A stretch of DNA of 64,000 nucleotides from an uncultured Chloroflexota bacterium. Lineage in GTDB: Bacteria; Chloroflexota; UBA11872. Both the position numbers and the translations under genes were made by a program. Positions 1 to 64,000 of the stretch are shown piece by piece. Under the pieces are notes generated by a model. The model was not told where the DNA came from and made no database searches. It saw nothing but the letters and a program-made list of their open reading frames with translations. Numbering within the stretch: position 1 is the stretch's first letter; each line of letters opens with the position of its first letter. The DNA is taken from contig OY282448.1 in the NCBI GenBank assembly GCA_958296175.1, positions 719,899-783,898 of the forward strand. Direction: 5' to 3'.

Positions 1-2
1 CG

Positions 3-287
3 CCCGACGATCTTGCCCAGCGGCTGCGCACGGCCAACGGCGGCGGGCTGCAGCTGCAGATGATCAGCAACCGCGGGGCGCAGGTCTGGCCGGTGGCCGT
101 GGCGCGCAGCTTGCTGGTGGACCACTGGCGCGCCCGCTTCACAGGCGCCAACGGCGCGGAGGTCAGCCACGCGCAAATCGCCGCGCTGCTGAGCCGTGTG
201 GGCGCCGCCGGGTTGGACTTCATCAAGACCGAAAACCTCTGCACGTTCGACGGTCAGCGCAGCTATTCGCTGGCGCAGGGGGAGTGA
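3..287 (+). CDS. hypothetical protein, C-terminal fragment (gene starts upstream of window)
   Basis: Frame open from the window start to TGA at 285-287; 95 aa visible, no recognisable family. Lies immediately upstream of purE but does not look like a PurK C-terminus. Confidence 0.3.
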   Translation, partial: PDDLAQRLRTANGGGLQLQMISNRGAQVWPVAVARSLLVDHWRARFTGANGAEVSHAQIAALLSRVGAAGLDFIKTENLCTFDGQRSYSLAQGE

Positions 288-294
288 GGCCGCC

Positions 295-792
295 ATGCAC
301 GCACCAACCGAATCTCCGCGCGTCGGCATCGTGATGGGCAGCACGTCCGACTGGGACGTGATGCAGCGCACTGCCGCGACGCTGGCCGACTTTGGCGTGC
401 CCTACGAGGTGCGCGTGCTTTCGGCCCACCGCACGCCCGACGAAACGGCGGTCTGGGCGCGCACGGCCGACGAGCGCGGCCTGCGCGTGCTGATCGCCGC
501 CGCCGGCGGCGCGGCGCACCTGGCCGGGGTGGTGGCCGCCCACACGCTGCTGCCCGTGCTGGGCGTGCCCATGCAGGCCTGGTCGCTGGACGGGCTGGAC
601 TCGCTGCTGGCCATGGCGCAGATGCCGCGCGGCATTCCGGTGGCCACGCTGGCCATTGGCAGCGCCGGCGCCGTCAACGCCGCCCTGCTGGCGCTGGAAA
701 TCCTGGCGCTGAACGACCCCGACCTGCGCCAGCAGCTGGCCGACTTCCGCGCCCGCCAGGCGCGCGAGATTCTGGACACCCAACTCGAATAG
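295..792 (+). CDS. purE: N5-carboxyaminoimidazole ribonucleotide mutase (PurE)
   Basis: ATG at 295 preceded by GGGGGAGTGAGG. Protein [24 protein letters not shown]...VLSAHRTPD...[16 protein letters not shown] matches the PurE/AIR carboxylase fold and motifs. Confidence 0.9.
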
Positions 793-1065
793 AGCGCCGC
801 CGTCTGGAAACGTCCCTGCACGAGCGGGTCGGGGCCGCCGGCCGGCCGGCGGCGCAAAGGTCGACGCCGGCGCCGGACCGCCCGTGGCGGACCGAGGCGG
901 AGGTATGGGGGTAACGCCGCTCCCCACTGGGCGCCGTTCCGCCCGCGGCGGACGGGCCCTGGGATCTCGGAGAACCAGCCCGACGCGGCCACTGTGGTCT
1001 CGCCCGCGGCTGACGGGTCCTGACCTCGACGGATTCTGGACGGGGGTGAGCAGCGCCTTGGGGGG

Positions 1066-1093
1066 TTGACAGGCGCTGCCTGCTGTGTAGTAT
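1066..1093 (+). promoter_or_regulatory. consensus sigma70-like promoter driving a leaderless or near-leaderless transcript of the XRE regulator
   Basis: TTGACA at 1066-1071, a 16-nt spacer, TAGTAT at 1088-1093, and ATG at 1103 only about 9 nt past the -10 element. Confidence 0.5.
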
Positions 1094-1102
1094 GTAGGAC
1101 AC

Positions 1103-1456
1103 ATGACGCATTTCGGCGCAGTCGTTCGAGAGGAGCGCGAGCGTCTCCGGCGGCGGGATCGGCGCTTTTCCCTGCGGCAGGTGGCGCTGCGGGTCGGCGT
1201 CGAGCCGGCCTACCTGAGCAAGATCGAGCGCGGCCGGGTCCCTCCGCCCTCCGAGGCGGTCACGCGGCGGCTTGCCCAGGAGCTGGGGCAGAACCCCGAC
1301 GTGCTGCTGGCGCTGGCGGGCAAGGTGTCTGGCGATCTGCTGGCCATCATCCGCGCGCGGCCGCGGCTGTTCGCGGAGCTGCTCCGCCAGCTCGAGGAGG
1401 CGCCCGACCACGCCGTCCTCCGCGTGGTGCGCGAGGTGCGCGACGGCGAGTGGTAA
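1103..1456 (+). CDS. XRE-family helix-turn-helix transcriptional regulator
   Basis: 117 aa; [39 protein letters not shown] is a classic HTH_XRE motif. Confidence 0.8.
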
Positions 1457-1503
1457 CCGAGGAACCAAAGCCCCCCGAGGCAAACAGAGGAGAACGCGCC
1501 CCC

Positions 1504-2505
1504 ATGATCACGCTCGACGACGACCGGCTGACCTTTCGGTTTCCCGACGTGCACGCGAAGGCCGTGCTGACCATCGAGCTGCAGCGCACGCTGCGCATCC
1601 CCGACCACGACGAGGGTCTCTACGGACTGCCGCCCGGCCTGGGCCGTTTCCCGCTGCGGCACCTGGACGACTACGCGGGGCGCATCCCCGCGGCGCAGCT
1701 GCGCCGCGGCGGGGTGATCACGCCCATGTACCAGGCCGAAGCCTTGTGGATCGCCTTCGAGTCGAGCGCCGACTACCCGTTCGCCGTGAAGGTCGCGGCC
1801 GGCAAGGTCTGCGCCATCAGCGGCGGCGGCTGGATGGGGCATCTCAACACCGACCCGCAGGACTACCTGGCGGCGCCCGACCAGCCCTGGCTGGACGGCT
1901 TCTGCGTGGAGGAAGGCGTGGTGCGCCAGTTCGTGGCCATGCCGCTGGGCCAGGGCTACACCGCCGAGGAGCAGCTGACCGGCGAGGCGCAGCACGGCGG
2001 CCTGCAGCTCATGGTGTTTCCCATGAAGGCGGACCGGTACGAGGACCAGTACGAGGAGCACGAGCGCGGCATGGTGATGTCCGCGCCGCCTCCTCCCGCC
2101 GCCGACATGGGCCTTGCCCCCGGCGGCCGCATGCGGCAGCAGATCTACGCGGACGACTACGGTCTGGACGCCTGGGACCAGCGCCGCTCCAGCCGCTGCT
2201 TCGTCACCATTGCCAACTCGCGCCAGTGGCTGTCCATCACCGGCGAGCGCCCTCCGACCGAGCCGCCCTCGGCGCGGGCGTACACCGAGGCCGGCCTCCC
2301 CTGGTTCGATTACTACGCCGGCGACGCCGCGGCGCTGGCGGGCGCGGACAAGCTGCACGGCCTGGCCAGCGTGGCGCAGACCGCCGCGGCCGCGGGCGAT
2401 GCGCCGCCGCCCGACAACCAACCGCTGGCCGCGCCCCGCGTCGTCACGCTGCGCCGCAGCGACACGGCCCAGGTGCGCGAACCGTCCGGCTGGGACACCT
2501 ACTGA
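1504..2505 (+). CDS. conserved hypothetical protein (unknown function), likely co-transcribed with the XRE regulator
   Basis: ATG at 1504 preceded by GAGGAG. 333 aa, coherent codon usage, no family recognised by eye. Confidence 0.6.
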   Translation: MITLDDDRLTFRFPDVHAKAVLTIELQRTLRIPDHDEGLYGLPPGLGRFPLRHLDDYAGRIPAAQLRRGGVITPMYQAEALWIAFESSADYPFAVKVAAGKVCAISGGGWMGHLNTDPQDYLAAPDQPWLDGFCVEEGVVRQFVAMPLGQGYTAEEQLTGEAQHGGLQLMVFPMKADRYEDQYEEHERGMVMSAPPPPAADMGLAPGGRMRQQIYADDYGLDAWDQRRSSRCFVTIANSRQWLSITGERPPTEPPSARAYTEAGLPWFDYYAGDAAALAGADKLHGLASVAQTAAAAGDAPPPDNQPLAAPRVVTLRRSDTAQVREPSGWDTY

Positions 2506-2586
2506 CTAACGCCGCGCGGCGGCCGCAGGTGCGGGAAGCGCCGTCGTACGGCGATACTGTCGGGACGCGCATCCGGAGACTCGCCC

Positions 2587-3864
2587 ATGCACCGGCTGGC
2601 CATCGAGGGCGGCCCGCCCGCCGTCACCGCGCCCGTCGACGACCGGTGGGCCGACGTGACCGAGCGGGAGCGGCGCGCCGTGCTGGCGGCCCTGGAGGAC
2701 GAGAATTACGGCTACGACCAGATCGAGCGGTTCGAGGACGAGTTCCGCGCGTTCGTCGGGGCGCGCTTCGCCCTGGCGGTGTGCAACGGCACGGCGGCGC
2801 TGCACTCGGCCATGTTCGCGGCCGGCGCCGCGCGGGGGCGCGAGGTCATCGTGCCCTCGCTCACCTGGCACGCCTCCATCTCGCCGGCGCTGCACTGCGG
2901 CGCCGCGCCCGTGTTCGCCGACGCCGACCCGCAGACGTTTTGCATCGACCCCGCCGACGTGCGCCGCAAGATCACGGACCGCACCTGCGCCATCGTTGCC
3001 ACGCACGTTTACGGCGCCCCCGCCGACCTGGACGCCCTGCGTGACATTGCGGACGGCGCCGGCGTCACCCTGATCGAGGACGCCTCGCACGCCCACGGCG
3101 CGCGCTGGCGCGGACGGCCGGTCGGGGCCGTCGGGCACGTCGGCTGCTTCAGCTTGCAAGCCTCCAAACCCGTGAGCGGCATCGAAGCCGGCGTGGTAGT
3201 CACCAACGACCCGGCGCTGCACGACCGCATGGCCGCGCTGGGGCATTACGGGCGCGTGGACCGCCTGCTGCAGACCGACGCTTTCCGCGCCTTGGGCCGC
3301 GTTGGCCTGGGGGTCAAATACCGCGCCAACCCTCTGGGCATCGCCCTGGCGCGCGCGCGGCTGGCGCGGCTGCCCGACCTCAACCAGCGGCGCGCCCGTT
3401 GGTTCGCGCGGCTGGACGCCCTGCTGGACGACGTGCCCGGCGTCCATCCCCAGCAGACCTACGCCCCCGCCGAGCGCGGCGGCTATCTGATCTACGCCGT
3501 GCGCCTCGACCCCGCCGCGCTCGGCGCGCCTCTCGGCTCGATCCTTCGGGCGCTGGCCGCCGAAGGCGTGCGCGTCAACCCGGACCAACCCTCCGGCCTG
3601 TACGGCGCCATGCATCGACACCCGCTGTTCAGCGACTTCCCGTTCGACGGGCTGGGCGGCCCCTGGGGCGATCTGCCTGCGGACACGCGCCAACCCCTGC
3701 CGCCGGGCAGTCTGCCCGTGAGCGAGCGGCTCAACGCCGCGTGCGTCTGGCTCCCCACGCCCGTCGACCCCGCCGACGCCTGGGTGGCGCAGGTTGCCCA
3801 CGCCTTCGAAAAAGTGGCCGCGCACGCCCCCCGCCTCCGCCGCCTGTCCGCCCGCGGCGCATGA
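2587..3864 (+). CDS. DegT/DnrJ/EryC1/StrS-family PLP-dependent aminotransferase
   Basis: 425 aa with ALAVCNGTAALHSAMFAAG...REVIVPSLTWHAS...GCFSLQASKPV (PLP-lysine context) and DASHAHGA, typical of sugar aminotransferases. Confidence 0.85.
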   Translation: MHRLAIEGGPPAVTAPVDDRWADVTERERRAVLAALEDENYGYDQIERFEDEFRAFVGARFALAVCNGTAALHSAMFAAGAARGREVIVPSLTWHASISPALHCGAAPVFADADPQTFCIDPADVRRKITDRTCAIVATHVYGAPADLDALRDIADGAGVTLIEDASHAHGARWRGRPVGAVGHVGCFSLQASKPVSGIEAGVVVTNDPALHDRMAALGHYGRVDRLLQTDAFRALGRVGLGVKYRANPLGIALARARLARLPDLNQRRARWFARLDALLDDVPGVHPQQTYAPAERGGYLIYAVRLDPAALGAPLGSILRALAAEGVRVNPDQPSGLYGAMHRHPLFSDFPFDGLGGPWGDLPADTRQPLPPGSLPVSERLNAACVWLPTPVDPADAWVAQVAHAFEKVAAHAPRLRRLSARGA

Positions 3865-3928
3865 CGCGCGCGAGGCGCGGCCGCGAGGCAGCCGCCCCCG
3901 GCCTCGCGGCCCGGCCGGCACCCGGGCC

Positions 3929-5997
3929 GTGAATCGGCCGGCGCCGGCCACGCTGCCGTTTCGGGCGCGGGGCGGCAACGAACGGGCGCGGCTGGAAGTC
4001 AGGTTCCATCCGGCGGCGGGGGCCGCGGTGACGGGGCCGGATCTGCGCCTCACGGCCGGGGCGGTTGGCACCTGGGAGTTTCGAATCACCGTCCAGACGC
4101 CGGTCGCGGCCGGCGGCGGGTTCCTGTTCGAACGCTACGGGTTTCTGCTGGCGCACCGCGTGCAAGACGACCGGCCGCGGGGCCGCGACTTTGCCGTGCT
4201 GCATGCCAGCGCCGCCGCGCAGGTGCGGCTGGAGCTCAACACGCTCAACCAGTCCCACTGGCCCTCGTTTGCCCGCATCGCGGCGGCCGACGGCGCGCTG
4301 CGGCCCGGCGACGAGCTGCGGCTGCTGGTCGGCGACACCAGCCAGGGCGGGCCGGGCAGCGAGGTCTCCGACGTGACCTGCAACGGCCGTATCGTCGTGT
4401 CGATGGACCGCAGCGGCGGCCTGGACTACCGCCAGCTTTCGGGCGGCGAGGCGCGCCTGCACGTGGCGTCCGACCCCGCCCCCGCGCTGCTGCGGCTGCT
4501 CGGCCCATCCATCGCGCAGGTCGGCGAACCCTTTGCGCTGCACCTGGCCGTCTACGACCGCCACCACAACGTCTGCACGCAGTATCGGGGAACCATCGAG
4601 CTGCGCCCGGCGGCGGGTCTCCAGGGGCTGCCGCGCCGCGTGGAGCTTGGACCGGCGGACGCCGGCGCGGCCGTGATCGACGGCGTGTCGGCGTCCGCGC
4701 CCGGGCTGGTGCGTATCGAGGCGCACGACCGCGCCCGCGGGCTGTCCACGCGCAGCAACCCGCTGCGCGTGGAGGCGGCCCCGGCCGCGCGGCTGCTCTG
4801 GGGCGACCTGCACTCGCACAGTTGGGGCGACGTCAGCATGAGCCTGATGGACGACCCCACGCCGATGCTGCACCCGGCCGGCCGCCACGCCCAGGCGCGC
4901 GGCCAGGCGCGGCTGGACTTTGCGGCCCCCGGACCCATGGCGCCGCCCGATCAAGACCAGCGGCCCGCCGTCTGGCAGGCGCACCAGGACGCCCACCGCG
5001 CCAACGACCAGCCGGGCGCGTACGTCCCATTTCTGGCCGCCGAAGCGCATCCCCAGGTCGGCGGCGACCGCAACGTGATCTTTCGGGACTGGGCCGAGCG
5101 CCACGCGCCGGCCTTCGTCGACATGGACGAGCTGCTGGCGGCCTACGGCGGCCGCGAGGACGTGCTGCTGGAGGCGCACGTGGGCGGCGGGCCGGCGGAC
5201 TGGGAGGCCTACCCCACGGCGCACGAGCCGCTGGTGGAAGCGGCCAGCGGGCACGGGGCGGCGGAATGGCTGCTGCAGCGCGCCCTGCGCCACGGGCACC
5301 GGCCGGCCGTGATTGCCTCCGGCGACACCCACCTGCCCACACTGGCCGCCCCCATGGCCGCGCATCATTTTCGGGGACGCTTTCAGCGCTGGCTGCGGGT
5401 GCGCGACGCGGCCTTCGGCTGCGGGCCCGTGGCGGCGGTGCGCGCCGCGCGCTGCGAGCGCGGCGCCATTTGGCAGGCGCTGCGCGCGCGGCGCACCTAC
5501 GCCACTACCGGCGCGCGCATCATCCTGGAGGTGCGCGCCAACGGCCACCCGGCGGGCAGCGAGATCGCCCTCGACGCCGCGCCGCGCCGCTGCCGCAGGC
5601 CGCCTATTACGTGCGTCTGCGGCAGACCGACGGCGAATACGCCTGGAGCACGCCGATCTGGGCTGCATGCAGCCTGGGCGCCCCCGCCGCCGGCCGCAGC
5701 CTGCCCGCCTGGAACCGCCACGAAGCCATCGACCTGGACGCCGCGCATCCGAACGACGCCGAACCCTACGCCCCGCAGCTGCGCCAATACCTGGAGGACA
5801 ACGAGGACCCGAGATTGTTCCACCAGATCACCCCGATCCGCCTGGTGGACGAAGTCCCCGGCCGCGCCGCGCTCTTCTACGCCTACCTGGGCGGCGAGCG
5901 GGACCCGGTCTCGATCCGCTGGTACTTCGAGTTCCCCATGCCGCGCCTGCGCCTGGACTGGGGCTGGCGCGACTTTGGGATGAAGGACGGAGGCTGA
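3929..5997 (+). CDS. DUF3604-like / PHP-type metal-dependent hydrolase-like protein, with an apparent frameshift near 5585-5600
   Basis: Body lies in the frame of ORF 3794..5983 (LLWGDLHSHSWGD...TGARIILEVRANGHPAGSEIALDAAP). The C-terminus (AAYYVRLRQTDGEYAWSTPIWAA...WYFEFPMPRLRLDW) lies in the frame of ORF 4822..5997. The switch falls inside the gccgcgccgcgccgc repeat. Start assigned to GTG 3929, which is uncertain. Confidence 0.5.
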
Positions 5998-6163
5998 CGA
6001 CGGGGGCAGCCAGCGGCTCGCTGCCAGCGGCCTGCGGCCGCAAACCCACCGCTCTGTTCCGCAGGTGGTAGCCTGCCGTGACGGCCGTTCTCGGAAACGA
6101 CCGGGCGAACGGCGCATCGCGCTTGCAAACACGCAACAATCCAGGAGGGCGCGGCTTCCAGTG

Positions 6164-8710
6164 ATGACGAAACGACTCGTTCTGGCGGCGGTTGCCGTCG
6201 CCGTGCTTCTGTCTGCCGCGGTCTCCGCCGCCCTGGCGCAGTGGCCCACGACCTGCGTCGAGCTGAACGACCTCGCCGAGGCCGCCGCTGGCAACGTCGA
6301 CAACGTCGGCATCTATCAGCGCACCTACGGCGAACAGGCCGAAGCCGTGTGTCAGGCCGAACACCGCAACGACTTCTTCTTTGGCGCCCGCCCGTTCGCC
6401 ACGCCGCCCAAGACCGACCCGGCCGGCTTCACCCAGGCGTTCGTCGAGCGCGCCATCGACCGTTACAACGCCGACGGCATGCAAGCCGCGATCGACTACT
6501 ACAACGCGCCCGAGAGCATGGACGGGCGCTGGTACGTCTTCATCGTGGACGCCGACGGCGTGACGCGCGCCCACCCGAACCCGGAGATTCGCGGGCGCCG
6601 CGTCACCGACGTGCGCGGCCTGGCCGGTTACCCCAACGGCGCGCTGATCGCGGCCGCCGCCGCCGAGGGCGGCGCCTGGACGTCCGACGTGCTGACGGGC
6701 GCGGACGGCCAGCTGGAAACCAAGCACTACTGGCTCGTGCGCTACGACGGGCTGATCTTCGGCTCCGGCTGGTACGAACCCGGCCCCTCCAAGGCCGACG
6801 ACCCCGCCGCCTACACGCAGACCCTGGTGCAGCGCGCCGTGAGCCTCTACGACGCCGTGGGCCGCGACGAAACCTTCGCCCACTACGGCTCGCCGCAGAG
6901 CGTGGACGGCCCCTGGTACGTCTACGTCGCCGACGCGGAGGGCACGCTGCTGTCGCATCCCATCATGCCGGAGCTGGTGGGCGTCGAGGATCTGCGCGGG
7001 ACGGACGGCTTCCCCATCGCCCGGCAAAGCGCGGCCGCGGCCTCCGAGGACGGAGGCTGGGTGCACTACACCTGGACCAACCCGGAAACGGGCACGGCGC
7101 AGACCAAGCATTCCTGGAACGTCCTTCACGACGGGTTGATCTTCGGGTCGGGCTGGTACGAGCCTGCCCCGACCAAGGACGACCCCGCCGCCTTCACCCA
7201 GGCCTTCGTGCAGCAGGCCGTGAACCTCTACGAGGCCGCGGGCCGCGACGAAGCCTTCGCCTACTACGGCTCGCCGCAGAGCGTGGACGGCCCCTGGTAC
7301 GTCTTCGTCGTCGACGCCGGCGGCGAGCTGCTGGTCCACGCCGCGTCGCCGCAGCTGGTTGGACAAAGCCTGCGCGGCCCGCTGGGCACCGACAGCGCCG
7401 GCTACGCCTTCGGCGCCGACATCCTGGCCGCCGACGAGGCCGGGCGCTGGGTCAGCTACATCTTCGACAACCCCGAAACCGGCCAGGCAGGGCTCAAGCA
7501 TTCCTGGGTCCTGCGCCGCGGCGACCTGATCTTCGGCACCGGCTGGTACGAACCCGTCAGTGACGCCGCAGCCTTCACCCAGTCCTACGTGGCCAAAGCC
7601 GTGCAGGTGCTGGAGACCGACGGGCGCCAGGCCGTGCTCGACTACGCCAACGCGCCGGCCAGCGTGCAGGGACCCTGGTACACCTTCATCATCGACCGGG
7701 CCAGCGGCGCCATCGTGGCGCACGGCACGCGCCCGGAGCGCCTGGGCCGCACGCTGGACATCCTGGTGGATGTCTCCGGCTACCACTACGGCGCGGACTT
7801 CGCGCAAGCCACCGCTCAGGGCCGGTGGGTGGACTACATCTTCCTGAACACCGTGACAGGCGCCTACGAGCAGAAGCACTCGTGGGTGGTCGAACGCGAA
7901 GGCCTGATCATCGGCTCTGGCTGGTACGAACCCATCGACCGCGATGCCGACCCCGCGCGCTTCACCCAGGCGTTCGTGGCCAAGGCCCTGCGGCTGCACG
8001 AGACCGACGGGCGCCAGGCCGCCATCGACTACTACAACGCGCCGGCCAGCGTGCAGGGACCCTGGTACATCTTCATCATCGACAAGGCCAGCGGCGCCAT
8101 CGTGGCGCACGGCACGCGCCCGGAGCGCCTGGGCCGCACGCTGGACATCCTGGTGGATGTCTCCGGCTACCACTACGGCGCGGACTTCGCGCAAGCCACC
8201 GCTCAGGGCCGGTGGGTGGACTACATCTTCCTGAACACCGTGACGGGCGCCTACGAGCAGAAGCACTCGTGGGTGGTCGAACGCGAGGGCCTGATCATCG
8301 GCTCCGGCTGGTACGAACCCATCGACCGCGATGCCGACCCCGCGCGCTTCACCCAGGCGTTCGTGGCCAAGGCCCTGCGGCTGCACGAGACCGACGGGCG
8401 CCAGGCCGCCATCGACTACTACAACACCACCGCGAGCGTGGACGGCCCGTGGTACGTCTTCGTCGCCGACGCCAGCGGAGAGATGCTGGCCCACGCCGTG
8501 TCGCCGCAGCTCATTGGCCAAAGCCTGAGCGGCCCGCTGGGCACCGACAGCACCGGCTACGTCTTCGGCGCCGACATCCTGGCCGCCGACGAAACCGGGC
8601 GCTGGGTCGACTACGTCTTCCTGAACCCCACCACGGGCCAGGAAGGCACCAAGCACTCCTGGGTCGTGCGCCGCGGCGACCTGATCTTCGGCTCGGGGTG
8701 GTACGAGTAA
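6164..8710 (+). CDS. secreted protein with an N-terminal two-Cys module followed by six tandem single-Cache (sCache_2-like) domains
   Basis: ATG 6164 preceded by AGGAGG. Signal peptide MTKRLVLAAVAVAVLLSAAVSAALA. Six repeats of roughly 129 aa, each with YNAPxSVDGPWYVFxxDxxGxxxAHxxxPExxG...GxWVxYxxxNPxTGxxxxKHSWVxxxxGLIFGSGWYEP, which matches the sCache_2 pattern. No TM segment and no output domain. Confidence 0.8.
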   Translation: MTKRLVLAAVAVAVLLSAAVSAALAQWPTTCVELNDLAEAAAGNVDNVGIYQRTYGEQAEAVCQAEHRNDFFFGARPFATPPKTDPAGFTQAFVERAIDRYNADGMQAAIDYYNAPESMDGRWYVFIVDADGVTRAHPNPEIRGRRVTDVRGLAGYPNGALIAAAAAEGGAWTSDVLTGADGQLETKHYWLVRYDGLIFGSGWYEPGPSKADDPAAYTQTLVQRAVSLYDAVGRDETFAHYGSPQSVDGPWYVYVADAEGTLLSHPIMPELVGVEDLRGTDGFPIARQSAAAASEDGGWVHYTWTNPETGTAQTKHSWNVLHDGLIFGSGWYEPAPTKDDPAAFTQAFVQQAVNLYEAAGRDEAFAYYGSPQSVDGPWYVFVVDAGGELLVHAASPQLVGQSLRGPLGTDSAGYAFGADILAADEAGRWVSYIFDNPETGQAGLKHSWVLRRGDLIFGTGWYEPVSDAAAFTQSYVAKAVQVLETDGRQAVLDYANAPASVQGPWYTFIIDRASGAIVAHGTRPERLGRTLDILVDVSGYHYGADFAQATAQGRWVDYIFLNTVTGAYEQKHSWVVEREGLIIGSGWYEPIDRDADPARFTQAFVAKALRLHETDGRQAAIDYYNAPASVQGPWYIFIIDKASGAIVAHGTRPERLGRTLDILVDVSGYHYGADFAQATAQGRWVDYIFLNTVTGAYEQKHSWVVEREGLIIGSGWYEPIDRDADPARFTQAFVAKALRLHETDGRQAAIDYYNTTASVDGPWYVFVADASGEMLAHAVSPQLIGQSLSGPLGTDSTGYVFGADILAADETGRWVDYVFLNPTTGQEGTKHSWVVRRGDLIFGSGWYE
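7651..8424 (+). repeat. near-identical 387-bp tandem duplication inside the sCache gene (two copies, 129 codons each)
   Basis: cgcgccggccagcgtgcagggaccctggtaca begins at 7651 and again at 8038. The copies differ by only a few substitutions across about 387 bp. Confidence 0.85.
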
Positions 8711-8800
8711 CCGCCGCGCCGGGTCGAGGCCGCCTGGGCCCGGCGGCGCGCGCGGCCGCGCCGCCAGACGTCCAGGCGCGCGTCGGCTTCGGGCCCCGCC

Positions 8801-9151
8801 GTGGCTGACCCGCGCGGCGTAGTGCAGCGGCATTGGGACGCCGTGCAGTCCGGCGACTTCGACGCCATCGCCGCCGACTATGCGCCCGACGCGCGCTTCG
8901 TGCGCCCGGGCCTGACCACCGCGGGCCGCCAGGGCTGCCGCGAGTTCTTCGCGCGGCTCTTCGACGAGCTGGACGGCTTCCAGGCGCGGCAGGACTCGGT
9001 GACCGTGGACGGCGACGTCGTGCTGCTGGAATGGTCCGCCGCGCACGCCGACGGCCGCGCGGCCCGCGGCGTGGATACCTTCGTGGTGCGCAAGGGGCTG
9101 ATTCAGACGCAGACGCTGGCGTTCCACATCACGCCCGCAGCCGACGGCTAG
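8801..9151 (+). CDS. SnoaL-like / NTF2-like domain protein
   Basis: 116 aa. HWDAVQSGDFDAIAADYAPDARFVRPG...VLLEWSAAHADGRAARGVDTFVVRKGLI is typical of a SnoaL-like polyketide-cyclase fold. Confidence 0.6.
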   Translation: MADPRGVVQRHWDAVQSGDFDAIAADYAPDARFVRPGLTTAGRQGCREFFARLFDELDGFQARQDSVTVDGDVVLLEWSAAHADGRAARGVDTFVVRKGLIQTQTLAFHITPAADG

Positions 9152-9155
9152 ACGG

Positions 9156-9752
9156 ATGCCGGGCAGCGGCGTCGACGACGCCCTGCGCGCCCGCGTGCGC
9201 GCGGAGTTGCCCGAAGTCGCTCTGATCCGCGACTCCGCCCTGGCCGATCGGGTCGTGGAGGCGTGGGCGCTGGCGCTGGCGCGCAGTTCCTTCGACGCCA
9301 TCGCCGACATTCGCGCCTCGGGCAACCCCGACACCCCGCCGCTGACGCAGGGCACGCAAACCGACCACATTCGGGGCGTGACGCGCCTGGCCGTCGCCAT
9401 CGCCGACCAGCTGGTCGGCCAGTTCCCCGGCCTGGCCGTCGACCGCGACCTGCTGATTGCGGCCGCCCTCTGCCACGACGTGGGCAAGCCCTGGGAATTC
9501 GACCCCGACAACCAGGCCCGCTGGTCTTCCCAACGGGCGCGCACCGGCTGGCCGTCGATCCGCCACCCGGCCTACGGCGTGCACGTCTGCCTGACGGTGG
9601 GGCTGCCCGAAGAAGTGGCGCACGCCGCCGGCGGCCACTCCGGCGAGGGCGAGCTGATCCAGCGCAGCCTGATCAACCAAATCGTCCACCAAGCCGACTA
9701 CGCCTTCTGGAACGTGCTGCGCGCCGGCGGAATGCTAGAGGCGGACGGCTAG
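9156..9752 (+). CDS. HD-domain phosphohydrolase
   Basis: 198 aa with the AALCHDVGKPWEF HD motif and downstream His/Asp residues. Confidence 0.75.
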   Translation: MPGSGVDDALRARVRAELPEVALIRDSALADRVVEAWALALARSSFDAIADIRASGNPDTPPLTQGTQTDHIRGVTRLAVAIADQLVGQFPGLAVDRDLLIAAALCHDVGKPWEFDPDNQARWSSQRARTGWPSIRHPAYGVHVCLTVGLPEEVAHAAGGHSGEGELIQRSLINQIVHQADYAFWNVLRAGGMLEADG

Positions 9753-10330
9753 GCGCCCGCCGGCGCGGGCGTGATGGCCAGGCGCCGGCCGTCGGCGTGC
9801 ACCATGGCGCCGCTGAGTCCCGCAACCGAGGGGCCGCGCAGGTCGAAGCTGAACCGGCCGGCGGCGTCGCGCCGCGGGTCGCGCCGCCGCACGTCCAAGA
9901 CGGCCAGCTGCACGTCCTCGCTGCGCACGCGCAGGCCGCCGCCGCCCGCGAGGCGCGTGAGCACCACCTCGCCGCGCACCTGAATCTCGTTTTCCAGCGC
10001 GGCCTCGGGGTCCAGCAGCAGCACGTACCCGTCGAACTGGATGGTCAGGTCGGTTCCATCCTCGGCGGCGCGGCGGCGCACGGTGGCCGTGCCGCGGCTG
10101 CCGTCCACCACGCGCGTGCCTTCCGCGTCGGCGGCTTTGGGTTCGATCTCCGCTTCGATGACGCGCGCGACCAGCGTGCGAAGCAACCGGCCCGCCCGCT
10201 CTTCCTCCGAGAGCAGCGGGCCGTCGGGCGGCGCCGCGTCGGGCAGCGCGCCGGGGTCGACGGCGTTCACCGCCAGCGCGGCCGCCAGCAGCGCCGTGGC
10301 CAGACCCAGCAGCAGCCAGAACCGGTTCAC
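9749..10330 (-). CDS. hypothetical exported or membrane-anchored protein
   Basis: Frame of ORF 9749..10420. N-terminal hydrophobic anchor VNRFWLLLGLATALLAAALAVNAV. Start assigned to GTG 10330; ATG 10420 is the alternative. Confidence 0.45.
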   Translation of the reverse strand: MNRFWLLLGLATALLAAALAVNAVDPGALPDAAPPDGPLLSEEERAGRLLRTLVARVIEAEIEPKAADAEGTRVVDGSRGTATVRRRAAEDGTDLTIQFDGYVLLLDPEAALENEIQVRGEVVLTRLAGGGGLRVRSEDVQLAVLDVRRRDPRRDAAGRFSFDLRGPSVAGLSGAMVHADGRRLAITPAPAGA

Positions 10331-10589
10331 CCGCCCCGGTCCGACCCCAGCTCGTGAACCAGCGCCGCCGCGCGCAGCAAGCCTTCCGCCATCTGACTGC
10401 GGCCCGCGTTGTGCACGCACACGAAGACGACCAGCGGCGCTCGGTCTGGACCGCGGCTGCCGGCGTCGGCCATTGGGCTGAGGTCAGGAACCATTGGACT
10501 GGAGTCCGGAGAGCGCAGGCGCGTCTGGTCTCTATCTTAGGCCCGTCACGACCGCCCGCGCCTCAGGCGCAAAGAACCGCCGCCGCCGC

Positions 10590-10735
10590 CCCTGCCCCTG
10601 CTCCCGCGCCCGTCGTCTTTCCCCTCTCCCCGCGCCTACGGAGCCAGTGCCTTCGTTTCCTTGCGCGCCGCCGCCGTCTTTCCCCTCTCCCCGCGCCGGC
10701 GGGGAGAGGGTTAGGGTGAGGGGCCCCCTTCGCCC
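10590..10735. repeat. GC-rich palindromic repeat element (family with GGGAGAGGG / CCCTCTCCC core), locus 1
   Basis: tctttcccctctccccgcgcc occurs twice, followed by ggcggggagagggttagggtgagggg. The same family is seen at 19150, 29073, 47242 and 50890-51170. Confidence 0.6.
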
Positions 10736-10784
10736 CACGGCGGGGGGGGGGGACGATCGGGCAGCTTCGGCGCGCGGCCGCCGC

Positions 10785-11852
10785 CTAGTGGTGCACCACC
10801 ACCGGCGTGCCGTGGTCGCAGAAGTTCCAGGCCCAGCGCGAGTCGTCCAGGCGCAGGTTCACGCAGCCCGCGCTGCGTGTCTGGCCGAATTCGTCGTGCC
10901 AGTAGGCGTAGTGAAACCCGATCCAGCGTTCGGTGAAGTACTGAATGTGCTGGATGTCGTCCAGGTCGTATTCGGCCGCGGTGCTGCCGTTGGACACCAT
11001 GCGGGCGCGCGGCACGCGCATGAAGATGCGGTAGCTGCCGCTCGGCGTGTAGTCGGGGTAGACCCCGGTCGAGGTGGCGGCCTGCCGCACCGGCGTATCG
11101 CCGTCGAAGAACGTCACCACCTGGCGCGTGAGGTCCACCTGTGCGCGGCGGTCGGCCGGCGGGCCGTACAGCGGGTCGAGCGCCTGCAGGTCCACCACGG
11201 GCGCGTGCCGCGCGCGCGGGACCGGCGCCATGGGCACGCCCCGCCGGTTGGCCTCCATGATTCCGAGCGGAAGCTGGCTGACGCGGCTGCCGGCCGAGAC
11301 CAGCACCGCGCGGCCAAAGACTTGCCAGAGCGCGTTCGCCCCCTCCACCGCCGGCGCCAGCGGATAGCCGAACCGGAAGACCCCGCCGCTCTCGCGGTGG
11401 TAGGGCCAGAGATCGGGATGCGCGGCCACGCCGGTCTGGCGGAAGTACTGGCCGGGCTGCGGCGCGGACGGCGTCGGCCGCCGGGACACGTAGGCGCGGC
11501 CGATTTCGACCGGAACGACCCCCAGCGGTTCGCGCGAGGTGGGCGCCAGCTCCAGCGCCCCGCGCTCGAAGAACTGCACGCGCCGGCTCCCGAGGCGCAC
11601 CTGCTCGGTCACCGGCCAGCCGATGCCTTCCTCGCGGCCGTATTGCAGCCACCACACCAGCATCGGGCCGCCAAGGTGATGGCCCTGGTCCGGCAGATAG
11701 ATCACCGGCTGGGGCGCGTCGGCCTCGGGCGTGTCGGCGCGGGCGACGCCGGCGCCCACGCTTATGGAGGCGCCGACCGCCGCCAACAGGCGCGTCAGGA
11801 ACGCGCGGCGGGACGGGTTGGAACTCGAAGACAACGAAGGAACAGACACCAA
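10785..11852 (-). CDS. L,D-transpeptidase (YkuD domain) with Tat-type signal peptide
   Basis: C-terminal YRIFMRVP...HIQYFTERWIGFHYAYWHDEFGQTRSAGCVNLRLDD (catalytic His/Cys). N-terminal SRRAFLTRLLAAVGASISVGAGVARA. Start assigned to in-frame TTG/GTG at 11852/11849 after GGGAGA. Confidence 0.8.
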   Translation of the reverse strand: MVSVPSLSSSSNPSRRAFLTRLLAAVGASISVGAGVARADTPEADAPQPVIYLPDQGHHLGGPMLVWWLQYGREEGIGWPVTEQVRLGSRRVQFFERGALELAPTSREPLGVVPVEIGRAYVSRRPTPSAPQPGQYFRQTGVAAHPDLWPYHRESGGVFRFGYPLAPAVEGANALWQVFGRAVLVSAGSRVSQLPLGIMEANRRGVPMAPVPRARHAPVVDLQALDPLYGPPADRRAQVDLTRQVVTFFDGDTPVRQAATSTGVYPDYTPSGSYRIFMRVPRARMVSNGSTAAEYDLDDIQHIQYFTERWIGFHYAYWHDEFGQTRSAGCVNLRLDDSRWAWNFCDHGTPVVVHH

Positions 11853-12166
11853 GCCAGTCTCCCGGCGAGGCCGGCCTCCCACGATCTCGCAAAACGACGG
11901 CGCTCCATCAGCGCCGCCACGCTCATAGTACGCCAACGCCCCGCCAGCGCAAGGGGGGGGCATATCGACCTCGGCTCCTCCGCCGCCGTCGCCCGCCCAG
12001 GAGGGGTCCGTTGCAACACCCGTCGTTCCGACCCCGTATCGAGTACAGGCGGGCTGTTGCCGGAACGCCGGGGTTCGCCCAGGTCTCAGAGGGAGCGGGG
12101 CGGTGGAAAAGAACCTGGCGGGGGAATGCGGCGGCGCGGGGCGGGGGCGCCGAGGGGCGCCCGTGG

Positions 12167-13300
12167 TCAGCGGGTGTTCGAAGGCGCGGGGTCGGGGAGC
12201 CGCTCTTGGGCCCAGGCCAGGATGTCGGGGTTCAGCAGGAACTCGACGTCGGCGTCGGCGCGCATGGTTTGCAGCCAGCGGTCGAAGGTTGCGTTGCGGC
12301 GGCGGTCGGCGGTCTCGGGAGCGAGGCCGCGGGACGCGGCGCGTTCGTGAACCAGGATGACGTGCCAGCCCAGCGGCGTCTCCACGGGCCGGCTGCGGGT
12401 TCCGGGCCGCAGCTCGAAGGCCGCCTGGTCCCAGACCTCCGGCATGAGGCCGCGCGGCAGCCAGCCAAGGTCGCCGCCGTCCGGCGCGCTGTCGTCGATG
12501 GATACCTGCTCGGCCACCAGCGCGAAGGGCTGGAGCGCCTTCAAGCGGGCGACCACGGTTTCGGCCTGGTCCTCGGCGGCGGTCACGATCTGCGCGGCGC
12601 GAATCTGTTCGGGCGCCGGGTCGAGCTCCGACGCCAGCCGCTCGGCCACCGCGGCGGCCAGCGCGCGGTCGGCGATGACGCCGCGAATGGTGTCGGCGCC
12701 GAGCCCGGTCTGGTCACGCACGCGCGCAAAGGCCTGCTCGAACGAGGCGTCGTCCTGTTGGCCGCCAACCACGCGCACGAACTCGGCCAGGGCCGCGTCC
12801 ACGTCGGCGTCGGAGACCTCGACCTGCATCTCCAGCGCCGCGGGGCGCACGACCTCCGCGGCGACCAGATCGGTTACGGCCCCGAAGGTCAGCGTGGCCA
12901 GCTGCGATTGCAGCTCGTCCGGCGCGGCGGCGCCGGCGGCAGTTGGCGCGGCGGCGATGCGCCGCCGCAGTTCCAGCCCGCGCAGCGCCAGGTAGTCCGC
13001 ATAGCGCGCGGCGGTGATTGGTTCGCCGTTCACGATGGCGACCGGTTCGGCGGGCCGCGCAACCAGCTCGCCGTAGAGCGACGCGCCGATCAAGGCGCCG
13101 GTGACGGCCGCCAGCAGCGCGGCGGCGGCGATCAGGGACTTGGCGGCGGCGGCGCGGCGCAGGGAGGGCCGCTGCTCGCGCCAGTCGCGCAGCGCGGCGG
13201 GCAGGTCGCGCCACGCCAGGCTGACGCTGGCGCGTTGGCGGGCGGCGCGGCGGCGGTCGCGGGCGGCGCGGCGGCGTTGGGCGTGCGTGCGCGGCGGCAT
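12167..13300 (-). CDS. PpiC/parvulin-type peptidyl-prolyl cis-trans isomerase (SurA/PrsA-like), membrane anchored
   Basis: 377 aa. Arg-rich N-terminus, TM helix SLIAAAALLAAVTGALIGASLYG, and C-terminal parvulin motif GDLGWLPRGLMPEVWDQAAFELRPG...TPLGWHVILVHE. Confidence 0.75.
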   Translation of the reverse strand: MPPRTHAQRRRAARDRRRAARQRASVSLAWRDLPAALRDWREQRPSLRRAAAAKSLIAAAALLAAVTGALIGASLYGELVARPAEPVAIVNGEPITAARYADYLALRGLELRRRIAAAPTAAGAAAPDELQSQLATLTFGAVTDLVAAEVVRPAALEMQVEVSDADVDAALAEFVRVVGGQQDDASFEQAFARVRDQTGLGADTIRGVIADRALAAAVAERLASELDPAPEQIRAAQIVTAAEDQAETVVARLKALQPFALVAEQVSIDDSAPDGGDLGWLPRGLMPEVWDQAAFELRPGTRSRPVETPLGWHVILVHERAASRGLAPETADRRRNATFDRWLQTMRADADVEFLLNPDILAWAQERLPDPAPSNTR

Positions 13301-13318
13301 CCGCGCGAAGGTCTGGCG

Positions 13319-13654
13319 CTAGCCGCGCAGGCGGCGGCGCACCACGTAGGGCAGCAGGCCCAGATAGCGGGCGCGCTTGATGGCGATGGCCAGCTTGCGC
13401 TGATTCTTGGCCGTGATGCCCGTCTTGCGGCGCGACTCGATGCGGCCCGTGTCGGCGATGAAGCGCCGCAGCAGCATGGCGTTCTTGTAGTCGATGGGTT
13501 CGCCGGTCTGATTGAAGTAGTCGCCGCGGCGCCGGAACCCGCGGCCGCGGCCGCGCCCACGGCCGCCCGGCCGCGGGCGTCCGCCCGACCCGCCGCCGCC
13601 CGACGGCGGCCGCTGGCTGCTTTCCGTTGTTCCGGTGGGTCTGTCGGTGGCCAT
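13319..13654 (-). CDS. rpsR: 30S ribosomal protein S18
   Basis: [50 protein letters not shown] is the S18 signature. Gly/Arg-rich N-terminal extension. Confidence 0.9.
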
Positions 13655-13681
13655 GGCGTCCGTCCTGGGTGCTGGTGCGCG

Positions 13682-14188
13682 CTAAAAGGGCAGGTCGTCG
13701 GGGGAAATGTCGCCCTGGTCCGCCGCCGGGCGGTTGCCGCTCTGGTTGTCTGGGCGTCCGCCGCCGTCGGAGCGTGCCTCGTCGCGGTCACCGTACGACC
13801 CGCCGCCGTCACCGCCGCTCGAGCGGCTGCCCAGCATCATCATGTCGCGCGCGATCAGCTCGGTGGTGGTGCGGTCGTTGCCTTCGCGGTCTTGCCACTG
13901 GCGCGTTTCCAGCCGTCCTTCGATGTAGACCTGGGAACCGCGGCGGAGGTATTCGTTGGCGATCTCGGCAAGCCGCCTCCAGGCCACGATGCGGAACCAC
14001 TCGGTGCGCTCGCGCGCCTCCCCGTCGCGGCCTTGCCAACTGTCATTGACCGCCACGCTGAAGTTGGTGACGGGCGTGCCGTCCTGCGTGAAGCGCATCT
14101 CAGGGTCGCGCCCCAGGTTGCCGATGATCTGGACTTTGTTGAGGCCGCGCGAGCGGCCGCGCCGCTGTTGCCCGCTCTCGTTCGTCAA
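13682..14188 (-). CDS. ssb: single-stranded DNA-binding protein
   Basis: OB-fold LNKVQIIGNLGRDPEMRFTQDGTPVTNFSVAVN...WFRIVAWRRLAEI..YIEGRLETRQW, a Gly-rich linker and an acidic DDLPF tail. Confidence 0.9.
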   Translation of the reverse strand: MTNESGQQRRGRSRGLNKVQIIGNLGRDPEMRFTQDGTPVTNFSVAVNDSWQGRDGEARERTEWFRIVAWRRLAEIANEYLRRGSQVYIEGRLETRQWQDREGNDRTTTELIARDMMMLGSRSSGGDGGGSYGDRDEARSDGGGRPDNQSGNRPAADQGDISPDDLPF

Positions 14189-14523
14189 CGGTGCGCCTCC
14201 GCCAGCTGCTTGGCCTCGTAGGCGGCCACATCGGGGTCTTCGGCCACGATCAGGAAGCGCGTCACGTCTTCCAGCAGCCGCAGCGAGCGCTCCAGCTCGG
14301 CAACGTTGGCCGGGTCGATGGTGAATTTCAAGAGCACGTAGTGCCCCTCGTTCTGATTCTCGATCGGGTAGGCAAACTTGCGGCGGCCCCAGGCGTTGGC
14401 CGTGTCCACCTCGCCGCCCTGGACGCTGATGCGCTCGGTGACGGCGTCAATGTGGGCGGCGGTGAGCTCGGGGACCTGGCCGACCCCAAAGATCACCACG
14501 AGTTCGTAACTGCGCACGGCCAT
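14185..14523 (-). CDS. rpsF: 30S ribosomal protein S6
   Basis: RSYELVVIF...EVDTANAWGRRKFAYPIENQNEGHYVLLKF is the S6 signature. Stop overlaps the ssb start (ATGA). Confidence 0.9.
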   Translation of the reverse strand: MAVRSYELVVIFGVGQVPELTAAHIDAVTERISVQGGEVDTANAWGRRKFAYPIENQNEGHYVLLKFTIDPANVAELERSLRLLEDVTRFLIVAEDPDVAAYEAKQLAEAHR

Positions 14524-14761
14524 GTCGTTTCCAGAAGTCTAGCTGCGCCGCGGGGCGCAGAGTTCCAACTCCGCTGAGCTGCGGACGGCAACTCTAGCAT
14601 AGGACACGCGCGGGGAGGATGCGTGGACCGTGCCTGGCTGCCGGGGGATTGGCGGGCAGCGCGGCGGCAGGCGGGAACGGCGGCGTGTTCGCGCGGTGCA
14701 CAATGGAGGAGCAGAGGGGCGGCTGGGCGGCGATGGCCGGGGCGGCGGATAGGAGACCGAG

Positions 14762-15712
14762 GTGAAGGCGCTGCTGCTGGGCGCGGCGGCGGTCGGCGCG
14801 TGGCTGGCGCTGCGGGGGCGGCCGCCCCCATTCGAGATCACCGCGCATCTCGAGGACGGCCGCCGGACCCCAACCAGCGACGGCCGCTTGTACAGCCGCG
14901 CGTTCGGCGCGGGGGCGGACGTGCTGATGCTGCCCGGCTTCTGCGGCAACACGCGCACCTGGGAGTTCGTGACCCCGCGCCTGGCGCGTGAGTTCCGAGT
15001 GCACTGGCTCGACCTGCTGGGCCACGGGCTGTCCGACAAGCCCGCCGCCGCCCGCTACGACGCCGCCGCGCACGCCGCGCGCGTGATCGAGTGGATGGAC
15101 GCCCAGCGGCTGGCGCGCACAGTCGTGGCGGCCAGTTCGGCCGGGGCGCAGACGGCGGTCAGGCTGGCGGCGGATTACCCGGCGCGCGTGGGCGGTCTGC
15201 TGCTGGTCAGCCCGTTTCTGGTTGCCAACCTCCAGCTGCGCCTGGCCGTCTGGCTGTTGCGCGCGCTGCCCGGCCCCACGGGCATGCTGGCGCAGCGGCT
15301 CTATGCGCAACGCTGGTACGTGCGCCTGGGGCAGATGCTGGGCCGCTGCGACGCCTGGGGGACGACCAGCGCCGACGTGGATCGGCAATACCTGACCTTC
15401 GGCACGCCGGGGTTCCTGGAGGCGCTGCCGGCCATGCTGGCCGGCGTGGACCCGCTGGCGCACGACCAGGCGATTGCGCGGACCGCCTGCCCCGTGCTGA
15501 CGATCATCGGCGAGACCGACCGGGTCGCGGCCTACGACCTGGCCCTGGGGCTGGTCGGGCGCTTTGCCGACGCCGAGCTGCGCGTCATTCCACAGACGGG
15601 CCACCTGCCGCACGAGGAGGCGCCCGACGCCTTTCTGGAACGCGCCGCGCCCTTCCTGGCGCGCACGGCCTGCGCCGCGGCCGCTGGGGGGCAGCCGCGG
15701 CGGAGCGCCTGA
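14762..15712 (+). CDS. alpha/beta-hydrolase fold protein
   Basis: GTG 14762 after GGAGAC. HGLSD, nucleophile elbow AASSAGA (GxSxG variant) and C-terminal PQTGHLPHEE. Confidence 0.75.
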   Translation: MKALLLGAAAVGAWLALRGRPPPFEITAHLEDGRRTPTSDGRLYSRAFGAGADVLMLPGFCGNTRTWEFVTPRLAREFRVHWLDLLGHGLSDKPAAARYDAAAHAARVIEWMDAQRLARTVVAASSAGAQTAVRLAADYPARVGGLLLVSPFLVANLQLRLAVWLLRALPGPTGMLAQRLYAQRWYVRLGQMLGRCDAWGTTSADVDRQYLTFGTPGFLEALPAMLAGVDPLAHDQAIARTACPVLTIIGETDRVAAYDLALGLVGRFADAELRVIPQTGHLPHEEAPDAFLERAAPFLARTACAAAAGGQPRRSA

Positions 15713-15736
15713 GCGGCCGGTGGAGCGGCGGCGGCG

Positions 15737-16414
15737 GTGAGCGGCCTGGCGGCGCTGGCGTGCGCCGTGCACGGCTGCCGCCGCTGTCCGCGGTTGACGG
15801 CCTGGCGCGAGGAGGTTGCGCGCGTGAAGCGCGCCGCGTATCGAGACGAGATCTACTGGGGGCGTCCCGTGGCGGGGTTTGGCGACCCGCAGGCGCGCGT
15901 GCTGCTGGTTGGGCTGGCGCCCGCGGCGCACGGCGGCAACCGCACCGGCCGGGTGTTCACGGGGGACCGGTCGGGGGACTTCCTGTTCGCGGCGCTGCAC
16001 CGCGCGGGGTTCGCCACCCAGGCGCGCAGCGAGCGGCGCGGCGACGGGCTGGCGCTGCGCGGCGCGTACCTGACGGCCATCGTGCGCTGCGCCCCGCCGG
16101 GCAACAAACCAACGGCCGCGGAGCGGGCCGCCTGCCAGCCTTGGCTGGATGCCGAACTCGATCTGCTTCCGCGGCTGCGCGTGCTGGTGGCGCTGGGCGG
16201 CGAGGCCTGGCGCCAGCTGCTGCGTCTGCTGCGCGACCGCGGCCAGTCCGTGCCGCGCCCGGCGCCCCCGTTCCGCCACGGGGCCGAAGCCGCGATCGGC
16301 GCTCGAACGCTGCTGGGCGCCTATCACCCCAGCCAGCAGAACACCTTCACCGGACGGCTGACGCCGCCGATGCTGGACGCGGTGCTGGCCCGCGCCCGCG
16401 AATTGGCCGAGTAA
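15737..16414 (+). CDS. uracil-DNA glycosylase, family 4/5 (UdgB-like, Fe-S cysteines)
   Basis: CAVHGCRRCPRL cysteine cluster. VLLVGLAPAAHGGNRTGRVFTGDRSGDFL matches the GLAPA motif of family 5. YHPSQQNTFTG at the C-terminus. Confidence 0.8.
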   Translation: MSGLAALACAVHGCRRCPRLTAWREEVARVKRAAYRDEIYWGRPVAGFGDPQARVLLVGLAPAAHGGNRTGRVFTGDRSGDFLFAALHRAGFATQARSERRGDGLALRGAYLTAIVRCAPPGNKPTAAERAACQPWLDAELDLLPRLRVLVALGGEAWRQLLRLLRDRGQSVPRPAPPFRHGAEAAIGARTLLGAYHPSQQNTFTGRLTPPMLDAVLARARELAE

Positions 16415-16507
16415 TCCGCGGCGAACCGCGGCTCTCGGTCCTCGGCTCCTCGCCGCAGGGAGACCTTTGCGTACCTCCCAGAAGAAGGGGCCGCCGGCGG
16501 CGCGCGG

Positions 16508-17293
16508 TCAGCTCGACGCGCTGGTGTAGTTCCGCAGGCCGAAGCGCCAGAAGCGCACGGCCGCCAGCAGGGCCGCGGCGGCGATCAGCGGGGCGGCCCA
16601 CAGCACCACCAGCGGCTCGCGCCCGGTGATGGTCTGGGCGGGCACGGTGGTGATGAAGGCGACGGGGAACACAAAGGTCAAGAGCTGCCGCAGCCAGAAC
16701 GGGTAGACCTCGACGGGGTAGCGGCCGGTCTCGAAGAACAGGTTGAAGATCATGGTGATGTTCTCGACGCGCACGAACCAGAACACCAGCGTGGTCAGCG
16801 CCAGCCAGATGGCGTAGACGATGGCGACGCCGGCGGTCATGGCGGCCGCGAAGACGGCGGCGCCGGCCAGGGTGACGTTCGCCTCCAGCCGGGCCAGGCC
16901 GACCCAGATCACGGCCGCGCCCAGCACCACGTCGCTGACGTGCCAGACGACGAAGCGGCGCGTGCTGGCCAGCAGCAGGGAGGGGGCAGGCTTGAGCAGC
17001 ATGTAGTCGAAAGTGCCTTCCCGGACTTCCTGCACGACCTTGTTGAGGCTGGGGCTTAGCACGGTGGAGACCAGGCCGTTGACCAGGTAATAGACGCCCA
17101 GCAGCACCAGGACCTGTTCCATCGTCCAGCCGCCCAGCACGCGGGTGTGCGCGAACACCACCGCCAGGCCGCCGATGGCCATGGCAATGCCGAGGGCGCT
17201 GCGGATTACGTTGCCCAGCAGCTCGCCGCGGTAGGCCGTCTCGTCCAGCAGGGCGGCGCGTCCGAACGCCCAGATCACCCGCGCCAGGCGCAT
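16508..17293 (-). CDS. ABC-2 family transporter permease
   Basis: Six predicted TM helices; frame of ORF 16508..17338; start ATG 17293 (MRLARVIW). Confidence 0.7.
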   Translation of the reverse strand: MRLARVIWAFGRAALLDETAYRGELLGNVIRSALGIAMAIGGLAVVFAHTRVLGGWTMEQVLVLLGVYYLVNGLVSTVLSPSLNKVVQEVREGTFDYMLLKPAPSLLLASTRRFVVWHVSDVVLGAAVIWVGLARLEANVTLAGAAVFAAAMTAGVAIVYAIWLALTTLVFWFVRVENITMIFNLFFETGRYPVEVYPFWLRQLLTFVFPVAFITTVPAQTITGREPLVVLWAAPLIAAAALLAAVRFWRFGLRNYTSASS

Positions 17294-17295
17294 GG

Positions 17296-18099
17296 TCAGG
17301 CGCCCACGGCTTCGTAGTGGCGGATGCCGGCGCGCCACACCAGCGCCACGATCACGGCGGCCGCGGCCACCCAGCCGGCTTGCAGCGCCAGGCCCAGGGC
17401 GACCTCACCGGGCGGCAGGCGGTTAAGCAGCACCTCGATCGGGAAGCCCAGCGTGTAGCGCATCGGCAGCGCGGCGGCGAGCTGGCCCATGACGCCGGGC
17501 AGCAGCTCGACAGGCGCCACCTGGCCGCCGAGCAGGAAGGTGAGACCCATCCAGATTTCCCAGGACGACCCGGAGCGGGTGGTCCAAAAAGCGAGCAAGG
17601 CGAACCCCGTGCCGGCCAGGAAGGACAGGAGCACGGCGCCGGCCAGCGACAGCATGAAGAGCGCGATGCTGGCGGGAGTGGCGCCAAACTCCGGGCGCAG
17701 CACCAGGAACAGCGCCGTCCAGATCGGAATCAGCAGCAGCACGGCCACGGCCTTGTAGGACAGGTTGCGGGCGGCCGCCACCCACACGGGATGCATGGGC
17801 CGCAGCAGGTGCGGCGAGAGCCGGCCGTACTGAATCATCGGCCCAAAGGTGTAAATCTCGATGGCGACCGTGAGATGCGACACGATCATGAACGTGAGGT
17901 AGTAGGCCGTGAAGTCGCTCTGCCGCAGGCCGCCGACGTCGCCTTCCCCCGCCACGGCGGACCACACGGCCATATAGACGATCGGGTGGATGAACCCCCA
18001 CAGCGCATAGAGAAACACCACCACGCGGTATTGCAGCATGTCGGCCATCTCGGCGCGCAGCATGGCCAGCGGGCCCGCCAGCCCCAGGCGGAACGTCAC
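17296..18099 (-). CDS. ABC-2 family transporter permease
   Basis: Polytopic membrane protein in the frame of ORF 17296..18813. Start GTG 18099 overlaps the stop of the ATPase gene (GTGA); ATG 18063 is the alternative. Confidence 0.65.
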   Translation of the reverse strand: MTFRLGLAGPLAMLRAEMADMLQYRVVVFLYALWGFIHPIVYMAVWSAVAGEGDVGGLRQSDFTAYYLTFMIVSHLTVAIEIYTFGPMIQYGRLSPHLLRPMHPVWVAAARNLSYKAVAVLLLIPIWTALFLVLRPEFGATPASIALFMLSLAGAVLLSFLAGTGFALLAFWTTRSGSSWEIWMGLTFLLGGQVAPVELLPGVMGQLAAALPMRYTLGFPIEVLLNRLPPGEVALGLALQAGWVAAAAVIVALVWRAGIRHYEAVGA

Positions 18100-19079
18100 G
18101 TCCGGTTTCCGCGGAACACCTGCTCGATGACTTCTTCCAGCGGGGGATCTTCGACGCTGAGGTCGGCAACGGGCAGACGGGCCAGCAGCTGGCCGGTGAC
18201 GGCCGGGGCTTCGTCTTTGCGCGTGCGCACGGTGACCTGCGCGCCCTCCTGGCTGACGATTTCGCCCAGGCCGCGCAGCTCGGCGGGGTCCACGGGCTGT
18301 TCCAGATGCACGGTGATGGTCTTGTGCGGCGCGTAGCGTTCGGCCAGGCCGTGCAGGGCGCCGTCGTAGAGCAAGCGCCCGCGGTCGATCACGATGACAC
18401 GCTGCGCCAGGGCTTTTACGTCGGCCATGTAGTGGCTGGTCAGCAGCACGGTGGCGCCGGTTTCGGCGTTGTAACGCGCCACGAACGCGCGGATGCGCTG
18501 CTGCATGGTCACGTCCAGCCCAATCGTCGGCTCGTCCAGGAACAGCACGCGCGGGCCGTGCAGCAGGCCGGCGGCCAGCTCCACTTTCATGCGCTCGCCC
18601 AGCGACAGTTGGCGCACGGGCTTGGTCAGCAGGCCGTCCAGCTCCAGCAGCTCCGTCAGCAGGCCAACCGTGCGGCGGAAGACGGCGTCGTCGATCCCGA
18701 ACACCGCCTTGTTGACCTGAAACGAATCGCCGGCCGGCAGGTCCCAGAACAGTTGCTGGCGCTGGCCCATGATGAGAGTGATGCGCGCGAGGAAGTCGGC
18801 GCGGCGGTCCCAAGGCGTGAATCCCAGCACGTCCACGCGGCCGTGGGTGGGGTGCAGCAAGCCGCTGAGCACCTTGAGCGAGGTGGTCTTGCCCGCACCG
18901 TTCGGCCCCAGGAAGCCCACGATCTCGCCCGGCGCCACCTCGAACGAGATGCCGTCCACCGCGCGCACCAGACGGCGGCGGCGGCGCCAGACGCTGCGCA
19001 GCGAGGCGCGCAGGCCGGCGCCGCGCTCGGGCACCACGTAATGCTTGACCAGCCCATGCACGCGGATGTCGGGAGGCAT
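18096..19079 (-). CDS. ABC transporter ATP-binding protein
   Basis: Walker A GPNGAGKTT, signature LSLGERMKV, Walker B VLFLDEPTIGLD. Confidence 0.9.
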   Translation of the reverse strand: MPPDIRVHGLVKHYVVPERGAGLRASLRSVWRRRRRLVRAVDGISFEVAPGEIVGFLGPNGAGKTTSLKVLSGLLHPTHGRVDVLGFTPWDRRADFLARITLIMGQRQQLFWDLPAGDSFQVNKAVFGIDDAVFRRTVGLLTELLELDGLLTKPVRQLSLGERMKVELAAGLLHGPRVLFLDEPTIGLDVTMQQRIRAFVARYNAETGATVLLTSHYMADVKALAQRVIVIDRGRLLYDGALHGLAERYAPHKTITVHLEQPVDPAELRGLGEIVSQEGAQVTVRTRKDEAPAVTGQLLARLPVADLSVEDPPLEEVIEQVFRGNRT

Positions 19080-19149
19080 GCGTTCATGCTAGCGATTCGG
19101 CGCGGCGGCGGAGGGGGAGGGGGCTCTGCTCTGTGCCTGGCTTTCCGCG

Positions 19150-19195
19150 GCCCCCCTCACCCCGACCCTCTCCCTGGAGGGAGAGGGGGAAGACG
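19150..19195. repeat. palindromic repeat element, locus 2 (ccctcaccccgaccctctccctggagggagaggggga)
   Basis: Same core as loci 1, 3, 4 and 5. Sits in the divergent promoter region between the ABC ATPase and the Trx-NHL gene. Confidence 0.6.
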
Positions 19196-19337
19196 GGGAT
19201 ATCTCTAGGGTGATCGTCGGCGTGGTGACGGGTCTGGTCTCCAGGGCGAGGGGGAAGAAGGAGGGGTCTCTCTAGGGGGCGCGGGGGAAATCACGTGCGG
19301 CGTGTCACACTCGGGGGATTCGACTGGGAGGCCCGCC

Positions 19338-20807
19338 ATGACCACGCAACGCCCGATCGCAGCGCCGGAGTTCCCGGCCGGGCTGGAATGGGCCAATACC
19401 CGCCGGCCGATCCGCCTGGAGGACTTGCGCGGACGTCTGGTCATCCTGGACTTTTGGACCTTCTGCTGAATCAACTGCCTGCAGCTATTTCCGCAGTTGC
19501 GGAAACTCGAAGAAGCGCACGGGCCGGCGCTGGCGGTCGTGGGCGTGCACACGCCCAAGTTCCCGGCCGAACGCGCAACGTTCAACGTCCGCTTCGCCGC
19601 GCGGCGCCACCGGCTGGAGCATCCGGTCGTCAACGACCCCGACTTCCACATCTGGCAGACCTACGGCGTGCGCGCCTGGCCGACGCTGGTCTTCGTCGAC
19701 CCGCTGGGGAACGTGATCGGGTTCCACGCCGGCGAGGCGCCGTTCGAGGCGCTGGACCGCGCGGTGCGCAACATCCTGGATCGGCATCGGGCGGCCGGCA
19801 ACGTGATCGACACGCCGCTGGACGTGCTGGAGCATGCGCCCGACCTGGACGGTCTGGCGTTCCCCGGCAAGGTGCTGGCCGCCCCGCAGCGGTTGTACGT
19901 CGCCGATTCCGGCCACCACCGCATCGTGGAAACCGACCGCGCGGGCGCGGTGCTGCGCGTGTTCGGCTCGGGAGCGCCCGGCCACCGCGACGGCGCGGCC
20001 GCGCAGGCGCAGTTCACCTATCCGCAAGGCCTGGCGCTGCACGGGGACGTGCTCTACGCGGCGGACACCGAAAACCACCGCATCCGCGCCATCGACCTGG
20101 CGCGCGGGACGGTGGCAACCGCGGCCGGCACGGGCGCGCGCGGCCATCCCGCGCCGGGCGCGCATCCGGCCCTGCAGGCCGAGCTGGCCTCGCCCTGGGA
20201 CCTGGCCTGGCACGCAGGCCGTCTGTTCATTGCCATGGCCGGCATGCATCAGATTTGGGTCATGCATCCGTCGGACGGCACGATCGGGCCGTATGCGGGG
20301 TCGGGCGTGGAAGACTTGCAGGACGGCCCGCTGGACGGCGCCCGCCTGGCGCAGCCCAGCGGCCTGGCCGTGTTCGGCCGGCGGCTGCTGGTGGCCGACA
20401 GCGAAACCAGCGCCGTGCGCTCGCTGCCGCTGGACGGGCGCGGGGACGTCACCACGATCGTCGGCAGCGGCTTGTTCGACTTCGGCGACGTGGACGGCAG
20501 CGGCGGCGAGGTGCGCTTGCAGCACCCGCTGGCCGTGGCGGCGGGGCCCGAGGGCGCGTTCATTGCCGACAGCTACAACAACAAGCTCAAGCGCGTCGAC
20601 CCCGAGCAGCGGCGCGTGACCTCGTGTGCCGGCGCGGCGGCGCACGGCCGCAGCGACGGCCCCGCGGCCCAGGCGCGCTTCCACGAGCCGGGCGGCCTGT
20701 CTCTGGCCGACGGCGCGCTGTACGTCGCCGACACGAACAACCACGCGGTGCGAAAGCTCGATCTGGCCGCCGCCCGCGTGGAAACCCTGGAGATCCACGG
20801 CCTGTAG
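19338..20807 (+). CDS. thioredoxin-fold (redoxin) / NHL-repeat protein with in-frame TGA at 19467 - candidate selenoprotein (UxxC)
   Basis: ATG 19338 after GGGAGG. N-terminal redoxin [18 protein letters not shown], where TGA sits at the first Cys of the CxxC motif. The same frame continues to TAG 20805-20807. Downstream NHL repeats [47 protein letters not shown]. Confidence 0.6.
19488..19505 (+). promoter_or_regulatory. stem-loop 18 nt downstream of the in-frame UGA (possible bacterial SECIS-like element)
   Basis: AUUUCCGC-AGUU-GCGGAAA gives a 7-bp stem and an AGUU apical loop. Position and size are compatible with a minimal bSECIS. Confidence 0.3.
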
Positions 20808-20950
20808 CCGAACGCAGCCTTTTCTTCCTGACCGCGGGCTCTCGTTTTCTTTTCCCGCGCTCCTGCGGGAGGGTGGGGGCGCGCGGGGGGAGGAATGCAC
20901 GTCGCACGGAGGGCGGTGCCGACTTATCCTTGGGGCGACGCGCCGCCGTG

Positions 20951-21808
20951 GAGGAACTGACCACCGTGTTTGCAACGATTGGACGCACCTGGGAGCTCAC
21001 CAAGATGAGCTGGGGCGTGCTGACGAGCGACCGCAAGCTGATTGTGTTTCCGCTGCTGTCGGGGCTGGCGCTGGTGGTGCTGGCCGCGCTGCTCACGGGC
21101 GTGGGGCTGGGCGTGGGCACGCTCGACCGGCTCGGCGGCGGGGCGGTGACCATCGCGGACTTCGCGCTGCTGGCCGTCACCTACTTCCTGCTGGCCTTCG
21201 TCATCATCTACTTCAACGCCGCCTTGATCGGCGCGGCCATGGTGCGGCTGGCCGGGGGCGAACCCACGCTGGGCGACGGGTTTCGGCTGGCCAACCAGCG
21301 GCTGCCCCAGATTGCGGGCTGGGCGCTGATTTCCGCCACGGTGGGCCTGATCCTGCAGGCGCTGCGCAACCAGTCGGAGGACAACTTCCTGGGGCAGATC
21401 GTCATATCCATGGTGGGCGGCATCTGGGCGTATCTGACGTTCTTCGTGGTGCCGGTGCTGGTGGCCGAGGGCGCGGGGCCGATCGAGGCGATCAAGCGCT
21501 CCGGCTCGCTGTTCAAGCGCACCTGGGGCGAGCAGGTGGCGGCGAGCTTCGGCTTCGGCATCGTGGGGCTGATTGCGGCGGTGATCGGGCTGGCGCCCGC
21601 CTTCCTGGTGGCGCAGGTGTCGCCGATGGCCGGCGCGGCGGTGGCGGTGGTCACGGTGGGGCTGGCGATGACGGTCGTCTCGACCCTGGAAGCGATTTTC
21701 AAAGCGGCGCTGTACGGCTACGTGGCGGACGGGCGCGTGGCCGAGGGCTTCTCGCGCGGCACGCTGGAGAGCGCCTACGGCCCGCAGCGCGGGCTGAGCC
21801 GCTTCTAA
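20951..21808 (+). CDS. hypothetical polytopic membrane protein
   Basis: About 6 TM helices with no Cys. Start is uncertain: GTG 20951 or ATG 21005 after GGGAG. Confidence 0.55.
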   Translation, partial: EELTTVFATIGRTWELTKMSWGVLTSDRKLIVFPLLSGLALVVLAALLTGVGLGVGTLDRLGGGAVTIADFALLAVTYFLLAFVIIYFNAALIGAAMVRLAGGEPTLGDGFRLANQRLPQIAGWALISATVGLILQALRNQSEDNFLGQIVISMVGGIWAYLTFFVVPVLVAEGAGPIEAIKRSGSLFKRTWGEQVAASFGFGIVGLIAAVIGLAPAFLVAQVSPMAGAAVAVVTVGLAMTVVSTLEAIFKAALYGYVADGRVAEGFSRGTLESAYGPQRGLSRF

Positions 21809-21821
21809 AGGCCAGATTCAG

Positions 21822-22556
21822 TTGAGCGGCACGCACACGGGGCGGCGCGCGGCCGTCTACGGCGCCAGCAGCGGCATGGGGCGGGCCAGCGCCCTGGCGC
21901 TGGCCCGCGCCGGCGCCGACGTGGCCCTGCTGGCGCGCAACGCCCAGGCGCTGGACGAGGCGGCCGCCGAGATTCGGGCGCTGGGGCGCGCCGGCGAGGT
22001 CATCCCCGTGGACGTGCAGGACCCCGCCGCGGCGCGCGCGTCGGTCACGGCCATCGTGGACGCGCTGGGCGGGATAGACGTGCTGGTCTACGCCACCGGC
22101 TGGAACATCCCCAACCGCGCGTTCGAACGGCTGAGCCCCGCGGACTGGGACCTGATGCAGCGCACGAACCTGTGGGGGCTGTACGACGTGGTGCAGGCCG
22201 CGCTGCCGGAGCTGCGCAGGTCTGGGGCGCGGGTGGTCGTCGTCTCGTCCGCCTGCGTGCAGCTGCCCGACGTCTCCGGCATCGCCTACCAGACCACCAA
22301 GCACGCCGAGGTGGGGTTCGTGCACGGGCTGATGCAGGAGGAAGCCGCCAACGGCATTCGCGCCACCGTGCTGTTCCCGGGGCTGACCGAAACGCCCATG
22401 CTGGGCCGCCGGCCGACCCCAACGCCTGCGGAGGTGGTGGCGCAGGCGCTGCAACCCGAAGACGCGGCGCAGGCGGTGGTCTTCGTCACCTCGCTGCCGC
22501 CGCGGGCCTACGTGCCCGAACTGATGCTGCTGCCGGCCGCCATCCAGCAGCGGTAG
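21822..22556 (+). CDS. SDR-family short-chain dehydrogenase/reductase
   Basis: VYGASSGMGRA (TGxxxGxG) and YQTTK (YxxxK). Confidence 0.85.
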   Translation: MSGTHTGRRAAVYGASSGMGRASALALARAGADVALLARNAQALDEAAAEIRALGRAGEVIPVDVQDPAAARASVTAIVDALGGIDVLVYATGWNIPNRAFERLSPADWDLMQRTNLWGLYDVVQAALPELRRSGARVVVVSSACVQLPDVSGIAYQTTKHAEVGFVHGLMQEEAANGIRATVLFPGLTETPMLGRRPTPTPAEVVAQALQPEDAAQAVVFVTSLPPRAYVPELMLLPAAIQQR

Positions 22557-22619
22557 CCCAACCCGCCGGCGGCGCGGCCGGCGTATGCTGCCAGGGTCTC
22601 GCGCAGCGGCGGCCCGCCC

Positions 22620-24008
22620 ATGCCTCACGACCAATCGCTGCACCTGCTGTGCCACCCGTGGGAGGTGCAGACGGCGGTGCACGTGCGCCGCACCTGGAAC
22701 CGGCCGGCCCGCGTGCAGATGGACCCGGTGCTCGCGCCCACGGAACCGTGGGAAGGCGGCTCGGTCATCGTCTGGGGCACGGCGCACCGCGACCCGGCCA
22801 GCGGGCAGTTGCAGCTCTGGTACGAGGCCTGGAACCCGGGCCGCGGGCGCGCGGTGCCGCTGGACACGCTGGTGTGCTACGCCACCTCGCGGGACGGGGT
22901 GACCTGGGACAAGCCGGACCTGGGGATTTACGCCTGGAACGGCAGCCGCGCCAACAACATTTGCTGGATGATGCGCGGCACGGGTCCCTGGAACTATCTG
23001 GACAGCCCGCGCGTGTTGATCGACCCTGCCGCGCCCGCGGCGCGGCGCTACCGCATGGTGATCTACGCGCGCGCGCGTCCCAGCCGCCGGCACGCGTTCT
23101 TCGTGCTGACCAGCGCCGACGGGGTGCATTGGACCTGGCGCGACGAGCCGTTCCTGACCGAGAGCGGCGACCGCTTCCACTGCATCTACGACGACCGGCG
23201 GGGCGAATATTGGCTGACCTCGCGCCGCGCGCACCTGTCGCGCGATTACGCGGCCCAGCCGCGCCGCCTGGGCATTCGCAGCATTGCCCGCTGGCGCAGC
23301 CCGAACCTGCGGGACTGGTCCGCGCCCGACCAGCTGCTGCAGCCCGACGACGCCGACCCGCCGGACGCCGAGTTCTACAGCATGTATCCCATGACCGCCG
23401 GCGCGGGCTATCTGGGCTACCTGGAGTTCTACGACCGCTTTGTGGAACGGCTGCACACCGAGCTGGTGGTGAGCCGCGGCGGCGACGCCTGGCAGCGGCT
23501 GGAACGCACGCCCTGGCTCGACCGCGGCACCGAGGGCGCCTGGGACGACATGTGGGTGTTTCCCTCCAGCAACGACCCGCTGGTGGTTGGCGACCGCATG
23601 CTGGCGCCGTTTGGCGGCCGCTCCACGGCCCACAGCGGCAGGCGGCAGCCGATGTACCCGCCGCGCTGCAGCATTGGCCTGGCCGCCTTCGGCCGCGACC
23701 GCTGGGCGGCGCTCACGGCCGGCCAGGACGGCGGCGAGTTCGTGACCGAACCGATCGAGCCGACCGGCGGCCGGCTGTGGCTCAACCTCGACGCGGAGTT
23801 TGGCGAGGTGCGCGTGGCCGTGCTGGGCGAGTTCGACGGGCCAATCGAGGGATTGACGCACGACGACGCCCTGCCGCTGACGCACGACGCGGTCGACGCG
23901 CGCGTCCGCTGGCGGACGCGCGACACCCTGGCCGACCTGCGCGGCCGCCGCGTGCGCCTCCACGTCAAAGCCGCCCGCGCCAGCGTCTACGCCTTCCGCC
24001 TCGACTGA
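22620..24008 (+). CDS. beta-propeller glycoside-hydrolase-like protein (GH43/GH130-type fold), function uncertain
   Basis: 462 aa with repeated W/Y-rich blades (WYEAWNPG, YATSRDGVTWDKPDLGIYAWNG, ADGVHWTWRD). Family assignment by eye only. Confidence 0.4.
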   Translation: MPHDQSLHLLCHPWEVQTAVHVRRTWNRPARVQMDPVLAPTEPWEGGSVIVWGTAHRDPASGQLQLWYEAWNPGRGRAVPLDTLVCYATSRDGVTWDKPDLGIYAWNGSRANNICWMMRGTGPWNYLDSPRVLIDPAAPAARRYRMVIYARARPSRRHAFFVLTSADGVHWTWRDEPFLTESGDRFHCIYDDRRGEYWLTSRRAHLSRDYAAQPRRLGIRSIARWRSPNLRDWSAPDQLLQPDDADPPDAEFYSMYPMTAGAGYLGYLEFYDRFVERLHTELVVSRGGDAWQRLERTPWLDRGTEGAWDDMWVFPSSNDPLVVGDRMLAPFGGRSTAHSGRRQPMYPPRCSIGLAAFGRDRWAALTAGQDGGEFVTEPIEPTGGRLWLNLDAEFGEVRVAVLGEFDGPIEGLTHDDALPLTHDAVDARVRWRTRDTLADLRGRRVRLHVKAARASVYAFRLD

Positions 24009-24012
24009 GACC

Positions 24013-24028
24013 CGGGCCTGCGCCCGGC
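24013..24028. terminator. GC hairpin between convergent genes (ccgggc-ctgc-gcccgg)
   Basis: 6-bp perfect stem 5 nt after the stop at 24008. No U-tract, as is common at high GC. Confidence 0.3.
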
Positions 24029-24096
24029 AGGCAACGTTTCGGCAATTACCGTTCCCCCCGCCCCCATCGCTCCTTCCCCTCCTCCCGCCGCCCGTT

Positions 24097-24125
24097 CCCC
24101 GCGCCCCGCGCTGCGGGGCGCGGGG
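24097..24125. terminator. strong GC stem-loop downstream of the minus-strand MFS gene (ccccgcgc...gcgcgggg)
   Basis: 8-bp outer stem with a nested inner stem; located 40 nt past the MFS stop. Confidence 0.3.
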
Positions 24126-24164
24126 ACGGCGCACGCGCGCGGGTGACGAGCCGCGGGCGAACGA

Positions 24165-25316
24165 TTACAAGGGTCGGCGGCGGACGAGGGTGCTCAGCGC
24201 AAGCGCCAGCAGGGCCAGGACAGCGCCGCCGATGAAGGGCACCTGATGGCCGTAGGCTTCCCACAGCAGGCCGCCGCTGACGGGGACGATTACCGCCGCC
24301 ACGTGGTTCATGGTCTGCCCCGCCGCCAGGCTGGGCAGCAGGTCGTCGGGCCGCACCAGAATCCGGCGCAGGTAGGTGGTGATGCCGACCTCGGCGCTGA
24401 AAAACAGGTTGTCCAGCACGTAAAGCGCCAGCAGCGCGGCCAGCGAGGGGATCAGCGCGTAGCCGGTGAAGACCAGCGCCAGGGCCGCAAACGCCGCCAT
24501 CAGGATCGGGCGCTCGCCCACGGCGTCGATCAGCCGCCCGCAGGTGTAGGCGGCCGCGATCGTGACCACCGCGTTGACGAGGCCCAGCATGGCCACGGTC
24601 TGCACGCCGAGGCCGTGGTTCCGCACCAGCAGAAAGATCGCAAAGGTCATGAAGATGTGGCGGCGGCCGCCGTCCAGCAGCGTCAGCGCGTAGTAGACCC
24701 AGTAGCGCCGCCGCAGCACTACGCGCGGGGGCGTCCCCAGCCGCCCCATGCCCCGCAGCTGAAAGACCGCCGCCGCGCCCAGGGCGATGGATATGCCGGA
24801 CAGAATGAAGAGCGGGCGGATGCCGATGGTGGACACCAGCGCGGCCACCAGACCGATGCCGGCCAACAGCGCCGCCGCCGAGATGGAACGCAGCTGCCCC
24901 AGCCGGCGCCCCTGGGTCGCCTGCGTGCTGAGCCGCAGCGCGATGGTGCCGGAGACGGGCAGCCAGAGGTGGAACCCCACGCTGGCGATCAGCGAGAAGA
25001 CCACCAGCGACTCGATGGTTTGCACGTGGGCGAAGTTCAGATAGCCCACGGCCACCAGCAGCATCGCGGCGGCGCCGATCAGCGGCTCGGCAATGGTGAT
25101 GACCGCCGCTCCGATAGCCAGCGTCAGCAGGCCGGGGATTTCACGGATGGTTTCCAGCAGGCCGAGCTGACTGGGCCGAATGCCCAACTCCTCGACCATG
25201 AAATTGACCGAGACGGTGATGAACAGGGCGAACCCGAAGCCGAAACAGAACGTGGCGGCGGCCAGCCAGGCATAGGGCGGCACGCGCCGGCCGGCGGTGC
25301 GCGCGGGGATGTCCAC
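24165..25316 (-). CDS. MFS transporter
   Basis: 383 aa with 12 TM helices and loop motif GRLIDAVGERP. Confidence 0.8.
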   Translation of the reverse strand: MDIPARTAGRRVPPYAWLAAATFCFGFGFALFITVSVNFMVEELGIRPSQLGLLETIREIPGLLTLAIGAAVITIAEPLIGAAAMLLVAVGYLNFAHVQTIESLVVFSLIASVGFHLWLPVSGTIALRLSTQATQGRRLGQLRSISAAALLAGIGLVAALVSTIGIRPLFILSGISIALGAAAVFQLRGMGRLGTPPRVVLRRRYWVYYALTLLDGGRRHIFMTFAIFLLVRNHGLGVQTVAMLGLVNAVVTIAAAYTCGRLIDAVGERPILMAAFAALALVFTGYALIPSLAALLALYVLDNLFFSAEVGITTYLRRILVRPDDLLPSLAAGQTMNHVAAVIVPVSGGLLWEAYGHQVPFIGGAVLALLALALSTLVRRRPL

Positions 25317-25378
25317 GGGGTGGTTGGCCGCCGACGTCTGGCGCGCCTGGCTGCGGCGCAGGCGCCGGCGTCAGCCCG

Positions 25379-25594
25379 TCAGCGGCGCAGCCGCCCCTTC
25401 CCGTCGCACTTGGGGCACGTGCCGCTCAGTTCGTGCCAGCCGCCCGGCTTGGAGGGGTCGGGCCAGCGTTCGTTGACCGCGCCCGTGCCTTCGCAGCGCG
25501 TGCAGACGGGGCCCGTTGGCGGCAGAAAGCGGGGCAGCAGCAGCACCCCCGCCACGATCAAGGCGGTGGCGATGAGCCAAACTTCGAGCGGCAT
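25379..25594 (-). CDS. small membrane protein with C-terminal zinc-ribbon (CxxC...CxxC)
   Basis: 71 aa: TM helix LIATALIVAGVLLLP, then CTRCEGTG...CPKCDGKG. ATG 25594. Confidence 0.4.
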   Translation of the reverse strand: MPLEVWLIATALIVAGVLLLPRFLPPTGPVCTRCEGTGAVNERWPDPSKPGGWHELSGTCPKCDGKGRLRR

Positions 25595-25746
25595 CCCAGC
25601 CCCCAGCGCGCGTCCAGCGGCGCGCCTCAGTATAGAGGGAGCCTGGGTGCCTCTGGCGGCGGCCAGGTGACTTCGGCGGGCTTTGCGCCGGAAGGACGGG
25701 GAGTGTGACGGGGGCGGTCTGGGCGTTGGGGGCGGCGGCTGGCTGG

Positions 25747-27015
25747 TTAGCTGGCCGCTGCGGGGATGGGGCGGCCTTCGATGTGGGCGACGAAGTCTTC
25801 GCGGAAGCGGCGGGCGGCGCCGCGGACGGGTTGGTGGGCAAACTGGCCCAGGCCGCAGAACGAGGCCATCATGCTGGCGCCCAGTTCCTCCAGCAGCTCC
25901 AGGTCGTCCATGGTTCCCTGGCCGTGCAAGATGCGTTCGCAAATCTGCACGAGGTTCGGCGCGCCCTCGCGGCAGGGGATGCAGAACCCGCAGCTTTCTT
26001 CCTCGAAGAAGAGCGCGTCGCGGTAGGCCACGTCCACCATATCGGTGGTTTCGTCGAAGACCACCACGCCGCCGGTGCCCATGATGGTGCCCAGCGCGCC
26101 CATGGACTTGGGTTCCAGGGCGGCGTCCAGCTCGTTCGGGGTGAGCGGCGCGGACGACGCGCCGCCGGGCTTGAAGCCTTTGAGCCCGCGCCCGCCGGCC
26201 ACGCCGCCGCCGTAGTCGTAGATCAGCTCCCGCGCGGTGACGCCCATGGGGAGCTCGTGCACGCCTGGTTCGGCCACGTGGCCGGACAGGCAGTACATCT
26301 TGGTGCCCGCGGCCTCGCCGCGCCCCAGGTCTTGGAACCACTCGGCGCCGTTGCGCATGATGTCGGGCACGGCGGAGAGGGTTTCGACGTTGTTGATGGC
26401 CGTGGGGAGGCCCCACACGCCGACGTTGGTGGGGAAGGGCGGCTTGTAGCGCGGGTTGCCGCGCTTGCCTTCCAGCGAATTGAACAGCGCGGTTTCTTCG
26501 CCCACGATGTAGGCGCCGGCGCCGCGGCGGAAGGTGATGTCGAAGTCAAAGCCGGACGTGCCGAGAATGCCGCTGCCCAGGAAGCCGGCGGCGTAGGCGT
26601 CGCGGATGGCGGCCTGCGTGCGCTCGTGCGCCAGCCCATATTCGCCGCGGATGTACACGTATCCCAGCGTGGCGTGGCAGGCGTAGGCCGCGATGATCAT
26701 CCCCTCCAGCATGAGGTGGGGGTCCAGCTCCAGCGAGTAGCGGTTCACGTAGGTGCCTGGTTCGCTCTCGTCGCCGTTGACGACCACGTAGCGCGGGGTC
26801 TTGGGATCCTTGCGCACGAACTCCCACTTCAGGCCGGTGGGGAAGAACGCGCCGCCGCGTCCGCTGAGGCCCGAGGCCTTGATCAGGTCCGAGACGTCCT
26901 CCGGCGTCATCTCGCGCAGCACGCGCGCCAGGGCCGTGTAGCCGCCGGCGGCGCGGTAGCTGTCGAGCGTCCACGACTGCGGGTTGCCGAAGTTCTTGGT
27001 GACGACCAGGCTCAT
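25747..27015 (-). CDS. nuoF: NADH-quinone oxidoreductase subunit F-like flavoprotein (NuoF/HoxF/FdsB family)
   Basis: GRGGAFFPTGLKW, the FMN/NADH site and the C-terminal 4Fe-4S motif CGFCIPCREG. Confidence 0.85.
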   Translation of the reverse strand: MSLVVTKNFGNPQSWTLDSYRAAGGYTALARVLREMTPEDVSDLIKASGLSGRGGAFFPTGLKWEFVRKDPKTPRYVVVNGDESEPGTYVNRYSLELDPHLMLEGMIIAAYACHATLGYVYIRGEYGLAHERTQAAIRDAYAAGFLGSGILGTSGFDFDITFRRGAGAYIVGEETALFNSLEGKRGNPRYKPPFPTNVGVWGLPTAINNVETLSAVPDIMRNGAEWFQDLGRGEAAGTKMYCLSGHVAEPGVHELPMGVTARELIYDYGGGVAGGRGLKGFKPGGASSAPLTPNELDAALEPKSMGALGTIMGTGGVVVFDETTDMVDVAYRDALFFEEESCGFCIPCREGAPNLVQICERILHGQGTMDDLELLEELGASMMASFCGLGQFAHQPVRGAARRFREDFVAHIEGRPIPAAAS

Positions 27016-27533
27016 CGAGCGCCTCGGGCGCGCAGGTCGTCCAGCAGGGCGCGCGCTTTGTCGGCGGTCATGGGTCCGTGCTGTTCCAGGTTCACCATCA
27101 GCGCCGGCTGCAAGTCGCAGAGTCCCAGGCAGGAGACCGACTCGGTTTCGAACAGGCCGTCCTCGGTCACCTCGCCCACGCGCGCGCCCAGCGCCTGGTT
27201 GAAGGCGTGCAGCACCTGCGGCGCGCCCGTCAGATGGCAGCTCAGGTCGCGGCAGACCCGCAGCACGTAGGCGGCGGCGGGCTTGCGGTGGAACATGGAG
27301 TAGAAGGTCAGCACGCCGAAGACTTCGCTCTCCGGCAGACGCAGTTCCTTGGCGATCAGCGTCACGGCTTCGGGCGGCACGTAGGAAAAGATGTCCTGCG
27401 CCGCGTACAGGGCTTCCAGGGTGGTCCCCGGCTCGTCGCGCAAGGGGGCCAGCGCCTGGCGCAGCTGGTCGAGCTTGGGCCGCTCGGCGTCGTCCAGCGT
27501 GGCGCGGCGCGGCGCGCCGCTGTGGATCGCCAT
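27012..27533 (-). CDS. nuoE: NADH-quinone oxidoreductase subunit E-like 2Fe-2S protein (NuoE/HoxE/FdsG family)
   Basis: ATG 27533. CRDLSCHLTG...SCLGLCDLQPALMVN 2Fe-2S motif. Stop overlaps the nuoF start. Confidence 0.8.
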   Translation of the reverse strand: MAIHSGAPRRATLDDAERPKLDQLRQALAPLRDEPGTTLEALYAAQDIFSYVPPEAVTLIAKELRLPESEVFGVLTFYSMFHRKPAAAYVLRVCRDLSCHLTGAPQVLHAFNQALGARVGEVTEDGLFETESVSCLGLCDLQPALMVNLEQHGPMTADKARALLDDLRARGAR

Positions 27534-27754
27534 GAAGCCTCCCGCACCAGGAACGCGAACGGCCGCGCAGGCCCGAGCGCAGACGCCGCGCGCCGACAAC
27601 TGGACGCAGAGTTTACCACCGGCGGCGGAGGCGCCGCGGGCCGCGAGGGACGAGCTCCTGGCCGCTGGCCGCAAGGCGCGAAGTGCGAGGCGCGAGGCGC
27701 AGGTCCCTGGCCGCGAGGCGCGGGACCCGAGGCCCTAGCCGCGGACGGCCGCCC

Positions 27755-28969
27755 TCACCCCTCCGCCGCGCCTTCCGGGTCGAGCGTCCACAGTTCGCGG
27801 CCCCAGACCATCACGAAGACCACCACGGCCACGCTCAGGCCGCCGCCAACGGCCAGCGCCGCGGACGTGTCGATGCGGTCGGCGATGATGGACATGGGCA
27901 GCAGCCCCAGCGGCGTGAGTCCCCAGCTGAGCATCCAGATCGACAGCACGCGCCCGCGCAGGCGGTCGGGCGCCAGCAGCTGCAAGATCGACTGGTTGGT
28001 GGACATGTAGACCGCGGAAAAGAACCCGGCGACGGCCAGCACCGCGCCGGTGGCCAGAGGCGCGCGGGTGAAGGCCACCGCCACCACCAACGCGCCGTAG
28101 GCGCCGGCGGCCAGCATGGCCGCCGGGCCCTTGCGCCGATGGCCGGCATAGAGCACCACCACCAGCGAGCCGACCACCGCGCCCACGCCCAGCGCGCCCA
28201 TCAGCAGCCCCAGCTCTTCGGCCCCCGCGCGCAGGTTCTCCTTCACGAAGGCCGGCAGCAGCATGATCATGGGCATGCTGAACAAGGCGGGCGACAGGTT
28301 CAGCAGCAGGAGCGCCGTGAGCGGGCGCGACCCCCGCACATAGCGAAACCCCTCCGCCATGGCGCCCAGCGTCGACCCGCGCGCGCGCGGATGCTGATTG
28401 CCGCCGCGCACGGTCAAGAGGTTGAGCGTGCTCCACACGTAGCCAGCCGTCTGCACGAAGTAGGTGCCGGCAATGCCGATCAGCCCCACCAGGAACCCGG
28501 CCAGCGTTGGCCCCACCACGCGCGAGGCGTTCATGGTGGTGTTGGTCAGCGCCACGGCGTTGCTGAGCTCGCGGCGCGGAACCAGGTCGGACACCAGCGC
28601 GTTGCGCGCCGGGACGCTGAGGGCGAACGACGCGCCGACGGTGACCCCGGCCACGGCCAGGTGCCAGATGTCCACGGCGTTCAAGGCCACCAGCACGCCC
28701 ACGCTCAGCCCGGACAGGCTCATCAGGATTTGCATCGATATCAGCAGCCGCACGCGGTCGACCCGGTCGGCCAGCACGCCGCCGAACGGGGACAGCAGCA
28801 GCATGGGGATGGAGCGAAAGAAGGCCAGCAGGCCCAGGATGAATTCTGAATCCGTCAGCTCCACCACCAGCCAGCCCTGCGCGAGCGACTGCATCCAGAA
28901 GCTCATGGTGGTGCCCAGGTTGGCGCGCCACAGACGGCTGTAGTCGCGGTTGGCCAGCGCGGGGAACAT
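27755..28969 (-). CDS. MFS transporter
   Basis: ATG 28969. 12 TM helices; LADRVDRVRLL loop motif. Confidence 0.8.
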   Translation of the reverse strand: MFPALANRDYSRLWRANLGTTMSFWMQSLAQGWLVVELTDSEFILGLLAFFRSIPMLLLSPFGGVLADRVDRVRLLISMQILMSLSGLSVGVLVALNAVDIWHLAVAGVTVGASFALSVPARNALVSDLVPRRELSNAVALTNTTMNASRVVGPTLAGFLVGLIGIAGTYFVQTAGYVWSTLNLLTVRGGNQHPRARGSTLGAMAEGFRYVRGSRPLTALLLLNLSPALFSMPMIMLLPAFVKENLRAGAEELGLLMGALGVGAVVGSLVVVLYAGHRRKGPAAMLAAGAYGALVVAVAFTRAPLATGAVLAVAGFFSAVYMSTNQSILQLLAPDRLRGRVLSIWMLSWGLTPLGLLPMSIIADRIDTSAALAVGGGLSVAVVVFVMVWGRELWTLDPEGAAEG

Positions 28970-29072
28970 GCGGGCGCGCACGCGCCGCAGCGGCGAGCCG
29001 CGGTCGGGACCGCCCGCCGCCGGCGCTGGCGGCGCAGCGCGCGGCGTCTCGCCGCCAGTCACTGGGAACCTC

Positions 29073-29188
29073 CGTCTTCCCCTCTCCCTCCCAGGGAGAG
29101 GGCAGGAACCCGCCGACCGCCAACCCGCGCCCGCTCCCCGTCTTCCCCTCTCCCTGAGAGGGAGAGGGCAGGGTGAGGGTCGGCGCCC
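29073..29188. repeat. palindromic repeat element, locus 3 (two copies of gtcttcccctctccc-N-gggagagggcagg, the second followed by gtgagggtcgg)
   Basis: Seen directly at 29073-29107 and 29139-29183. Confidence 0.6.
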
Positions 29189-29205
29189 ACGTCCGCCACC
29201 GGGTG

Positions 29206-30270
29206 CTACAGCGGCCCGGCGGCGGGCCCGCGCTCCGCCGCGCGGCGGGCCGCGTCGACGAGGGCCACCACGCGGGCGGCGTCGGCCGCGCTGATGGACA
29301 TGGGGCGGCCATGCCCGACGGCGGCCAGAAACTCGTCCAACTCCTCCGCCCACGGATCGGCCGCGGGCACGGGAAGCGCGCGCGCGCCGTCGGGGCCAAC
29401 GACCCGAACGTGGTCCGCGCCTTCCTGGTAGCGAACCTCGCCTCGGCGGCACACGACCACGCGCCCGGCGCTGGAGGGCCCATCGAACCCCCGCCGGTAG
29501 ACGATGGTGGCCAGGCCGCCGTCCTGAAATTGCAGCGTGACGACCGCCGCGCAGCGTTCGAAGGGGCGGAGGCCCGCACCCGCGGCCGGCGCCTCGACCT
29601 CGGCGTGCCGTCCGTCGGCGCCGTCCACGGCCGCGGCGGCGTCGATGCGGACGATGGGCCCGCGGCCGTGGATGACCTGGAGCCCCAGCACCACGGCATA
29701 GGTCACCGGATGCCCGCTGACGCTTGGGACGAATCCGGCGCCGCGGCCGGCGCGCCGGTCGTTGGGGAACTGGATGACCAGCGTGTCGTGCAGCGCTCCG
29801 CCCAGGGCGTTGACCTGCGCGCGGATCAGCCGCGGCGCCGGCCGCAGCGGGCTGGTGTGGCCCACGCGGACGACCAGGCCGTGCGCGCGCGCCAGGTCGA
29901 GCAACTGCGCCGCGTCCAACGGCGTGAGCGCCAGCGGCGATTCGCTGAACAGATGCTTGCCGGCGGCCAGGGCGGCGGCGCCAAACGCGGCGTGCGTGTC
30001 GGGATGCGTGGTCACCATCACCGCGTCCACGTCGCCGCGCCGCACGGCGGCCAGGGCGTCACGGCTGTGCTCCACCCCGAAGCGCCGCGCCAGCGCCGCG
30101 GCGGTGCGTTGGTTGCGGCCGGCGATGACGACCAGGCGCGCGCCGCCGCAGGCGGCCAGGTCCTCGGCCCGCGCCGCGGCCATGCCGCCGCTGCCCACGA
30201 TGGCAACCCCAAGCAGCCCGGATGCGGACACGGGCACGGCCCACCTGCCCAAACAGCGGCGCGCCCGCAT
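29206..30270 (-). CDS. Gfo/Idh/MocA-family oxidoreductase
   Basis: Rossmann fold GVAIVGSGGMAAARAEDL...; start is uncertain (ATG 30270 or an internal GTG). Confidence 0.7.
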   Translation of the reverse strand: MRARRCLGRWAVPVSASGLLGVAIVGSGGMAAARAEDLAACGGARLVVIAGRNQRTAAALARRFGVEHSRDALAAVRRGDVDAVMVTTHPDTHAAFGAAALAAGKHLFSESPLALTPLDAAQLLDLARAHGLVVRVGHTSPLRPAPRLIRAQVNALGGALHDTLVIQFPNDRRAGRGAGFVPSVSGHPVTYAVVLGLQVIHGRGPIVRIDAAAAVDGADGRHAEVEAPAAGAGLRPFERCAAVVTLQFQDGGLATIVYRRGFDGPSSAGRVVVCRRGEVRYQEGADHVRVVGPDGARALPVPAADPWAEELDEFLAAVGHGRPMSISAADAARVVALVDAARRAAERGPAAGPL

Positions 30271-30381
30271 TGTGAACTACCCGCCGCGCCCCGCGCGAAC
30301 GCCGCGCGCTCGGTCGGCACGGGCGAAGGCTAGGGCCAGGCGCGGTGCCGGGCGCGTATCTGGCGCGGACGCCCCGGCGCG

Positions 30382-31506
30382 CTAGGCGCCGCGCGCGGCC
30401 GCCAGCGCCTGGGAGAGGCCGCGGCGCGCGGCGGGGTCCAGGGCTTGCCAGTAGGCCAGCGTCAGGAGCGCAAAGGCGAGGCCGTTGGTCGTGCGGGCGC
30501 GGGACGGCGCGGCGGCGCGTTCGTGCAGGGTGAAGAAGAACCCGCCGTCGGGGGAGGCCAGACGGTCGAACATCGCGGCCGCGCAGCGCCGCGCGGCGCT
30601 GCGTGCCTGGGCGCGCCGATGGGTGGTGCGCCGGGCGTAGGCGGCCAGCAGGTGCACGGCGTCCATGTTGGCGCACGCGCCGCCATCGTGGAACAGGCCG
30701 TCGGGCCGCTGGCAGGCCAGCACGGCGTCGACCAGGCGTTCCACGCCGCGCTCCTGCACGCCCAGCGGCCACAACAGGTTCAGCGCCAGGTTGCGGTGGC
30801 CGCGCATGGCCCAGCCCAGCGCTACGCCTGGCCCCATGCCGATGAAGCCGGTGGCCGGGTCGCGGCGCGCCTCCAGCCAGGCCAGGACGCGGCGCGCGGC
30901 GTCGTCCAGGTCGTCCAGGCGCCCGATCCCGGCCAGACGGGTGTACAGCCACAGATACTGGAAGGCGGCCTTGGCGGCCGAGCGCGGGTCGTCGGCCCAG
31001 GTCTGGTCCAGGCGCGCCAGCGCCTGGGAGGCGTCCGCGGGCGCCCAGGGAAAGGCGCGCAGCCGTTCCAGGCCGCGCGGAAACGGCCGTGCCGGCGCGC
31101 CCAGCAGCTGGAACCCGAGGCGCGTCACGGCGTCGTTGTGCAGCCGCCAGGCGCCGGGGCCGCCCGAGGTCTGGCTGGCCGTGGGTTCGTAGATTCCCAG
31201 CTGCGGGTTGTAGGCCGCCCGCAGCGCCGCCAGCGTGCGCGGTCTGACTCGCTCGACCTCGGCCCGCGCCCCCACCAGCCGCAGCGCCAGCAGCCCCCAG
31301 ACCGTGGTCTCCACGCCGGTTGCGGCCCCGGGGTGCGGGTTCTCCAGAAACGGCTGTCCGGACCGCCCGTCGGCGGCAGTTACACGCGCGGCGTACGCCG
31401 CCACCCGCGCGCGCAGCTGCGGCGGAGGGTCGTGCAGGCGGGCAGGCACGAGCAGGGGTTCCGGCGCCGCCTGGGCGCAGCGCCGCGGGCGTTCGTCCGT
31501 CGTCAT
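30382..31506 (-). CDS. hypothetical protein, possibly prenyltransferase/terpene-cyclase-like alpha-alpha toroid repeats
   Basis: Repeats resembling DGGF-type prenyltransferase motifs (RPDGLFHDGGACANMDAVHLLAAY, SPDGGFFFTLHERAAA). Family call is weak. Confidence 0.4.
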   Translation of the reverse strand: MTTDERPRRCAQAAPEPLLVPARLHDPPPQLRARVAAYAARVTAADGRSGQPFLENPHPGAATGVETTVWGLLALRLVGARAEVERVRPRTLAALRAAYNPQLGIYEPTASQTSGGPGAWRLHNDAVTRLGFQLLGAPARPFPRGLERLRAFPWAPADASQALARLDQTWADDPRSAAKAAFQYLWLYTRLAGIGRLDDLDDAARRVLAWLEARRDPATGFIGMGPGVALGWAMRGHRNLALNLLWPLGVQERGVERLVDAVLACQRPDGLFHDGGACANMDAVHLLAAYARRTTHRRAQARSAARRCAAAMFDRLASPDGGFFFTLHERAAAPSRARTTNGLAFALLTLAYWQALDPAARRGLSQALAAARGA

Positions 31507-31559
31507 GCGGCGTCAGCCGCGGGCGGCGGCGTGCGCCCCGGCGCATGCGGCACGTCCGG

Positions 31560-31922
31560 CTAGTCCTCCGCGAACTCGGACATGATCTCGATGTTCGGGG
31601 CCAACCGGCCATCGCGCTCGATCAGCAGTCCCTGCGTATCGAGCACGTGGAGGTCGCGCTGTATCGTTCGGCGGCCGACCCGCCCGTAGACGGCGGCGAG
31701 CGCTCGGCTCTGGTCGTCGTCGTCATACAGTTCGCCGCGCAGCGACGGCCCTGCCAGGCGTCGGATGAAGTCCAGCATGCGCGCCCGCCGCCGGTCGCCA
31801 AGGTCGGGGACATTTTCGAGCCGCTCACGCGCGTACTCGAGAAACGCCGCGGCTCGCCGACGCGCACGCGCATATCGAAGTGCACGTCCCAGCGCGGCAT
31901 CCAAGCGGCCCTCCCGCGACAA
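31560..31922 (-). CDS. small winged-HTH DNA-binding protein (putative autoregulator)
   Basis: 120 aa. C-terminal GRRTIQRDLHVLDTQGLLIERDG recognition helix and wing. Start codon lies inside the TGTCGCG palindrome array. Confidence 0.5.
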   Translation of the reverse strand: MSREGRLDAALGRALRYARARRRAAAFLEYARERLENVPDLGDRRRARMLDFIRRLAGPSLRGELYDDDDQSRALAAVYGRVGRRTIQRDLHVLDTQGLLIERDGRLAPNIEIMSEFAED

Positions 31923-32011
31923 TCGCCGCGACAGTGTCGCATGGATTGTCGCGAAGCTCGAACCTGTTATCCGCCTGTAAATCGCGCGACATTGTCGCGG
32001 TCAATGTCGCG
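31915..32011. promoter_or_regulatory. operator array: five TGTCGCG / CGCGACA half-sites including two perfect palindromes
   Basis: CGCGACA 31915-31921; GCGACAgTGTCGC 31928-31940; TGTCGCG 31947-31953; CGCGACAtTGTCGCG 31985-31999; TGTCGCG 32005-32011. Lower GC than surroundings. Confidence 0.55.
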
Positions 32012-32058
32012 CAGCGCCTACTCTATGCGCCCCAGAAATCACCGTCGCGCTCAGACCC

Positions 32059-32277
32059 TCAGGCCATCAAATCCTCGATGCACTTGTCAATCGCGGCGTA
32101 GTAGCGCTCTGGGCACGGTGGGGCGCCTTTACCTCGTCCGGCATTTGGAGCTCGTCGGCTCGTGAGTCCGCGCGCACGCTTGACTTCGGCGATCCAGCAC
32201 GTCTTTACAGAACCTGGTTTTACGCCGAGCTTTCGAGCCGCACATTCCTGAATCTGCCGATATGTTGGCTCTGGCAT
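32059..32277 (-). CDS. small hypothetical protein (72 aa) in a low-GC patch
   Basis: ORF MPEPTYRQIQECAARKLGVKPGSVKTCWIAEVKRARG...; same orientation as the flanking genes; no family recognised. Confidence 0.3.
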   Translation of the reverse strand: MPEPTYRQIQECAARKLGVKPGSVKTCWIAEVKRARGLTSRRAPNAGRGKGAPPCPERYYAAIDKCIEDLMA

Positions 32278-32288
32278 CCGTCAACCTC

Positions 32289-33383
32289 TCAGCCCTCCCG
32301 CACGAACCGCAGCATCTGCTCGCGCGTCAGGCCGTGCAGCCGCAGGTCGGCCAGCGTGCGGCGGTTGGTGTCCAGCGGCTGGTCGAGCACGGTAAGCCCC
32401 AGGGCGATTACGGCCTCGATGACCGGGGTGGGCGCGTGCAGCGCCTCGCCCAGGCCGGCCCAGGCGCGCAGGCCGTAGGGCACGTCTTCGGAGAGCCAGC
32501 GGGTGTCCAGCTGGCCGGGGGCTTTGAGCGCCGTGAGCATCGGGCTGCCGTTGATCGTGGCCCACAGGTCGGGCGGCTCGGCGCGCGGGCCGAAGCCGGC
32601 GGCGTGAAACGCCTCGGCCGCGTCGGGCAAGTCGTGACCCAGGGCCGCCGCCACCGCGCGGCGTTCGGCGTCCAGCGCCATGATCGCGCGCACCACGCCG
32701 GGGGTCACGCCTTCGTCGTAGAAATAGAACTCGCCGCGCGAGCGCTCGATGCGCCCGGCGTTCAGCAGCACGCCCGGCGGATGCACCACGGGGTTCAAGG
32801 CGCTCAGCCCGCAGGCCAGCACGTCGGGCGCGGGCGCGATGCCGGGAAAGAAGCGCGTCAGCGCGTCCAGCACGCGCGCGGTGTCCCGCGCCGGAAACAC
32901 GCCCAGACTCAGGCGCGGCACCACGCCCCAGATGGTGGCTTCGGCCGGGCCGGTCTTGCGGCAGACGTAGGGCGCGGTGTCGGTTTCGGCCACAGGAATG
33001 GGGGGCGCGCCCGCCTCGCGCAGGATGCCGGCCACTTCCAGCGCCCCCAGCGTGCCCGGCATGAGCGTGAGCGTCTGCCCCTGGCGCAGATGCGGCGCCA
33101 GCGCCCGCGCCCAGGGCGCGTGGGCGTAGGCCGGCACGATCAGCAGCAGCGTGTCCGAGGCGGCCGCGGCTTCCGCCGCGTCGTCCGTAACCGCGGCAAC
33201 CTGCGCCGCGCCCGTCCGCGCCGCGCCGTGCAGCTCGATGACGCCGGACGCGCGCACGGGGTCGATGGCCGCGGCAAACGCCGGCAGCTCCCCCAGCGTC
33301 ACGGCATGCCCGGCCAGCGTCAGATCGGCCGCCGCGGCCAACCCGGTATTGCCCGCGCCCAACACGGTTACGTCGGTATCCAC
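32289..33383 (-). CDS. NAD(P)-dependent octopine/nopaline (opine) dehydrogenase-family protein
   Basis: N-terminal VTVLGAGNTGLAAAADL Rossmann motif; overall similarity to opine dehydrogenases. Confidence 0.65.
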   Translation of the reverse strand: MDTDVTVLGAGNTGLAAAADLTLAGHAVTLGELPAFAAAIDPVRASGVIELHGAARTGAAQVAAVTDDAAEAAAASDTLLLIVPAYAHAPWARALAPHLRQGQTLTLMPGTLGALEVAGILREAGAPPIPVAETDTAPYVCRKTGPAEATIWGVVPRLSLGVFPARDTARVLDALTRFFPGIAPAPDVLACGLSALNPVVHPPGVLLNAGRIERSRGEFYFYDEGVTPGVVRAIMALDAERRAVAAALGHDLPDAAEAFHAAGFGPRAEPPDLWATINGSPMLTALKAPGQLDTRWLSEDVPYGLRAWAGLGEALHAPTPVIEAVIALGLTVLDQPLDTNRRTLADLRLHGLTREQMLRFVREG

Positions 33384-33620
33384 GCGCCCCTCCCCGCAGC
33401 CCGCGGCGGTGACCAGCGTCCTGGCCGCCGTCCGCCTCGACGTGCAATCGCCCCAGCGGGCGCCTGCCTGCGCGCGAGTGTTGCACAGGTCCCTTCCAGC
33501 AAAGCCGCGCGGTGACCAGCGTTCACCCAGCGGCGGCGGCCAGGCCGCGCCGCGCCGTCCGCGCGCGGGCGGCCCGATGCGTTACGGTTCGAGCGCCCGC
33601 GCGTGCGAGACTCGTGCCTG

Positions 33621-34655
33621 ATGAACGGCGATCCGTTCCGCGTTGCCTTGACCGACGGCCTGCGTTACGAGCGCGTGCTGGAGCACCGCCAGCCGCTGGA
33701 CGACGCCGGCGTCGAGCTGGAGGTGGTGGCCGCGCCCGCCAGCGACGCGGAAGCCGCCGCGCGCCTGGCCGGCTTCCAGGGCGTGATCTACTCGCACGGC
33801 CCCTATCGGCTGCACGCCTTCGACCAGCTGCCCGACCTGGTGGGCGTGATTGCGCCCACGGTCGGCGTAGACCACGTCGACGTGCAGGCGGCCACCGCGG
33901 CCGGCGTGGTGGTGGGCAACATCCCGACCTTTGCCACCGAGCAGACCGCCGACATTGCGCTCTACCTGATGCTGGGAGCGGTGCGGCGGCTGCCGCAGAT
34001 TCGGCGGGAATGGGCGGCCGGCCACCGCGCCATTGCGGACTGGGAACGGCGCGTGCCGGCCATTGGGGACATGCGCGGCAGCGTGCTGGCGCTCATCGGC
34101 CTGGGGCGCATCGCCCGCGCCGCGGCCAGCCGCGCCCAGGCCTTTGGCGCGCGCTGCATCGCCTACGCCCCCACGGTCTCGCCCTGGGAAGCGCAGGGAC
34201 TGGGCGTGAACCTGGTGGAACTGTCCGAGGCGCTGGCGCGCGCCGACATCGTGTCGATCCATCTGCCCTACACCCCCGGCACGCACCACTTCATGAACGC
34301 CGCGCGGCTGGCGCAGATGAAGCCCTCGGCCGTGCTTATCAACGTGTCGCGCGGGCCCATCGTGGACGAGGCGGCGCTGGCGGACGCGCTGGAGGCGGGC
34401 GCCATCGCCGGCGCGGGGGTGGACGTGTTCGAAACCGAACCGCCCACCCCGCAGACGCGGCTGGTGAGCCTGCCCAACGTGATCTGGACCCCGCACGTCG
34501 GCGGCTCCACCGGCGTCAGCGTGCACCGCGTCGGCCACGGCGCCGCCGAACAAATGGCCTGGATCGCCCAAGGCTTCTGGCCCCGCGACACCGTAAACCC
34601 CGAAGTCACCCCCCGCCGCCGCCTAACCAGCCGCGGCTATCCCGAGCCGGCATAG
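33621..34655 (+). CDS. D-isomer-specific 2-hydroxyacid dehydrogenase family protein
   Basis: GLGRIARAAASRAQAFGARCIAYAP (GxGxxG); catalytic region INVSRGPIVDEAAL...WTPHVGG. Confidence 0.8.
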   Translation: MNGDPFRVALTDGLRYERVLEHRQPLDDAGVELEVVAAPASDAEAAARLAGFQGVIYSHGPYRLHAFDQLPDLVGVIAPTVGVDHVDVQAATAAGVVVGNIPTFATEQTADIALYLMLGAVRRLPQIRREWAAGHRAIADWERRVPAIGDMRGSVLALIGLGRIARAAASRAQAFGARCIAYAPTVSPWEAQGLGVNLVELSEALARADIVSIHLPYTPGTHHFMNAARLAQMKPSAVLINVSRGPIVDEAALADALEAGAIAGAGVDVFETEPPTPQTRLVSLPNVIWTPHVGGSTGVSVHRVGHGAAEQMAWIAQGFWPRDTVNPEVTPRRRLTSRGYPEPA

Positions 34656-34838
34656 GGCCGAACGGCCCACGCCTCCATGCGGGCCTTGGGATCGTCCCAG
34701 GGTGACGCGGCCTGCGGCTTGCTGCCCCAAGTACCTTCGCGCCACGACCTGCTGGCACCTGCGGTCTCGATGTTCGACCACACGAGCCGGCCAGCGTTCG
34801 TTCGCTTCCGGCAACCGTCGCGGGCGGCATATCCACCG

Positions 34839-35657
34839 CTACGACTGCGAGGCCCCTTCCTGGTCGGCCAGAAACTGCCGCCCGGCGTCGGTGATCTCCC
34901 AGAGGCCGGGAGGAGTTCCGCGCAGCATCAATCCGCGCTGGACCAAGCGCAGTCTGGTGAAATGAACGTTCCACTGCCAGCGGACGCCGCCTGAACGAAC
35001 ATCTTGGTGATCGGTCTCTGTGAACTGGTCGGCCAGCGTTCTCCCAACGTAATCAACGACGAAAGACTTTGGCGCCGACCCGCCTGCTTTCACAAGGGCC
35101 TCCAGGACTGGCGTCGAGTACGCGCTTTGCGGAAGCTTCGGCCCATCTGGGATTCGTGTTCGATTCGCCGTTCCAGCTTCGTCGGCGAGCGCGCCCGCGT
35201 CGGCTGCGACGCTCCGTCCCCGGTCTGTGATTTCCCAGACGCCCCGTGGAGAATCCTGCTTCAGCAACCCGCGTCTGATCATTTCCATCCTGACGACGTG
35301 AACACGAGTGCGCCAGCGGACCCCGCGGCCTGATGGCAAACGCTGGAGGTCGCGCTCCGTCAGGCGGTCGGCGAGTTCCTTCTCGACGGCCTCGATGACG
35401 CTGACCGCCGGGGCCGCCCCGCCAGCTTCCACGAGGGTCGTCAAGATCGGCGCTGTGAACTCGCTTTGCGGCAGCACCGACCCTCGGCGCACGCTGGCAC
35501 CGGTCGCCGCGGGCTCCAACCCAAGGAGCCGCCGTAGAACGCTGTTCGGCGTGTCGACGAATGGTTCAGCGCACGCTTGCAAATACGCAAACACATCCTC
35601 GTCGACCGTGATCTTCTGAGCCCTGTTGATCTCCAATGTGCAACTACCGTCCTTCAT
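34839..35657 (-). CDS. DNA-binding protein: N-terminal ribbon-helix-helix-like segment plus two tandem Mrr_N-like winged-helix domains (paralog 1)
   Basis: 272 aa. KITVDEDVFAYLQACAEPFVDTPNSVLRRLLGL, then two repeats LPQSEx...GGSAP...LADxxTExDxQxxxSGxVRWxxxVxxxRxxLxxxGLxxxxxPxGxWEITDxGR. Low-GC gene (about 55%). Confidence 0.6.
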   Translation of the reverse strand: MKDGSCTLEINRAQKITVDEDVFAYLQACAEPFVDTPNSVLRRLLGLEPAATGASVRRGSVLPQSEFTAPILTTLVEAGGAAPAVSVIEAVEKELADRLTERDLQRLPSGRGVRWRTRVHVVRMEMIRRGLLKQDSPRGVWEITDRGRSVAADAGALADEAGTANRTRIPDGPKLPQSAYSTPVLEALVKAGGSAPKSFVVDYVGRTLADQFTETDHQDVRSGGVRWQWNVHFTRLRLVQRGLMLRGTPPGLWEITDAGRQFLADQEGASQS

Positions 35658-35735
35658 TCAGAGGCTTGCAGCCAACATTTATACAATGCACAACGGTTAG
35701 ATTCGCTTTCGCTGTCCCTCAGCAGTATCCATCTG

Positions 35736-36524
35736 CTATGGCCGCTCGTTGCTTTCTGCGTCAGTCAGGAATTGCCGCCCGGCGCCGGTGATCTCCCAGA
35801 GGCCGTGTGGGCTGTCTTGTCTCAGCAACCCGCTCCTGACCAACTGCAGCCTAGCGAACTGCGTGCGACTCCTCCATCGGATTTCCCGGGCGGACGAAAG
35901 TTGCTGGCGGTCAAGTTCCGTCAGCCTGTCGGCAAGTATCCGCCCAACTGAGTCAACGACGTCGACCGTTGGCGCAGACCCGCCTGCCTCCACAAGCGTC
36001 CTCAAGACTGGCAATAAATATTCGGTCTGTGGAAGCCATGGTCCCCTAGCTGGGATATCTTGCTTTCCCTCGCTCGGTTTGTCTACGGGGGGATCCGCGT
36101 TCGTTAAGAATCGCCGCCCGGCTTCTGTTATCTCCCAGCTGCCGGGTGGAGTTCCACGCGTTATCAAGCCACGCTTGACCATCTGCGACTTGGCAACTTG
36201 TGCGCGATGCCGCCATCGAACGGGGCCTGACGATAATCGCTGAAGGTCAGCCCCTGTTAGCCGTCCGGCCAGCTGGCTCCAAACGGCATCCAGGACATCA
36301 GTCAACTTCGCCGACCCTCCGGCGTCTATGAGTGCCGTTAAGATTGGCACCATGTATTCGTCACTAGGCAGCAATGATTTTTTAGTCTTTACGGGGGGAT
36401 TCTCGTCGGGACGCCCAAGCCCCAAAAGCCGCCGTAGGACAGTGTTTGGCGTGTCGACGAAAGGCTTGGCCTTCGACTGGAGGAGTTCGTACACTTCCTC
36501 GTCCACGTCGATCCGCCGAACCAC
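35736..36524 (-). CDS. DNA-binding protein: RHH-like segment plus two Mrr_N-like winged-helix domains (paralog 2)
   Basis: GTG 36524 after GGAGGAAGCGG. IDVDEEVYELLQSKAKPFVDTPNTVLRRLLGL, then two repeats ending GSWEITEAGRRFL and GLWEITGAGRQFL. Low GC. Confidence 0.6.
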   Translation of the reverse strand: MVRRIDVDEEVYELLQSKAKPFVDTPNTVLRRLLGLGRPDENPPVKTKKSLLPSDEYMVPILTALIDAGGSAKLTDVLDAVWSQLAGRLTGADLQRLSSGPVRWRHRAQVAKSQMVKRGLITRGTPPGSWEITEAGRRFLTNADPPVDKPSEGKQDIPARGPWLPQTEYLLPVLRTLVEAGGSAPTVDVVDSVGRILADRLTELDRQQLSSAREIRWRSRTQFARLQLVRSGLLRQDSPHGLWEITGAGRQFLTDAESNERP

Positions 36525-36635
36525 CCGCTTCCTCCGAATCGTATGGGAGGGCCTGCGCGCACCATGCCCTACCCCTCCTCTGCTTGCAAGAATCCCGGCC
36601 CTTCGGCGTGCCGCCGGAAGCCTTAGGGGGCGCAC

Positions 36636-37634
36636 ATGACGGCTGGTCCTATCCGCTGGGGGATTTTGTCTACGGCGGCCATTGCTCGGCGGGCGGTGGG
36701 GCCGGCGATTCGGTTGGCTCGGAATGGGGTGTTGCGGGCGGTGGGGAGCCGTTCGTTGGGGCGGGCGCGGGCGTTTGCGGCGGAGCTGGAGATTCCGGCG
36801 GCGCATGGGTCGTACGAGGCTCTGCTGGCGGACCCGACGGTGGACGCGGTGTACGTGCCGCTGCCAACGGCGCTGCATCGGGACTGGGTGCTGGCGGCGG
36901 CGCGGGCTGGCAAGCACGTGCTGGTGGACAAGCCGTTTGCGGTGAACGCGGCGGAAGCGGCGGAGATGGCGGCGGCCTGCCGCCGCGCCGGGGTGCAGCT
37001 GCTGGAGGGCTTTATGTACCGCTACGACCCTCGGCACGCGCGGCTGCGGGCGCTGGCGGCCGACGGCGCGATTGGCGAGCTGCGGCGCGTGGTCACGGCG
37101 TTTGCGTTTCCCATCACGCGCAACGCGGCCAACGTGCGGCTGTCCCGCGCGCTGGCGGGCGGGGCGCTGGGCGACCTGGGGACCTATTGCGTGAGCGTCA
37201 GCCGTTTGCACCTGGGCGGCGAGCCTCGGCGGGCGGCGGCGCGCCTGGAGGTGGACGCCGAGTTTGGCGTGGACGTGGACGGGTCGGCGCTGCTGGACTT
37301 CGGCGCGGGGCGCGCGGCCGTGCTGGACTTCAGCTTCCAGACGGCGCGGCGGCAGTCGCTGGCGCTGGTTGGAACGGCGGGCGTCATCCAGGCCGAGCGC
37401 CATATTCTGGACGGCGGCGCGCCGAGCGAGATTCGGATTCGAACGGCGGGCCGCACGCTGACGGAGCGCTTCGAGCCGTTCGACCCTTACCGGGCGGAGG
37501 TGGAAAATCTGGGGGACGCCGTGCACGGCCTGGCGCCGCCGCTGGTGGACGGGGACGAAGCGGTGCGCAACATGCGCGTGCTGGACGCCGTGCGCGCCAG
37601 CGCGCGGCGCGGCGCCTGGGAGGAGCTGACATGA
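36636..37634 (+). CDS. Gfo/Idh/MocA-family oxidoreductase
   Basis: IRWGILSTAAIARRAVGPAI...VLVDKPFA... typical of the family. Confidence 0.8.
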   Translation: MTAGPIRWGILSTAAIARRAVGPAIRLARNGVLRAVGSRSLGRARAFAAELEIPAAHGSYEALLADPTVDAVYVPLPTALHRDWVLAAARAGKHVLVDKPFAVNAAEAAEMAAACRRAGVQLLEGFMYRYDPRHARLRALAADGAIGELRRVVTAFAFPITRNAANVRLSRALAGGALGDLGTYCVSVSRLHLGGEPRRAAARLEVDAEFGVDVDGSALLDFGAGRAAVLDFSFQTARRQSLALVGTAGVIQAERHILDGGAPSEIRIRTAGRTLTERFEPFDPYRAEVENLGDAVHGLAPPLVDGDEAVRNMRVLDAVRASARRGAWEELT

Positions 37635-38620
37635 TGCGGCGCGTGGCCAAACCGGCCGGCCGGTTCAACGTGGTGGTGGAAGACGCGCCTGTCCCCGCCG
37701 TGGGCGCTCACGAGGTACGGGTGCGCTCCGTGCGCAGCCTGATCAGCCGCGGCTCGGAACTCTGGCGCCGCTATATCCGCCAGGAAGCCATCGACCCGCA
37801 GATGATGGGGTATTCGGTGAGCGGGGTGGTGGACGCGGCGGGGAGCGAGGCGGCGGGGTTTGCGCCGGGCGACCGGGCGGCCATTTCGGGCCCGCACGCG
37901 CAGGTCGTGGTGCAGGACGCGCGCCCGAACGTGATTGGCGGCGGCCCGGCGGTGACCGCGCTGCCGGACGCGGTCAGTTTCGAGCAGGGCGCGTTCTGGC
38001 CGCTGGTGACGAGCGCGGTGCTCTGGGTGGACGCCGAAGATATTCAGCCGCGCGACACGGTGGTGATTCTGGGGCAGGGCCTGGTGGGGAGCCTGATGCT
38101 GCAAGTGGCGCGGGCGAACGGGCGCGGGCGCCTGGCGGCGGTGGACGCGCTGCCGCGGCGCTGCGGCCTGGCGGCCGAGCTGGGCGCGGACGAGGTTATC
38201 GACGCCGCGGCCGAGGACCCGGTGGCGCGGGTGCTGGAGCTTACGGACGGGCGCGGCGCGGAGGTGGTGGTGTACGCCGTGGGCGGCCGCGCCGGCCTGC
38301 GCGCCTTTGCCCAGGCGCAGCGCATGGCGGCGGACGGCGGCCTGCTGCACGTGGTGGGGCTGTACGAAGACGATCCGCTGCCGTTGTCGTCGCGCAGCAT
38401 CCAGCGCAAGCGCCTGATCGGCGGCGCGCTGCCGGACGGCGACCGCACGGCGGCCGCGGGGCGGGCGCTCGACCTGCTGGCGGGCGGCCAGATTGCCGCC
38501 GACCGCATGGTGACGCACCGTTTCCCGTTTCAGGAAGCGCCGCAGGCCTTTCGCTTCCTGCACGACCACCCCGACGAGGCCCTGGGGGTGCTGCTGACCT
38601 GGGACGGCGGCGGGGACTGA
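37631..38620 (+). CDS. zinc-type (MDR) alcohol dehydrogenase-like protein
   Basis: ATG 37631 overlaps the upstream stop. VVILGQGLVGSLMLQVA (GxGxxG). MDR fold. Confidence 0.7.
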   Translation: MMRRVAKPAGRFNVVVEDAPVPAVGAHEVRVRSVRSLISRGSELWRRYIRQEAIDPQMMGYSVSGVVDAAGSEAAGFAPGDRAAISGPHAQVVVQDARPNVIGGGPAVTALPDAVSFEQGAFWPLVTSAVLWVDAEDIQPRDTVVILGQGLVGSLMLQVARANGRGRLAAVDALPRRCGLAAELGADEVIDAAAEDPVARVLELTDGRGAEVVVYAVGGRAGLRAFAQAQRMAADGGLLHVVGLYEDDPLPLSSRSIQRKRLIGGALPDGDRTAAAGRALDLLAGGQIAADRMVTHRFPFQEAPQAFRFLHDHPDEALGVLLTWDGGGD

Positions 38621-38861
38621 CGGGGAACGGGGCGGGGCGCGCTCGCTCGGACGCGCCTGCGGCGCCCGTCAGCCTAGCGCCGACGCGGGGGAGCGGCGCG
38701 GCGGTGTTGCGGCAGAGTCGGCCGCGGCAGGCCAGCAGGGGCGGGCATGCCGCGGTTGGGACGGGGTCTGGCCGGCGCCCGCTGCGCCTCGGGCGGTCCG
38801 CCGGGCGCGGCCACTTTCTTGGTTGCGGGCGGGCGGGTTCCTTCGAGCGGCCAGCGGCGGC

Positions 38862-40004
38862 CTACTGGTCGACCACTGCGCCGTCGGCACCCAGGCGGGT
38901 TTCGATTTCTCGGGGGGTGTAGGGGGCCTTGGCGGCGGCGTCGGGCTTGAGGCTGACGCCGATGCCGGGGCGGTCGGTCAGGCGGATGTAGCCCTCGCCG
39001 TCGTGGGGGTGGACGCCTTCCACGATGTCGCTCTTGGGGGGCGCGGTTTCGCCCAGGGGCAGTTCTTGCAAGGCGAAGTTGGGGATGGCGGCGGCCACTT
39101 GCAGGCAGGCGGCGGTGCTGACGGGGCTGAGCGGGTTGTGCGGCACCACGCCCACGTGCCGCGCTTCGGCCAGCGCGGCCACTTTCTTGGTTCCCGAAAT
39201 GCCGCCCACCATGCAGACGTCGGGCCGCACATACTGCACGGCGTCGCGGCGCAGGGCCATGTCGAACTCCCACAGCGAGCTGTAGCGCTCGCCGGTGGCG
39301 ATGGGGATGTTGATTTTGGAGGCCACGTAGGCCATTTCGTCCAGGTTGTCGGGCGTGACGGGGTCTTCGAAGAAGTAGGGGTGGTAGCGCTCGATGCCGC
39401 GGCCCAGCTGCACGGCTTCGGCGGGCGTCATGCGGCGGTGAATTTCCACGCAGAGGTCGACCTGCGACCCGGCGGCCTGGCGGTAGCGCCGCACGGCGTC
39501 CACGGCGTCTTCGATCTTGTCGACGTGGGTCTTGACGTAGGGCACGCTGCGCTCTTCGTCCAGGAAGGGCGTCAGATGGCCCACGGCGGTGTAGCCCTCG
39601 GCGCGGGCGTCGCGCACGCCTTGCACCAGCTTGTCGCGCGTGTCGCCGATGACGTGGTAGTAGACGCGGCAGCGGTCGCGCACGCGGCCGCCCAGCAGCT
39701 GGTAGACGGGCGTCTGGAAGTGCTGGCCGGCGATGTCCCACAGGGCAATGTCTATGGCGCTGAGCGCGCCCATGACGGCGGCGCCGCGGAAGTGGCTCCA
39801 GCGGTACATGTATTGCCAGTGGTGCTCGATGCGCAGCGGGTCTTCGCCCACCAGGTAGCGGCCCATCTTGTCCACGGCCGCCGCGGAGGCTTCCAGAAAG
39901 CCCCAGGCCCCGGACTCGCCCAGTCCCACGAGGCCCTTGTCCGTGTGCACCTGCACCAGCAGGTAGCTGTCGAGTAGCAGCGATTCGACGTGAGTAATGC
40001 GCAT
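38862..40004 (-). CDS. enolase-superfamily enzyme (mandelate racemase/muconate lactonizing / sugar-acid dehydratase type)
   Basis: ATG 40004. MRITHVES...LVQVHTDKGLVGLGE...DLCVEIHRRM...FEDP is the MR/MLE signature. Confidence 0.8.
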   Translation of the reverse strand: MRITHVESLLLDSYLLVQVHTDKGLVGLGESGAWGFLEASAAAVDKMGRYLVGEDPLRIEHHWQYMYRWSHFRGAAVMGALSAIDIALWDIAGQHFQTPVYQLLGGRVRDRCRVYYHVIGDTRDKLVQGVRDARAEGYTAVGHLTPFLDEERSVPYVKTHVDKIEDAVDAVRRYRQAAGSQVDLCVEIHRRMTPAEAVQLGRGIERYHPYFFEDPVTPDNLDEMAYVASKINIPIATGERYSSLWEFDMALRRDAVQYVRPDVCMVGGISGTKKVAALAEARHVGVVPHNPLSPVSTAACLQVAAAIPNFALQELPLGETAPPKSDIVEGVHPHDGEGYIRLTDRPGIGVSLKPDAAAKAPYTPREIETRLGADGAVVDQ

Positions 40005-40173
40005 GGCCGCTCCGGCGCGTGGCATGGAACGTGCATCGTACGCCGCGGCGGCGGCGTTGGCAGAACGGAGCGCCCGCCGCCCGCCTGGCGCGGCGCTGGC
40101 ACGGCCGCGCGGCGGGCGGCCGCGCCCTGTGGCAGTCTGGCCCACGGCTCTACGCGCGGACAGAGGCGGCGCC

Positions 40174-41187
40174 ATGCAGGCTCGGATACTGATCAGTCAC
40201 GGGGTTCGAACGATCCAGATGGACACCGTGGCACTGGACGATCCGGGGCCCGGCCAGGTGCTGGTGCGGCATCGTCTCACGGCCATGTCGCCCGGCACGG
40301 AGCGCGCCTCGCTGCTGGCGCTGCCCAACACGCCCGCCAGCGGCTGGCCGCGGCGCGTTGGCTACAGCGCGGTTGGCGAGGTGGCCGCGGCCGGCCAGGG
40401 CGTGGACCTGGCGCCGGGCGCGCGCGTGCTGACGCGCGGCCGCCACGCCTCGGCGGACGTGGTGAACGCGCGGGACGCGTTTCCCGTCGGCGGCGAGGTG
40501 GCGGACGAAGACGCCGCCTTCCACACGCTGCTGCGCATCGCCCTGCAAGGCGTGCGCAAAGCGCGCGTGGAGCTTGGGGAGACCGTGCTCGTCATCGGCG
40601 GCGGGCTGATCGGGCAGCTGGCCGCGCAGTTTGCTTACGCGGCCGGCGCCGGCCGCGTGCTGCTGGCGGAGCTCGACCCCTCGCGGCGCGCCATGGCGGA
40701 CGCAGTGCCGGGGATCGAGTCGCTGGACCCGACCTCGCCCGCCGACCGCGCGCGCCTGGCCGACGGACCCGGCGAGGGGCCGCACGTGGTGATCGAGTCC
40801 ACCGGCTTCCCCGCGCCCATCAACGACGCCTTCATCCTGGCAGGGCGCCTGGCGCGCGTGGTGCTGCTGGGCAGCACGCGCGGCGTGACCGACGAGGTGA
40901 ACTTCTACCGCGACGTGCACAAGAAGGGGCTGACGGTCATCGGCGCGCACGACTCGGTGCGCCTGCGCGGCGGCGGGGACGATCCGCTGACGGAGCTGCT
41001 GCCGCTGCTCTGGCCGCCCGCCCGCGACGCGGCGGCGGCGCTGGCGCTGGCCGCCGCCGGGCGCATCCGGCTGGACCTGCTGGTCACCCACCGCCTGCCG
41101 GGCGCGGAGTACGCAACGGCCTACGACCTGCTGTTCAGCTCGCACCCCTCGCTGGTCGGCTGCCTGTTCGACTGGAGCGACGCCTGA
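40174..41187 (+). CDS. zinc-type (MDR) alcohol dehydrogenase-like protein
   Basis: ATG 40174. VLVIGGGLIGQLAAQFA Rossmann motif. MDR fold. Confidence 0.7.
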   Translation: MQARILISHGVRTIQMDTVALDDPGPGQVLVRHRLTAMSPGTERASLLALPNTPASGWPRRVGYSAVGEVAAAGQGVDLAPGARVLTRGRHASADVVNARDAFPVGGEVADEDAAFHTLLRIALQGVRKARVELGETVLVIGGGLIGQLAAQFAYAAGAGRVLLAELDPSRRAMADAVPGIESLDPTSPADRARLADGPGEGPHVVIESTGFPAPINDAFILAGRLARVVLLGSTRGVTDEVNFYRDVHKKGLTVIGAHDSVRLRGGGDDPLTELLPLLWPPARDAAAALALAAAGRIRLDLLVTHRLPGAEYATAYDLLFSSHPSLVGCLFDWSDA

Positions 41188-41391
41188 GCCCTGCCGTCAG
41201 CTGCGCACCGGGTCTTTCCCCTCGCCCCGCCGTCGTCCGCCGCGAAACCCGTCGTTCCCGCGCTGGCGGGCATCCAGCTCTTGCGGCTCCCGGCTTCGGG
41301 GTGGACGAGCGAGGGAACCCGCAGACCGCGCAGGGGCGGCCGCGCGGCGGCGGCGGCGGGCGGCGCTGCCCGCGGACGGCGCGGCGGCGGC

Positions 41392-41889
41392 TCAGTCGGC
41401 GTCCAGCCGGCGGGCGTAGTGGATTTGGCGCGCCGCTTCCTGGAAGCCGAGGCGCGGATACAGCGATTGGCCCTGGGCGTTCTGTTCCAGCGTTTCGATC
41501 TTGGCCACGCGCATGCCGCGGGCGCGCAGGTGGTCGAGCGCGCGCCGGATGAGCCGCGCGCCGATCCCGCGGCGGCGCAGGCGCGCGTCCACGGCCATGT
41601 TCGGAATCTGCCCGACGCCGGTGGCGGGCGTGGGGCGCGTGGTGATATAGCCAACCACGCCGCCGTCCATGACGGCCACGAAGTGATCGCCCGGCGACGC
41701 CTCCAGCTCGGCGCGCACGCCGGCCCACTTGCGCGCCTTCCAATCCGGCGCCCCCTCCAGCCGCAGCAGCCGCTCCATGTTCTGGTCGATGCTCACACCG
41801 TCGAACCCCTCGAGCGTGAGCTCGCGGATACGCTCCACGTCCCCAGGCCGATACCCGCGGATCGTGACCTGCGGAGGCGCTGGCGTCAT
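41392..41889 (-). CDS. GNAT-family N-acetyltransferase
   Basis: ATG 41889. VDARLRRRGIGARLIRRALDHLRARG is the acetyl-CoA binding motif. Confidence 0.8.
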   Translation of the reverse strand: MTPAPPQVTIRGYRPGDVERIRELTLEGFDGVSIDQNMERLLRLEGAPDWKARKWAGVRAELEASPGDHFVAVMDGGVVGYITTRPTPATGVGQIPNMAVDARLRRRGIGARLIRRALDHLRARGMRVAKIETLEQNAQGQSLYPRLGFQEAARQIHYARRLDAD

Positions 41890-41951
41890 GCTTGTCCGTC
41901 TGGGAACCCGCGGCTTCCCCGGGGCGAGAGGACGCTCCGGTCCGGTCCCGG

Positions 41952-42434
41952 TCAGTCGGTTGAGGTCTCGGCGCCTTGCCAGGGAGGCCAGCTTTCGAAG
42001 GGTTTGGCCGCTCGGCCCGAGTAGGCCAGGGTGAAGAAGCCTTTGGCTTCGTCGCCAACGCCAACGAGAACGCCCTCCGCCCGCCCGCCGGCGCTGATGG
42101 CAATGATGCCGGCGGCGTCGCCCCCGCTGATGGCGATGATGCCCCGCGCCGACCCGGCGCCGATGGCAACGATGCCAATCGCGTTGAAGAGGCTGACGGC
42201 CACGATGCCGACCGCCACGAGCGGGCTCAGCGCGAAGGTCCCGAGCGCGACCGCGTAGCCGAGGGCGTTCTCCGAGGTGGCGACGCCTTCCATGGCCACG
42301 ACGTCGAACACGCCGAGCAGGGAGACGATCAGGCACGCAAGCATGGCGGCCAGCGCGCCAAGCCCGGAGATTCCACGGAAAACGTTGCCGACGGCCGTCT
42401 TCTCTGACATCGTTTTCTCTGACATCGTTCGCAA
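41952..42434 (-). CDS. hypothetical membrane protein with Gly-rich IAI(G/S)xGxxxG repeats
   Basis: TM helix LAAMLACLIVSLLGVF, then repeats GIVAIGAGSARGIIAISGGDAAGIIAISAGGRAEGVLVGVGDEA. The N-terminus carries a 12-bp tandem duplication (MSEKT-MSEKT). Confidence 0.45.
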   Translation of the reverse strand: MRTMSEKTMSEKTAVGNVFRGISGLGALAAMLACLIVSLLGVFDVVAMEGVATSENALGYAVALGTFALSPLVAVGIVAVSLFNAIGIVAIGAGSARGIIAISGGDAAGIIAISAGGRAEGVLVGVGDEAKGFFTLAYSGRAAKPFESWPPWQGAETSTD

Positions 42435-42576
42435 CTCCTCTCGGGGGTCTCTGGGGCGCCAGCGTGCGCAATCAGCCGCGGCCCGTCAATGGCGGGGGGG
42501 GCGACGAGGGCGTCGTCCCGCTAACGCGAAGCGCGGCACACGCCGGGGGGTCGAGCGTCGTCCCGCGCGCGTCCCG

Positions 42577-44022
42577 CTAACGCGCGTCGGCTGGCCAGGC
42601 GGCGGCGGTGACGCCGCTGGCCAGGCGCCAGTCGAGCAGCGCGTCCAGCAGCGTGCGGCGTATCGGCGCGGCGGCGGGGTCGGCCCAGAGGTTGTGTTCT
42701 TCGTGCGGGTCGCCGCGCAGATCGAAGAGCTGGCCGTCGGTTTCGCCCAGGAGGTGCACCAGCTTCCAGCGGCGGCTGCGCACCGCGGTCATCAGGTCCA
42801 CGTGCAGGCCGCTGCCGTCGTCGCGGCCTTGTTCGGTGAACACGTATGGGCGCGTCGGGGCGGGGCCGTCCGTCAGGGCGGGGAGCAGCGAGCGCGCTTC
42901 CATGGCGGGCGGCGGCTCGCAGCCGGCCAGGTCCAGGATGGTGGGTCCCAGGTCGAACAGCTGCACCAGCTCGTCCACGCGCCGCCCGGGCGCGGCGCGG
43001 CCGGGCGCCCAGACGATGCAGGGCACGCGCGTAACCGCGTCGTACATGGTCCACTTCTGGATGTGGCCGTGGTCGCCCAGGCAGTCGCCGTGGTCGGAGG
43101 TGAAGATCAGCACGCAGTCGTCGGCGTAGCCGTTGCGTTCCAGCGCGTGCAGCAGCGCGCCGACCTGGGCGTCGATCATGCTGACGTTGGCCAGATAGTG
43201 CGCCCGCTGCCGGCGCCGCCAGGCCATGGGCGGGTCGACGACGTGGACCACGGAGTCGTGGTCCACCGCGGCGTTGTGCTCGCGCATGTCTCGCAGCGCC
43301 TGCGGCTGGCCGTCCAGGTCGCTCTGGAGCACGGGCCGGATGGGCAGCTCGCGGTTCAGGTAAGGCCGCAGCGCCTCTGGCGTTGGGTCGTAGGGCGGGT
43401 GCGGGCCGGGAAAGCCCACCTGCAGGAACAAGGGCTGCGTGCGCGGATAGCTGTCCAGCCACCAGACGGCCATCCGTCCCACGAAGGTGTCGCTGTGCAC
43501 GTCGGGCGGCAGGTCCCAGGTGAACGCGCCCAGGCGCTGGCCATAGTCGGGGCGCCGCCGGTACAGCTCGCGCTGCTGTTTGACCAGCCCGCGCGCGGCC
43601 AGGGCTTTGTCCCATTCGTCGAAGTAGTAGCGGCCCTCCAGGTAGCGGTCTTTGTTTTCCACCACGTAGCGCTGGTGGAACCCGAGCGGGGTCTGGAAGG
43701 GCACGGTGTGCATCTTTCCCACGTTGACGCAGTGGTAGCCCGCCGCGGCGAGGCGCTCCACCCACGAGCGCCGCCAGGCGTGGCCGTTGCGCAGCACGCC
43801 GGTGGTGTGGGGGTATTGGCCGTTGAACAGGCTGGCGCGGGCCGGCACGCAGGAGGCGGCCGTGACGTGGCATTGGTCGAAGCTGACGCCCTCGCGCGCC
43901 AGGCGGTCGAGGTTGGGCGTGTCGACGTGCGGATGCCCAAGCGCGGCGATCGTGTCGTAGCGCTGCTGGTCGGTGACGACCAGCACGATGTTCGGACGCC
44001 GCGCGGCGTCCGGAGGCGGCAT
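42577..44022 (-). CDS. sulfatase (arylsulfatase family)
   Basis: ATG 44022. IVLVVTDQQRYD...CVPARASLFNGQ (C-x-P-x-R formylglycine motif)...GKMH...FTSDHGD. Confidence 0.85.
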   Translation of the reverse strand: MPPPDAARRPNIVLVVTDQQRYDTIAALGHPHVDTPNLDRLAREGVSFDQCHVTAASCVPARASLFNGQYPHTTGVLRNGHAWRRSWVERLAAAGYHCVNVGKMHTVPFQTPLGFHQRYVVENKDRYLEGRYYFDEWDKALAARGLVKQQRELYRRRPDYGQRLGAFTWDLPPDVHSDTFVGRMAVWWLDSYPRTQPLFLQVGFPGPHPPYDPTPEALRPYLNRELPIRPVLQSDLDGQPQALRDMREHNAAVDHDSVVHVVDPPMAWRRRQRAHYLANVSMIDAQVGALLHALERNGYADDCVLIFTSDHGDCLGDHGHIQKWTMYDAVTRVPCIVWAPGRAAPGRRVDELVQLFDLGPTILDLAGCEPPPAMEARSLLPALTDGPAPTRPYVFTEQGRDDGSGLHVDLMTAVRSRRWKLVHLLGETDGQLFDLRGDPHEEHNLWADPAAAPIRRTLLDALLDWRLASGVTAAAWPADAR

Positions 44023-45206
44023 CAGGCGGCTGGGAGCGGGTGTTCGGCGGCGAACCTGCGCCAGGCGCGGGCGTAGACGGCGGCCGCCTGCACGACTTCG
44101 GCCAGGGGCACGAACTCGTTCGCGCTGTGCGCGTAGGCGATGTCGCCCGGGCCGCACAGCACGCTGGGGATGCCCGCGTTGGCCAGGGTGGCGGCGTCGG
44201 AGCCGTAGGTCACGCCAATGACCCGCGCCTGGCCCAGCACGTCCACCACGGCCTGGCGCAGGGCCTGCACGACCGGCGCGGATTCGGGGGTGTCCAGCAC
44301 TTCGCCAAAGACCACGGGGTCCAGCAGCTCGATGCGCAGGGTGGGGTCGGCGCGCCGCGCGGCTTCGAGCACGTCCAGCAGCTCGGCTTCCACGTCCGCC
44401 TCGGACTCGCCGGGAATCTGGCGCCGCTCGACGATGGCCTCGCAGCGGTCGGGCACCATGTTGAACGACGTGCCGGCGCGGATGATGCCGACCGAGAACG
44501 ACGACTGCCCGGCCAGCGGATGCACGCGCCCGGCCAGCCGCCGCGTGAACTCACGGCGGATGACGCCCAGGGCGTCGGCCATGCGGAAGATCGCGTTGTC
44601 GCCCCGCTCGGGGGTGGAGCTGTGCGTGGCGGCGCCGTGGGTCACCAGCCGCCAGTGGCCGCCGCCGCGGTGCACGCGCACGACTTCCAGGCTGGTGGGT
44701 TCGCCCACGACGGCGGCGTCCACCTGCACGCCCGACTGGGCGAACGCGCGCGCGCCCGCGCTGCCGGTCTCTTCGTCCACGGCGGCCGCCAGCGTGAGCG
44801 GGCCGGGCGGGTCGGGAACCTGCGCCGCCCAGCGCAGCGCCAGCAGCATGGCCGCCAGCGAGCCTTTGGTGTCGCAGGCGCCGCGCCCGTGCAGCCGCCC
44901 CTGGTCGTCGACCCGGGGGGTGTGCCCGTTGGTCATGGGGCCCAGCGCCACCGTGTCCATGTGCGCTTCCAGCAGCAGGTGCGGCCCGGGCGCGTCGAGG
45001 GCGACCGAGCAGATCACGTTCGGTCGGTTGGGAAAGACTTCCTGCCGCGTGACCTGGGCGCCGAAGGAGCGCGCGAAGGCTTCCACCTCGTCGGCCATGG
45101 CCGCCTCGCCGGCGCCGCCTTCCACGCCCGGCGTCACGCTGGGCGTGGCCACCAGACGGCTCAGCAGCTCGGCAGCGTCGCGTTCGGTTGTGATGGGCGC
45201 GGTCAC
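44022..45206 (-). CDS. M20-family metallopeptidase (ArgE/DapE/ACY1-like)
   Basis: GTG 45206. LLEAHMDTVA, GRGACDTKGS and AAVDEETGSAGA metal-ligand motifs. Confidence 0.8.
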   Translation of the reverse strand: MTAPITTERDAAELLSRLVATPSVTPGVEGGAGEAAMADEVEAFARSFGAQVTRQEVFPNRPNVICSVALDAPGPHLLLEAHMDTVALGPMTNGHTPRVDDQGRLHGRGACDTKGSLAAMLLALRWAAQVPDPPGPLTLAAAVDEETGSAGARAFAQSGVQVDAAVVGEPTSLEVVRVHRGGGHWRLVTHGAATHSSTPERGDNAIFRMADALGVIRREFTRRLAGRVHPLAGQSSFSVGIIRAGTSFNMVPDRCEAIVERRQIPGESEADVEAELLDVLEAARRADPTLRIELLDPVVFGEVLDTPESAPVVQALRQAVVDVLGQARVIGVTYGSDAATLANAGIPSVLCGPGDIAYAHSANEFVPLAEVVQAAAVYARAWRRFAAEHPLPAA

Positions 45207-45344
45207 AGCGCCGCTATCTTGGCACCAACCCAGGCATTCCTGCCACCCGCCGCGGCCGCGGAGCACGCCTGACCGGACTCCCACCCCGCCCCACGCCCTT
45301 GCAGGGCGAGCGGAAGAATGTGAGGGAGAGGCTCTGGGGGCGGG

Positions 45345-46442
45345 TCAGGTGAAGCGGCCGCGGGCGGCGATGGGCCAGACGTCGACGACTTCGTCGTCTT
45401 GCAGGGCGTAGACCACGTCGTGCAGGTTGAAGGTGGTGCAGCCGTGCCAGGGGGTGATCTTGACTTTGTCGCCCGGTTGCAGGTCTGGCGCGTTCTCGGC
45501 CAGGGACAGGGTGCCGTGTTCTTCCGAGAGGCTGCGCAGCTGGATGCCGGGCGGGTCGTCCACCACGGCCAGGCCGCCGGGTTCTCTGGAGATCGACTTG
45601 GCGCCCGCGTCCACGACGGCGCGCTCGCGGGTGGGGCGGCTGACCACCGCGGCCAGCACCCAGAAGGCGGATTCGAACACGTGGCCCACGTGTTGGCGAA
45701 ACCAAGCGTCCATGGTGACGTAGGTGCCGCATTGCAGTTCGGTCCAGCCGTCGATGGTGCTGGTGATGTCGAAGGTGTTGGTGCCGCCGCCGGAGACCTC
45801 GCGGATGTCCAGGCCGGCGGCTTCGCAGGCAGCTTTGGTCTGGATGACGGCCGCCAGCGCCGCGCGGGTCTTGGCCTCGCGCTCGGCCCGGTCCACGATG
45901 CCAACCGTGTGGCCCTCGTAGCCCATCAGGCCCACCAGGTCGAGCGCCGGGGCGCGGTGCACGGCCTGCGCCAGCGCCGCGGCCGGCGCGCCGGGCAAAA
46001 CCCCGCAGCGCTGCATGCCGACCTCGACCTCGATCATCACGCCCAGCGTCACGCCCTGCGCGGCGGCGGCGGCGGACAGCGCGCGGACGTTGCGTTCGTC
46101 GTCTACGGCCACGGTCACGCGCGCCTGGCGGGCCAGCGCGCAGAGCCGCGCGAGCTTGGGCGCGCCGACCACCTGGTTGGCGATCAGCACGTCGCGCACG
46201 CCGCCGGCCACCATGGCCTCGGCCTCGCCAACCTTGGCGCAGGTGACGCCGGGCGCGCCGGCCTCGATCTGCATCAGAGCAATCTGCGGCGTCTTGTGCG
46301 TCTTGGCGTGAGGGCGCACGTGCACGGCCGTGCCCTCCAGCGCGCGCTGCATGGTCTGGATGTTGCGCCGCACCAGATCGAGGTCGATGATCGCGGCCGG
46401 GGTGTCGATGTCGGCAAGCGTCTGGGGCTGGGGGCGCGGCAT
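45345..46442 (-). CDS. alanine-racemase-N-domain / D-serine dehydratase-like (DSD1 family) PLP enzyme
   Basis: ATG 46442. VRPHAKTHKTPQIA (PLP lysine)...GLMGYEGH... Confidence 0.7.
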   Translation of the reverse strand: MPRPQPQTLADIDTPAAIIDLDLVRRNIQTMQRALEGTAVHVRPHAKTHKTPQIALMQIEAGAPGVTCAKVGEAEAMVAGGVRDVLIANQVVGAPKLARLCALARQARVTVAVDDERNVRALSAAAAAQGVTLGVMIEVEVGMQRCGVLPGAPAAALAQAVHRAPALDLVGLMGYEGHTVGIVDRAEREAKTRAALAAVIQTKAACEAAGLDIREVSGGGTNTFDITSTIDGWTELQCGTYVTMDAWFRQHVGHVFESAFWVLAAVVSRPTRERAVVDAGAKSISREPGGLAVVDDPPGIQLRSLSEEHGTLSLAENAPDLQPGDKVKITPWHGCTTFNLHDVVYALQDDEVVDVWPIAARGRFT

Positions 46443-46532
46443 CGGGATCCTTGCTCGAGGGGGACGGGGCGGGCGTGACAGCCTAGCCTTTGTCAGCCGC
46501 CGCCCGGCGGCAATCACAACGGAGCGCGGCTG

Positions 46533-46823
46533 TTGCACGTAGGAGCGCTGGAGCTTGGGTTGACCGTGCACGCCGCCGCCTCGCTGAAGGATCGGCGGCG
46601 CACCGTGGAGTCTCTGAAACGGCGCGTGCGCACCAGGTTCAACGCCGCGGTTGCGGATCTGGACGCCGACCCCGCGCCCGCGCGGGCGGCCATCGGCGTG
46701 GTCTGCGTGTCGAACGACCCGCGCCGGCTGGACGCCCAGCTGCGCGCCATCGTGGAGTTCGTCGAGGCGCTGCACCTGGACCTGGAAGTCACGCACGACC
46801 ATATCGAGATCGTGCAGGTGTGA
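46533..46823 (+). CDS. DUF503-family protein (YlxP-like)
   Basis: 96 aa. LELGLTVHAAASLKDRRRTVESLKRRVRTRFNAAVADLD matches the DUF503 pattern. Confidence 0.6.
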   Translation: MHVGALELGLTVHAAASLKDRRRTVESLKRRVRTRFNAAVADLDADPAPARAAIGVVCVSNDPRRLDAQLRAIVEFVEALHLDLEVTHDHIEIVQV

Positions 46824-47241
46824 GCGGCGGGCGGCGGACAGCGGCGTTGGCGCTGGCGCGCGGATTGTGCGGGTTTTATTACGCGACGGGCGGCGGCGGA
46901 GCGTTTACAATACGCGCGATTCAGGTGGGAGGTTCGGGGGCGTGACGGCGGCCTTAGTGCCGCGCCGGTTGCGCCGGCGCGGCTTCGGAGGAATGCCGTT
47001 GCCGCTTGAAGCGCTCTTGGGAATCGTAGCTTTTGTCGGTCTCTTCATGATGTGGGCCGTTTTGCCGGCCCGCCTTCGGAAGCGATAGCCCAGGGTTCTT
47101 CCCCGAAGAAGGCACCGCAATGCTGCGGCCCGGGCACTGATAGCCCACACCTGCTCGATGGCATCGAGCCAGGGATAGCCGCCGCAGCCCCCGAACCCCC
47201 ACTTGGTCGACTCCTGACCCTGGCCGGCCGCGGCGGCCGGC

Positions 47242-47352
47242 GGAACCCTCACCCCGACCCTCTCCCTCGTAGGGAGAGGGGGAATGACGGATGCCGCGGC
47301 GGCCGGCGGAACCCTCACCCCGACCCTCTCCCTTGTAGGGGGAGGGGGGAAG
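47242..47352. repeat. palindromic repeat element, locus 4 (two copies of ggaaccctcaccccgaccctctccc-tNgta-gggagaggggg)
   Basis: Seen directly; followed by degenerate tandem gggccgcgttgcgggtggtg units at 47400-47500. Confidence 0.6.
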
Positions 47353-47515
47353 ACGGAAGCCGCGGCGTCCACCACCCATCACCGGCTGCGTTGCAGGGCG
47401 GGTGGCGATGGGCCGCGTTGCGGGTGGTGTGGGCAGCGACTGGCCGCGTTGCGGGGCGGGCAGCAGCGGGCCGCGTTGCGGGTGGTGCGAGCGGGGGGCG
47501 GGTTCGGGCGGGGAG

Positions 47516-48853
47516 CTAGGCGCCCAGCAGGTTGCGTAGGCCGGCGGGCACGCGGCCGCTGCTCATCATTTGCATGAGCTGGCGCGCTTGCTTGAACTGG
47601 CTGAGCAGCTGGTTGACGTCGTACACGGTCACGCCGCTGCCGCGGGCGATGCGGCGGCGGCGGCTGCCGTTGATGATGTCGGGCTTGCTGCGTTCCTGCG
47701 GGGTCATGGACAGGATGATGGCCTCGGAGCGCCGCAGGCCGTCGCCGTCCAGCGCGGCCTGCACGTCGCGGGTGTTCGCCATGGCGCTCATGCCGGGCAG
47801 CATGCCCATCACCTGGCTGAGCGGGCCGATCTTCTTGACCTGCTCCAGCTGCTCCAGGAAGTCGTCCAACCCGAACGAGGCTTTGCGGAGCTTGGCGTGC
47901 AGCTCCTGCGCGCGCTGCTCGTCCACCACGGCTTCGGCGCGCTCCACCAGGGTAACCACGTCTCCCATGCCCAGAATGCGGGAGGCGGCGCGGTCGGGGT
48001 GGAAGACGTCCAGCGGTTCGATGCGCTCGCCCGCGCCGACGAACTTGACCGGGATGCCGGTCACGGCGCGGATGGACAGGGCGGCGCCGCCGCGCGCGTC
48101 GCCGTCCATCTTGGTGAGGATCAGGCCCGTCAGCGGCGTGCGCGCGTGGAAGGCCTGGGCGACGTTGACGGCTTCCTGCCCGGTGGTGGCGTCGGCCACC
48201 AGCAGGGTTTCCACCGGGTCGACCGCGCGGTGCATCTGCGCGATCTCGTCCATCATGGCCTCGTCCAGCTGCACGCGGCCCGCCGTGTCCACCACCACGT
48301 GCGAATGCGCGTTGCTGACGCCCAACTCGCGGCCGCGCGCGGCAATCTGCACCGGCTGGCCGCCCGTGCCCTGGGCGTGCACGGGCACGTCGATCTGGGC
48401 GCCCAAGGTCTGGAGCTGGTCGACGGCCGCCGGGCGGTAGACGTCGGCGGCAACCAGCAAGGGCCGTCCGCCGCGCTGCTTGAAGGCCAGGGCCAGCTTG
48501 GCGGCCGCGGTGGTCTTGCCCGACCCCTGCAACCCCACCAGCAGAATGACGCTGGGCGGGCGCGGCGCGGCGGCCAGGCGCGCGGCGCCGCCGCCCAGCA
48601 GCTGCACCAGGTTGTCGTGCACGATCTTGACGACCTGCTGGGCCGGGGTGACGCTCTCGGTGACCTCGCGGCCCACGGCGCGTTCGCGCACGGCCGCCAC
48701 GAAGTCGCGCGCCACGCGGAAGTTGACGTCGGCTTCCAGCAGCGCCATGCGCACTTCGCGCACGGCCTCGTCCACGTCGGCCTCGCGCAGCCGTCCGCGG
48801 CGCCCCAGCTTGCCAAAGACGTCCTGCAGCCGTTCGCTCAGACTCTCGAACAT
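47516..48853 (-). CDS. ffh: signal recognition particle protein Ffh
   Basis: ATG 48853. N-domain, G-domain GLQGSGKTTAAAKLA, DTAGR, TKMDGDARGGAALS, and M-domain with Met-rich C-terminus. Confidence 0.92.
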   Translation of the reverse strand: MFESLSERLQDVFGKLGRRGRLREADVDEAVREVRMALLEADVNFRVARDFVAAVRERAVGREVTESVTPAQQVVKIVHDNLVQLLGGGAARLAAAPRPPSVILLVGLQGSGKTTAAAKLALAFKQRGGRPLLVAADVYRPAAVDQLQTLGAQIDVPVHAQGTGGQPVQIAARGRELGVSNAHSHVVVDTAGRVQLDEAMMDEIAQMHRAVDPVETLLVADATTGQEAVNVAQAFHARTPLTGLILTKMDGDARGGAALSIRAVTGIPVKFVGAGERIEPLDVFHPDRAASRILGMGDVVTLVERAEAVVDEQRAQELHAKLRKASFGLDDFLEQLEQVKKIGPLSQVMGMLPGMSAMANTRDVQAALDGDGLRRSEAIILSMTPQERSKPDIINGSRRRRIARGSGVTVYDVNQLLSQFKQARQLMQMMSSGRVPAGLRNLLGA

Positions 48854-49120
48854 GTTGCGCTCGTCCGCACGGTCACCCGTGACGTGCACGCAATTCTACG
48901 CGGCGCGCGGGTCGAGCGGCCGCGCGGGCGGGGCGTCCTGCGCCGCCGGCGCAGGCCATGTCACGAACCCGTCGGCGCGCGCACGCGCGCCGACGCGCCT
49001 GTCAGACGGCAACGTGTCCTTGTCGACAGGCGAACGGTGGCAGACAATGGGGACCGGGCGACGGGCTGCATGGAGCGGCGGCGCCCGGCACCCCCCGACC
49101 ACATTCCGAGGAGGCTTCGC

Positions 49121-50791
49121 GTGATTCTCGACCGCGCCGTCGTGTTCGATCTCGAAGCCCGCATGGCGCTGCGCGAGGGCGTGGACCTGGTGGCCGACGC
49201 GGTCAAGGTCACCATGGGCCCCAAGGGGCGGAACGTGGCCTACAAACCCAGCCTGGGGCCGCCCACGCTCACCAACGACGGCGTGACCATCGCGCGCGAC
49301 ATCAAGTTCGAGAACACCTTTCTGCACACCGGCGCGGCCATCGTGTACGAAGCCTGCCGCCAGACCAACACGGTGGCGGGCGACGGCACCACCACCGCGG
49401 CCGTGCTGACCCAGGCGATGTACAGCGAGGCGTTCAGGGCCATCGTGGCGGGCATCAACCCGATGATCATCCGCCGCGGCATGGTGCCGGCGCTGGCCGA
49501 GGCCGAGGAAGCGCTGCGCACGCTGGCCGTGCGGGCCGCCACGCGCCAGGACATTGCCTGGATTGCCGGCATGTCCGCCAACGACCCGCCGGTCGGCGAG
49601 CTGATCGCCGACGTGTTCGAACGCCAGGGACTGGAAGGCGCCGTCTCCGTCGAGGAAGGCAAGAGCCTCAAGACCGAGGTCACCTACGTGGACGGCATGC
49701 GCATCGACCACGGGTTCCTGACGCCGCACTTTGCGAAAGACGAGGCCCAAACCGAAGCGGTGATCGAGAATCCCGACATTCTGATCACGGACCGGAAACT
49801 GGAGCGCCTGCGGGACTTCCTGCCGTTCCTGGAGCGTTACGCCGCCAGCGGCCGCAAGACGCTGGTGATCGTGGCCCAGGAGATCGTCGGCGAGGTGGTC
49901 ACGATGCTGGTGCAAAACCTGCACGCGGGCAACCTGGAGGTGCTGTGCGTCAAGGCGCCGGCCTTCGGCGCGCGGCAGCGGCTGATGCTGGAAGACCTGG
50001 CCGTCTTTACGGGCGGCGTGCTGGTTGGCCACGAGACTGGCGAGCCCTGGCGGGCCATCGGCCTGGACGTGCTGGGCGGCGCCGAGCGCGTGCGCTCGAC
50101 CCGCGACCAGTCGTTCGTGGTCAAGGGCCGCGGCAATCCCGCAGCCATCCAGGAGCGCGTGGAATACATCTGGATGCAGCACGGGCGCATGAAGAACCAC
50201 TTCGACCGTGAAAAGCACCAGGAGCGCGCCAACAACCTGACCGGGTCGTTCGCCGAAATCTGGGTGGGCGCGGCCAGCGCCGTCGAACGGTTCGAGCTGA
50301 AGCACCGCATCGAAGACGCCATCTCAGCCACGCGCGCCGGGCTGGACGAGGGCATCGTGCCCGGCGGCGGCACCGCGCTGGCGCGCGTGTCGCAGGAGAT
50401 TCACGACGACCCCGACCTGCCGCTGGCCGAAGCCGTGGGCCGCCGCGTCGTGCGCGACGCCCTGCGCGTGCCGGCCGAGGTGATTGCCAACAACGGCGGC
50501 TACGACGGGGCCGTGGTGGTGGACGAAATCCTGCAGCGCCGCGGCCGCGAGGGCTTCAACGCCGCCACCGGCGAGTACGAGGACCTGCTTGCGGCCGGCG
50601 TGATCGACCCGCTCAAAGTCACGCGCTCGGCCCTGCGCAACGCCGGCAGCGCGGCGATGATGCTGATTACCTCCGAGGCGGTGGTGGGCGACACGCCGTC
50701 GTTCCACCGCTGGAACGACTATTACCGCGAACGCCTGGCCAAAAAGCACGGCTTCTTCAGCGAAGACCTGGACAACCCCCGCCCAGGCTGA
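49121..50791 (+). CDS. divergent chaperonin GroEL (Cpn60) paralog lacking GGM tail, no adjacent groES
   Basis: GTG 49121 after GAGGAGG. ADAVKVTMGPKGRNV...AGDGTTTAAVL...; ends ...PSFHRWNDYYRERLAKKHGFFSEDLDNPRPG instead of a Gly-Met repeat. Confidence 0.8.
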   Translation: MILDRAVVFDLEARMALREGVDLVADAVKVTMGPKGRNVAYKPSLGPPTLTNDGVTIARDIKFENTFLHTGAAIVYEACRQTNTVAGDGTTTAAVLTQAMYSEAFRAIVAGINPMIIRRGMVPALAEAEEALRTLAVRAATRQDIAWIAGMSANDPPVGELIADVFERQGLEGAVSVEEGKSLKTEVTYVDGMRIDHGFLTPHFAKDEAQTEAVIENPDILITDRKLERLRDFLPFLERYAASGRKTLVIVAQEIVGEVVTMLVQNLHAGNLEVLCVKAPAFGARQRLMLEDLAVFTGGVLVGHETGEPWRAIGLDVLGGAERVRSTRDQSFVVKGRGNPAAIQERVEYIWMQHGRMKNHFDREKHQERANNLTGSFAEIWVGAASAVERFELKHRIEDAISATRAGLDEGIVPGGGTALARVSQEIHDDPDLPLAEAVGRRVVRDALRVPAEVIANNGGYDGAVVVDEILQRRGREGFNAATGEYEDLLAAGVIDPLKVTRSALRNAGSAAMMLITSEAVVGDTPSFHRWNDYYRERLAKKHGFFSEDLDNPRPG

Positions 50792-50889
50792 CACCCCGCC
50801 GCGCACCGCCGGCGAGTCCGCCCCCGCTCCTCCCTCGGGTCCGTCTAGTAAGCGCCGCGCTGACTGACACGGTCCAAGCCTCGCTCCCC

Positions 50890-51170
50890 CTCCCCAGGAC
50901 CTTTCCCCGCTCCCAGCGGTCTTTCCTTCTCCCCAGGACCTTTCCCCGCTCCCGGCAGTCTTTCCCCCCAGGACCTTTCCCCACTCCCGGCGGTCTTTCC
51001 CTCTCCCCAGGACCTTTCCCCGCTCCCGACCGTCTTTCCCTCTCCCCAGGACCTTTCCCCGCTCCCGGCGGTCTTTCCCCCCAGGACCTTTCCCCACTCC
51101 CGACGGTCTTTCCCTCTCCCCGGGACTTTTCCCCTCTCCCTCGAGGGAGAGGGCAGGGTGAGGGTGAAGG
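50890..51170. repeat. tandem array (about 7 copies, 35/39-nt units ccccaggacctttcccc(g/a)ctcccggcggtctttcc[ctct]) ending in palindrome cccctctccctcgagggagagggcagggtgagggt
   Basis: caggac recurs at 50895, 50934, 50969, 51008, 51047 and 51082. The terminal palindrome at 51131-51170 is the same family as loci 1-4. Confidence 0.75.
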
Positions 51171-51227
51171 CTTGGGGCCGACGCGCCCGCCGGCGCCGGG
51201 GGACTCAGCCGCTCGAACGAGCGGCGG

Positions 51228-52049
51228 CTATTCGAACTCGAGCCGCTCGCGCACGCCGCGCTTGCCTTTGAAGCTCTGCTCGGGGGCAGGGAAGCGGCGC
51301 GCGCGCACATCGCTGGCGTAGGCGGCCAGAGCGGATTCGCTGAGGCTGGCGGCGTCGCCGAAGACGCGCGTGTGCCGCAGCGTCGGCTGCGAGAAGCCCA
51401 GCAGGTCGTGCAGCACTTGAATCTGTCCGTCGCAGTGCGGCCCGGCGCCGATGCCGATGGTGGGAATCTCCAGATGCTGGGTGATGGCGCGCGCCAGCTC
51501 CGCCGGCAACAGTTCCAGCACTACGGCAAAGGCGCCGGCCGCCGCCTGCGCACGCGCGGCGTCCACCACGGCCTGCGCCGCCGACAGCCCCACCCCCTGC
51601 ACCCGATAGCCGCCGTGCAGGTGCGCCGTCTGGGGGGTCAGTCCCACGTGCGCCATCACCGGAACGCCGCGCGCGGCGAGCGCCGCGGTCGCGTCGGCGG
51701 CCGCGGTGCCGCCTTCCAGCTTGACGGCGGCCGCGCCGCCCGCCTGCATGAGCACCGCCGCATTGCGCAGCGCGTCGTCCACCGCCGCGTAGGCCATGAA
51801 GGGCAGGTCGGCAATCACCAGCGGCTCGGTCACCGCCCGCGTCACGGCCGCCGCGTGGTGCGTAATGTCGCTCACGCGCACGGGCAGCTCGTTCTCGAAC
51901 CCCAACACCGCGCGGCCCACGCTGTCCCCAACCAGAATGGCGTCCACGCCGGCGCGTTCGGCCAGGCGGGCGAAGGGCGCGTCGTAAGCCGTCACGCAGA
52001 CCAGCGGTGCGCCCTGGCCCTTGCGGGCGCGAAACTCTGCAACCGTCAC
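51228..52049 (-). CDS. panB: 3-methyl-2-oxobutanoate hydroxymethyltransferase
   Basis: GTG 52049. LVCVTAYDAPFARLAERAGVDAILVGDS...KLEGG...HVGLTPQ motifs. Confidence 0.85.
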   Translation of the reverse strand: MTVAEFRARKGQGAPLVCVTAYDAPFARLAERAGVDAILVGDSVGRAVLGFENELPVRVSDITHHAAAVTRAVTEPLVIADLPFMAYAAVDDALRNAAVLMQAGGAAAVKLEGGTAAADATAALAARGVPVMAHVGLTPQTAHLHGGYRVQGVGLSAAQAVVDAARAQAAAGAFAVVLELLPAELARAITQHLEIPTIGIGAGPHCDGQIQVLHDLLGFSQPTLRHTRVFGDAASLSESALAAYASDVRARRFPAPEQSFKGKRGVRERLEFE

Positions 52050-52429
52050 ACCTGCGCCTTGCCAGCGGCGCGCCAAGACCCTGGCGATGGTAGCGCGGGC
52101 CCCAGCCCCGCGGGCCGCGCGCGTCGTCCATCGCGCGCTCGCAAGCGTGGGCGCACCTGCGGCGCAGCGTCGACCGGGGAACGGGGGCCAGCCTCCGGAC
52201 CTTGCCCGCCCCGCCTGCCCTCGCACCGTGATACGGAGCACGTGACACGGGGGCGGGAATCCATCGTCAGACGCCCTCGGGTTCGGCGGCCCCGGGCGGC
52301 GGCCGCTTCCGAGCCGCAGGCCTGGACTATTGTCAGCGGCTGTTCCCCTGCTTAGGCTGAACGCGCTGCCGCCGGCCGGCGGGCTTGCCGCCGTCGGATC
52401 CTCCGCGCACGCCGAGGGCCGCTCCCTTC

Positions 52430-53158
52430 ATGCGCATTGCCATCCTTACCGACGTTCACGCCAACCTCACCGCCCTGCGGGCGGTGCTGGCGGACATTCG
52501 CGCGCGCGGGCCGTTTCAGCTGGTGGTGTCCGCCGGCGACCAGCTCAGCGGCGGGCCGCGGCCGGTGGAGACCTGGCGCGAGCTGGAGGCGGCGGGCGCG
52601 CTGCTGCTCGAAGGCGACACCGAGCGCGACCTGGCCAACGGCGCATGCAAGCCGATTCAAGGCGACGGCCTGCGCCGTGAGCTGATCCTGCAGGTGTTCG
52701 ACTGGACGCTCGGCCTCGTTCCCAACGACCTGCGGCAGCGCGTTGGCGAGCTCCCGACCAACCTGCGGCTCCAGGTCGACGACGGCCAGGACCTGCTGGC
52801 GGCGCATGCCAACGGGGTGAACCTGGACGACTTCATCTGGGCCGACACGCCGCCGGACGAGCTGGCGCGGCTGATCGGCCCGCGCCCGCCGGGGCTGCTG
52901 GTGGTGGGCCACATCCACGCCCCGCTGCAGCTGACCTTCAGACGCACCACCATCCTGCGCCCCGGCAGCGTGGGGCTGAAGTACGAGCCGTGCTGGGCGA
53001 ACGTGGCGCACTGGGCGGAAGTCTCCTGGGACGCCGACCGCGCCGCCTGGAGCTCCCGCGTGCACGCGGCTACCTGGGACGTGCGCGCCGAAATCGACGC
53101 CGCCCGCGCCGTCGGCTACCCCGGCATCCCCATCATGCCCGGCGGCGCGGACGCCTAA
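52430..53158 (+). CDS. metallophosphoesterase (calcineurin-like phosphoesterase)
   Basis: MRIAILTDVHAN...VSAGDQLS...VVGHIHAPL metal-binding motifs. Confidence 0.75.
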   Translation: MRIAILTDVHANLTALRAVLADIRARGPFQLVVSAGDQLSGGPRPVETWRELEAAGALLLEGDTERDLANGACKPIQGDGLRRELILQVFDWTLGLVPNDLRQRVGELPTNLRLQVDDGQDLLAAHANGVNLDDFIWADTPPDELARLIGPRPPGLLVVGHIHAPLQLTFRRTTILRPGSVGLKYEPCWANVAHWAEVSWDADRAAWSSRVHAATWDVRAEIDAARAVGYPGIPIMPGGADA

Positions 53159-53233
53159 GCGCAGAGTTCGAGGCGCGCCTCCCGGCAACGTTTGCACGTG
53201 TCCGGGCGCGAGGGCCGCCGCATTCGGGCAGCG

Positions 53234-54772
53234 TTACCTCGGCAAGCGGTTGCACTGCTCTTGGTAGCCGGAGCTGGCACGGACCGAGGTCTCGACGGCG
53301 CCGTCGAGCCAATCCGCGTACGCGCTCTCGTGATCGAATTCCAAGTCCGAGGAAGGCCACGGGACGAAGGGGAAGGAGTACCCCAAACCCCAGCGAAAAC
53401 TCGCCCACACCCCTGCCTGAACCCTGTGCGCGAAAATCTCTTCTTGGAAGCACGCTTCCCGTGTGCGCGAGTTCCCCGCATGCCAGCCAAGCGCGTGGTA
53501 AATCTCATGCGCCAGCAACGCAGCCAGCGCTTCCGTCCGCTCCCAGCGCAGGTCGGATCGAACCGCGATCGTGTCGATCGCGGGGACATAGGCCGCAAGG
53601 GTTTCGGGACTCAAGGGGTCGAACACATAGCTGGTCGTTGTCAGCGCGTCGATTACTTTGGCGTATATGGGGTCCACCGTCCGCAGCAACGTCAACGCCG
53701 CCTGCAGGGCCGGGTCGCGGTATCCCCGCGCTTCGATCGTAAACCTGCTGGACACCGGCGGCCCGCCGCCGCGGTCGTTGAACGCCTGGAGCGTGAACGT
53801 GTGCTCGCCGGCGTTCAGGCCCTCGACGCGGACTCCGAAGGCGCCGCCATCCGACCCAACCTCGCCGGAGCGCGGCGTTGCCCCCGAAATGCTCCAGCGG
53901 TAGCCGCGCAGCGGCAAGCCGCCGCCGTCGCTGGGCGGGTCGGCGCGGGCGGTGACGTCGTTGCCGGCTACCGAGACCCGCAGGTTGCGCGGCGCGGTGG
54001 GGGTGCTGGTCGGATCGATCGTGAAGCTGCTGCTGATCGGGGGGCCGTCGCCGCGGTCGTTGAACGCCGCGACTGTGAAGGTGTGCACGCCTGCGTTCAG
54101 GTCGTCGACATAGACGCTGAAGCTGCCGCCGCCGGACGCGACGCTGCCGCCGCGTGACGTGGCGCCGGACACGCTCCAGCGGTAGCCGCGCAGCGGCAAG
54201 CCGCCGCCGTCGCTGGGCGGATCGGCGGCGGTGGTGACGGCGTTGCCGGCTACCGAGACCCGCAGGTTGCGCGGCGCGGTGGGCGCGCCGGTGGCCGGGC
54301 CCACCCAGGCGAAGGCCGCTTGCACGTCGGCGCGGTGGTCGTTTTGGCAGGCTTGTTCCGCCTGCGCGCCGTACGCGCGCTGGTAGATACCGACATTGCC
54401 GTGGTTGCCCAGGTGGGCTTCCACCACGTCGTTGAGAGCCAGGCAGGTGGCGGGCCAGCCGCCGGTGGGCGCGGGGGCAGTGGGCGCGGAACCTGCGCCG
54501 CCAAGCGCCCAGGCAAAAGCGGCCTGCACGTCGGCGCGGTGGTCGTTTTGACAGGCCTGTTCCGCCTGCGCGCCGTACGCGCGCTGGTAGATACCGACAT
54601 TGCCGTGATTGCCCAGGTGGGCTTCCACCACGTCGTTGAGGCCGACGCAGGCGGCGGGCCAGCCGCCGGTTTGTGCGGCCGCCGGTGGCCCTGCAACCAG
54701 CGCGCTTGCCAGCAGCGTCAGCGCCGCAGCTATGCCAAGGGCCGCCGCACGGCGCATCCAGCCCGTTTTCAT
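53234..54772 (-). CDS. secreted protein: two copies of the two-Cys N-terminal module, two fibronectin-III-like domains, C-terminal HExxH (putative zinc metallopeptidase-like) domain
   Basis: Signal peptide MKTGWMRRAAALGIAAALTLLASALVAG. 2x GGWPxxCxxLNDVVEAHLGNHGNVGIYQRAYGAQAEQACQNDHRADVQAAFAW. 2x PTAPRNLRVSVAGN...GYRWS. C-terminus AALLAHEIYHALGWH. Confidence 0.65.
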   Translation of the reverse strand: MKTGWMRRAAALGIAAALTLLASALVAGPPAAAQTGGWPAACVGLNDVVEAHLGNHGNVGIYQRAYGAQAEQACQNDHRADVQAAFAWALGGAGSAPTAPAPTGGWPATCLALNDVVEAHLGNHGNVGIYQRAYGAQAEQACQNDHRADVQAAFAWVGPATGAPTAPRNLRVSVAGNAVTTAADPPSDGGGLPLRGYRWSVSGATSRGGSVASGGGSFSVYVDDLNAGVHTFTVAAFNDRGDGPPISSSFTIDPTSTPTAPRNLRVSVAGNDVTARADPPSDGGGLPLRGYRWSISGATPRSGEVGSDGGAFGVRVEGLNAGEHTFTLQAFNDRGGGPPVSSRFTIEARGYRDPALQAALTLLRTVDPIYAKVIDALTTTSYVFDPLSPETLAAYVPAIDTIAVRSDLRWERTEALAALLAHEIYHALGWHAGNSRTREACFQEEIFAHRVQAGVWASFRWGLGYSFPFVPWPSSDLEFDHESAYADWLDGAVETSVRASSGYQEQCNRLPR

Positions 54773-54932
54773 CCGTGCATTCCTTTTCGCGGCGGTGGCG
54801 ACCGGTGCCGGCGGCGCGCAGATCGTTCATAATTTGTTCGCCTCACGGCAGCGTAGCACGGGTAACCTTCGCCGCGAACCGAACAACGAGGCCGCCAACG
54901 GTCGGCCGCGGCCGGCGGGCCGGGCGCGAGCG

Positions 54933-55619
54933 TCAGCCGCCCGGCGAACGAGGCTCCGAGGCGTGGGGCGGCTCGGCTGAATCTAGGCCCGCGCTGGCCA
55001 GGGTTGCTCGCCAGACGGTTTCTACCCGGCGTTGGAGGGAGGCCGTGTCCGTGAGGTTCTCGATGCGCCAGATGGGGCGGTCGGGGCGGCGGGCGGCGAA
55101 GCGGCGGGCTTTTTCTTCGGGCGGGGACTGCACGGCCAGCCGGCGGCGGGCCTGGGCGGCTGTGATGCGGCCCGAGGCCGCGGCGCGCGCGACTTGCAGC
55201 TCGGGCGCGGCCACGACGATCCAGAGGCCGTCCAGCTGGGCGCCGGTCGGCCCTTCGACGACTTTGATGGCTTCCACCAGCGTGGCCGGCGCTTCGGTGG
55301 GTTGGCGCAGCAGCTCGGCGGTGCGCCGGCCGACCCTGGGGAACACCAGGCGCTCCAGGCGGTGCAGCGCCTGCGGGTCGTGGAACACCGTCTCGGCCAG
55401 CGCGGCGCGGTTGGGCCAGCCGCCGCGCATGACGGCCGGGCCGAAGGCGCGCTCGATCTCCGCCGCCAGCTCCGCGTCCGCCGCCAGCAGCTCGCGCACC
55501 GTTCGGTCCGAGTCGATCACGCGCGCGCCCAGCCGCTGCGCCATGCGCGCAACCGTGGACTTGCCGGCGCCCAGGTTGCCGGTTAGCCCGATGACGAGGC
55601 GGCGCGCGTCTGCGTTCAC
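54933..55619 (-). CDS. coaE: dephospho-CoA kinase
   Basis: GTG 55619. IGLTGNLGAGKSTVARMAQRLGARVIDSD (P-loop). Confidence 0.8.
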   Translation of the reverse strand: MNADARRLVIGLTGNLGAGKSTVARMAQRLGARVIDSDRTVRELLAADAELAAEIERAFGPAVMRGGWPNRAALAETVFHDPQALHRLERLVFPRVGRRTAELLRQPTEAPATLVEAIKVVEGPTGAQLDGLWIVVAAPELQVARAAASGRITAAQARRRLAVQSPPEEKARRFAARRPDRPIWRIENLTDTASLQRRVETVWRATLASAGLDSAEPPHASEPRSPGG

Positions 55620-56190
55620 GCGCCGCGGCCTTGCGTTCCGCCTTCGGGGGACCTTTGCGTACTTCCCAGGCGCGGGGGCCGGTGGGGTTGCCGACGTGCA
55701 CGGCCGCCGCCTGTTGCCGTACCTCCCAGGCGCAGGGGACGGTGTCGGCGAACCAATGCCAGCATCGGTGTACCTCGTGCCTGCGGGATTCCGGCGTTCA
55801 CCGGAATGACGGATTCTGCAAAGGTCTCGTCGGGCGCCGCGACCTTTCGGTCGGCCGCGCGGGCACCGCGCGTTTGGAAGCCGCCGTCTGTGGGGCGTAT
55901 GCTTGCTGCACGCACACATTGTGCCTTCGGGGCAGGGTGAGCCTGGCGGTGCCGGGCAATTCCCGACCGGCGGTGAGGCGCATGGCCGAGCCCGCGACCC
56001 GGCGTTTGCCGGTTGATCCGGTGCGAATCCGGAGCCGACGGTACAGTCCGGATGGAAGAAGGCGCCGTGGGCGCGCTCATGCGCGCGCGCCCGTGCCCCG
56101 GCGGCTCACGCGTTGGACGAACACCGTGGCACCCGCCCTGACCGCCATACCCGCCTTCTTCTCGGACGCCGCGCGCCGCTGTGGGGCGCC

Positions 56191-57342
56191 GTGAGCGCCG
56201 TCGCGGTTCTCCGCAGCCCGCCCGCCGCGCGCGGCGGCGCGGCCGCGCAGGCGGCCCTGCGGCGGGCGCTGGCGCTGGCGCTGGCCGTGCAGGGGCGCAC
56301 GCATCCCAACCCGCCGGTCGGCGCCGTGGTGCTGGCCGACGACGGCGCAGTCGTCGGCGAGGGCGCGACCCAGCCCGCCGGCGGCGCGCACGCCGAGGTC
56401 ATGGCCCTGCGCGCCGCCGGCGCCCGCGCCCGCGGCGGAACCCTGGCGGTGACTCTGGAACCTTGCAACCACCGGGGCCGCACGCCGCCCTGCACGCAGG
56501 CGATCCTGGCGGCCGGGATCGCGCGGGCGGCGGTTGCGCTGCGGGACGCCAATCCGCGCGTGTGCGGCGGGGGCATTGACCACCTGCGCCGCCAGGGCGT
56601 CGAGGTGGAGGTTGCGGGCGGCCGGGCCGCCCGCCAGGCGGCGGCGCTGGCCCACGGGCACTTCAAGCTGGCTGCCACCGGCCGCCCCCACCTCACCGCC
56701 AAGTGGGCCATGACGCTGGACGGCAAGGTTGCGCGGCCGCGGGGCGGCGGCCGCATCACCGGCGCGGCCGCCTGGCGGCGCGTGCATGACGAGCGCAACG
56801 CGGCCGACGCGGTCGTCACCGGGGTCGGCTCGATCCAGGTGGACGACTCCCGCCTGACCGTGCGGCCGCCGCCGCCTGACGGGCGCCAGCCCGTGCGCGT
56901 GGTGGTCGATTCGCAGGCCCGCTGCCCCCTCGACGCCCGCGTGCTGCACGCGCCGGGAGAGGCGCTGATCGTGACGGGGGCGGCGGCGCCCGACCACCGC
57001 CGGCGGCGGCTGGAACGGGCGGGCGCCGCGGTGCTGACCTGTCCGGTCGACGCAGCGGGGCGCGTCGACCTGGGCGCCGCGCTGGATGCGCTGGGCGCGC
57101 ACGGGCTGACGACGCTGCTGTGTGAAGCCGGCCCCACGCTCACCGGCGCGCTGCTGGCGGCCGACGCCGTCGACCGCCTGGTGGTCTTCGTTGCGCCCTG
57201 GGTGATGGGCGCGGGGCTTGCCGCGCCTGCGCCGGCCGCGGCCGTCAGCCGCCGCCTGCTCGACCCGCTCCAGGCAACGGCCGTCGGCCCCGACGTCATG
57301 CTGGAGGGCGCGCTGCACCGCTACGGCCCGGAGGCTGCCTGA
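56191..57342 (+). CDS. ribD: bifunctional riboflavin biosynthesis deaminase/reductase RibD
   Basis: GTG 56191. HAEVMAL...LEPCNHRGRTPPC (CMP/dCMP deaminase zinc motif) and a C-terminal reductase domain. Confidence 0.88.
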   Translation: MSAVAVLRSPPAARGGAAAQAALRRALALALAVQGRTHPNPPVGAVVLADDGAVVGEGATQPAGGAHAEVMALRAAGARARGGTLAVTLEPCNHRGRTPPCTQAILAAGIARAAVALRDANPRVCGGGIDHLRRQGVEVEVAGGRAARQAAALAHGHFKLAATGRPHLTAKWAMTLDGKVARPRGGGRITGAAAWRRVHDERNAADAVVTGVGSIQVDDSRLTVRPPPPDGRQPVRVVVDSQARCPLDARVLHAPGEALIVTGAAAPDHRRRRLERAGAAVLTCPVDAAGRVDLGAALDALGAHGLTTLLCEAGPTLTGALLAADAVDRLVVFVAPWVMGAGLAAPAPAAAVSRRLLDPLQATAVGPDVMLEGALHRYGPEAA

Positions 57343-57343
57343 G

Positions 57344-57997
57344 ATGTTCACCGGCATCGTGGAAGACCTGGGGCGCGTGACGGCGTCGTCGACCGCGCAG
57401 GGCGTGCGCCGCATCAGCGTGCGCACGCGCCTGGACGCCGCCGCCCTGCGCCTGGGCGCATCCATCGCGCTCAACGGCGTGTGCCTGACCATCGTGGCGG
57501 CGCGCGGCCGCGAGCTGACCGTGCAGGCGGTGCCGGAAACGCTGCGGCGCACCAACCTGGGCGGCCTGGCGCCCGGGTCCCGCGTGAACGTCGAGCGGCC
57601 GCTGGCCTTTGGCAGCCGCATGGGCGGGCACTACGTGCAAGGCCACGTCGACGCCTCGGCCCGGCTGCTGGAGCGCCGGGCCGAGGGCGGCTCGGAGATC
57701 GTGCGGTTCGAGACGCCGCCGGGTCTGGGCCAGTGGCTCGTGTCCAAAGGCTTCGTGGCGCTGGACGGCGTGAGCCTGACGGTGGTGGACCCAACCGACG
57801 CGTCGTTCGCCGTGGCGCTCGTTCCTCACACGCGCCGGTCGGTGACCCTGGGCGCCGCGCGCGTGGGCTATCGGGCGAATCTGGAAGTGGACGTCCTGGC
57901 CAAGTACGGCCATCCGCCCGCCGCGGCGGCGGGCGAACCCGAACCGTCGATCGCGGGGCTGCGCGCGGCGGGGTTTCGGCTGGACGACACGCGATGA
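57344..57997 (+). CDS. ribE: riboflavin synthase (alpha subunit)
   Basis: [12 protein letters not shown]...[10 protein letters not shown]...GHYVQGHVD... duplicated lumazine-binding repeats. Confidence 0.88.
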
Positions 57998-59184
57998 CGC
58001 GCGACGCCGTGCAGGCCGCGGTCGCAAGCATCCGCCGCGGCGGGATTGCGGCGGTGGTGGACGACGGGCAGGCGCGCCCGGACGTGGACCTGGTGACCGC
58101 CGGGGCCACCCTGACGACGGAAACCCTGGCAACCCTGCGCGCGCTCGGCGGCGGCGCGGTCTACGCGCCCGCCGCGCCGCGGCTGCTGGACGCCTGCGGG
58201 ATTGCCGAGCGGCCGCCGGACGCGCGCGACCCGCTGGCGCGCCGCGCGGCCGCAACCGCATCCGTGGGGCTTGCGGGTCGCGCGGGGCAGGACGGCGACG
58301 CCGCGGTCGCGGCCGTGGTGCGCGCCCTGGCCGCGCCGAACCCCGCGAGCGGCGCGTTCGGCTCGCCCGGCCCCGTGACGCCGCTGCGGGCGCGCGAGGG
58401 CGGCGTGCTGCGGCGCCTGGGCCACACCGAGGCAGCCGTGGACCTGGCGGCGCTAGCGGGTCTTTCGCCCGTGGCCGTGCTGACGCGCGTCGACACGCCG
58501 AACCCGGCGGCGCTGGGGACGGTGTTTCACGCGCCCGGCGGCGCGCGCCTGCCGGTCGTCCGCATCAGCCAGATCGTCCACCACCGGCGCACCACCGAGC
58601 GCGTGGTCGACCGCGTGTCCACCGCGCGCCTGCCCACGCGCCAGGCCGAGTTCCAGGCGGTGGCCTTCCATGACCGCACCACGCGCGAGGACCATCTGGC
58701 GCTCACGCTGGGCGACCTGCGCGGCGCGCCGCCGCCGCTGGTGCGGGTGCATTCCGAATGTTTGACCGGCGACGTGTTCGGGTCGCAGCGCTGCGACTGC
58801 GGCGCCCAGCTGGACGCGGCGCTGGCGCACCTGGCCGCCGAAGGCCGCGGCGTGGTGCTCTACGTGCGGCAGGAAGGCCGCGGGATTGGCCTGGCCAACA
58901 AGCTGCGCGCCTACGAGCTGCAAGACCGCGGCCTGGACACCGTGGACGCCAACAGCCACCTGGGGTTTGCCGCCGACCTGCGCGATTACGGCGTAGGCGC
59001 CCAGATTCTGCGCGAGCTGGGCATCACCCGCCTGCGGCTGCTGACCAACAATCCCAAGAAGACCGAGGGGTTCCGCGCGTACGGCCTGGACGTGGCGGCG
59101 CAGCTGCCGCTGACGGTCGAACCCGGCGAACACAACCGCCGCTACCTGACGGCCAAACGCGAGCGCCTGGGCCACGACTTATGA
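57994..59184 (+). CDS. ribBA: bifunctional 3,4-dihydroxy-2-butanone-4-phosphate synthase / GTP cyclohydrolase II
   Basis: ATG 57994 overlaps the ribE stop (ATGA). C-terminal [20 protein letters not shown]...[10 protein letters not shown] (GCH II). Confidence 0.88.
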
Positions 59185-59255
59185 CCGCCGCCGCGTCCGC
59201 CCCGCACGTGCGGTTCCGTTCGGCCGCGAGGCTCTCCTGAATGGATGGTCCCCCA

Positions 59256-59765
59256 ATGTCCACCGCCGCACCTGCCCCGCACGTGATCGACCCGCCGCCG
59301 GACGGGGCGGGTCTGCGCGTGGCCATCGCCGCCGCGCGGTTCAACGAGTTCTTCGTGGGCCACCTGCTGGGCGCCTGCCGGCGCGAGCTGCGGCTGCACG
59401 GCGTGGACGACGCCGACGTGACGATTGCCTGGGCGCCTGGGTCGTTCGAGCTTCCTTTCGCGGCGCGCGAGCTGATCGACGCCGGGCCGCCGGACGCCGT
59501 CGTCTGCCTGGGCTGCATCATCCGCGGCGAAACCTCGCACTACGACCACGTGGCGCAGGAGTCCGCCCGCGGCATCGCGCGCGTGACCCTGGACACCCGC
59601 ACCCCCGTGATCTACGGCATCGTCACGGCGGACACGGTGGAACAGGCCATCAACCGCTGCGGCGCCAAAGCCGGTAACCGCGGCGCCGACGCCGCCCGCG
59701 CCGCCATTGCCATGGCGCGCCTGGCGCAGGCCTTGCGCACACACCGCCGCCCGGCGGGCGGCTGA
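59256..59765 (+). CDS. ribH: 6,7-dimethyl-8-ribityllumazine synthase
   Basis: VAIAAARFNEFFVGHLLGACRREL...LGCIIRGETSHYDHV... Confidence 0.88.
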   Translation: MSTAAPAPHVIDPPPDGAGLRVAIAAARFNEFFVGHLLGACRRELRLHGVDDADVTIAWAPGSFELPFAARELIDAGPPDAVVCLGCIIRGETSHYDHVAQESARGIARVTLDTRTPVIYGIVTADTVEQAINRCGAKAGNRGADAARAAIAMARLAQALRTHRRPAGG

Positions 59766-59781
59766 TCCTGTCGACGGCCGT

Positions 59782-59988
59782 CGGCTCCCCGCGAACGCGG
59801 AGACGGCTACTACCTGCCGACGTTGGTGCACCACTGCACCGCCGGCTCCTCGCGAACGCGGGGACGGCCGTTCGGGATGTGGTCGAGAGTAAGACGGTAG
59901 GTACGGCTCCTCGCGAACGCGGGGCGGCCGCCTCAGGCCCCGAATCCGCGGCGCGGTCTCGGCCGTCGCCCTGCGAGTGCGGGGCGGC
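59782..59988. CRISPR. CRISPR-like mini-array: four copies of a roughly 25-nt partially palindromic repeat (cGGCTCCTCGCGAACGCGGGGACGGC) separated by three unique 35-37-nt spacers; last copy degenerate; no cas genes in window
   Basis: Repeats at 59783-59807, 59844-59868, 59906-59929 and a degenerate copy at 59965-59988. Spacers at 59808-59843, 59869-59905 and 59930-59964 are unique and lower in GC (56-64%) than the genome. Confidence 0.35.
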
Positions 59989-60077
59989 GGACGGACGGCG
60001 ACGGCATGCCGCGGGCGGGGGGTGCCGGCCGTGGGACGGAATGTTTCGTAGCATGGGGAGCGGACGTTGGTCCGTGC

Positions 60078-60153
60078 GGGGCATTCGTCTAGCGGCCAAG
60101 GACACCGCCCTCTCAAGGCGGAGATCGCGGGTTCGAATCCCGCATGCCCTACC
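60078..60153 (+). tRNA. tRNA-Glu (anticodon CUC)
   Basis: Cloverleaf: acceptor GGGGCAU/AUGCCCU (G1-U72), D-arm GUCU..GGAC, anticodon stem CCGCC/GGCGG with loop CUCUCAA, T-arm GCGGG-UUCGAAU-CCCGC. Followed by a C15 tract. Confidence 0.85.
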
Positions 60154-60289
60154 CCCCCCCCCCCGGCCAGACGGCCGCGTCCCGCGCGTTCCCTGGTGGA
60201 CGACGCGGCCGGATGCCGCAGGCAGATTTTCGCCGATAGGCGCTTCGGCCGCCGCGGGCGGCCGAAGGGACGTGCGCTCGGCGGGGGCG

Positions 60290-61213
60290 TCAGCGCGCCT
60301 CGGCGAACCGCTGCGCCTGGTCGACGATGTTCACGCCCACGCTCTCGCTCCAGGCGTCGATCAGGCGGGCGAAGACCGGGCCGGGCTGGCCGCTGCCCAC
60401 GGGGGCGCCGTTGACGCGCGTGACCGGCAGCAGGCCGTAGGGCGTGCTGCTGAGCAGGGCTTCGTCGGCCACCAGCACGTCGTAGGTGGTCAGGTCGGCC
60501 TCGCGGACCGGGATACCGAGGTCGGCGCTGAGGTCGCGCGCCATGCCCAGGCTCACGCCTTCCAGCGCGGCGCCGGTGCGCGGGGTCAGAATCTCGCCGC
60601 CGCGCACCAGCAGCACGTTGGCGCCGGTGGCTTCGGCGATGCGCCCGCCGCCGTCCAGCAGCAGCGTGTAGGCGCCGGGGTCGAGCGCGTGCGCTTCCTG
60701 CTCGGCACGGGCGAAGACCATGCGGCTGCGCGTCTTCATGCGCGGGTCTTGCGCGGCCGCCTCCACGTGGCGCACCGAGGGAATCACGCAGCGGGCGCCC
60801 TCCAGGTAATGGCGGGCCCAATAGCGGAACCCCAGCTCGTGCGTCCACACCAGCACGTTGGGGCCCGCGCCGCCGCGCCCAACCGTGCCGAAGTGCGGAT
60901 GGCTGCCGCGCGTGACGTTGTGGAAGATCCACGTGTCGCTGCCGTCCGGCAGGTCCGGACGGTTGCGTTCCACGACCTCCAGGGTCGCGGTCGTCAGTTC
61001 GTCCGGCGTCAGTCCAGGGTCGAGGCGCGCGTAGCGCAGCGAGCGGTAGAGCCGCTCGATATGTTCCTGGAGCCTGAACGGCCGCCCGCCAAAGGTGCGC
61101 GCGGCCTCGTACACCACCTCGCCGTAGATGATGGCAAGGTCGTTGGGCCAGTAGCGGGCCTGCTCCAGCGGAACGACCGCCCCGTCCACGTAGGCCCAGG
61201 CGCTGGCGCTCAC
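60290..61213 (-). CDS. fold-type IV PLP aminotransferase (branched-chain/D-amino-acid aminotransferase or aminodeoxychorismate lyase family)
   Basis: GTG 61213. EVVYEAARTFGGRPFRLQEHIERLYRSLRYARL...NVLLVRGGEILTP motifs. Confidence 0.75.
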   Translation of the reverse strand: MSASAWAYVDGAVVPLEQARYWPNDLAIIYGEVVYEAARTFGGRPFRLQEHIERLYRSLRYARLDPGLTPDELTTATLEVVERNRPDLPDGSDTWIFHNVTRGSHPHFGTVGRGGAGPNVLVWTHELGFRYWARHYLEGARCVIPSVRHVEAAAQDPRMKTRSRMVFARAEQEAHALDPGAYTLLLDGGGRIAEATGANVLLVRGGEILTPRTGAALEGVSLGMARDLSADLGIPVREADLTTYDVLVADEALLSSTPYGLLPVTRVNGAPVGSGQPGPVFARLIDAWSESVGVNIVDQAQRFAEAR

Positions 61214-61412
61214 GCAGGGGTTCCCCACGGCTCCACTCGGCGCCGCCGAGCCTAGCAGCACGGCCGCCCCGGGCGCGAGACGCGCGGCGGCGGCGGAACT
61301 TCCGTGGGACGTGAGGGGGCTCGGGCGCCAACCGCCGCCGGTGGGGCGTGCGGCGGGGGGCGGGCCAGGCTTGCCGCTGGCGTCGACCGGGCTTACGCTG
61401 CCATAGGACGGG

Positions 61413-61709
61413 ATGACAGCGATGGGTTTCGAGGGTATGAGCACGCAACCTGTGCTGCGCCACCGGCGGCCGGAGGGCGTGAAGGTTCGCCGGCTCAGCG
61501 ACTACAAGCGCACGCTGAAACGCCGCATCCGGCGGTTCGAGCTGCGCTACGAGATGCCGACCGAGGAGATGCTCGAACGCACCGCCACCGGCGAGCTGCG
61601 GGAAACGGCCGAGATTTCACGATGGCAATACGACGCGGACGTGCTCGCTCGCCTGGCCGCCAACGGGGCGAACGGCACGGCTGGCTCCGGTTCAAACGCT
61701 ACGAGCTGA
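61413..61709 (+). CDS. small hypothetical protein (98 aa), basic N-terminus
   Basis: ORF ...RRLSDYKRTLKRRIRRFELRYEMPTEEMLERTATGELRETAEISRWQYDADVLARL... Its 3' end overlaps the next ORF by about 85 nt in another frame. Confidence 0.35.
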   Translation: MTAMGFEGMSTQPVLRHRRPEGVKVRRLSDYKRTLKRRIRRFELRYEMPTEEMLERTATGELRETAEISRWQYDADVLARLAANGANGTAGSGSNATS

Positions 61710-62140
61710 TTCATCGGGAAGTCCTGGCCAACCACCCGTTCGTCGTCGAAGACCGCACGCACTTCGTCCCAACCGCGGCCGGGAAGCGGGTGACAGCGTA
61801 CGCCTGCGCGGGTGTCGTAGCTTGCCGGGGAGGCGTCGAGATCGAGGTCGCGAAGCTGTTGGAGGTTCGGGTTCACCACGGCCAGGATGAGGTTCGGGGA
61901 GTGACGTACCGCTACCACGCAAGCGTGGGCAGGGGCGCGTCCAGGCGCAACCTCCTCCGCTACGACAGCGGCCACGCCCACACGCCGGGCGTGTATCACC
62001 GCCACGAATACGACCTGCACACCGGCAAGGATTCTCTGACCCTGTTGACGCGGGAGGAGTTTCCGGTGCTGGGCGACATGGTGGACGAACTGGCGCGAAT
62101 GTTTCCGCAGGCGGGGGCGCCGGACGACCGGCGGCCATAG
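61622..62140 (+). CDS. small hypothetical His-rich protein (about 170 aa)
   Basis: ATG 61622. ...WLRFKRYELIHREVLANHPFVVEDRTHFV...YRYHASVGRGASRRNLLRYDSGHAHTPGVYHRHEYDLHTG... No family recognised; GC slightly below the local average. Confidence 0.4.
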   Translation: MAIRRGRARSPGRQRGERHGWLRFKRYELIHREVLANHPFVVEDRTHFVPTAAGKRVTAYACAGVVACRGGVEIEVAKLLEVRVHHGQDEVRGVTYRYHASVGRGASRRNLLRYDSGHAHTPGVYHRHEYDLHTGKDSLTLLTREEFPVLGDMVDELARMFPQAGAPDDRRP

Positions 62141-62409
62141 GCGGCGGAGCGGCAGCGGCCAGCAACGCGGCGGGGCGCCCCTGCCCCGGCGTGGAGGCGA
62201 CGGCCAAACCCACGCAGCGGGCGCACCAGAAGCCCTGCCAGCCCGCGGTTGTCGGCGCGGCGGCGTGGATCGGGCGGCGGTTCGGGCCAGAGCTGCGAGA
62301 GCCGCCGCACGCGCGCCGGGCGGGCTACGATCGAGAGATGCACCGACGATCCATCCTGCGCCGCGCGCCCATCGACCCGCTGGGCCTGTCCGCCGCGGCG
62401 TAGGCGCCC

Positions 62410-62988
62410 ATGCCGCTGTTTTCCTCCCGGCGGGAGCGCCGCCTCTGGGCGTGGACGTTGGCCGTGGCGGCGGCGATCTATTCCACGCTGGGGCTGACGG
62501 GGACGCTGGTCGACGCCCTGCGCGACCGCGGGTTGCTGGACGCCTCGCTCGCCCTGGGCATGTTCCTGGCGGCCATGGCCCTGTGCGGGGCGACCGTCCT
62601 GACGCACGGGCTGAAGACTCGCGTGGGCGGCGCAGAAGTTGCCGTCGCGCTGGGCGTGGCCACCGCCTATTTCATGGTGTTCGCCCGCACGACGAGCCTG
62701 GAGGAACGGAGCCACCTGATCGAATACTGCGTCGTGGCCGTTTTCATCCATGCGGCGCTCACGGAGCGCGCCCGTCAGGGACGCCGCGTGCCTGCCCCCG
62801 CCCTGCTGGCCGTGCTGGGCGCGTCGCTGGTCGGCGCGTTGGACGAAGGTATCCAGGCGTTCCTGCCCACCCGCGTGTTCGACCCCGTCGACATTTTGTT
62901 CAACACGCTGGCCAGCGCGATGGCGGTGGTGTCGAGCCTGGCGCTGGGCTGGGCGCGGCGGTTCCGGCCGGGTGGGCCGCGCAGCTAA
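62410..62988 (+). CDS. VanZ-family membrane protein
   Basis: 4 TM helices; HLIEYCVVAVFIHAAL motif. Confidence 0.7.
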   Translation: MPLFSSRRERRLWAWTLAVAAAIYSTLGLTGTLVDALRDRGLLDASLALGMFLAAMALCGATVLTHGLKTRVGGAEVAVALGVATAYFMVFARTTSLEERSHLIEYCVVAVFIHAALTERARQGRRVPAPALLAVLGASLVGALDEGIQAFLPTRVFDPVDILFNTLASAMAVVSSLALGWARRFRPGGPRS

Positions 62989-63008
62989 CAGGGCGGCGCG
63001 GCCGCGCG

Positions 63009-63083
<75 letters not shown>

Positions 63084-63215
63084 AATCATTCTACCTGCCC
63101 GCGGGCCGCTGCGGCGCCCGACGTGGGAATTTCGGCGCGGGGCGACGGGGCGGCGGGGCGGGCCGCGCGGGGACAGCATCGGCCGCGCGGCGGGCGGGCA
63201 GGGGTCGGGCGTAGG

Positions 63216-63545
63216 GGGCGGGAGCATCGAACCGGGCGGTAAGCCGCATTCTGTCGCGGGCGGCCATCTATCTGGGACCGGCGTTGCCGCCGGCCTCGTG
63301 CGGCCCACCTGGGACTGGGCGAGCAGCCTCGCAGCGTCCCGGCTTGGCCTTGCTTCCGGTAGAGGTTGGCCGTTTCACTCCCGGCGGGGCGCCGGGCATC
63401 GTCACTGTGCCCCTGGTCCGGCCCTTGGCGGCGGGCGGCCGCCTCGGACGGCGGGTGTTACCCGCTACCGTGCTCTGTGAAGTGCGGACTTTCCTCTCGG
63501 GCGGCGGGCCCGAGCGGCCGCCTGCCCGACCCGATGCTCCCGGAG
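63216..63545 (-). ncRNA. rnpB: RNase P RNA (bacterial type A)
   Basis: Minus-strand RNA contains GAGGAAAGUCCGCAC (P4 5' strand), GGUAACACCCGCC, GGAAGCAAGGCCAAG, GACAGAAUGCGGCUUACCG, and a long P1 helix GGGAGCAUCGGGUCGGGC paired with GCCCGGUUCGAUGCUCCC. Confidence 0.85.
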
Positions 63546-63837
63546 CCATCGTCGCACATTGCGCCGGCGCGGCGATGGGCCGGCGGGCCTGGCTTGCACA
63601 CGCGGGACTTGCAGCGCGCGTGGGGATTGCCGCGGGCCGCACTGGAACGGCCTGTGTCCAGCAGCCGCAGGCCTGGGCGGCGGCCCTTCGCAGGGGAAGA
63701 GTGAGTGTGAGGCTGCGAACTCGTCATGACCCGGCAGGGTATGTCCGGCGGACGGCCGCCGCGTGATGCGGCGATGGTCCAGGTGAACACTCACCCTGGG
63801 TGGCCGCGCGGCCGAAGCCTCGCGGCACAATCCCTAG

Positions 63838-64000
63838 AAAGGAGGTGATCCAGCCGCAGCTTCCGCTACGGCTACCTTGTTACAACTTCGCCCCAATCGC
63901 CAGCCCCGCCCTCGACGGCTGCTCCCCTTGCGGGTTGGCGCACCGTCTTCAGGTGTTGCCGACTTTCATGGCGTGATGGGCGGTGTGTACAACGCCCGGG
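63838..64000 (-). rRNA. 16S ribosomal RNA, 3' terminal about 160 nt (gene continues beyond window end)
   Basis: Plus strand carries AAGGAGGTGATCCAGCCGCA and GGCTACCTTGTTACAACTT (the 1541R/1492R primer sites), plus GGGCGGTGTGTACAA. This places the 16S 3' end (GGAUCACCUCCUUUCU) on the minus strand ending near 63838. Confidence 0.9.

Follow-up and report, generated by a model that had tools for sequence, protein, structure and literature searches.

A predicted exported chain of six sCache_2 domains, lengthened by unequal crossover, in a large poly-Cache family mostly from sponge symbionts

The window, the whole 64,000-nucleotide stretch of Chloroflexota DNA that was analyzed, contains an open reading frame at 6065..8710 (+) in which the coding sequence of an 848-residue poly-Cache protein spans 6164-8710 (+). 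The likely start codon is ATG 6164, with GTG 6161 also in frame, and the product is identical to P0001, a protein already in NCBI/ENA. Other genes at the locus encode DUF3604, SnoaL, and HD proteins; no sensor or transporter gene lies at the locus, and no further Cache paralogues occur in the 64 kb. Scans for sigma-70 promoters and terminators near the gene returned nothing beyond chance, and a long antisense ORF, 5828..9544 (-), was dismissed together with the other overlapping ORFs as an artefact of the 72% G+C content. The gene and the parts of its product are as follows.

6143..6148 (+): Shine-Dalgarno-like AGGAGG, read directly, 15 nt upstream of ATG 6164 and 12 nt upstream of GTG 6161.
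6164..8710 (+): poly-Cache coding sequence, stop codon included, from the ORF list, Pfam, and 100% identity with P0001 in the database.
6164..6241 (+): predicted Sec-type signal peptide, aa 1-26 (MTKR, a 21-residue hydrophobic core, and a predicted ALA/QW cleavage site), located by the sole hydrophobic segment.
6242..6403 (+): two-Cys module, aa 27-80, with helices 31-41 and 50-66 (AlphaFold secondary structure) and invariant Cys31 and Cys63.
6404..6778 (+): Cache unit 1 (U1), aa 81-205, loop type A, pocket Y-H-D-K (one Tyr replaced), sCache_2 26.8 bits when scanned alone.
6779..7162 (+): Cache unit 2 (U2), aa 206-333, loop type A, pocket Y-H-Y-K, sCache_2 38.9 bits alone.
7163..7552 (+): Cache unit 3 (U3), aa 334-463, loop type B, pocket Y-H-Y-K, sCache_2 29.7 bits alone; the modelled unit.
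7553..7930 (+): Cache unit 4 (U4), aa 464-589, loop type C, pocket Y-H-Y-K, sCache_2 29.3 bits alone.
7931..8317 (+): Cache unit 5 (U5), aa 590-718, chimeric by three-way DNA comparison, pocket Y-H-Y-K, sCache_2 31.4 bits.
8318..8707 (+): Cache unit 6 (U6), aa 719-848, loop type B, pocket Y-H-Y-K, sCache_2 40.7 bits alone.

Residues 1-28 form the only hydrophobic segment of the protein, and no second transmembrane helix or cytoplasmic output domain was found past it by Pfam, NCBIfam, or the hydrophobic-segment scan; the chain stops right after unit 6 (...GSGWYE), with no anchor. Identity as a transmembrane Cache receptor (MCP, histidine kinase, or cyclase) was therefore rejected, in agreement with the original prediction that the protein is not a receptor. 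The A-L-A/[QED]-W-P-T cleavage site is kept in 7 orthologues, and we infer from the sequence that the protein is exported and cleaved after ALA, with the alternative that the signal sequence could serve as an uncleaved anchor. The lipoboxes and LPXTG motifs of relatives favor export of poly-Cache proteins. C31 and C63 are the only two cysteines in the chain. The module that contains them is 62-68% identical among orthologues, exceeding the conservation of the Cache units; it matched no Pfam family, and a word-indexed search for it elsewhere gave only one truncated homologue of 77 aa.

Searched as a whole against Pfam, the 848-aa protein matched sCache_2 (PF17200) over six stretches with an E-value of 1.2e-50 and 171.9 bits. 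Each of the six units, closed by GWYE at aa 205, 333, 463, 589, 718, and 848, cleared the sCache_2 gathering score when scanned singly (26.8-40.7 bits against 25), and no other Pfam family scored better for any of them; dCache_2 matches scored below the overlapping sCache_2 matches and were sub-threshold for most single units. The layout first read from the sequence, a signal peptide, a two-Cys module, and six sCache_2 units with no transmembrane or output module, was thus borne out by Pfam, the single-unit scan, and hydrophobicity.

The AlphaFold model of unit 3 (pLDDT 97.7) consists of two helices followed by five strands (H-H-5 strands). When this model was compared with the PDB by Foldseek, ranks 1-11 were all sCache_2 sensors (4exo/2qhk, TlpB 3ub6-9, Adeh_3718 4k08, and PscD 5g4y), with TM scores of 0.69-0.77, and generic PAS domains came next with TM scores below 0.55. 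In the full-length AlphaFold model each unit contributes two short helices and five strands of its own, with linkers of ~7 residues between units, which excludes a dCache arrangement, in which two PAS-like modules sit on one long N-terminal stalk helix. The full-length model has a pTM of 0.49, too low to define how the units are arranged relative to one another. The chain is best described as six separate sCache_2 domains, the sites of which are probably independent of one another.

The carboxylate ligands of PscD are Tyr90, His103, Tyr143, and Lys156, of which the Tyr90/His103/Lys156 triad plus Tyr143 hydrogen-bond the carboxylate; the pocket of solved sCache_2 structures is small, with room for C2-C3 acids, and two aromatic side-chains close around the ligand (PMC5062169). 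The four PscD residues align to unit positions 46, 59, 99, and 112, which read YHYK in U2-U6 and YHDK in U1. Flanking aromatics differ, with Phe48 and Phe/Tyr101 in place of the Trp92 and Trp145 of PscD. Across 977 distinct units of the wider family described below, the quartet is conserved as Y in 97%, H in 81%, Y in 97%, and K in 98%, and YHYK is intact in 78%; the mean column identity of these units is 46%, versus 97-98% at the most conserved pocket positions. Because each unit keeps the small pocket with which chemoreceptor sCache_2 domains bind a carboxylate, the protein most likely binds several molecules of small organic acids, and the units are predicted to accept small organic acids or carboxylate-bearing compounds, an assignment based on four aligned residues and a generalization in one paper (PMC5062169). 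TlpB has the same fold as these units, yet binds urea. The pocket loop occurs in three types, in the order A-A-B-C-C-B along this chain, which suggests that more than one ligand may be bound per chain.

Two units, 7651-8037 and 8038-8424, had been singled out as nearly identical in their DNA, and the array as expanding by tandem duplication; both observations held, and the duplication could be traced to the following tracts.

7651..8037 (+): first copy of a recent 387-nt tandem duplication, by its 381/387 match to 8038-8424 and a TRF period of 387.
8038..8424 (+): second copy of the duplication, by TRF and DNA comparison.
7613..7651 (U4), 8000-8038 (U5), and 8387-8425 (U6), all (+): homology tract encoding ETDGRQA..., by three-way DNA comparison.

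TRF reported a period of 387 nt with 2.3 copies, 94% matches, and a score of 1568. The six differences between the 387-nt copies comprise three synonymous changes and three nucleotides that alter two codons. Protein-level identity is only 40-70% for every other unit pair, so the similarity of U4 and U5 stands far above the background of the array. Three-way DNA comparison identified unit 5 as a chimera with a head identical to U6 and a tail 98% identical to U4; the flip from 100% identity with U6 to 98% with U4 occurs at the homology tract, which includes a 22-nt stretch identical in U4, U5, and U6. The duplication is a single unequal crossover, with U5 derived from U4 and U6, and the alignment places the probable crossover point at 7648-7651 / 8035-8038 / 8422-8425. 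Short reads can mis-assemble repeats of 387 nt, so that a five-unit gene might have been falsely expanded, but we consider such an artefact extremely improbable: six sites distinguish the copies, the chimeric new unit is cleanly in frame and has a defined crossover, the same protein is present on a 3.0-Mb contig, and unit pairs at least 95% identical occur in 44 family members, many of them on complete long-read chromosomes.

The architecture had been thought exceptional, a view that the relatives of the protein overturn: ~370 clusters (50% identity) bear 2-16 such Cache units, and six units is mid-range. A descriptive tally places these arrays in Chloroflexota, Acidimicrobiia, and Thaumarchaeota, for the most part in MAGs of sponge symbionts. 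A literature search found no paper describing prokaryotic tandem Cache arrays, and we regard the poly-Cache family as large, previously undescribed, and mostly from sponge-symbiont bacteria and archaea. K-H-S-W and G-S-G-W-Y-E are its family-specific motifs. Relatives are anchored by a lipobox, LPXTG, SLH, collagen-like, or coiled-coil stalks, and these monoderm-type anchors indicate that the family is displayed on the cell surface and is neither freely soluble nor periplasmic, making the soluble periplasmic protein first envisaged unlikely. In the gene studied, we found no lipobox (Cys31 lies outside one), no LPXTG with a C-terminal transmembrane segment, no SLH, and no C-terminal signal; the two-Cys hairpin occupies the place of a recognizable anchor, where most members have generic anchors instead.

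Fused domains in the family include SBP_bac_3 (P0257), Peripla_BP_6 (P0349), and 5'-nucleotidase (P0026), the SBP fusions being rare, and further fusions involve BspA-LRR, LamG+Ig, and LVIVD. The latter three favor adhesion or host interaction over capture. In some fusions the Cache units separate the anchor from an enzyme or lectin domain, a position that would suit a structural envelope or spacer protein in which the Cache folds are beads of a stalk or coat and binding is vestigial. The variable unit number, the short 7-residue linkers, and an SLH-anchored variant also resemble S-layer-like or stalk proteins. We nevertheless hold this to be very unlikely, as conservation within the unit peaks at the pocket residues and most members display nothing but Cache units.

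Turnover of units is pervasive across the family. At least one unit pair is 80% or more identical in 103 of 211 family proteins, syntenic orthologues carry 3, 4, 4, 5, and 6 units, and the array diverges faster than its flanking genes (40-57% versus 62-83% identity). Array length shifts through unequal recombination between conserved stretches of adjacent units. Such rapid evolution would also be expected of a multivalent adhesin or lectin whose tandem units grip the uronic acids, sialic-acid-like sugars, or pyruvylated sugars that present carboxylated groups on the sponge matrix, host cells, or the symbiont's own wall, with repetition providing avidity and unit turnover reflecting host-symbiont co-evolution or avoidance of phagocytosis. 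Concentration of the family in sponge symbionts from three phyla and two domains (again by descriptive tally), the LPXTG, SLH, and collagen stalks typical of surface adhesins, and the fusions with BspA-type LRR, LamG+Ig, and LVIVD are consistent with adhesion, as is the enrichment of Cache Pfams in sponge Thaumarchaeota, where they were proposed as recognition factors (PMC7848895). The small, enclosed sCache_2 pocket, however, better fits free small molecules than polymer chains, and the quartet is far more strictly conserved than diversifying recognition predicts, so that we judge an adhesin unlikely, if worth keeping in view. Somewhat more doubtful is a cross-domain symbiosis factor, in which a copy-number-variable, metabolite-binding coat on sponge symbionts would sequester host or community carboxylates, or decorate the cell with host molecules, leading to host recognition or escape from phagocytosis; this would be a non-signaling use of the commonest prokaryotic sensor domain, spread by horizontal transfer.

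Gene neighborhoods were examined across the family. When flanking ORFs were clustered all-against-all, no family recurred beyond 16 of 84 loci, these 16 being orthologous Caldilineaceae loci. Liv-type ABC operons, carrying their own Peripla_BP_6, adjoin arrays in L001/L006, L005/L024, L056, and L068, and a phmmer search of 80 genome loci found such an operon or a Peripla_BP_6 gene no farther than 10 kb away at only ~6-8 of them. A family-wide Liv/HAAT ABC partnership, prompted by L001 and L005, was rejected on this frequency and is at most a weak hint beside the SBP fusions. Identity as an ABC substrate-binding protein was rejected as well, there being no consistent permease or ATPase linkage and the fold being PAS-like Cache rather than two-lobe. 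Within the two-Cys subfamily, a Peripla_BP_6 gene lies directly downstream of the array in L003, L020, and L023, and in L003 a hybrid histidine kinase gene lies directly upstream.

Ligand-presenting co-factors are at work in binding-protein-dependent sensors and, as the multi-Cache alpha2delta subunit, in animal Ca channels. The array could act in the same manner by binding ligand and docking onto a sensor, channel, or ABC transporter in the membrane whose gene lies elsewhere, with the two-Cys hairpin as the docking element. The conservation of the N-terminal module above that of the binding units, the kinase and Peripla_BP_6 genes on either side of the L003 array, and the SBP fusions agree with such a role, and alpha2delta and CACHD1 are the only multi-Cache, output-less extracellular proteins that we found in the literature. 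No partner gene is conserved beside the family, however, and the window locus is devoid of a sensor or transporter; because most members have generic anchors in the hairpin's place, a dedicated docking partner does not characterize the family. A co-factor role is accordingly improbable in our estimation.

The explanation that we prefer, with middling confidence, is an exported, non-signaling, multivalent carboxylate-binding array at the cell surface that captures compounds for uptake in trans. Outside the cell, the six sCache_2 domains would bind several molecules of small carboxylates and emit no signal, and the captured compounds would be held at the surface and fed to uptake systems in trans. 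Surface capture is probably the physiological use, and the SBP_bac_3 and Peripla_BP_6 fusions hint at nutrient capture. The scavenger, buffer, or shuttle roles suggested at the outset are conjectural; the neighborhood comparison gave no general link to a transporter or receptor gene. Among the points that count against a capture array are the absence of one Tyr from U1, the lack of a consistently linked transporter or receptor gene, and a member with no recognized anchor.

In the prevailing view, Cache domains are the chief extracellular inputs of prokaryotic signaling, present in one or two copies tied to an output. Here, ~370 clusters deploy the domain with no output, in chains of 2-16 and with a strictly conserved pocket. 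Should the units bind ligand in the predicted way, these proteins represent the redeployment of a sensor domain for capture or adhesion at the cell surface. The family's concentration in uncultured sponge symbionts, bacterial and archaeal alike, makes it a candidate factor in metabolite exchange or in interaction with the host. It also offers a clear natural illustration of how an array grows by unequal crossover while its units turn over very fast.

The closest known relatives are the sCache_2 sensors of chemoreceptors (PscD-SD, 5G4Y; Adeh_3718, 4K08; VP0354, 4EXO; and H. pylori TlpB, 3UB6), which share family, fold, and, by prediction, extracytoplasmic location with the poly-Cache units, and in the case of PscD the same Tyr/His/Tyr/Lys carboxylate residues. 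In those sensors a single domain sits between the two transmembrane helices of a receptor that is dimeric and signals through a cytoplasmic domain, whereas the protein described here has six tandem units (2-16 in the family) that measure ~128 aa each and lack the long membrane-spanning helices, a second transmembrane helix, and any output. Gram-positive ABC importers have tethered or tandem substrate-binding domains, as in GlnPQ with its two fused SBDs, or lipoprotein SBPs. Like the poly-Cache proteins, these are extracytoplasmic, output-less, often lipid-anchored, and sometimes repeated surface solute binders of cells that lack an outer membrane; they differ in having a Venus-flytrap rather than a PAS-like Cache fold, and poly-Cache proteins have no fused or consistent permease and a far higher copy number. 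The only tandem or multiple Cache architectures that we found in the literature, alpha2delta and CACHD1, are likewise extracellular, membrane-tethered, and non-enzymatic, with several Cache domains and no signaling output, but they are channel auxiliary subunits of the dCache_1 type with a VWA domain that poly-Cache proteins lack, and the relation is only at the superfamily level. Monoderm bacteria also display LPXTG, SLH, or collagen-like surface proteins of variable repeat number, which share with poly-Cache family members the same anchoring devices, near-identical tandem copies, and recombination-driven changes in copy number; their repeats are Ig-like, collagen, or low-complexity, whereas the unit repeated here is a small-molecule sensor domain with a conserved pocket.

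The G+C content of the window is approximately 72%, and many spurious open reading frames consequently overlap the poly-Cache region; the real gene lies on the plus strand. An exact match to its 848-residue product (P0001), encoded on a contig of 3.0 Mb, was already present in NCBI/ENA. When the whole protein was searched against Pfam, sCache_2 matched in six stretches (E = 1.2e-50), overlapped by lower-scoring dCache_2, sCache_3_2, and dCache_1 matches, and no credible match besides Cache families was obtained; NCBIfam contains no family for it. Unit borders were set at the repeated GWYE motif.

6065..8710, plus strand: open reading frame; likely start ATG 6164, GTG 6161 likewise in frame
6143-6148, plus strand: AGGAGG upstream of the likely start ATG 6164
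Residues 81-205: unit U1, split at GWYE
Residues 206-333: unit U2, split at GWYE
Residues 334-463: unit U3, split at GWYE
Residues 464-589: unit U4, split at GWYE
Residues 590-718: unit U5, split at GWYE
Residues 719-848: unit U6, split at GWYE

Scanned singly, all six units exceeded the sCache_2 gathering score (26.8-40.7 bits versus 25), with sCache_2 the top family each time. Residues 1-28 are the sole hydrophobic segment, the protein contains exactly two cysteines, and the C-terminus directly follows U6. These analyses show an exported-type protein whose six genuine sCache_2 domains form a chain with no output, and the earlier observation of six such units with no further transmembrane segment or output domain was right in every detail. 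Membership in the Cache receptor class was ruled out, there being no second transmembrane segment and no output domain; a dCache identity and that of a classical substrate-binding protein were also rejected.

The near-identity of 7651-8037 and 8038-8424, likewise noticed from the sequence, was reproduced at 381 of 387 nucleotides, and Tandem Repeats Finder (TRF) reported a period of 387 nt with a score of 1568. The six differences comprise three synonymous changes and three nucleotides that alter two codons; the remaining unit pairs share 40-70% protein identity. When U4, U5, and U6 were placed in one three-way DNA register, U5 matched U6 perfectly (100%) as far as 8037 and U4 at 98% from 8038 on, the following linker included, whereas U4 and U6 are only ~40% identical over the same tail. 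The switch, at 7648-7651 / 8035-8038 / 8422-8425, coincides with the end of a tract (GAGACCGACGGGCGCCAGGCCG...) common to U4, U5, and U6. A unit with the head of U6 and the tail of U4, joined at a common tract, is what one would expect if U4 and U6, once neighbors, had undergone a single unequal crossover; this event generated a new in-frame chimeric unit and shows that array size is set by such exchange. That the U4/U5 near-identity arose instead during assembly is very unlikely: six sites separate the copies, the contig is 3 Mb long, and the pattern recurs in many relatives whose chromosomes were completed with long reads.

Among the 211 family proteins with at least three units, 103 contain a unit pair at least 80% identical (at least 90% in 62 and at least 95% in 44), and the top pair consists of adjacent units in 79 of the 103. 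Recombination-driven duplication or homogenization is a trait of the family as a whole. Other genomes also carry very recent unit duplications that arose independently, at loci including L003 (7830-9599; protein P0046), L015, L016, L043, L070, and L077; in several such relatives, unit pairs are 100% identical at the protein level, implying that units evolve in concert or that unequal crossover recurs family-wide.

The gene order in the window (DegT aminotransferase, DUF3604, poly-Cache, SnoaL_2, HD, hypothetical, YkuD) is kept in four orthologous loci, where flanking proteins share 62-83% identity with those of the window but Cache units only 40-57%, with no one-to-one correspondence between units. 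These orthologues carry 3, 4, 4, and 5 units, compared to six in the window. Turnover of the array thus greatly outpaces that of its neighborhood. The gene directly upstream adjoins the poly-Cache gene in 4/4 of these loci (71-74% identity).

3794-5983, plus strand: 729-residue protein with a weak DUF3604 match

Given an alignment of 72 unit sequences, AlphaFold modeled U3 at a pLDDT of 97.7, with a pair of helices at the N-terminus and a sheet of five strands. Foldseek's first 11 hits in the PDB (TM 0.69-0.77) coincide exactly with the sCache_2 sensor domains solved from chemoreceptors, namely VP0354 (4exo/2qhk), TlpB in complex with urea or amides, Adeh_3718, and PscD, below which the ranking falls sharply to generic PAS domains. 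In PscD, Tyr90, His103, Tyr143, and Lys156 are hydrogen-bond donors to the ligand carboxylate, and Tyr/His/Lys were proposed as a signature of carboxylate-sensing single Cache domains (PMC5062169). A profile-to-PDB alignment places these residues at unit positions 46, 59, 99, and 112, which in 977 distinct family units are Tyr (97%), His (81%; Asn 11%), Tyr (97%), and Lys (98%). The complete quartet occurs in 78% of these units, at a mean column identity of only 46%; in the window protein, U2-U6 have YHYK and U1 has YHDK. Pocket residues are strongly constrained in every unit, and we consider it very improbable that the protein is mainly structural.

The pocket-lining segment between His59 and Trp96 occurs in at least three types, ordered A-A-B-C-C-B in the window protein, and type A is almost never in the final array position across the family, a distribution suggesting that units within one chain may be functionally differentiated. 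In an archaeal branch from sponge Thaumarchaeota (P0148, P0275, P0287, and others), the Tyr/Tyr/Lys positions stay conserved and the His position is His (45%), Asp (24%), or Gln (21%). Since TlpB uses Asp for urea, this split hints by analogy at unit types that may differ in ligand chemistry.

A word-indexed search yielded 437 relatives of 476-1473 residues, nearly all with Cache Pfam matches only. The original interpretation was largely sound, but the architecture, far from unique, is common in its ecological group: an exhaustive profile search of 1.84 billion representatives identified 369 clusters (E ≤ 1e-30) whose proteins have 2 to 16 units each, and six units is mid-range. Reference genomes gave at least 589 matches, of which the best 80 are all uncultured metagenome-assembled genomes (MAGs) from Dehalococcoidia, Caldilineaceae, other Chloroflexota, and Acidimicrobiia, including Ca. 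Spongiisociaceae. Sponge-MAG names are frequent among carriers, and a sponge origin is documented for SB066x bins and Spongiisociaceae. A divergent, AT-rich branch with 5-15 units occurs in sponge Thaumarchaeota (e.g., 'Cenarchaeum sp. SB0663_bin_5'), in agreement with a published comment on the enrichment of Cache Pfams in Thaumarchaeota from sponges (PMC7848895). In ten Caldilineaceae loci (L009, L010, L012, L014, L038, L041, L045, L050, L062, and L075), the main 4-6-unit gene is preceded, ~4 kb upstream, by a further Cache paralogue with two units; in L040, the upstream paralogue has four units.

Relatives carry several predicted surface anchors:

Lipobox: commonest form in the family
Uncleaved N-terminal transmembrane segment with coiled-coil stalk: P0005
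LPXTG sortase signal: P0041, P0081
SLH domains: P0023
Lipobox with collagen-like G-X-Y stalk: P0008
Lipobox with Thr/Glu-rich spacer: P0132, 16 units

These motifs show surface anchoring in relatives and indicate a family displayed on cells with monoderm-type anchoring; for the family, the periplasmic or freely soluble location originally envisaged was therefore abandoned. The subfamily of the window protein (P0017, P0046, L020, L023, L034, L036, and L052) is without an anchor and instead has a conserved predicted signal peptide with an ALA|[QED]WPT site and a two-helix module in which two cysteines are invariant. This module matches no Pfam family and is 62-68% identical among orthologues, exceeding the Cache units in conservation; it may serve in docking or attachment, stapled by a disulfide, or in dimerization. 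A 77-residue open reading frame on a 235-kb contig (P0131) comprises only the signal peptide and first half of the module, 89% identical to the window protein over that stretch, and is either a truncated gene or a stand-alone fragment.

A link to Liv-type ABC transporters, an idea from the first two loci, was rejected as a family trait: such genes lie within 10 kb in only ~6-8 of 80 loci, and the operons near family genes have their own binding protein. No other neighbor family recurs outside the orthologous loci in the flanking-gene comparison, which makes the poly-Cache gene essentially stand-alone; that it serves as a partner presenting ligand to a membrane sensor or transporter appears quite unlikely. 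A Peripla_BP_6 gene lies directly downstream in two-Cys subfamily loci L003, L020, and L023. Rare fusions may tie Cache arrays to nutrient acquisition: P0257 (871 residues) joins four Cache units to SBP_bac_3 (656-863), P0349 (882 residues) a Cache-like half to Peripla_BP_6 (508-844), and P0026 a 5'-nucleotidase to units and a C-terminal anchor. The first two hint, as Rosetta-stone-type pointers, at solute capture. Other fusion partners (BspA-type LRR, LamG+Ig, and LVIVD) point toward adhesion or host interaction. We consider a multivalent adhesin or host-recognition factor unlikely. Near one orthologous locus (L002, 13073-14770) is a large fn3 and leucine-rich-repeat protein of the eukaryotic-like type typical of sponge symbionts.

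We infer that each unit would bind a carboxylate-bearing small molecule independently, the chain acting as a multivalent, non-signaling binder at or near the cell surface, with mixed loop types widening the ligand range. Most probably, it would serve to trap organic acids or carboxylated compounds of the host and keep them for uptake systems whose genes lie at other loci; the scavenger or shuttle role originally suggested is likewise a candidate role. We regard this reading, a carboxylate-binding array for putative capture, as having about an even chance of being correct; within it, the physiological role is much less certain than the architecture and the binding modules.

Elsewhere in the window, the following features were identified:

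63838-64000, minus strand: 3' end of 16S rRNA, cut by the window edge
63224-63533, minus strand: RNase P RNA, downstream of 16S rRNA
63009-63083, minus strand: tRNA-Met, downstream of RNase P RNA
55919-56067, plus strand: FMN riboswitch (100 bits, full length)

RNase P RNA and tRNA-Met in place of a spacer and 23S rRNA suggest an unlinked rRNA gene arrangement. An islet of low G+C (34839-37526; 0.62-0.64 versus ~0.72) encodes, on the minus strand, two proteins with Mrr_N restriction-endonuclease N-terminal domains and is probably a horizontally acquired defence islet.

The window protein is already in databases, unnamed or as 'cache domain-containing', but its architecture and family are undescribed: our literature search found no description of prokaryotic tandem Cache arrays, the sole 'tandem/multiple Cache' proteins found being animal Ca-channel α2δ subunits and CACHD1. 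The finding offers an easily testable lead to a non-signaling use for the sensor domain most common in prokaryotes, a use concentrated in bacterial and archaeal symbionts of sponges. The units belong to the sCache_2 family in sequence, fold, and pocket alike, and the protein is unrelated to α2δ beyond the superfamily; in its way of working, it would most closely resemble tethered solute-binding modules or surface proteins of variable repeat number.

Follow-up and report, generated by a model that had tools for sequence, protein, structure and literature searches.

Why would two otherwise unrelated secreted proteins, encoded on opposite strands of one 64-kb stretch of Chloroflexota DNA (the whole stretch that was analysed, hereafter the window), start with the same two-cysteine segment? 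The original prediction held that this segment occurs once in an sCache protein on the plus strand and twice in an FN3/HExxH protein on the minus strand, and we indeed recovered both ORFs together with all three copies, here called A, B1, and B2. Copy A shares 63.6% identity with B1 and B2 over 44 aa, and tblastn within the window connected them at E values of 4e-17 to 1e-16. These values, together with the 275 protein clusters described below, rule out a chance or low-complexity similarity. A six-frame HMM scan of the window found exactly these three copies; a weak tblastn match at 49448-49600 (minus strand) runs antisense to GroEL and was discarded as a spurious fourth copy.

In both proteins, the segment sits where it had been expected, right after a signal peptide of the Sec type. 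For the sCache protein, the ATG at 6164 is the most likely start, with a GGAGG 14 nt upstream, and the signal peptide MTKRLVLAAVAVAVLLSAAVSAALA (6164-6238, plus strand) has a predicted cleavage site ALA|Q. Copy A, QWPTTCVELNDLAEAAAGNVDNVGIYQRTYGEQAEAVCQAEHRNDF (QWPTTC...HRNDF; 6239-6376, plus strand; HMM score 78 bits), contains the only two cysteines of the whole 848-aa protein, encoded at 6254-6256 and 6350-6352. Its C-terminal third helix is degenerate and lacks the usual V..FAWA, such that the HMM match stops at position 48 of 58; a frameshift as the origin of this odd C terminus was ruled out. The FN3/HExxH protein (53234-54772, minus strand) starts with the signal peptide MKTGWMRRAAALGIAAALTLLASALVAGPPAAA (54674-54772, minus strand), which is followed by B1 (54500-54667, minus strand; 107 bits; Cys codons 54647-54649 and 54551-54553) and B2 (54302-54463, minus strand; 105 bits; Cys codons 54443-54445 and 54347-54349). 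With 94% protein identity and 92.6% nucleotide identity in the core, B2 is, judging from these sequences, a recent duplicate of B1. The exact products of both genes, of 848 and 512 aa, are present in the public protein collection.

The three copies turned out to belong to a large family. A search with their profile, the check that had been proposed, against 1.84 billion protein representatives matched 275 protein clusters (at 50% identity), 257 of them with E < 1e-10, while a search of 185,579 species genomes yielded 35 loci in ~20 genomes, all of them Chloroflexota metagenome-assembled genomes (MAGs). No relative occurred among 2.9 million viral contigs, so that a phage-borne cassette was rejected, and the window itself is chromosomal, as it carries a 16S rRNA end, RNase P, GroEL, and tRNAs. 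The cysteine pair that had been noted as conserved is retained in 392 of 393 unique copies, which contain no further Cys, and W4, P5, D13, Y28, E37, and W54 are ~100% conserved in the same set. Mean identity between paralogues amounts to ~70%, despite the unrelated passengers to which the modules are fused. In some genes, an in-frame TAG recurs. Programmed recoding was not supported as its explanation, since ~95 modules from unbiased loci contained 0 stops; the TAG cases are thus probably nonsense alleles that drew attention only via short gene calls.

The original prediction did not recognize the segment as a described domain, and this view held. The three window copies had no match in Pfam-A 2025 or NCBIfam 20.0 at E ≤ 1, and a set of 100 diverse copies gave just one to three noise matches at E ≤ 10 (e.g., MvaT_DBD at E = 0.067). 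Literature searches likewise returned no account of such a domain. The module is an undescribed, lineage-specific, extracytoplasmic helical domain of ~55 residues with two cysteines. One might ask whether its invariant Asp, Glu, His, and Cys residues (D13, E16, E37, D43, H44, and C8/C40) bind a metal or cofactor or act as a thiol switch, in keeping with a subfamily that carries an extra AHEDHS or AHDDHGS motif immediately N-terminal to the module. We consider this highly improbable: the spacing of these residues fits no known metal site, H18 is not required (copy A has Ala instead), and a catalytic or redox role would leave the fusion to so many unrelated passengers unexplained.

All complete family proteins place the module outside the cytoplasm, behind either a Sec-type N terminus or a transmembrane (TM) helix. 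Using a hydropathy heuristic on 260 proteins, we found a signal-peptide-like N terminus in 235, with the module directly after it in 207 and further in for 28; the members without one mostly stem from gene calls that are truncated or begin at the wrong start. The export junctions (..ALA|Q, ..VFA|Q, ..VSA|Q) are of the signal peptidase I type, with a basic n-region, a hydrophobic h-region, an A-x-A|Q site, and no lipobox Cys, and hence no lipid anchor is evident on the module proteins. The description of the module as a leader captured its mostly N-terminal position but proved too narrow, as the cytochrome c fusions and one FtsK-like membrane protein carry the module pair at their C terminus. 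The latter (P0075) at first looked like a cytoplasmic exception. Its ATPase is cytoplasmic, but a single TM helix and a Pro/Thr-rich stretch stand between the ATPase and the module pair, which is therefore again extracellular.

The architecture of these proteins is modular. Two module copies occur in 91 of 165 representatives, with inter-module linkers of 7 to 24 aa, and in seven proteins the second copy lies 158 to 178 aa downstream, mostly at or near the C terminus. In the usual layout, a tandem pair is followed by a linker rich in Pro, Thr, Ser, and Ala: in the 25 residues downstream of the module, P accounts for 17%, T for 10%, S for 9%, and A for 15%, compared with 5.8, 6.5, 7.6, and 9.5% elsewhere in the module proteins. 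The passengers beyond it comprise more than 15 unrelated types, among them trypsin-like proteases, RCC1, cytochrome c, PD40, BNR/sortilin, LRR, ankyrin, SNase and other nucleases, PQQ, PLD, FN3, and Cache. Upon searching for module-less homologues with the cytochrome c domain alone, we retrieved two frameshifted gene calls only.

Because the stereotyped A-x-A|QWPTTC junction of the sCache protein recurs at the exact mature N terminus of more than 200 family members, and one tag is common to the whole secretome of a narrow clade, the module could be a sorting or maturation tag that is read after Sec export by a dedicated machine, be it a second translocation step through an outer layer, a modifying enzyme, or a protease. 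A comparable logic is found in LPXTG/sortase, PEP-CTERM/exosortase, and the T9SS CTD, where one tag likewise marks a large mixed secreted set in a restricted lineage. Those tags are C-terminal, however, each with a dedicated enzyme, and LPXTG and PEP-CTERM consist of a short motif plus a TM helix, whereas the module is a folded 55-residue domain that is mostly N-terminal, often duplicated, and apparently works equally well in internal or C-terminal positions. Four gene neighbourhoods contained no recurrent partner or processing gene. A sorting role is accordingly very unlikely in our judgment.

Structure prediction, another of the proposed checks, points to a mini-domain. AlphaFold2 models a single module with confidence as a hairpin of two antiparallel helices (pLDDT 87.5; helices at residues 7-18 and 26-42 in the copy A model), in which one Cys is located at the start of helix 1 and the other 11 to 13 residues into helix 2, i.e., both at the predicted open end of the hairpin. 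The fold would then run from a Trp-Pro cap through a helix, a loop, and a long helix, with a short third helix (F.WA) in most copies, and a disulfide between the two invariant Cys would close the open end and staple the hairpin. In the tandem model, the two copies are predicted to pack together (pLDDT 87.5, pTM 0.79), despite a disordered linker.

A single known structure, the Arc repressor, gave a sequence lead, and a weak one. Searching PDB sequences with the profile returned single-chain Arc (pArc) at E = 0.0083, Arc at E = 0.2 to 0.4, and the Arc-family entry 9pio_G at E = 0.42, and pairwise hhalign of the module against Arc gave a probability of 86% over 32 columns, with the shared pattern WP..L..V.E..G...N..IYQRV. 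The aligned WP-helix-loop-IYQRV-helix stretch has matching helix boundaries in the module and phage P22 Arc, an Arc/MetJ ribbon-helix-helix (RHH) repressor, and both would act as paired units. Arc, however, binds DNA in the cytoplasm and has a beta-ribbon at its N terminus, whereas the module follows a signal peptide or lies on the outer side of a TM helix, has a longer second helix, and carries a putative disulfide. DSSP assigned only helices in both AlphaFold2 models, with coil before the first helix instead of the N-terminal beta-strand of RHH proteins; Foldseek found no similar fold, Arc included, in the PDB and BFVD; and none of the 100 copies matched a Pfam RHH family at E ≤ 10.

These data bear on the question whether the module is purely an oligomerization domain, possibly an exapted Arc-like RHH relative, that dimerizes its passenger or closes the chain without any external partner. 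The predicted packing of tandem copies, the proteins with one N-terminal copy and a second one far downstream, and the fact that Arc is an obligate dimer are all consistent with this idea. Yet, a bare dimerizer would not need ~70% identity between paralogues along with a dozen invariant polar residues, and single copies that paired freely would join dozens of secreted proteins into heterodimers at random. Given also that the Arc-like variant finds no counterpart in the models, which have no beta-strand, in the Foldseek search, or in the Pfam RHH families, we regard oligomerization as the sole function as quite unlikely.

We favor, at a probability of roughly 0.5, a reading in which the module is a lineage-specific, disulfide-stapled docking or retention module for the Sec secretome, whose pair docks to a common cell-surface partner. 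A common anchoring or targeting of the module proteins, as put forward in the original prediction, is also the best-supported, if inferred, explanation of the shared segment. After Sec export, signal peptidase I would cut at A-x-A|Q, so that the module becomes the mature N terminus in most proteins. The working unit would be the module pair, which may form as a tandem within one chain, from an N-terminal plus a C-terminal copy within one chain, or, we infer, as a homodimer of single-copy proteins. The pair would expose a conserved polar face (N12, D13, E16, Q29, R30, E37, D43, H44, and D47) that may dock to one common surface partner, for example a wall polymer, a surface layer, or a scaffold protein, while the flexible Pro/Thr/Ser/Ala linker would keep the variable passenger close to the cell.

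The closest analogies for such a docking module are the SLH (PF00395), LysM, CW_binding, and PG_binding_1 modules. These resemble it in their size of ~45 to 60 residues, their frequent tandems, their flexible linkers, and their position directly behind the signal peptides or at the C termini of many unrelated secreted proteins, and SLH/LysM-type modules of single-membrane bacteria keep proteins exported via Sec on the cell surface with neither a lipid nor a TM anchor. In the module clade, the sole hint on the envelope type (one membrane, wall, S-layer) is one Mur-ligase-family gene in a related genome. Unlike the SLH/LysM-type modules, with which it has no sequence or profile similarity, the module features an invariant Cys pair, is restricted to one Chloroflexota clade, and is no more than a candidate binder of an envelope polymer. 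Dockerins of the cellulosome are likewise small, duplicated helical modules on many secreted enzymes that dock to one common partner. They differ in their Ca-binding F-hand repeats, their usually C-terminal position, and their known cohesin receptors, whereas the module has no Ca-loop motifs and no Pfam match to dockerin (PF00404).

Several observations weigh against docking, or limit its scope. The searches of Pfam, NCBIfam, the PDB, and Foldseek revealed no homology or fold match to a known anchoring or docking domain, nor did a recurrent partner gene or another candidate receptor emerge from the four gene neighbourhoods. Furthermore, an uncleaved N-terminal helix may already secure the cytochrome c fusions, and P0075 has its own membrane anchor; hence, retention cannot be the sole role of the module.

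The genomic distribution raises the question of whether the partner belongs to a host instead. Several module-positive MAGs come from sponge sets (their RHO/COS and SB06xx bin names match those of PMC8163846 and PMC7883664), and sponge symbionts are reported to be enriched in the ankyrin, LRR, WD40-like/PD40, RCC1, and FN3 classes, while most sponge MAGs have no classical secretion systems (PMC8163846). Many module passengers fall into these same classes, and the ankyrin, LRR, RCC1, WD40-like, sortilin-like, and FN3 passengers, many of them eukaryote-like repeats, look effector-like. The module might accordingly be an adhesion or delivery tag that binds the sponge matrix or cell surface and puts such proteins on or into host tissue. 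We deem this unlikely, as the module, which is itself no eukaryote-like repeat, is also fused to housekeeping and bacterial-surface proteins such as c-type cytochromes, a Cache array, many trypsin-like proteases, and an FtsK-like membrane protein (at its external tail), and as the searches of Pfam, NCBIfam, and PDB sequences turned up no known adhesin or lectin domain.

Returning to docking at the bacterial surface, one may tentatively extend it, though with the odds against this wider version, to an address label for the host-facing secretome of a sponge-symbiont Chloroflexota clade: a fold with no relative detected in the present searches, or an RHH relative recruited outside the cell, that would dock eukaryote-like proteins and surface enzymes alike to one receptor. 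The route by which the eukaryote-like repeat proteins of sponge symbionts exit the cell, and their site of action, are open questions in the field. In the module clade, a single Sec signal and a single, highly conserved domain are common to these proteins and to proteases, cytochromes, and sensors. If the address-label reading is true, it would explain how they are displayed or delivered in the absence of type III, IV, or VI secretion systems and would provide a single bait for the receptor. If the Arc-like similarity is real, the module would represent an unusual reuse of a DNA-binding fold outside the cell. The module also offers a sequence marker for the surface and secreted proteome of the clade, its pair a small foldable bait for pull-down of a common partner, and the family, which neither Pfam nor NCBIfam contains, could lend an annotation to several hundred proteins now called "hypothetical".

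The two passengers in the window differ in kind. Behind copy A, a linker and six tandem sCache_2 domains (6377-8710, plus strand; Pfam sCache_2 E = 1.6e-50, six stretches) make up the remainder of the protein, with no TM or output domain, and TRF identified a recent tandem duplication (387 nt × 2.3) within it at 7573-8461. Behind B1 and B2, a Pro/Thr/Ala linker leads to two FN3 domains and a C-terminal HExxH domain (53234-54301, minus strand), where the FN3 pair (Pfam fn3 E = 4.4e-6) corresponds to a 282-nt repeat at 53733-54283 and the HExxH motif reads HEIYH (53495-53509), with a weak zincin-like Pfam match. Homologues of the FN3/HExxH protein are found within the family, two of them over nearly its full length (P0027 and P0169) and a third over 79% (P0168).

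Both reading frames that carry the module were confirmed by translation of the window: a plus-strand sCache gene and a minus-strand FN3/HExxH gene. The former, for which ATG 6164 is the most likely start codon (a GGAGG sequence lies 14 nt upstream), encodes an 848-residue protein with a 25-residue signal peptide (6164-6238, plus strand), module A (6239-6376, plus strand; HMM scan), and six sCache_2 domains (Pfam E = 1.6e-50). The latter (53234-54772, minus strand) encodes a 512-residue protein in which a 33-residue signal peptide and modules B1 (54500-54667) and B2 (54302-54463, both minus strand) are followed by two FN3 domains and a C-terminal HExxH domain. A six-frame HMM scan of the window yielded these three copies only, and a weak tblastn match antisense to GroEL was discarded as spurious. 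Modules A and B share 63.6% identity over 44 residues (tblastn E ~1e-17 inside the window); the C-terminal helix of A is degenerate, for which a frameshift was ruled out as the source. The window is chromosomal; besides tRNAs and GroEL it encodes an FMN riboswitch (55919-56067, plus strand), the bacterial RNase P RNA (63224-63533, minus strand), and part of a 16S rRNA gene, its 3′ end (63838-64000, minus strand), ordinary chromosomal features by which a mobile element is ruled out. Its proteins are recorded on a 3,002,743-bp contig that bears at least three other members of the family (P0181, P0042, and P0227), and module paralogues are frequently clustered, as in CBDBOH010000002, where five module genes lie inside 16 kb.

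Building a profile from the three copies, as the original prediction had proposed, and searching 1.84 billion representative proteins retrieved 275 clusters at E ≤ 1e-3, 257 of them at E ≤ 1e-10, with no tail of remote relatives, i.e., the boundary of the family is sharp. Every named family protein was annotated as coming from a Chloroflexi/Chloroflexota MAG. A scan of 185,579 species, with one genome each, placed all 35 of 35 confirmed loci in ~20 “Chloroflexota bacterium” MAGs, a lower bound because only two narrow peptide patterns were used, and 2.9 million viral contigs contained no relatives. The isolate names RHO, COS, and SB06xx are those of sponge MAG sets (PMC8163846, PMC7883664), which suggests a sponge association of these genomes, as judged from names and not from each genome individually. 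The three window copies had no Pfam-A or NCBIfam match at E ≤ 1, scanning 100 diverse copies at E ≤ 10 gave one to three noise matches only, and literature searches did not find a description of the domain. The original prediction of an undescribed domain was thus borne out: The module is a real domain family, restricted to one clade and present in none of the libraries searched.

Conservation within the module is high. Among 393 unique full-length copies, 392 retained both cysteines of the predicted conserved pair, with no further cysteine in the module; W4, P5, D13, Y28, E37, and W54 were ~100% conserved, and N12, E16, A36, D43, H44, and F52 ~99%. Random paralogous copies were ~70% identical despite their unrelated host proteins. 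The two module cysteines are the only ones in the window Cache protein, while the 512-residue protein has four in its modules and one further pair. A metal or redox site, as another role for the module, strikes us as highly improbable. Structure prediction, also proposed originally, gave a confident helical hairpin for copy A (AlphaFold2 with a 100-sequence alignment; pLDDT 87.5), with coil at residues 1-6, a helix at 7-18, a short turn, and a second helix at 26-42. Since Cys7 begins helix 1 and Cys39 is close to the corresponding end of helix 2 in this model, a disulfide closing the hairpin is plausible.

A 100-sequence profile searched against all PDB sequences gave a sole lead, the phage P22 Arc protein (E = 0.008 for single-chain Arc, 0.2-0.4 for Arc itself, and 0.42 for a second Arc-family protein), and a pairwise hhalign comparison with Arc aligned 32 columns (WP..L..V.E..G...N..IYQRV) at a probability of 86%. 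We treat this similarity as a lead and not as membership, because the database-wide significance is marginal, the beta-ribbon that defines Arc is not predicted in the module, Foldseek found no match of the predicted model to the Arc fold, and the cellular location is wrong. We hold it to be unlikely that the module is a pure dimeriser, perhaps descended from an Arc-like fold.

The module consistently lies outside the cytoplasm. In 207 of 260 collected proteins it directly followed a signal-peptide-like N-terminus, usually at a junction A-x-A|QWPTTC of the signal peptidase I type, with no lipobox. A further 28 had their first module further in, yet with a signal-peptide-like N-terminus or a mis-called upstream start, and the rest were mostly gene calls with a mis-called start or with a start within the module. 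Cytoplasmic occurrence, looked for as evidence against the original prediction, was not encountered. In c-type cytochrome fusions, a signal/anchor helix, CxxCH, and a Pro/Thr linker precede two C-terminal modules, and in the FtsK/SpoIIIE ATPase P0075 one transmembrane helix and a long Pro/Thr-rich stretch precede a terminal module pair; both architectures put the module outside the membrane. P0075 has an inverted topology for an ATPase of this type, its ATPase domain standing ahead of the transmembrane helix, and several “AAPTEFAAW”-like repeats lie between its Pro/Thr-rich stretch and the C-terminal pair. The cytochrome c fusions P0219, P0222, P0224, P0238, P0247, P0248, P0252, and relatives share a conserved tail of 15-20 residues past the second module (..SSAVGLP[LP]STDE..), and one such gene (locus L041, 8001-8897) lies outside any respiratory operon. 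In a subfamily (P0023-P0025, P0031, P0034, P0037, P0041, P0050, P0124, and P0125), a His/Asp-rich AHEDHS/AHDDHGS between hydrophobic N-terminus and module replaces the usual A-x-A|Q junction, and may represent either a metal-binding N-terminus or an anchor that stays uncleaved.

The expectation of one module shared by unrelated secreted proteins held across the family, where passengers were highly varied. Among the 120 best hits, ~29 carried trypsin-like proteases, ~23 RCC1 propellers (some joined with a protease), 14 cytochrome c, 8 PD40/DPPIV-N propellers, and 8 BNR/sortilin domains; other passengers were LRR, ankyrin, FN3, SNase, PQQ, PLD, Excalibur+DUF1524, CarboxypepD_reg, DUF2927, and, in the window, Cache, and many family proteins lacked any Pfam domain. 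Two copies occurred in 91 of 165 representatives, and copies in tandem were joined by linkers of 7-24 residues. Copy 1 mostly reads ..ACQNDHR, as opposed to ..ACRNDHR in copy 2, which marks the tandem as old. In seven homologue-set proteins the second copy lay 158-178 residues downstream, mostly at or near the C-terminus (e.g., in P0021 and P0022 of ~300 residues). The 25 residues past the module contained 17% Pro, 10% Thr, 9% Ser, and 15% Ala, versus 5.8, 6.5, 7.6, and 9.5% in the remainder of the proteins.

All fusions are most simply explained if the module serves docking or retention and acts as a pair, a reading to which we assign a probability of about 0.5. The protein would be exported by Sec and the module exposed by signal peptidase I; a disulfide would lock the hairpin, two modules would associate (in tandem, as two copies in one chain, or as a homodimer), their conserved polar surface would bind one common partner at the cell surface, and the flexible linker would tether the passenger. 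Such docking fits proteins that need to stay near the cell (cytochrome c, proteases, Cache ligand binders) as well as proteins to be displayed (repeat proteins, FN3). A host-directed adhesion tag would suit the sponge restriction suggested by names and the eukaryote-like passengers, but sits poorly with the cytochrome, Cache, and FtsK fusions, and we consider it rather unlikely. The four gene contexts inspected revealed no receptor, processing enzyme, or recurrent neighbouring gene; a sorting or maturation tag seems to us very unlikely. By analogy, docking by the module would most resemble in function SLH, LysM, and CW_binding anchors and dockerins, likewise small, often duplicated, terminal, and found on many secreted proteins, although the module falls outside these families, as profile tests fail. 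The module tags a large mixed secretome, and its inferred role is that of a shared anchoring or docking device. Most sponge MAGs lack classical secretion systems (PMC8163846); the module matters for its bearing on how the symbionts export or display eukaryote-like proteins all the same, and as a concrete bait for experiments.

Within the window, the duplication that gave B1 and B2 is recent: They share 92.6% nucleotide identity, versus a mean of 73% amino-acid identity between copies 1 and 2 of one protein in the rest of the family. DNA identity across the pair (54263-54670, minus strand) is far above that of tandem copies in other members, and the FN3 pair (53733-54283, minus strand) forms a 282-nt tandem repeat of 82% identity; together these repeats suggest that the FN3/HExxH gene has recently undergone internal duplication or gene conversion. 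In the sCache gene, one Cache domain has been amplified recently, as 2.3 tandem copies of a 387-nt unit with 94% identity (7573-8461, plus strand), and a secreted six-Cache array without transmembrane or output domain is unusual among Cache proteins. The 90%-identity cluster holding the 512-residue protein is represented by an unrelated 51-residue Cytobacillus protein (P0264), which looks like a database clustering artefact and not biology.

The identical codon is replaced by an in-frame TAG in three unrelated module genes, which come from different samples and have RCC1, ankyrin, and trypsin-RCC1 passengers (L001, 6196-6198; L039, 3196-3198; L040, 2969-2971). The codon is that of the conserved Gln right after the second Cys, with TGC-CAG turned into TGC-TAG; the frame beyond stays open for hundreds of codons, and in L001 a Trp position is occupied by a TGA as well (7021-7023). 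Since ~95 modules of unbiased loci contained no stops, these are probably recent nonsense alleles that came to notice through short gene calls.

Follow-up and report, generated by a model that had tools for sequence, protein, structure and literature searches.

Is the in-frame TGA at codon 44 of a gene for a thioredoxin-like/NHL protein a stop, an error, or a codon for selenocysteine (Sec)? This question is raised by an open reading frame in the window, by which we mean the whole stretch of 64,000 nucleotides (64 kb) that was analysed. The gene had been put forward as a candidate selenoprotein, and the conserved TGA, the homologs with Cys at the same position, and a downstream hairpin that fits the bacterial SECIS (bSECIS) model and covaries among relatives support this view. 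It is very probable, as far as comparative sequence data can tell, that the gene encodes a selenoprotein, and that UGA codon 44 is decoded as Sec in a redox protein of the NHLRC2/SOQ1 type.

The reading frame and its domains

The frame starts with an ATG and runs for 489 codons to a TAG stop at 20805-20807, giving a product of about 54 kDa (Table 1). The TGA that the original prediction placed at the CxxC site is read directly in the sequence. Codons 41-47 include TTC TGC TGA ATC AAC TGC, that is, F-C-stop-I-N-C in the context DFWTFC-TGA-INC, and the frame stays open past it through the NHL repeats to the normal stop, as had also been claimed. GGAG-type purine-rich motifs, similar to the one in front of this ATG, are located 5' of the ATG in three relatives (L001, L002 and L004), and a clear motif of this type was not found 5' of the L003 ATG. 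The publicly annotated start of the window gene, TTG at 19497, lies inside the hairpin described below and has no Shine-Dalgarno-like motif upstream; the public gene call for the locus (P0001) is a shortened protein of 436 aa. The window holds 303 in-frame TGAs that are flanked to the left and to the right by 30 or more open codons; a coding signature (high GC3 with moderate GC2) both before and after the TGA is seen at codon 44 alone. Elsewhere in the window TGA serves as an ordinary stop more often than TAA or TAG: 41 long ORFs have a coding signature (for this count, GC3 > 0.85), and 23 of them end in it. Wholesale reassignment of TGA is thus ruled out.

The product combines an N-terminal TlpA/DipZ-like thioredoxin domain with an NHL beta-propeller of six blades that follows immediately. 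This is the architecture of NHLRC2 and SOQ1, as found by Pfam and by end-to-end alignment with the structures 7djj and 6gc1. The propeller, aa 173-488, aligns with the NHL construct of SOQ1 (7djm) and the propeller of NHLRC2 (6g7w). The CC(I/V)NC motif of these proteins, with its juxtaposed cis-Pro, is present as C-U-I-N-C, in which Sec would take the place of the second Cys. It was predicted that the TGA replaces the first Cys of the CxxC motif, and U44 does align with the N-terminal Cys of C431-C434 in SOQ1; since this is the redox pair of SOQ1, the counterpart of U44 in CxxC is its N-terminal Cys. The C-terminal domain with a second conserved Cys pair is absent, and the protein stops after the propeller in the 7djj alignment, which makes it, judged from its sequence, a core-only member of the NHLRC2/SOQ1 group. 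No obvious N-terminal signal peptide was seen in the 489 residues, so that the protein is probably cytoplasmic.

Table 1. Positions in the window of the candidate selenoprotein gene and its elements.
Feature	Position	Strand	Basis
Putative full selenoprotein ORF, thioredoxin-like domain and six-bladed NHL beta-propeller	19338..20807	+	Translation, Pfam, PDB sequence matches
Shine-Dalgarno-like GGGAGG, 6 nt 5' of ATG 19338	19326..19331	+	Direct sequence reading
Thioredoxin-like (TlpA/DipZ-like) domain, aa 10-135	19365..19742	+	Pfam Thioredoxin_8, AhpC-TSA, Redoxin; DipZ 2hyx E = 4e-23
Redox motif C43-U44-I45-N46-C47 (TGC TGA ATC AAC TGC)	19464..19478	+	Counterpart of CC(I/V)NC in NHLRC2/SOQ1
Predicted Sec-UGA codon, codon 44	19467..19469	+	TGA in all 22 stop-bearing members retrieved by similarity; Cys in 62 others
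Candidate bacterial SECIS hairpin, stem 19488-19494/19499-19505, apical loop AGUU 19495-19498	19488..19505	+	Model fit, covariation
Conserved cis-Pro P115 in WPT motif (W114-P115-T116)	19680-19682	+	Aligns with SOQ1 WPT
NHL-repeat beta-propeller, aa ~173-488	19854..20801	+	Pfam NHL 3.2e-27; alignments with SOQ1 7djm and NHLRC2 propeller 6g7w

The TGA codon and the hairpin among relatives

Homologs of the thioredoxin-NHL type were expected to carry Cys at this column, and this is the case in 62 of the 84 family members examined, which read C/G-C-[IVM]-N-C, as well as in SOQ1 and NHLRC2, both with CCINC. In these Cys forms the codon at the column is TGC or TGT and the motif CCINC or GCINC. The stop-bearing members in the set retrieved by similarity, the window included, have TGA in 22 of 22 cases, and neither TAA nor TAG. 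The 21 other genomes and contigs with this TGA encode proteins about 50-77% identical to the window protein, the closest among Chloroflexota MAGs being L004 (77%), and 17 of the 18 named MAGs among the TGA-bearing loci belong to Chloroflexota. The pattern FWT[FY]C-TGA-INC was also found in at least 120 metagenome contigs, and truncated proteins from independent assemblies fall into two clusters, one with 63 members and one with 16. Complete chromosomes of Dehalococcoidia (OZ220672.1, OZ220681.1, OZ245044.1, OZ247429.1) have the TGA form as well. In the database, the eight proteins closest to that of the window (64-100% identity) are without exception cut at the same point; their DNA has 43 codons, then TGA, then INC. 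The putative Sec form is present across Chloroflexota, but all public gene calls that were checked (NCBI, ENA, JGI, Logan) truncate it: they are about 53 residues short and have lost the active site.

Both sides of the TGA are homologous to full-length Cys-containing proteins. For the 43 codons 5' of the TGA, comparisons with the window give a pN/pS of 0.19-0.29 and the full set of pairs 0.00-0.29, with pS up to 0.67; the 100 codons on the 3' side give 0.06-0.27. The 43 upstream codons are under purifying selection.

A 7-bp stem with an AGUU loop was said to start 18 nt after the UGA, and it was found there as UUUCCGC-AGUU-GCGGAAA. The further claim that it sits where a bacterial SECIS is expected is borne out, as the hairpin satisfies all constraints of the published bSECIS model and covaries. 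The model asks for a loop of 3-9 nt, a stem of 4-16 bp, a G at loop position 1 or 2, a spacing of 16-37 nt and a minimum free energy of at most -7.5 kcal/mol. The window hairpin has a loop of 4 nt, a stem of 7 bp, a UGA-to-loop spacing of 25 nt and a free energy of -9.3 kcal/mol, and AGUU offers G-U at loop positions 2-3, as the model demands. The folding stability of the 64-nt region 3' of the UGA is, in this GC-rich context, no better than that of shuffled sequences (z = 0.32), and in a 45-nt context an alternative, non-conserved pairing is slightly more stable than the hairpin. Given this z value, it is the comparison with relatives, not thermodynamics, that supports the hairpin.

In the covariation test, 91.8% of cells were paired, against 30-67% in slid controls; four of the seven stem pairs show changes on both sides, and the observed covariation score was reached by none of 500 shuffles. 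The hairpin is paired at 7/7 positions in 17 of the 22 Sec forms, and at four or fewer in 60 of the 62 Cys forms. Among 118 metagenomic copies, 85 have at least six of the seven stem positions paired, and most of the others have different hairpins at the same offset. The hairpin is also the lowest-GC3 stretch of the gene, in a genome with 72% GC and a GC3 of 0.91. Its codons are rare ones: CTA accounts for 1% of Leu codons and TTG for 5.4%, TTT for 17.7% of Phe and AAA for 24% of Lys. In the family tree, switches from Sec to Cys occur several times within a single phylum, and one Cys form (L047) keeps a relic hairpin with 6/7 pairs. Together these make the family a compact system for studying gain and loss of Sec. 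A separate case is L065, which is nested in a Cys clade, reads G-TGA-VNC and lacks the hairpin (-1.9 kcal/mol); it looks like an isolated stop.

Decoding of codon 44

Neither selA, selB, selD nor tRNA-Sec was found within the 64-kb window, where SelA, SelB and SelD of E. coli gave no match as tblastn probes. ARAGORN reported no tRNA-Sec in 60 related loci, where none was expected; the tRNASec of Chloroflexi is structurally atypical. Chloroflexota have been documented with tRNASec and very large selenoproteomes. A contig of the family itself (L176), nested among TGA forms of Dehalococcoidia, has a selD 3.3 kb from its thioredoxin-NHL TGA gene. This selD reads LSHCAG-TGA-AAKF, its TGA being aligned to Cys17 of the E. 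coli protein and having its own hairpin at a matching offset, and the 120 nearest SelD homologs are likewise shortened in public gene calls. Two apparent SelB matches were set aside: the one in L053 is EF-Tu and adjoins nusG, and the fragment at the edge of L176, beside tRNA-Thr and tRNA-Tyr, is most likely EF-Tu too. The Sec-type selD of L176, the use of TGA as the majority stop in the window and the selenoproteomes of Chloroflexota were counted in favor of Sec decoding.

If the UGA is decoded in this way, SelB.GTP with Sec-tRNASec would bind the hairpin downstream of the UGA, and Sec would be delivered as the ribosome reaches this codon, in competition with RF2. The redox centre of the product would then be C-U-I-N-C, with Sec in place of the nucleophilic N-terminal Cys of CxxC. 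This centre would cycle via a selenenylsulfide between Sec and C47 and, by homology, would be located in a cleft opposite the propeller, the presumed site of substrate binding. By analogy with SOQ1, the activity would be of the protein disulfide or sulfoxide reductase type.

Other explanations of the TGA have to be weighed against this one. The original prediction itself named a TGC to TGA point mutation or a sequencing error, and a pseudogene or an assembly artefact of this genome would belong here as well. A single nucleotide separates TGA from TGC, and L065 does resemble an isolated stop, but the same TGA recurs in 21 other loci, in the 63- and 16-member clusters and in at least 120 metagenome contigs, which excludes an error or point mutation. 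Purifying selection on both sides of the TGA and the hairpin that co-occurs only with TGA forms also stand against it, and its probability is negligible. Alternatively, the TGA may be a genuine stop, and the locus would then make a peptide of 43 aa, a protein of 436 aa that starts separately at TTG 19497, or both. The gene callers of NCBI, ENA and JGI all yield a product of 424-441 aa, and some truncated peptide is expected in any case, since RF2 termination always competes at a Sec-UGA. However, the thioredoxin fold would then be broken within the CxxC active site, and the TTG would be a start in a hairpin loop without a ribosome-binding site. The stop is always TGA, never TAA or TAG, and the 43 upstream codons are selected as part of a domain and align with full-length Cys homologs, so that we regard this reading as very improbable.

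Recoding to something other than Sec is another alternative, either to Cys by a tRNASec-like tRNACys(UCA) or by hairpin-stimulated near-cognate readthrough. In some bacteria a selC*-type tRNACys(UCA) with SelB* and CysRS* can read Sec-UGA as Cys, and the Cys-form homologs indicate that Cys is functionally acceptable at this site. On the other hand, selC* was reported from Deltaproteobacteria, Clostridia, Nitrospirae and similar groups, not from Chloroflexi, and in every case together with a complete Sec system; L176, a member of the clade, has a Sec-type selD near the gene, and the loop carries the G-U required by the bSECIS model. We give this alternative a slim chance. A similarly small one is left to a gene that is a Sec gene by descent in a genome that has lost Sec decoding, that is, a relic of recent inactivation. 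No Sec machinery turned up within the window, the Sec-to-Cys switches of the family tree imply turnover of the trait, and L047 demonstrates that a relic hairpin with 6/7 pairs can be retained in a Cys form. Loss of Sec decoding, however, normally leads to Cys conversion or decay, while here the ORF runs unbroken through 489 codons, the hairpin keeps 7/7 pairs although strong GC pressure acts against its codons, and pN/pS against the nearest relatives is 0.12-0.27. A frame selected on both sides, a UGA and a covarying hairpin that are conserved together, and Cys in the other homologs all support the reading of codon 44 as Sec.

Comparison with known selenoproteins and NHLRC2/SOQ1 proteins

Like the consensus bSECIS of the E. 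coli fdhF type, the window hairpin is an intra-coding stem-loop just 3' of the UGA. It has no sequence resemblance to E. coli SECIS elements, and the model requires none. The fdhF SECIS carries a bulged U, but the window hairpin does not.

The known UxxC selenoproteins with a thioredoxin fold likewise have Sec for the N-terminal Cys of CxxC, Cys homologs, and a bSECIS just downstream. Examples are Sec-thioredoxin, Prx-like thiol:disulfide oxidoreductase, thiol:disulfide interchange protein, TlpA-like UGC protein and 'Redoxin family protein' (review Table 1). An NHL propeller or a likeness to NHLRC2/SOQ1 appears in none of the 119 listed selenoprotein families, judged by their descriptions. The present family may overlap the generic entry 'Redoxin family protein (PF08534, UxxC)'; this entry, represented by HEU0032618.1 and MBA3499694.1, is not described in Peng et al. 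2016 or in the GOS paper. No NCBIfam model passes its cutoff on the window protein, the best selenoprotein model, WAxxUGC_long (NF041054), giving 19.5 bits against a cutoff of 300. The family does not appear in those selenoprotein lists from the literature that were checked, and it is not named in any NCBIfam model or reviewed family list. A family-specific model would fix hundreds of entries and enlarge the selenoproteome of Chloroflexota.

The closest stand-alone domain is the C-terminal thioredoxin-like domain of DipZ from Mycobacterium tuberculosis (PDB 2HYX, E = 4e-23). Its SCINC shares the xCINC context with the window motif, but DipZ is part of a membrane electron-transfer protein and has neither an NHL propeller nor Sec. 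The best solved match is the lumenal thioredoxin-like/NHL module of Arabidopsis SOQ1 (PDB 7DJJ, E = 4e-105 over aa 7-488). It has the same thioredoxin-like and six-bladed NHL architecture, a CCINC aligned to C-U-I-N-C and the conserved cis-Pro of WPT, and its C431-C434 pair is redox-active and needed for function. However, SOQ1 has Cys, not Sec, at the motif, and it is a membrane-anchored, lumenal protein that has two further domains, one N-terminal (HAD) and one C-terminal. Both are missing from the window protein, which ends at the equivalent of residue 513 of the 667 in the SOQ1 chain. A methionine sulfoxide reductase activity of SOQ1, reported in a preprint, requires cysteines of the C-terminal domain, where the second conserved Cys pair is C1006/C1012 in SOQ1 and C689/C696 in NHLRC2.

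Human NHLRC2 (PDB 6GC1), the FINCA disease protein, matches with E = 1e-101 over aa 5-485 and has its CCINC (residues 89-93) in the cleft between the thioredoxin-like domain and the propeller. It has Cys only, and an additional beta-stranded domain at the C-terminal end. The paper on its structure mentions bacterial homologs with a CC(I/V)NC motif; a Sec form is mentioned neither there nor in the two papers found to name both NHLRC2 and selenoprotein. NHLRC2, an essential protein in mammals and the one mutated in FINCA disease, is without an assigned activity. Natural Sec/Cys pairs mark catalytic redox residues, and a Sec form would therefore indicate that the second Cys of CC(I/V)NC is catalytic. 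It is tentatively suggested that the Sec orthologs of NHLRC2/SOQ1 may be an uncatalogued selenoprotein family present throughout Chloroflexota, that they may give genetic evidence for this Cys as the catalytic nucleophile, and that they may indicate a protein reductase guided by the propeller, perhaps of the methionine-sulfoxide/disulfide type, that works without the C-terminal domain. If this is true, the evidence would include Cys-90 of the human protein. NHLRC2 showed no insulin-reductase activity, and one structural study argued against thiol-disulfide exchange by its thioredoxin-like domain; a widespread natural Sec form argues that this site is catalytic.

Conservation and translation of the in-frame TGA

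Direct reading of the sequence agrees with the original prediction of a TGA inside a frame that runs on to a normal stop, and the 7-bp stem with an AGUU loop, 18 nt past the UGA, was found as stated. The window has 303 in-frame TGAs that are flanked on each side by at least 30 open codons; of these, only codon 44 of the Trx-NHL gene has coding-type composition on both flanks. TGA is the commonest terminator of long coding-signature ORFs in the window (23 of 41), so that the genetic code is standard and any recoding must be site-specific.

Features of the Trx-NHL locus, the rest of the window and the relative's contig L176
Feature	Position	Strand	Remark
ABC-2 transporter (ATPase + ABC2_membrane_6 permease)	16508-19079	-	upstream of Trx-NHL gene, opposite strand
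Shine-Dalgarno-like GGGAGG	19326-19331	+	5' of ATG 19338
Trx-NHL ORF	ATG 19338 to TAG 20805-20807	+	489 sense positions; no other stop besides TGA
Thioredoxin-like domain	aa 10-135	+	Pfam
In-frame TGA	19467-19469	+	codon 44, frame from ATG 19338
Hairpin UUUCCGC-AGUU-GCGGAAA	19488-19505	+	starts 18 nt 3' of UGA
NHL repeats	remainder of protein after thioredoxin-like domain	+	Pfam
DUF6159, then short-chain dehydrogenase	20975-22556	+	downstream of Trx-NHL gene
FMN riboswitch	55919-56067	+	Rfam RF00050, 100 bits
tRNA-Met	63009-63083	-	
RNase P RNA	63224-63533	-	
16S rRNA gene, 3' end	63838-64000	-	
selD with in-frame TGA	L176:5622-6668	-	L176's Trx-NHL TGA gene is 3.3 kb away

In a protein search, the eight nearest proteins (64-100% identity) are 424-441 aa long and span just 86-89% of the query, and all hits beyond them are full length. 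The DNA of three of these eight, L001-L003, reads as in the window, a 43-codon ORF followed by TGA and INC in the same frame, and the 38 nt 3' of the TGA are identical save one synonymous ATC/ATT change. A species-level scan with one genome per species gave 80 further loci, which together with the window and L001-L003 makes 84 family members. A stop occupies the redox column in 22 of them and is TGA in all 22; the remaining 62 have TGC or TGT in the context CCINC or GCINC, so that the expected Cys is indeed found in homologs. Apart from L065, a locus discussed below, the stop-bearing named genomes are Chloroflexota throughout (Dehalococcoidia, Thermomicrobia, Ardenticatenia, Ktedonobacteraceae, Chloroflexia and Caldilineaceae). 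Clusters of the truncated protein, drawn from independent assemblies, number 63 and 16 members, one being a Tara Oceans mesopelagic gene, and the DNA pattern FWT[FY]C-TGA-INC was matched in at least 120 metagenome contigs.

A sequencing or assembly error is ruled out by this recurrence of the same TGA across relatives and independent assemblies. A split into two ORFs, as in the public annotation starting at TTG 19497, would sever the thioredoxin fold within its active site, and that TTG sits in the loop of the hairpin, with no ribosome-binding site. In the window and the four relatives nearest to it, whose synonymous divergence reaches 0.67, pN/pS of the upstream 43 codons is 0.19-0.29 against the window and 0.00-0.29 over all pairs, and that of the downstream 100 codons lies in the same range (0.06-0.27). 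The segment 5' of the TGA also aligns with full-length Cys homologs, Arabidopsis SOQ1 and human NHLRC2. These comparisons argue for translation of the frame across the TGA.

The hairpin as a candidate bSECIS

Set against the published consensus model of the bacterial SECIS (bSECIS), the hairpin has an apical loop of 4 nt (required, 3-9 nt), a stem of 7 bp (4-16 bp), a UGA-to-loop distance of 25 nt (16-37 nt) and an MFE of -9.3 kcal/mol (-7.5 or lower); G and U stand at loop positions 2 and 3, where the model has a G at position 1 or 2 with, in most cases, G or U after it. In a fixed register, all seven stem positions are paired in 17 of the 22 TGA forms, and at most four in 60 of the 62 Cys forms. 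Over 21 distinct TGA sequences, 91.8% of stem cells are paired, versus 30-67% with the 3' arm shifted by 1-3 columns; both sides have changed in four of the seven pairs, and the observed covariation was reached by none of 500 shuffles. At L006, for example, an R-to-G change (CGG to GGG) in the stem is offset by a synonymous CCG-to-CCC change. In an independent set of metagenomic copies, at least six of the seven pairs are kept in 85 of 118, with many stem variants, and most of the other 33 have another stable hairpin, which begins 20-25 nt 3' of the UGA. Varied hairpins at a similar offset are the usual picture for bSECIS elements. Loci L089, L106, L093 and L116 and about 30 more metagenome loci belong to other clades of the TGA form and have, at this offset, hairpins of another shape (such as CCGGAGCU/AGCUCUGG or CUUUCCGGA.../...UCUGGAAAG), which suggests repeated remodelling of the SECIS within the family.

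The hairpin is built from codons that are rare in this genome (72% GC, GC3 0.91), namely CTA (1% of Leu), TTG (5.4%), TTT (17.7% of Phe) and AAA (24% of Lys), and no other ten-codon stretch of the gene has so low a GC3; evidently, codon bias is overridden here by RNA structure. Folding energy at the hairpin region shows no significant excess stability versus shuffled sequence, so the bSECIS argument rests on the comparison with relatives. Within a 45-nt fold the hairpin has a competitor, an 8-bp pairing at 19479-19502 (CUGCAGCU with AGUUGCGG, -10.5 kcal/mol), which is probably incidental, since relatives do not conserve its 5' arm. Judged by its conservation, the hairpin appears to behave like a bacterial SECIS. 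The original interpretation as a selenoprotein holds, with the TGA conserved, the frame selected on both sides and a hairpin that fits the bSECIS model and covaries; we consider it very probable that the gene is a real selenoprotein gene.

Sec/Cys switches and the Sec machinery

In a neighbour-joining tree, the TGA forms group together as a Chloroflexota grouping, in which Cys subclades are nested: L047/L050, sister to the TGA form L045; L053/L023/L041; and, as a third case, L010. This nesting implies several Sec/Cys switches. In the hairpin columns (+22 to +39 past the Cys codon), the Cys forms L047 (Ktedonobacterales) and L041 pair six of seven positions, and L047 is nearly identical there to L045 (CTCGCGC-AACT-GCGCGAA, the loop being AGTT in L045). 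Both hairpins look like relic SECIS elements after recent Sec-to-Cys conversion. L065 carries a lone in-frame TGA (L065:4457-4459, G-TGA-VNC) but was set aside as a second Sec lineage, since it is nested in a GCINC Cys clade and has no hairpin downstream of the TGA (-1.9 kcal/mol); it is probably an unrelated one-off stop, by pseudogenization or sequencing error.

The tRNA genes of the 64-kb window are tRNA-Glu and tRNA-Met only; within it there is no Rfam match to tRNA-Sec and no sequence resembling E. coli SelA, SelB or SelD. Indirect evidence for the machinery is good. tRNASec has been reported in Chloroflexi, in an unusual 8/4 form possibly missed by generic finders, and Dehalococcoidia MAGs have been reported with 46-49 selenoprotein genes. 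L176, a metagenome contig of 14.4 kb and 44% GC, bears a C-TGA-INC Trx-NHL gene whose protein is nested among Dehalococcoidia TGA forms in the tree. Its selD reads MVENAIRLTELSHCAG-TGA-AAKF (LSHCAG-TGA-AAKF around the TGA), in which the TGA aligns to Cys17, the catalytic residue in E. coli SelD (SHGAGCGCK). The gene is of the known UxxK Sec-SelD type and has its own 8-bp hairpin with a GUU loop starting 23 nt from the UGA. The 120 closest database homologs of this SelD (P0149-P0268) are all 306-328 aa long and cover 88-94% of the query, so that they are probably Sec-containing SelDs that gene callers have shortened at the N-terminus, like the Trx-NHL gene.

The genes on either side of the Trx-NHL gene have syntenic counterparts in L001-L003. 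They are unrelated to selenium, and no functional link is evident. At the window's end, the 16S rRNA 3' end is followed by RNase P RNA and tRNA-Met (63009-64000, minus strand), with no spacer and 23S rRNA, which suggests unlinked rRNA genes.

Comparison with known selenoproteins and with SOQ1 and NHLRC2

Sec in place of the first Cys in the CxxC of a thioredoxin fold is a classic principle, and several of the 119 prokaryotic selenoprotein families in the 2026 inventory are Trx-fold UxxC proteins. No NHL propeller or NHLRC2/SOQ1-like name is among these 119 families; 'NHL' is absent from the main text of the 2026 inventory, the 2022 review, BSepDB, deep-Sep, the GOS paper and Peng et al.; the literature searched shows no link between NHLRC2 and a Sec form; and no NCBIfam model passes its cutoff with the protein. 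The Sec NHLRC2/SOQ1-type family is thus absent from the lists examined, with one uncertainty: the generic entry 'Redoxin family protein (PF08534, UxxC)' may overlap with it.

The best solved match is SOQ1 (7DJJ, E = 4e-105, aa 7-488 of the window protein), followed by NHLRC2 (6GC1, E = 1e-101); DipZ resembles the protein in the Trx-like domain. SOQ1 and NHLRC2 have CCINC exactly at its C-U-I-N-C, and the WPT cis-Pro motif is conserved. The redox pair of SOQ1 is C431-C434, so that Sec would stand for the N-terminal, nucleophilic Cys of CxxC; in NHLRC2 the motif lies in a cleft facing the propeller. No N-terminal signal peptide is obvious, and the protein is therefore probably cytoplasmic. Unlike SOQ1 and NHLRC2, it lacks a C-terminal domain. 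Methionine sulfoxide reductase activity, recently reported for the lumenal region of SOQ1, needs cysteines of that domain, and NHLRC2's Trx-like domain is inactive in the insulin assay; thus, we infer only in general terms that the bacterial core-only Sec form may be a propeller-guided thiol/selenol oxidoreductase.
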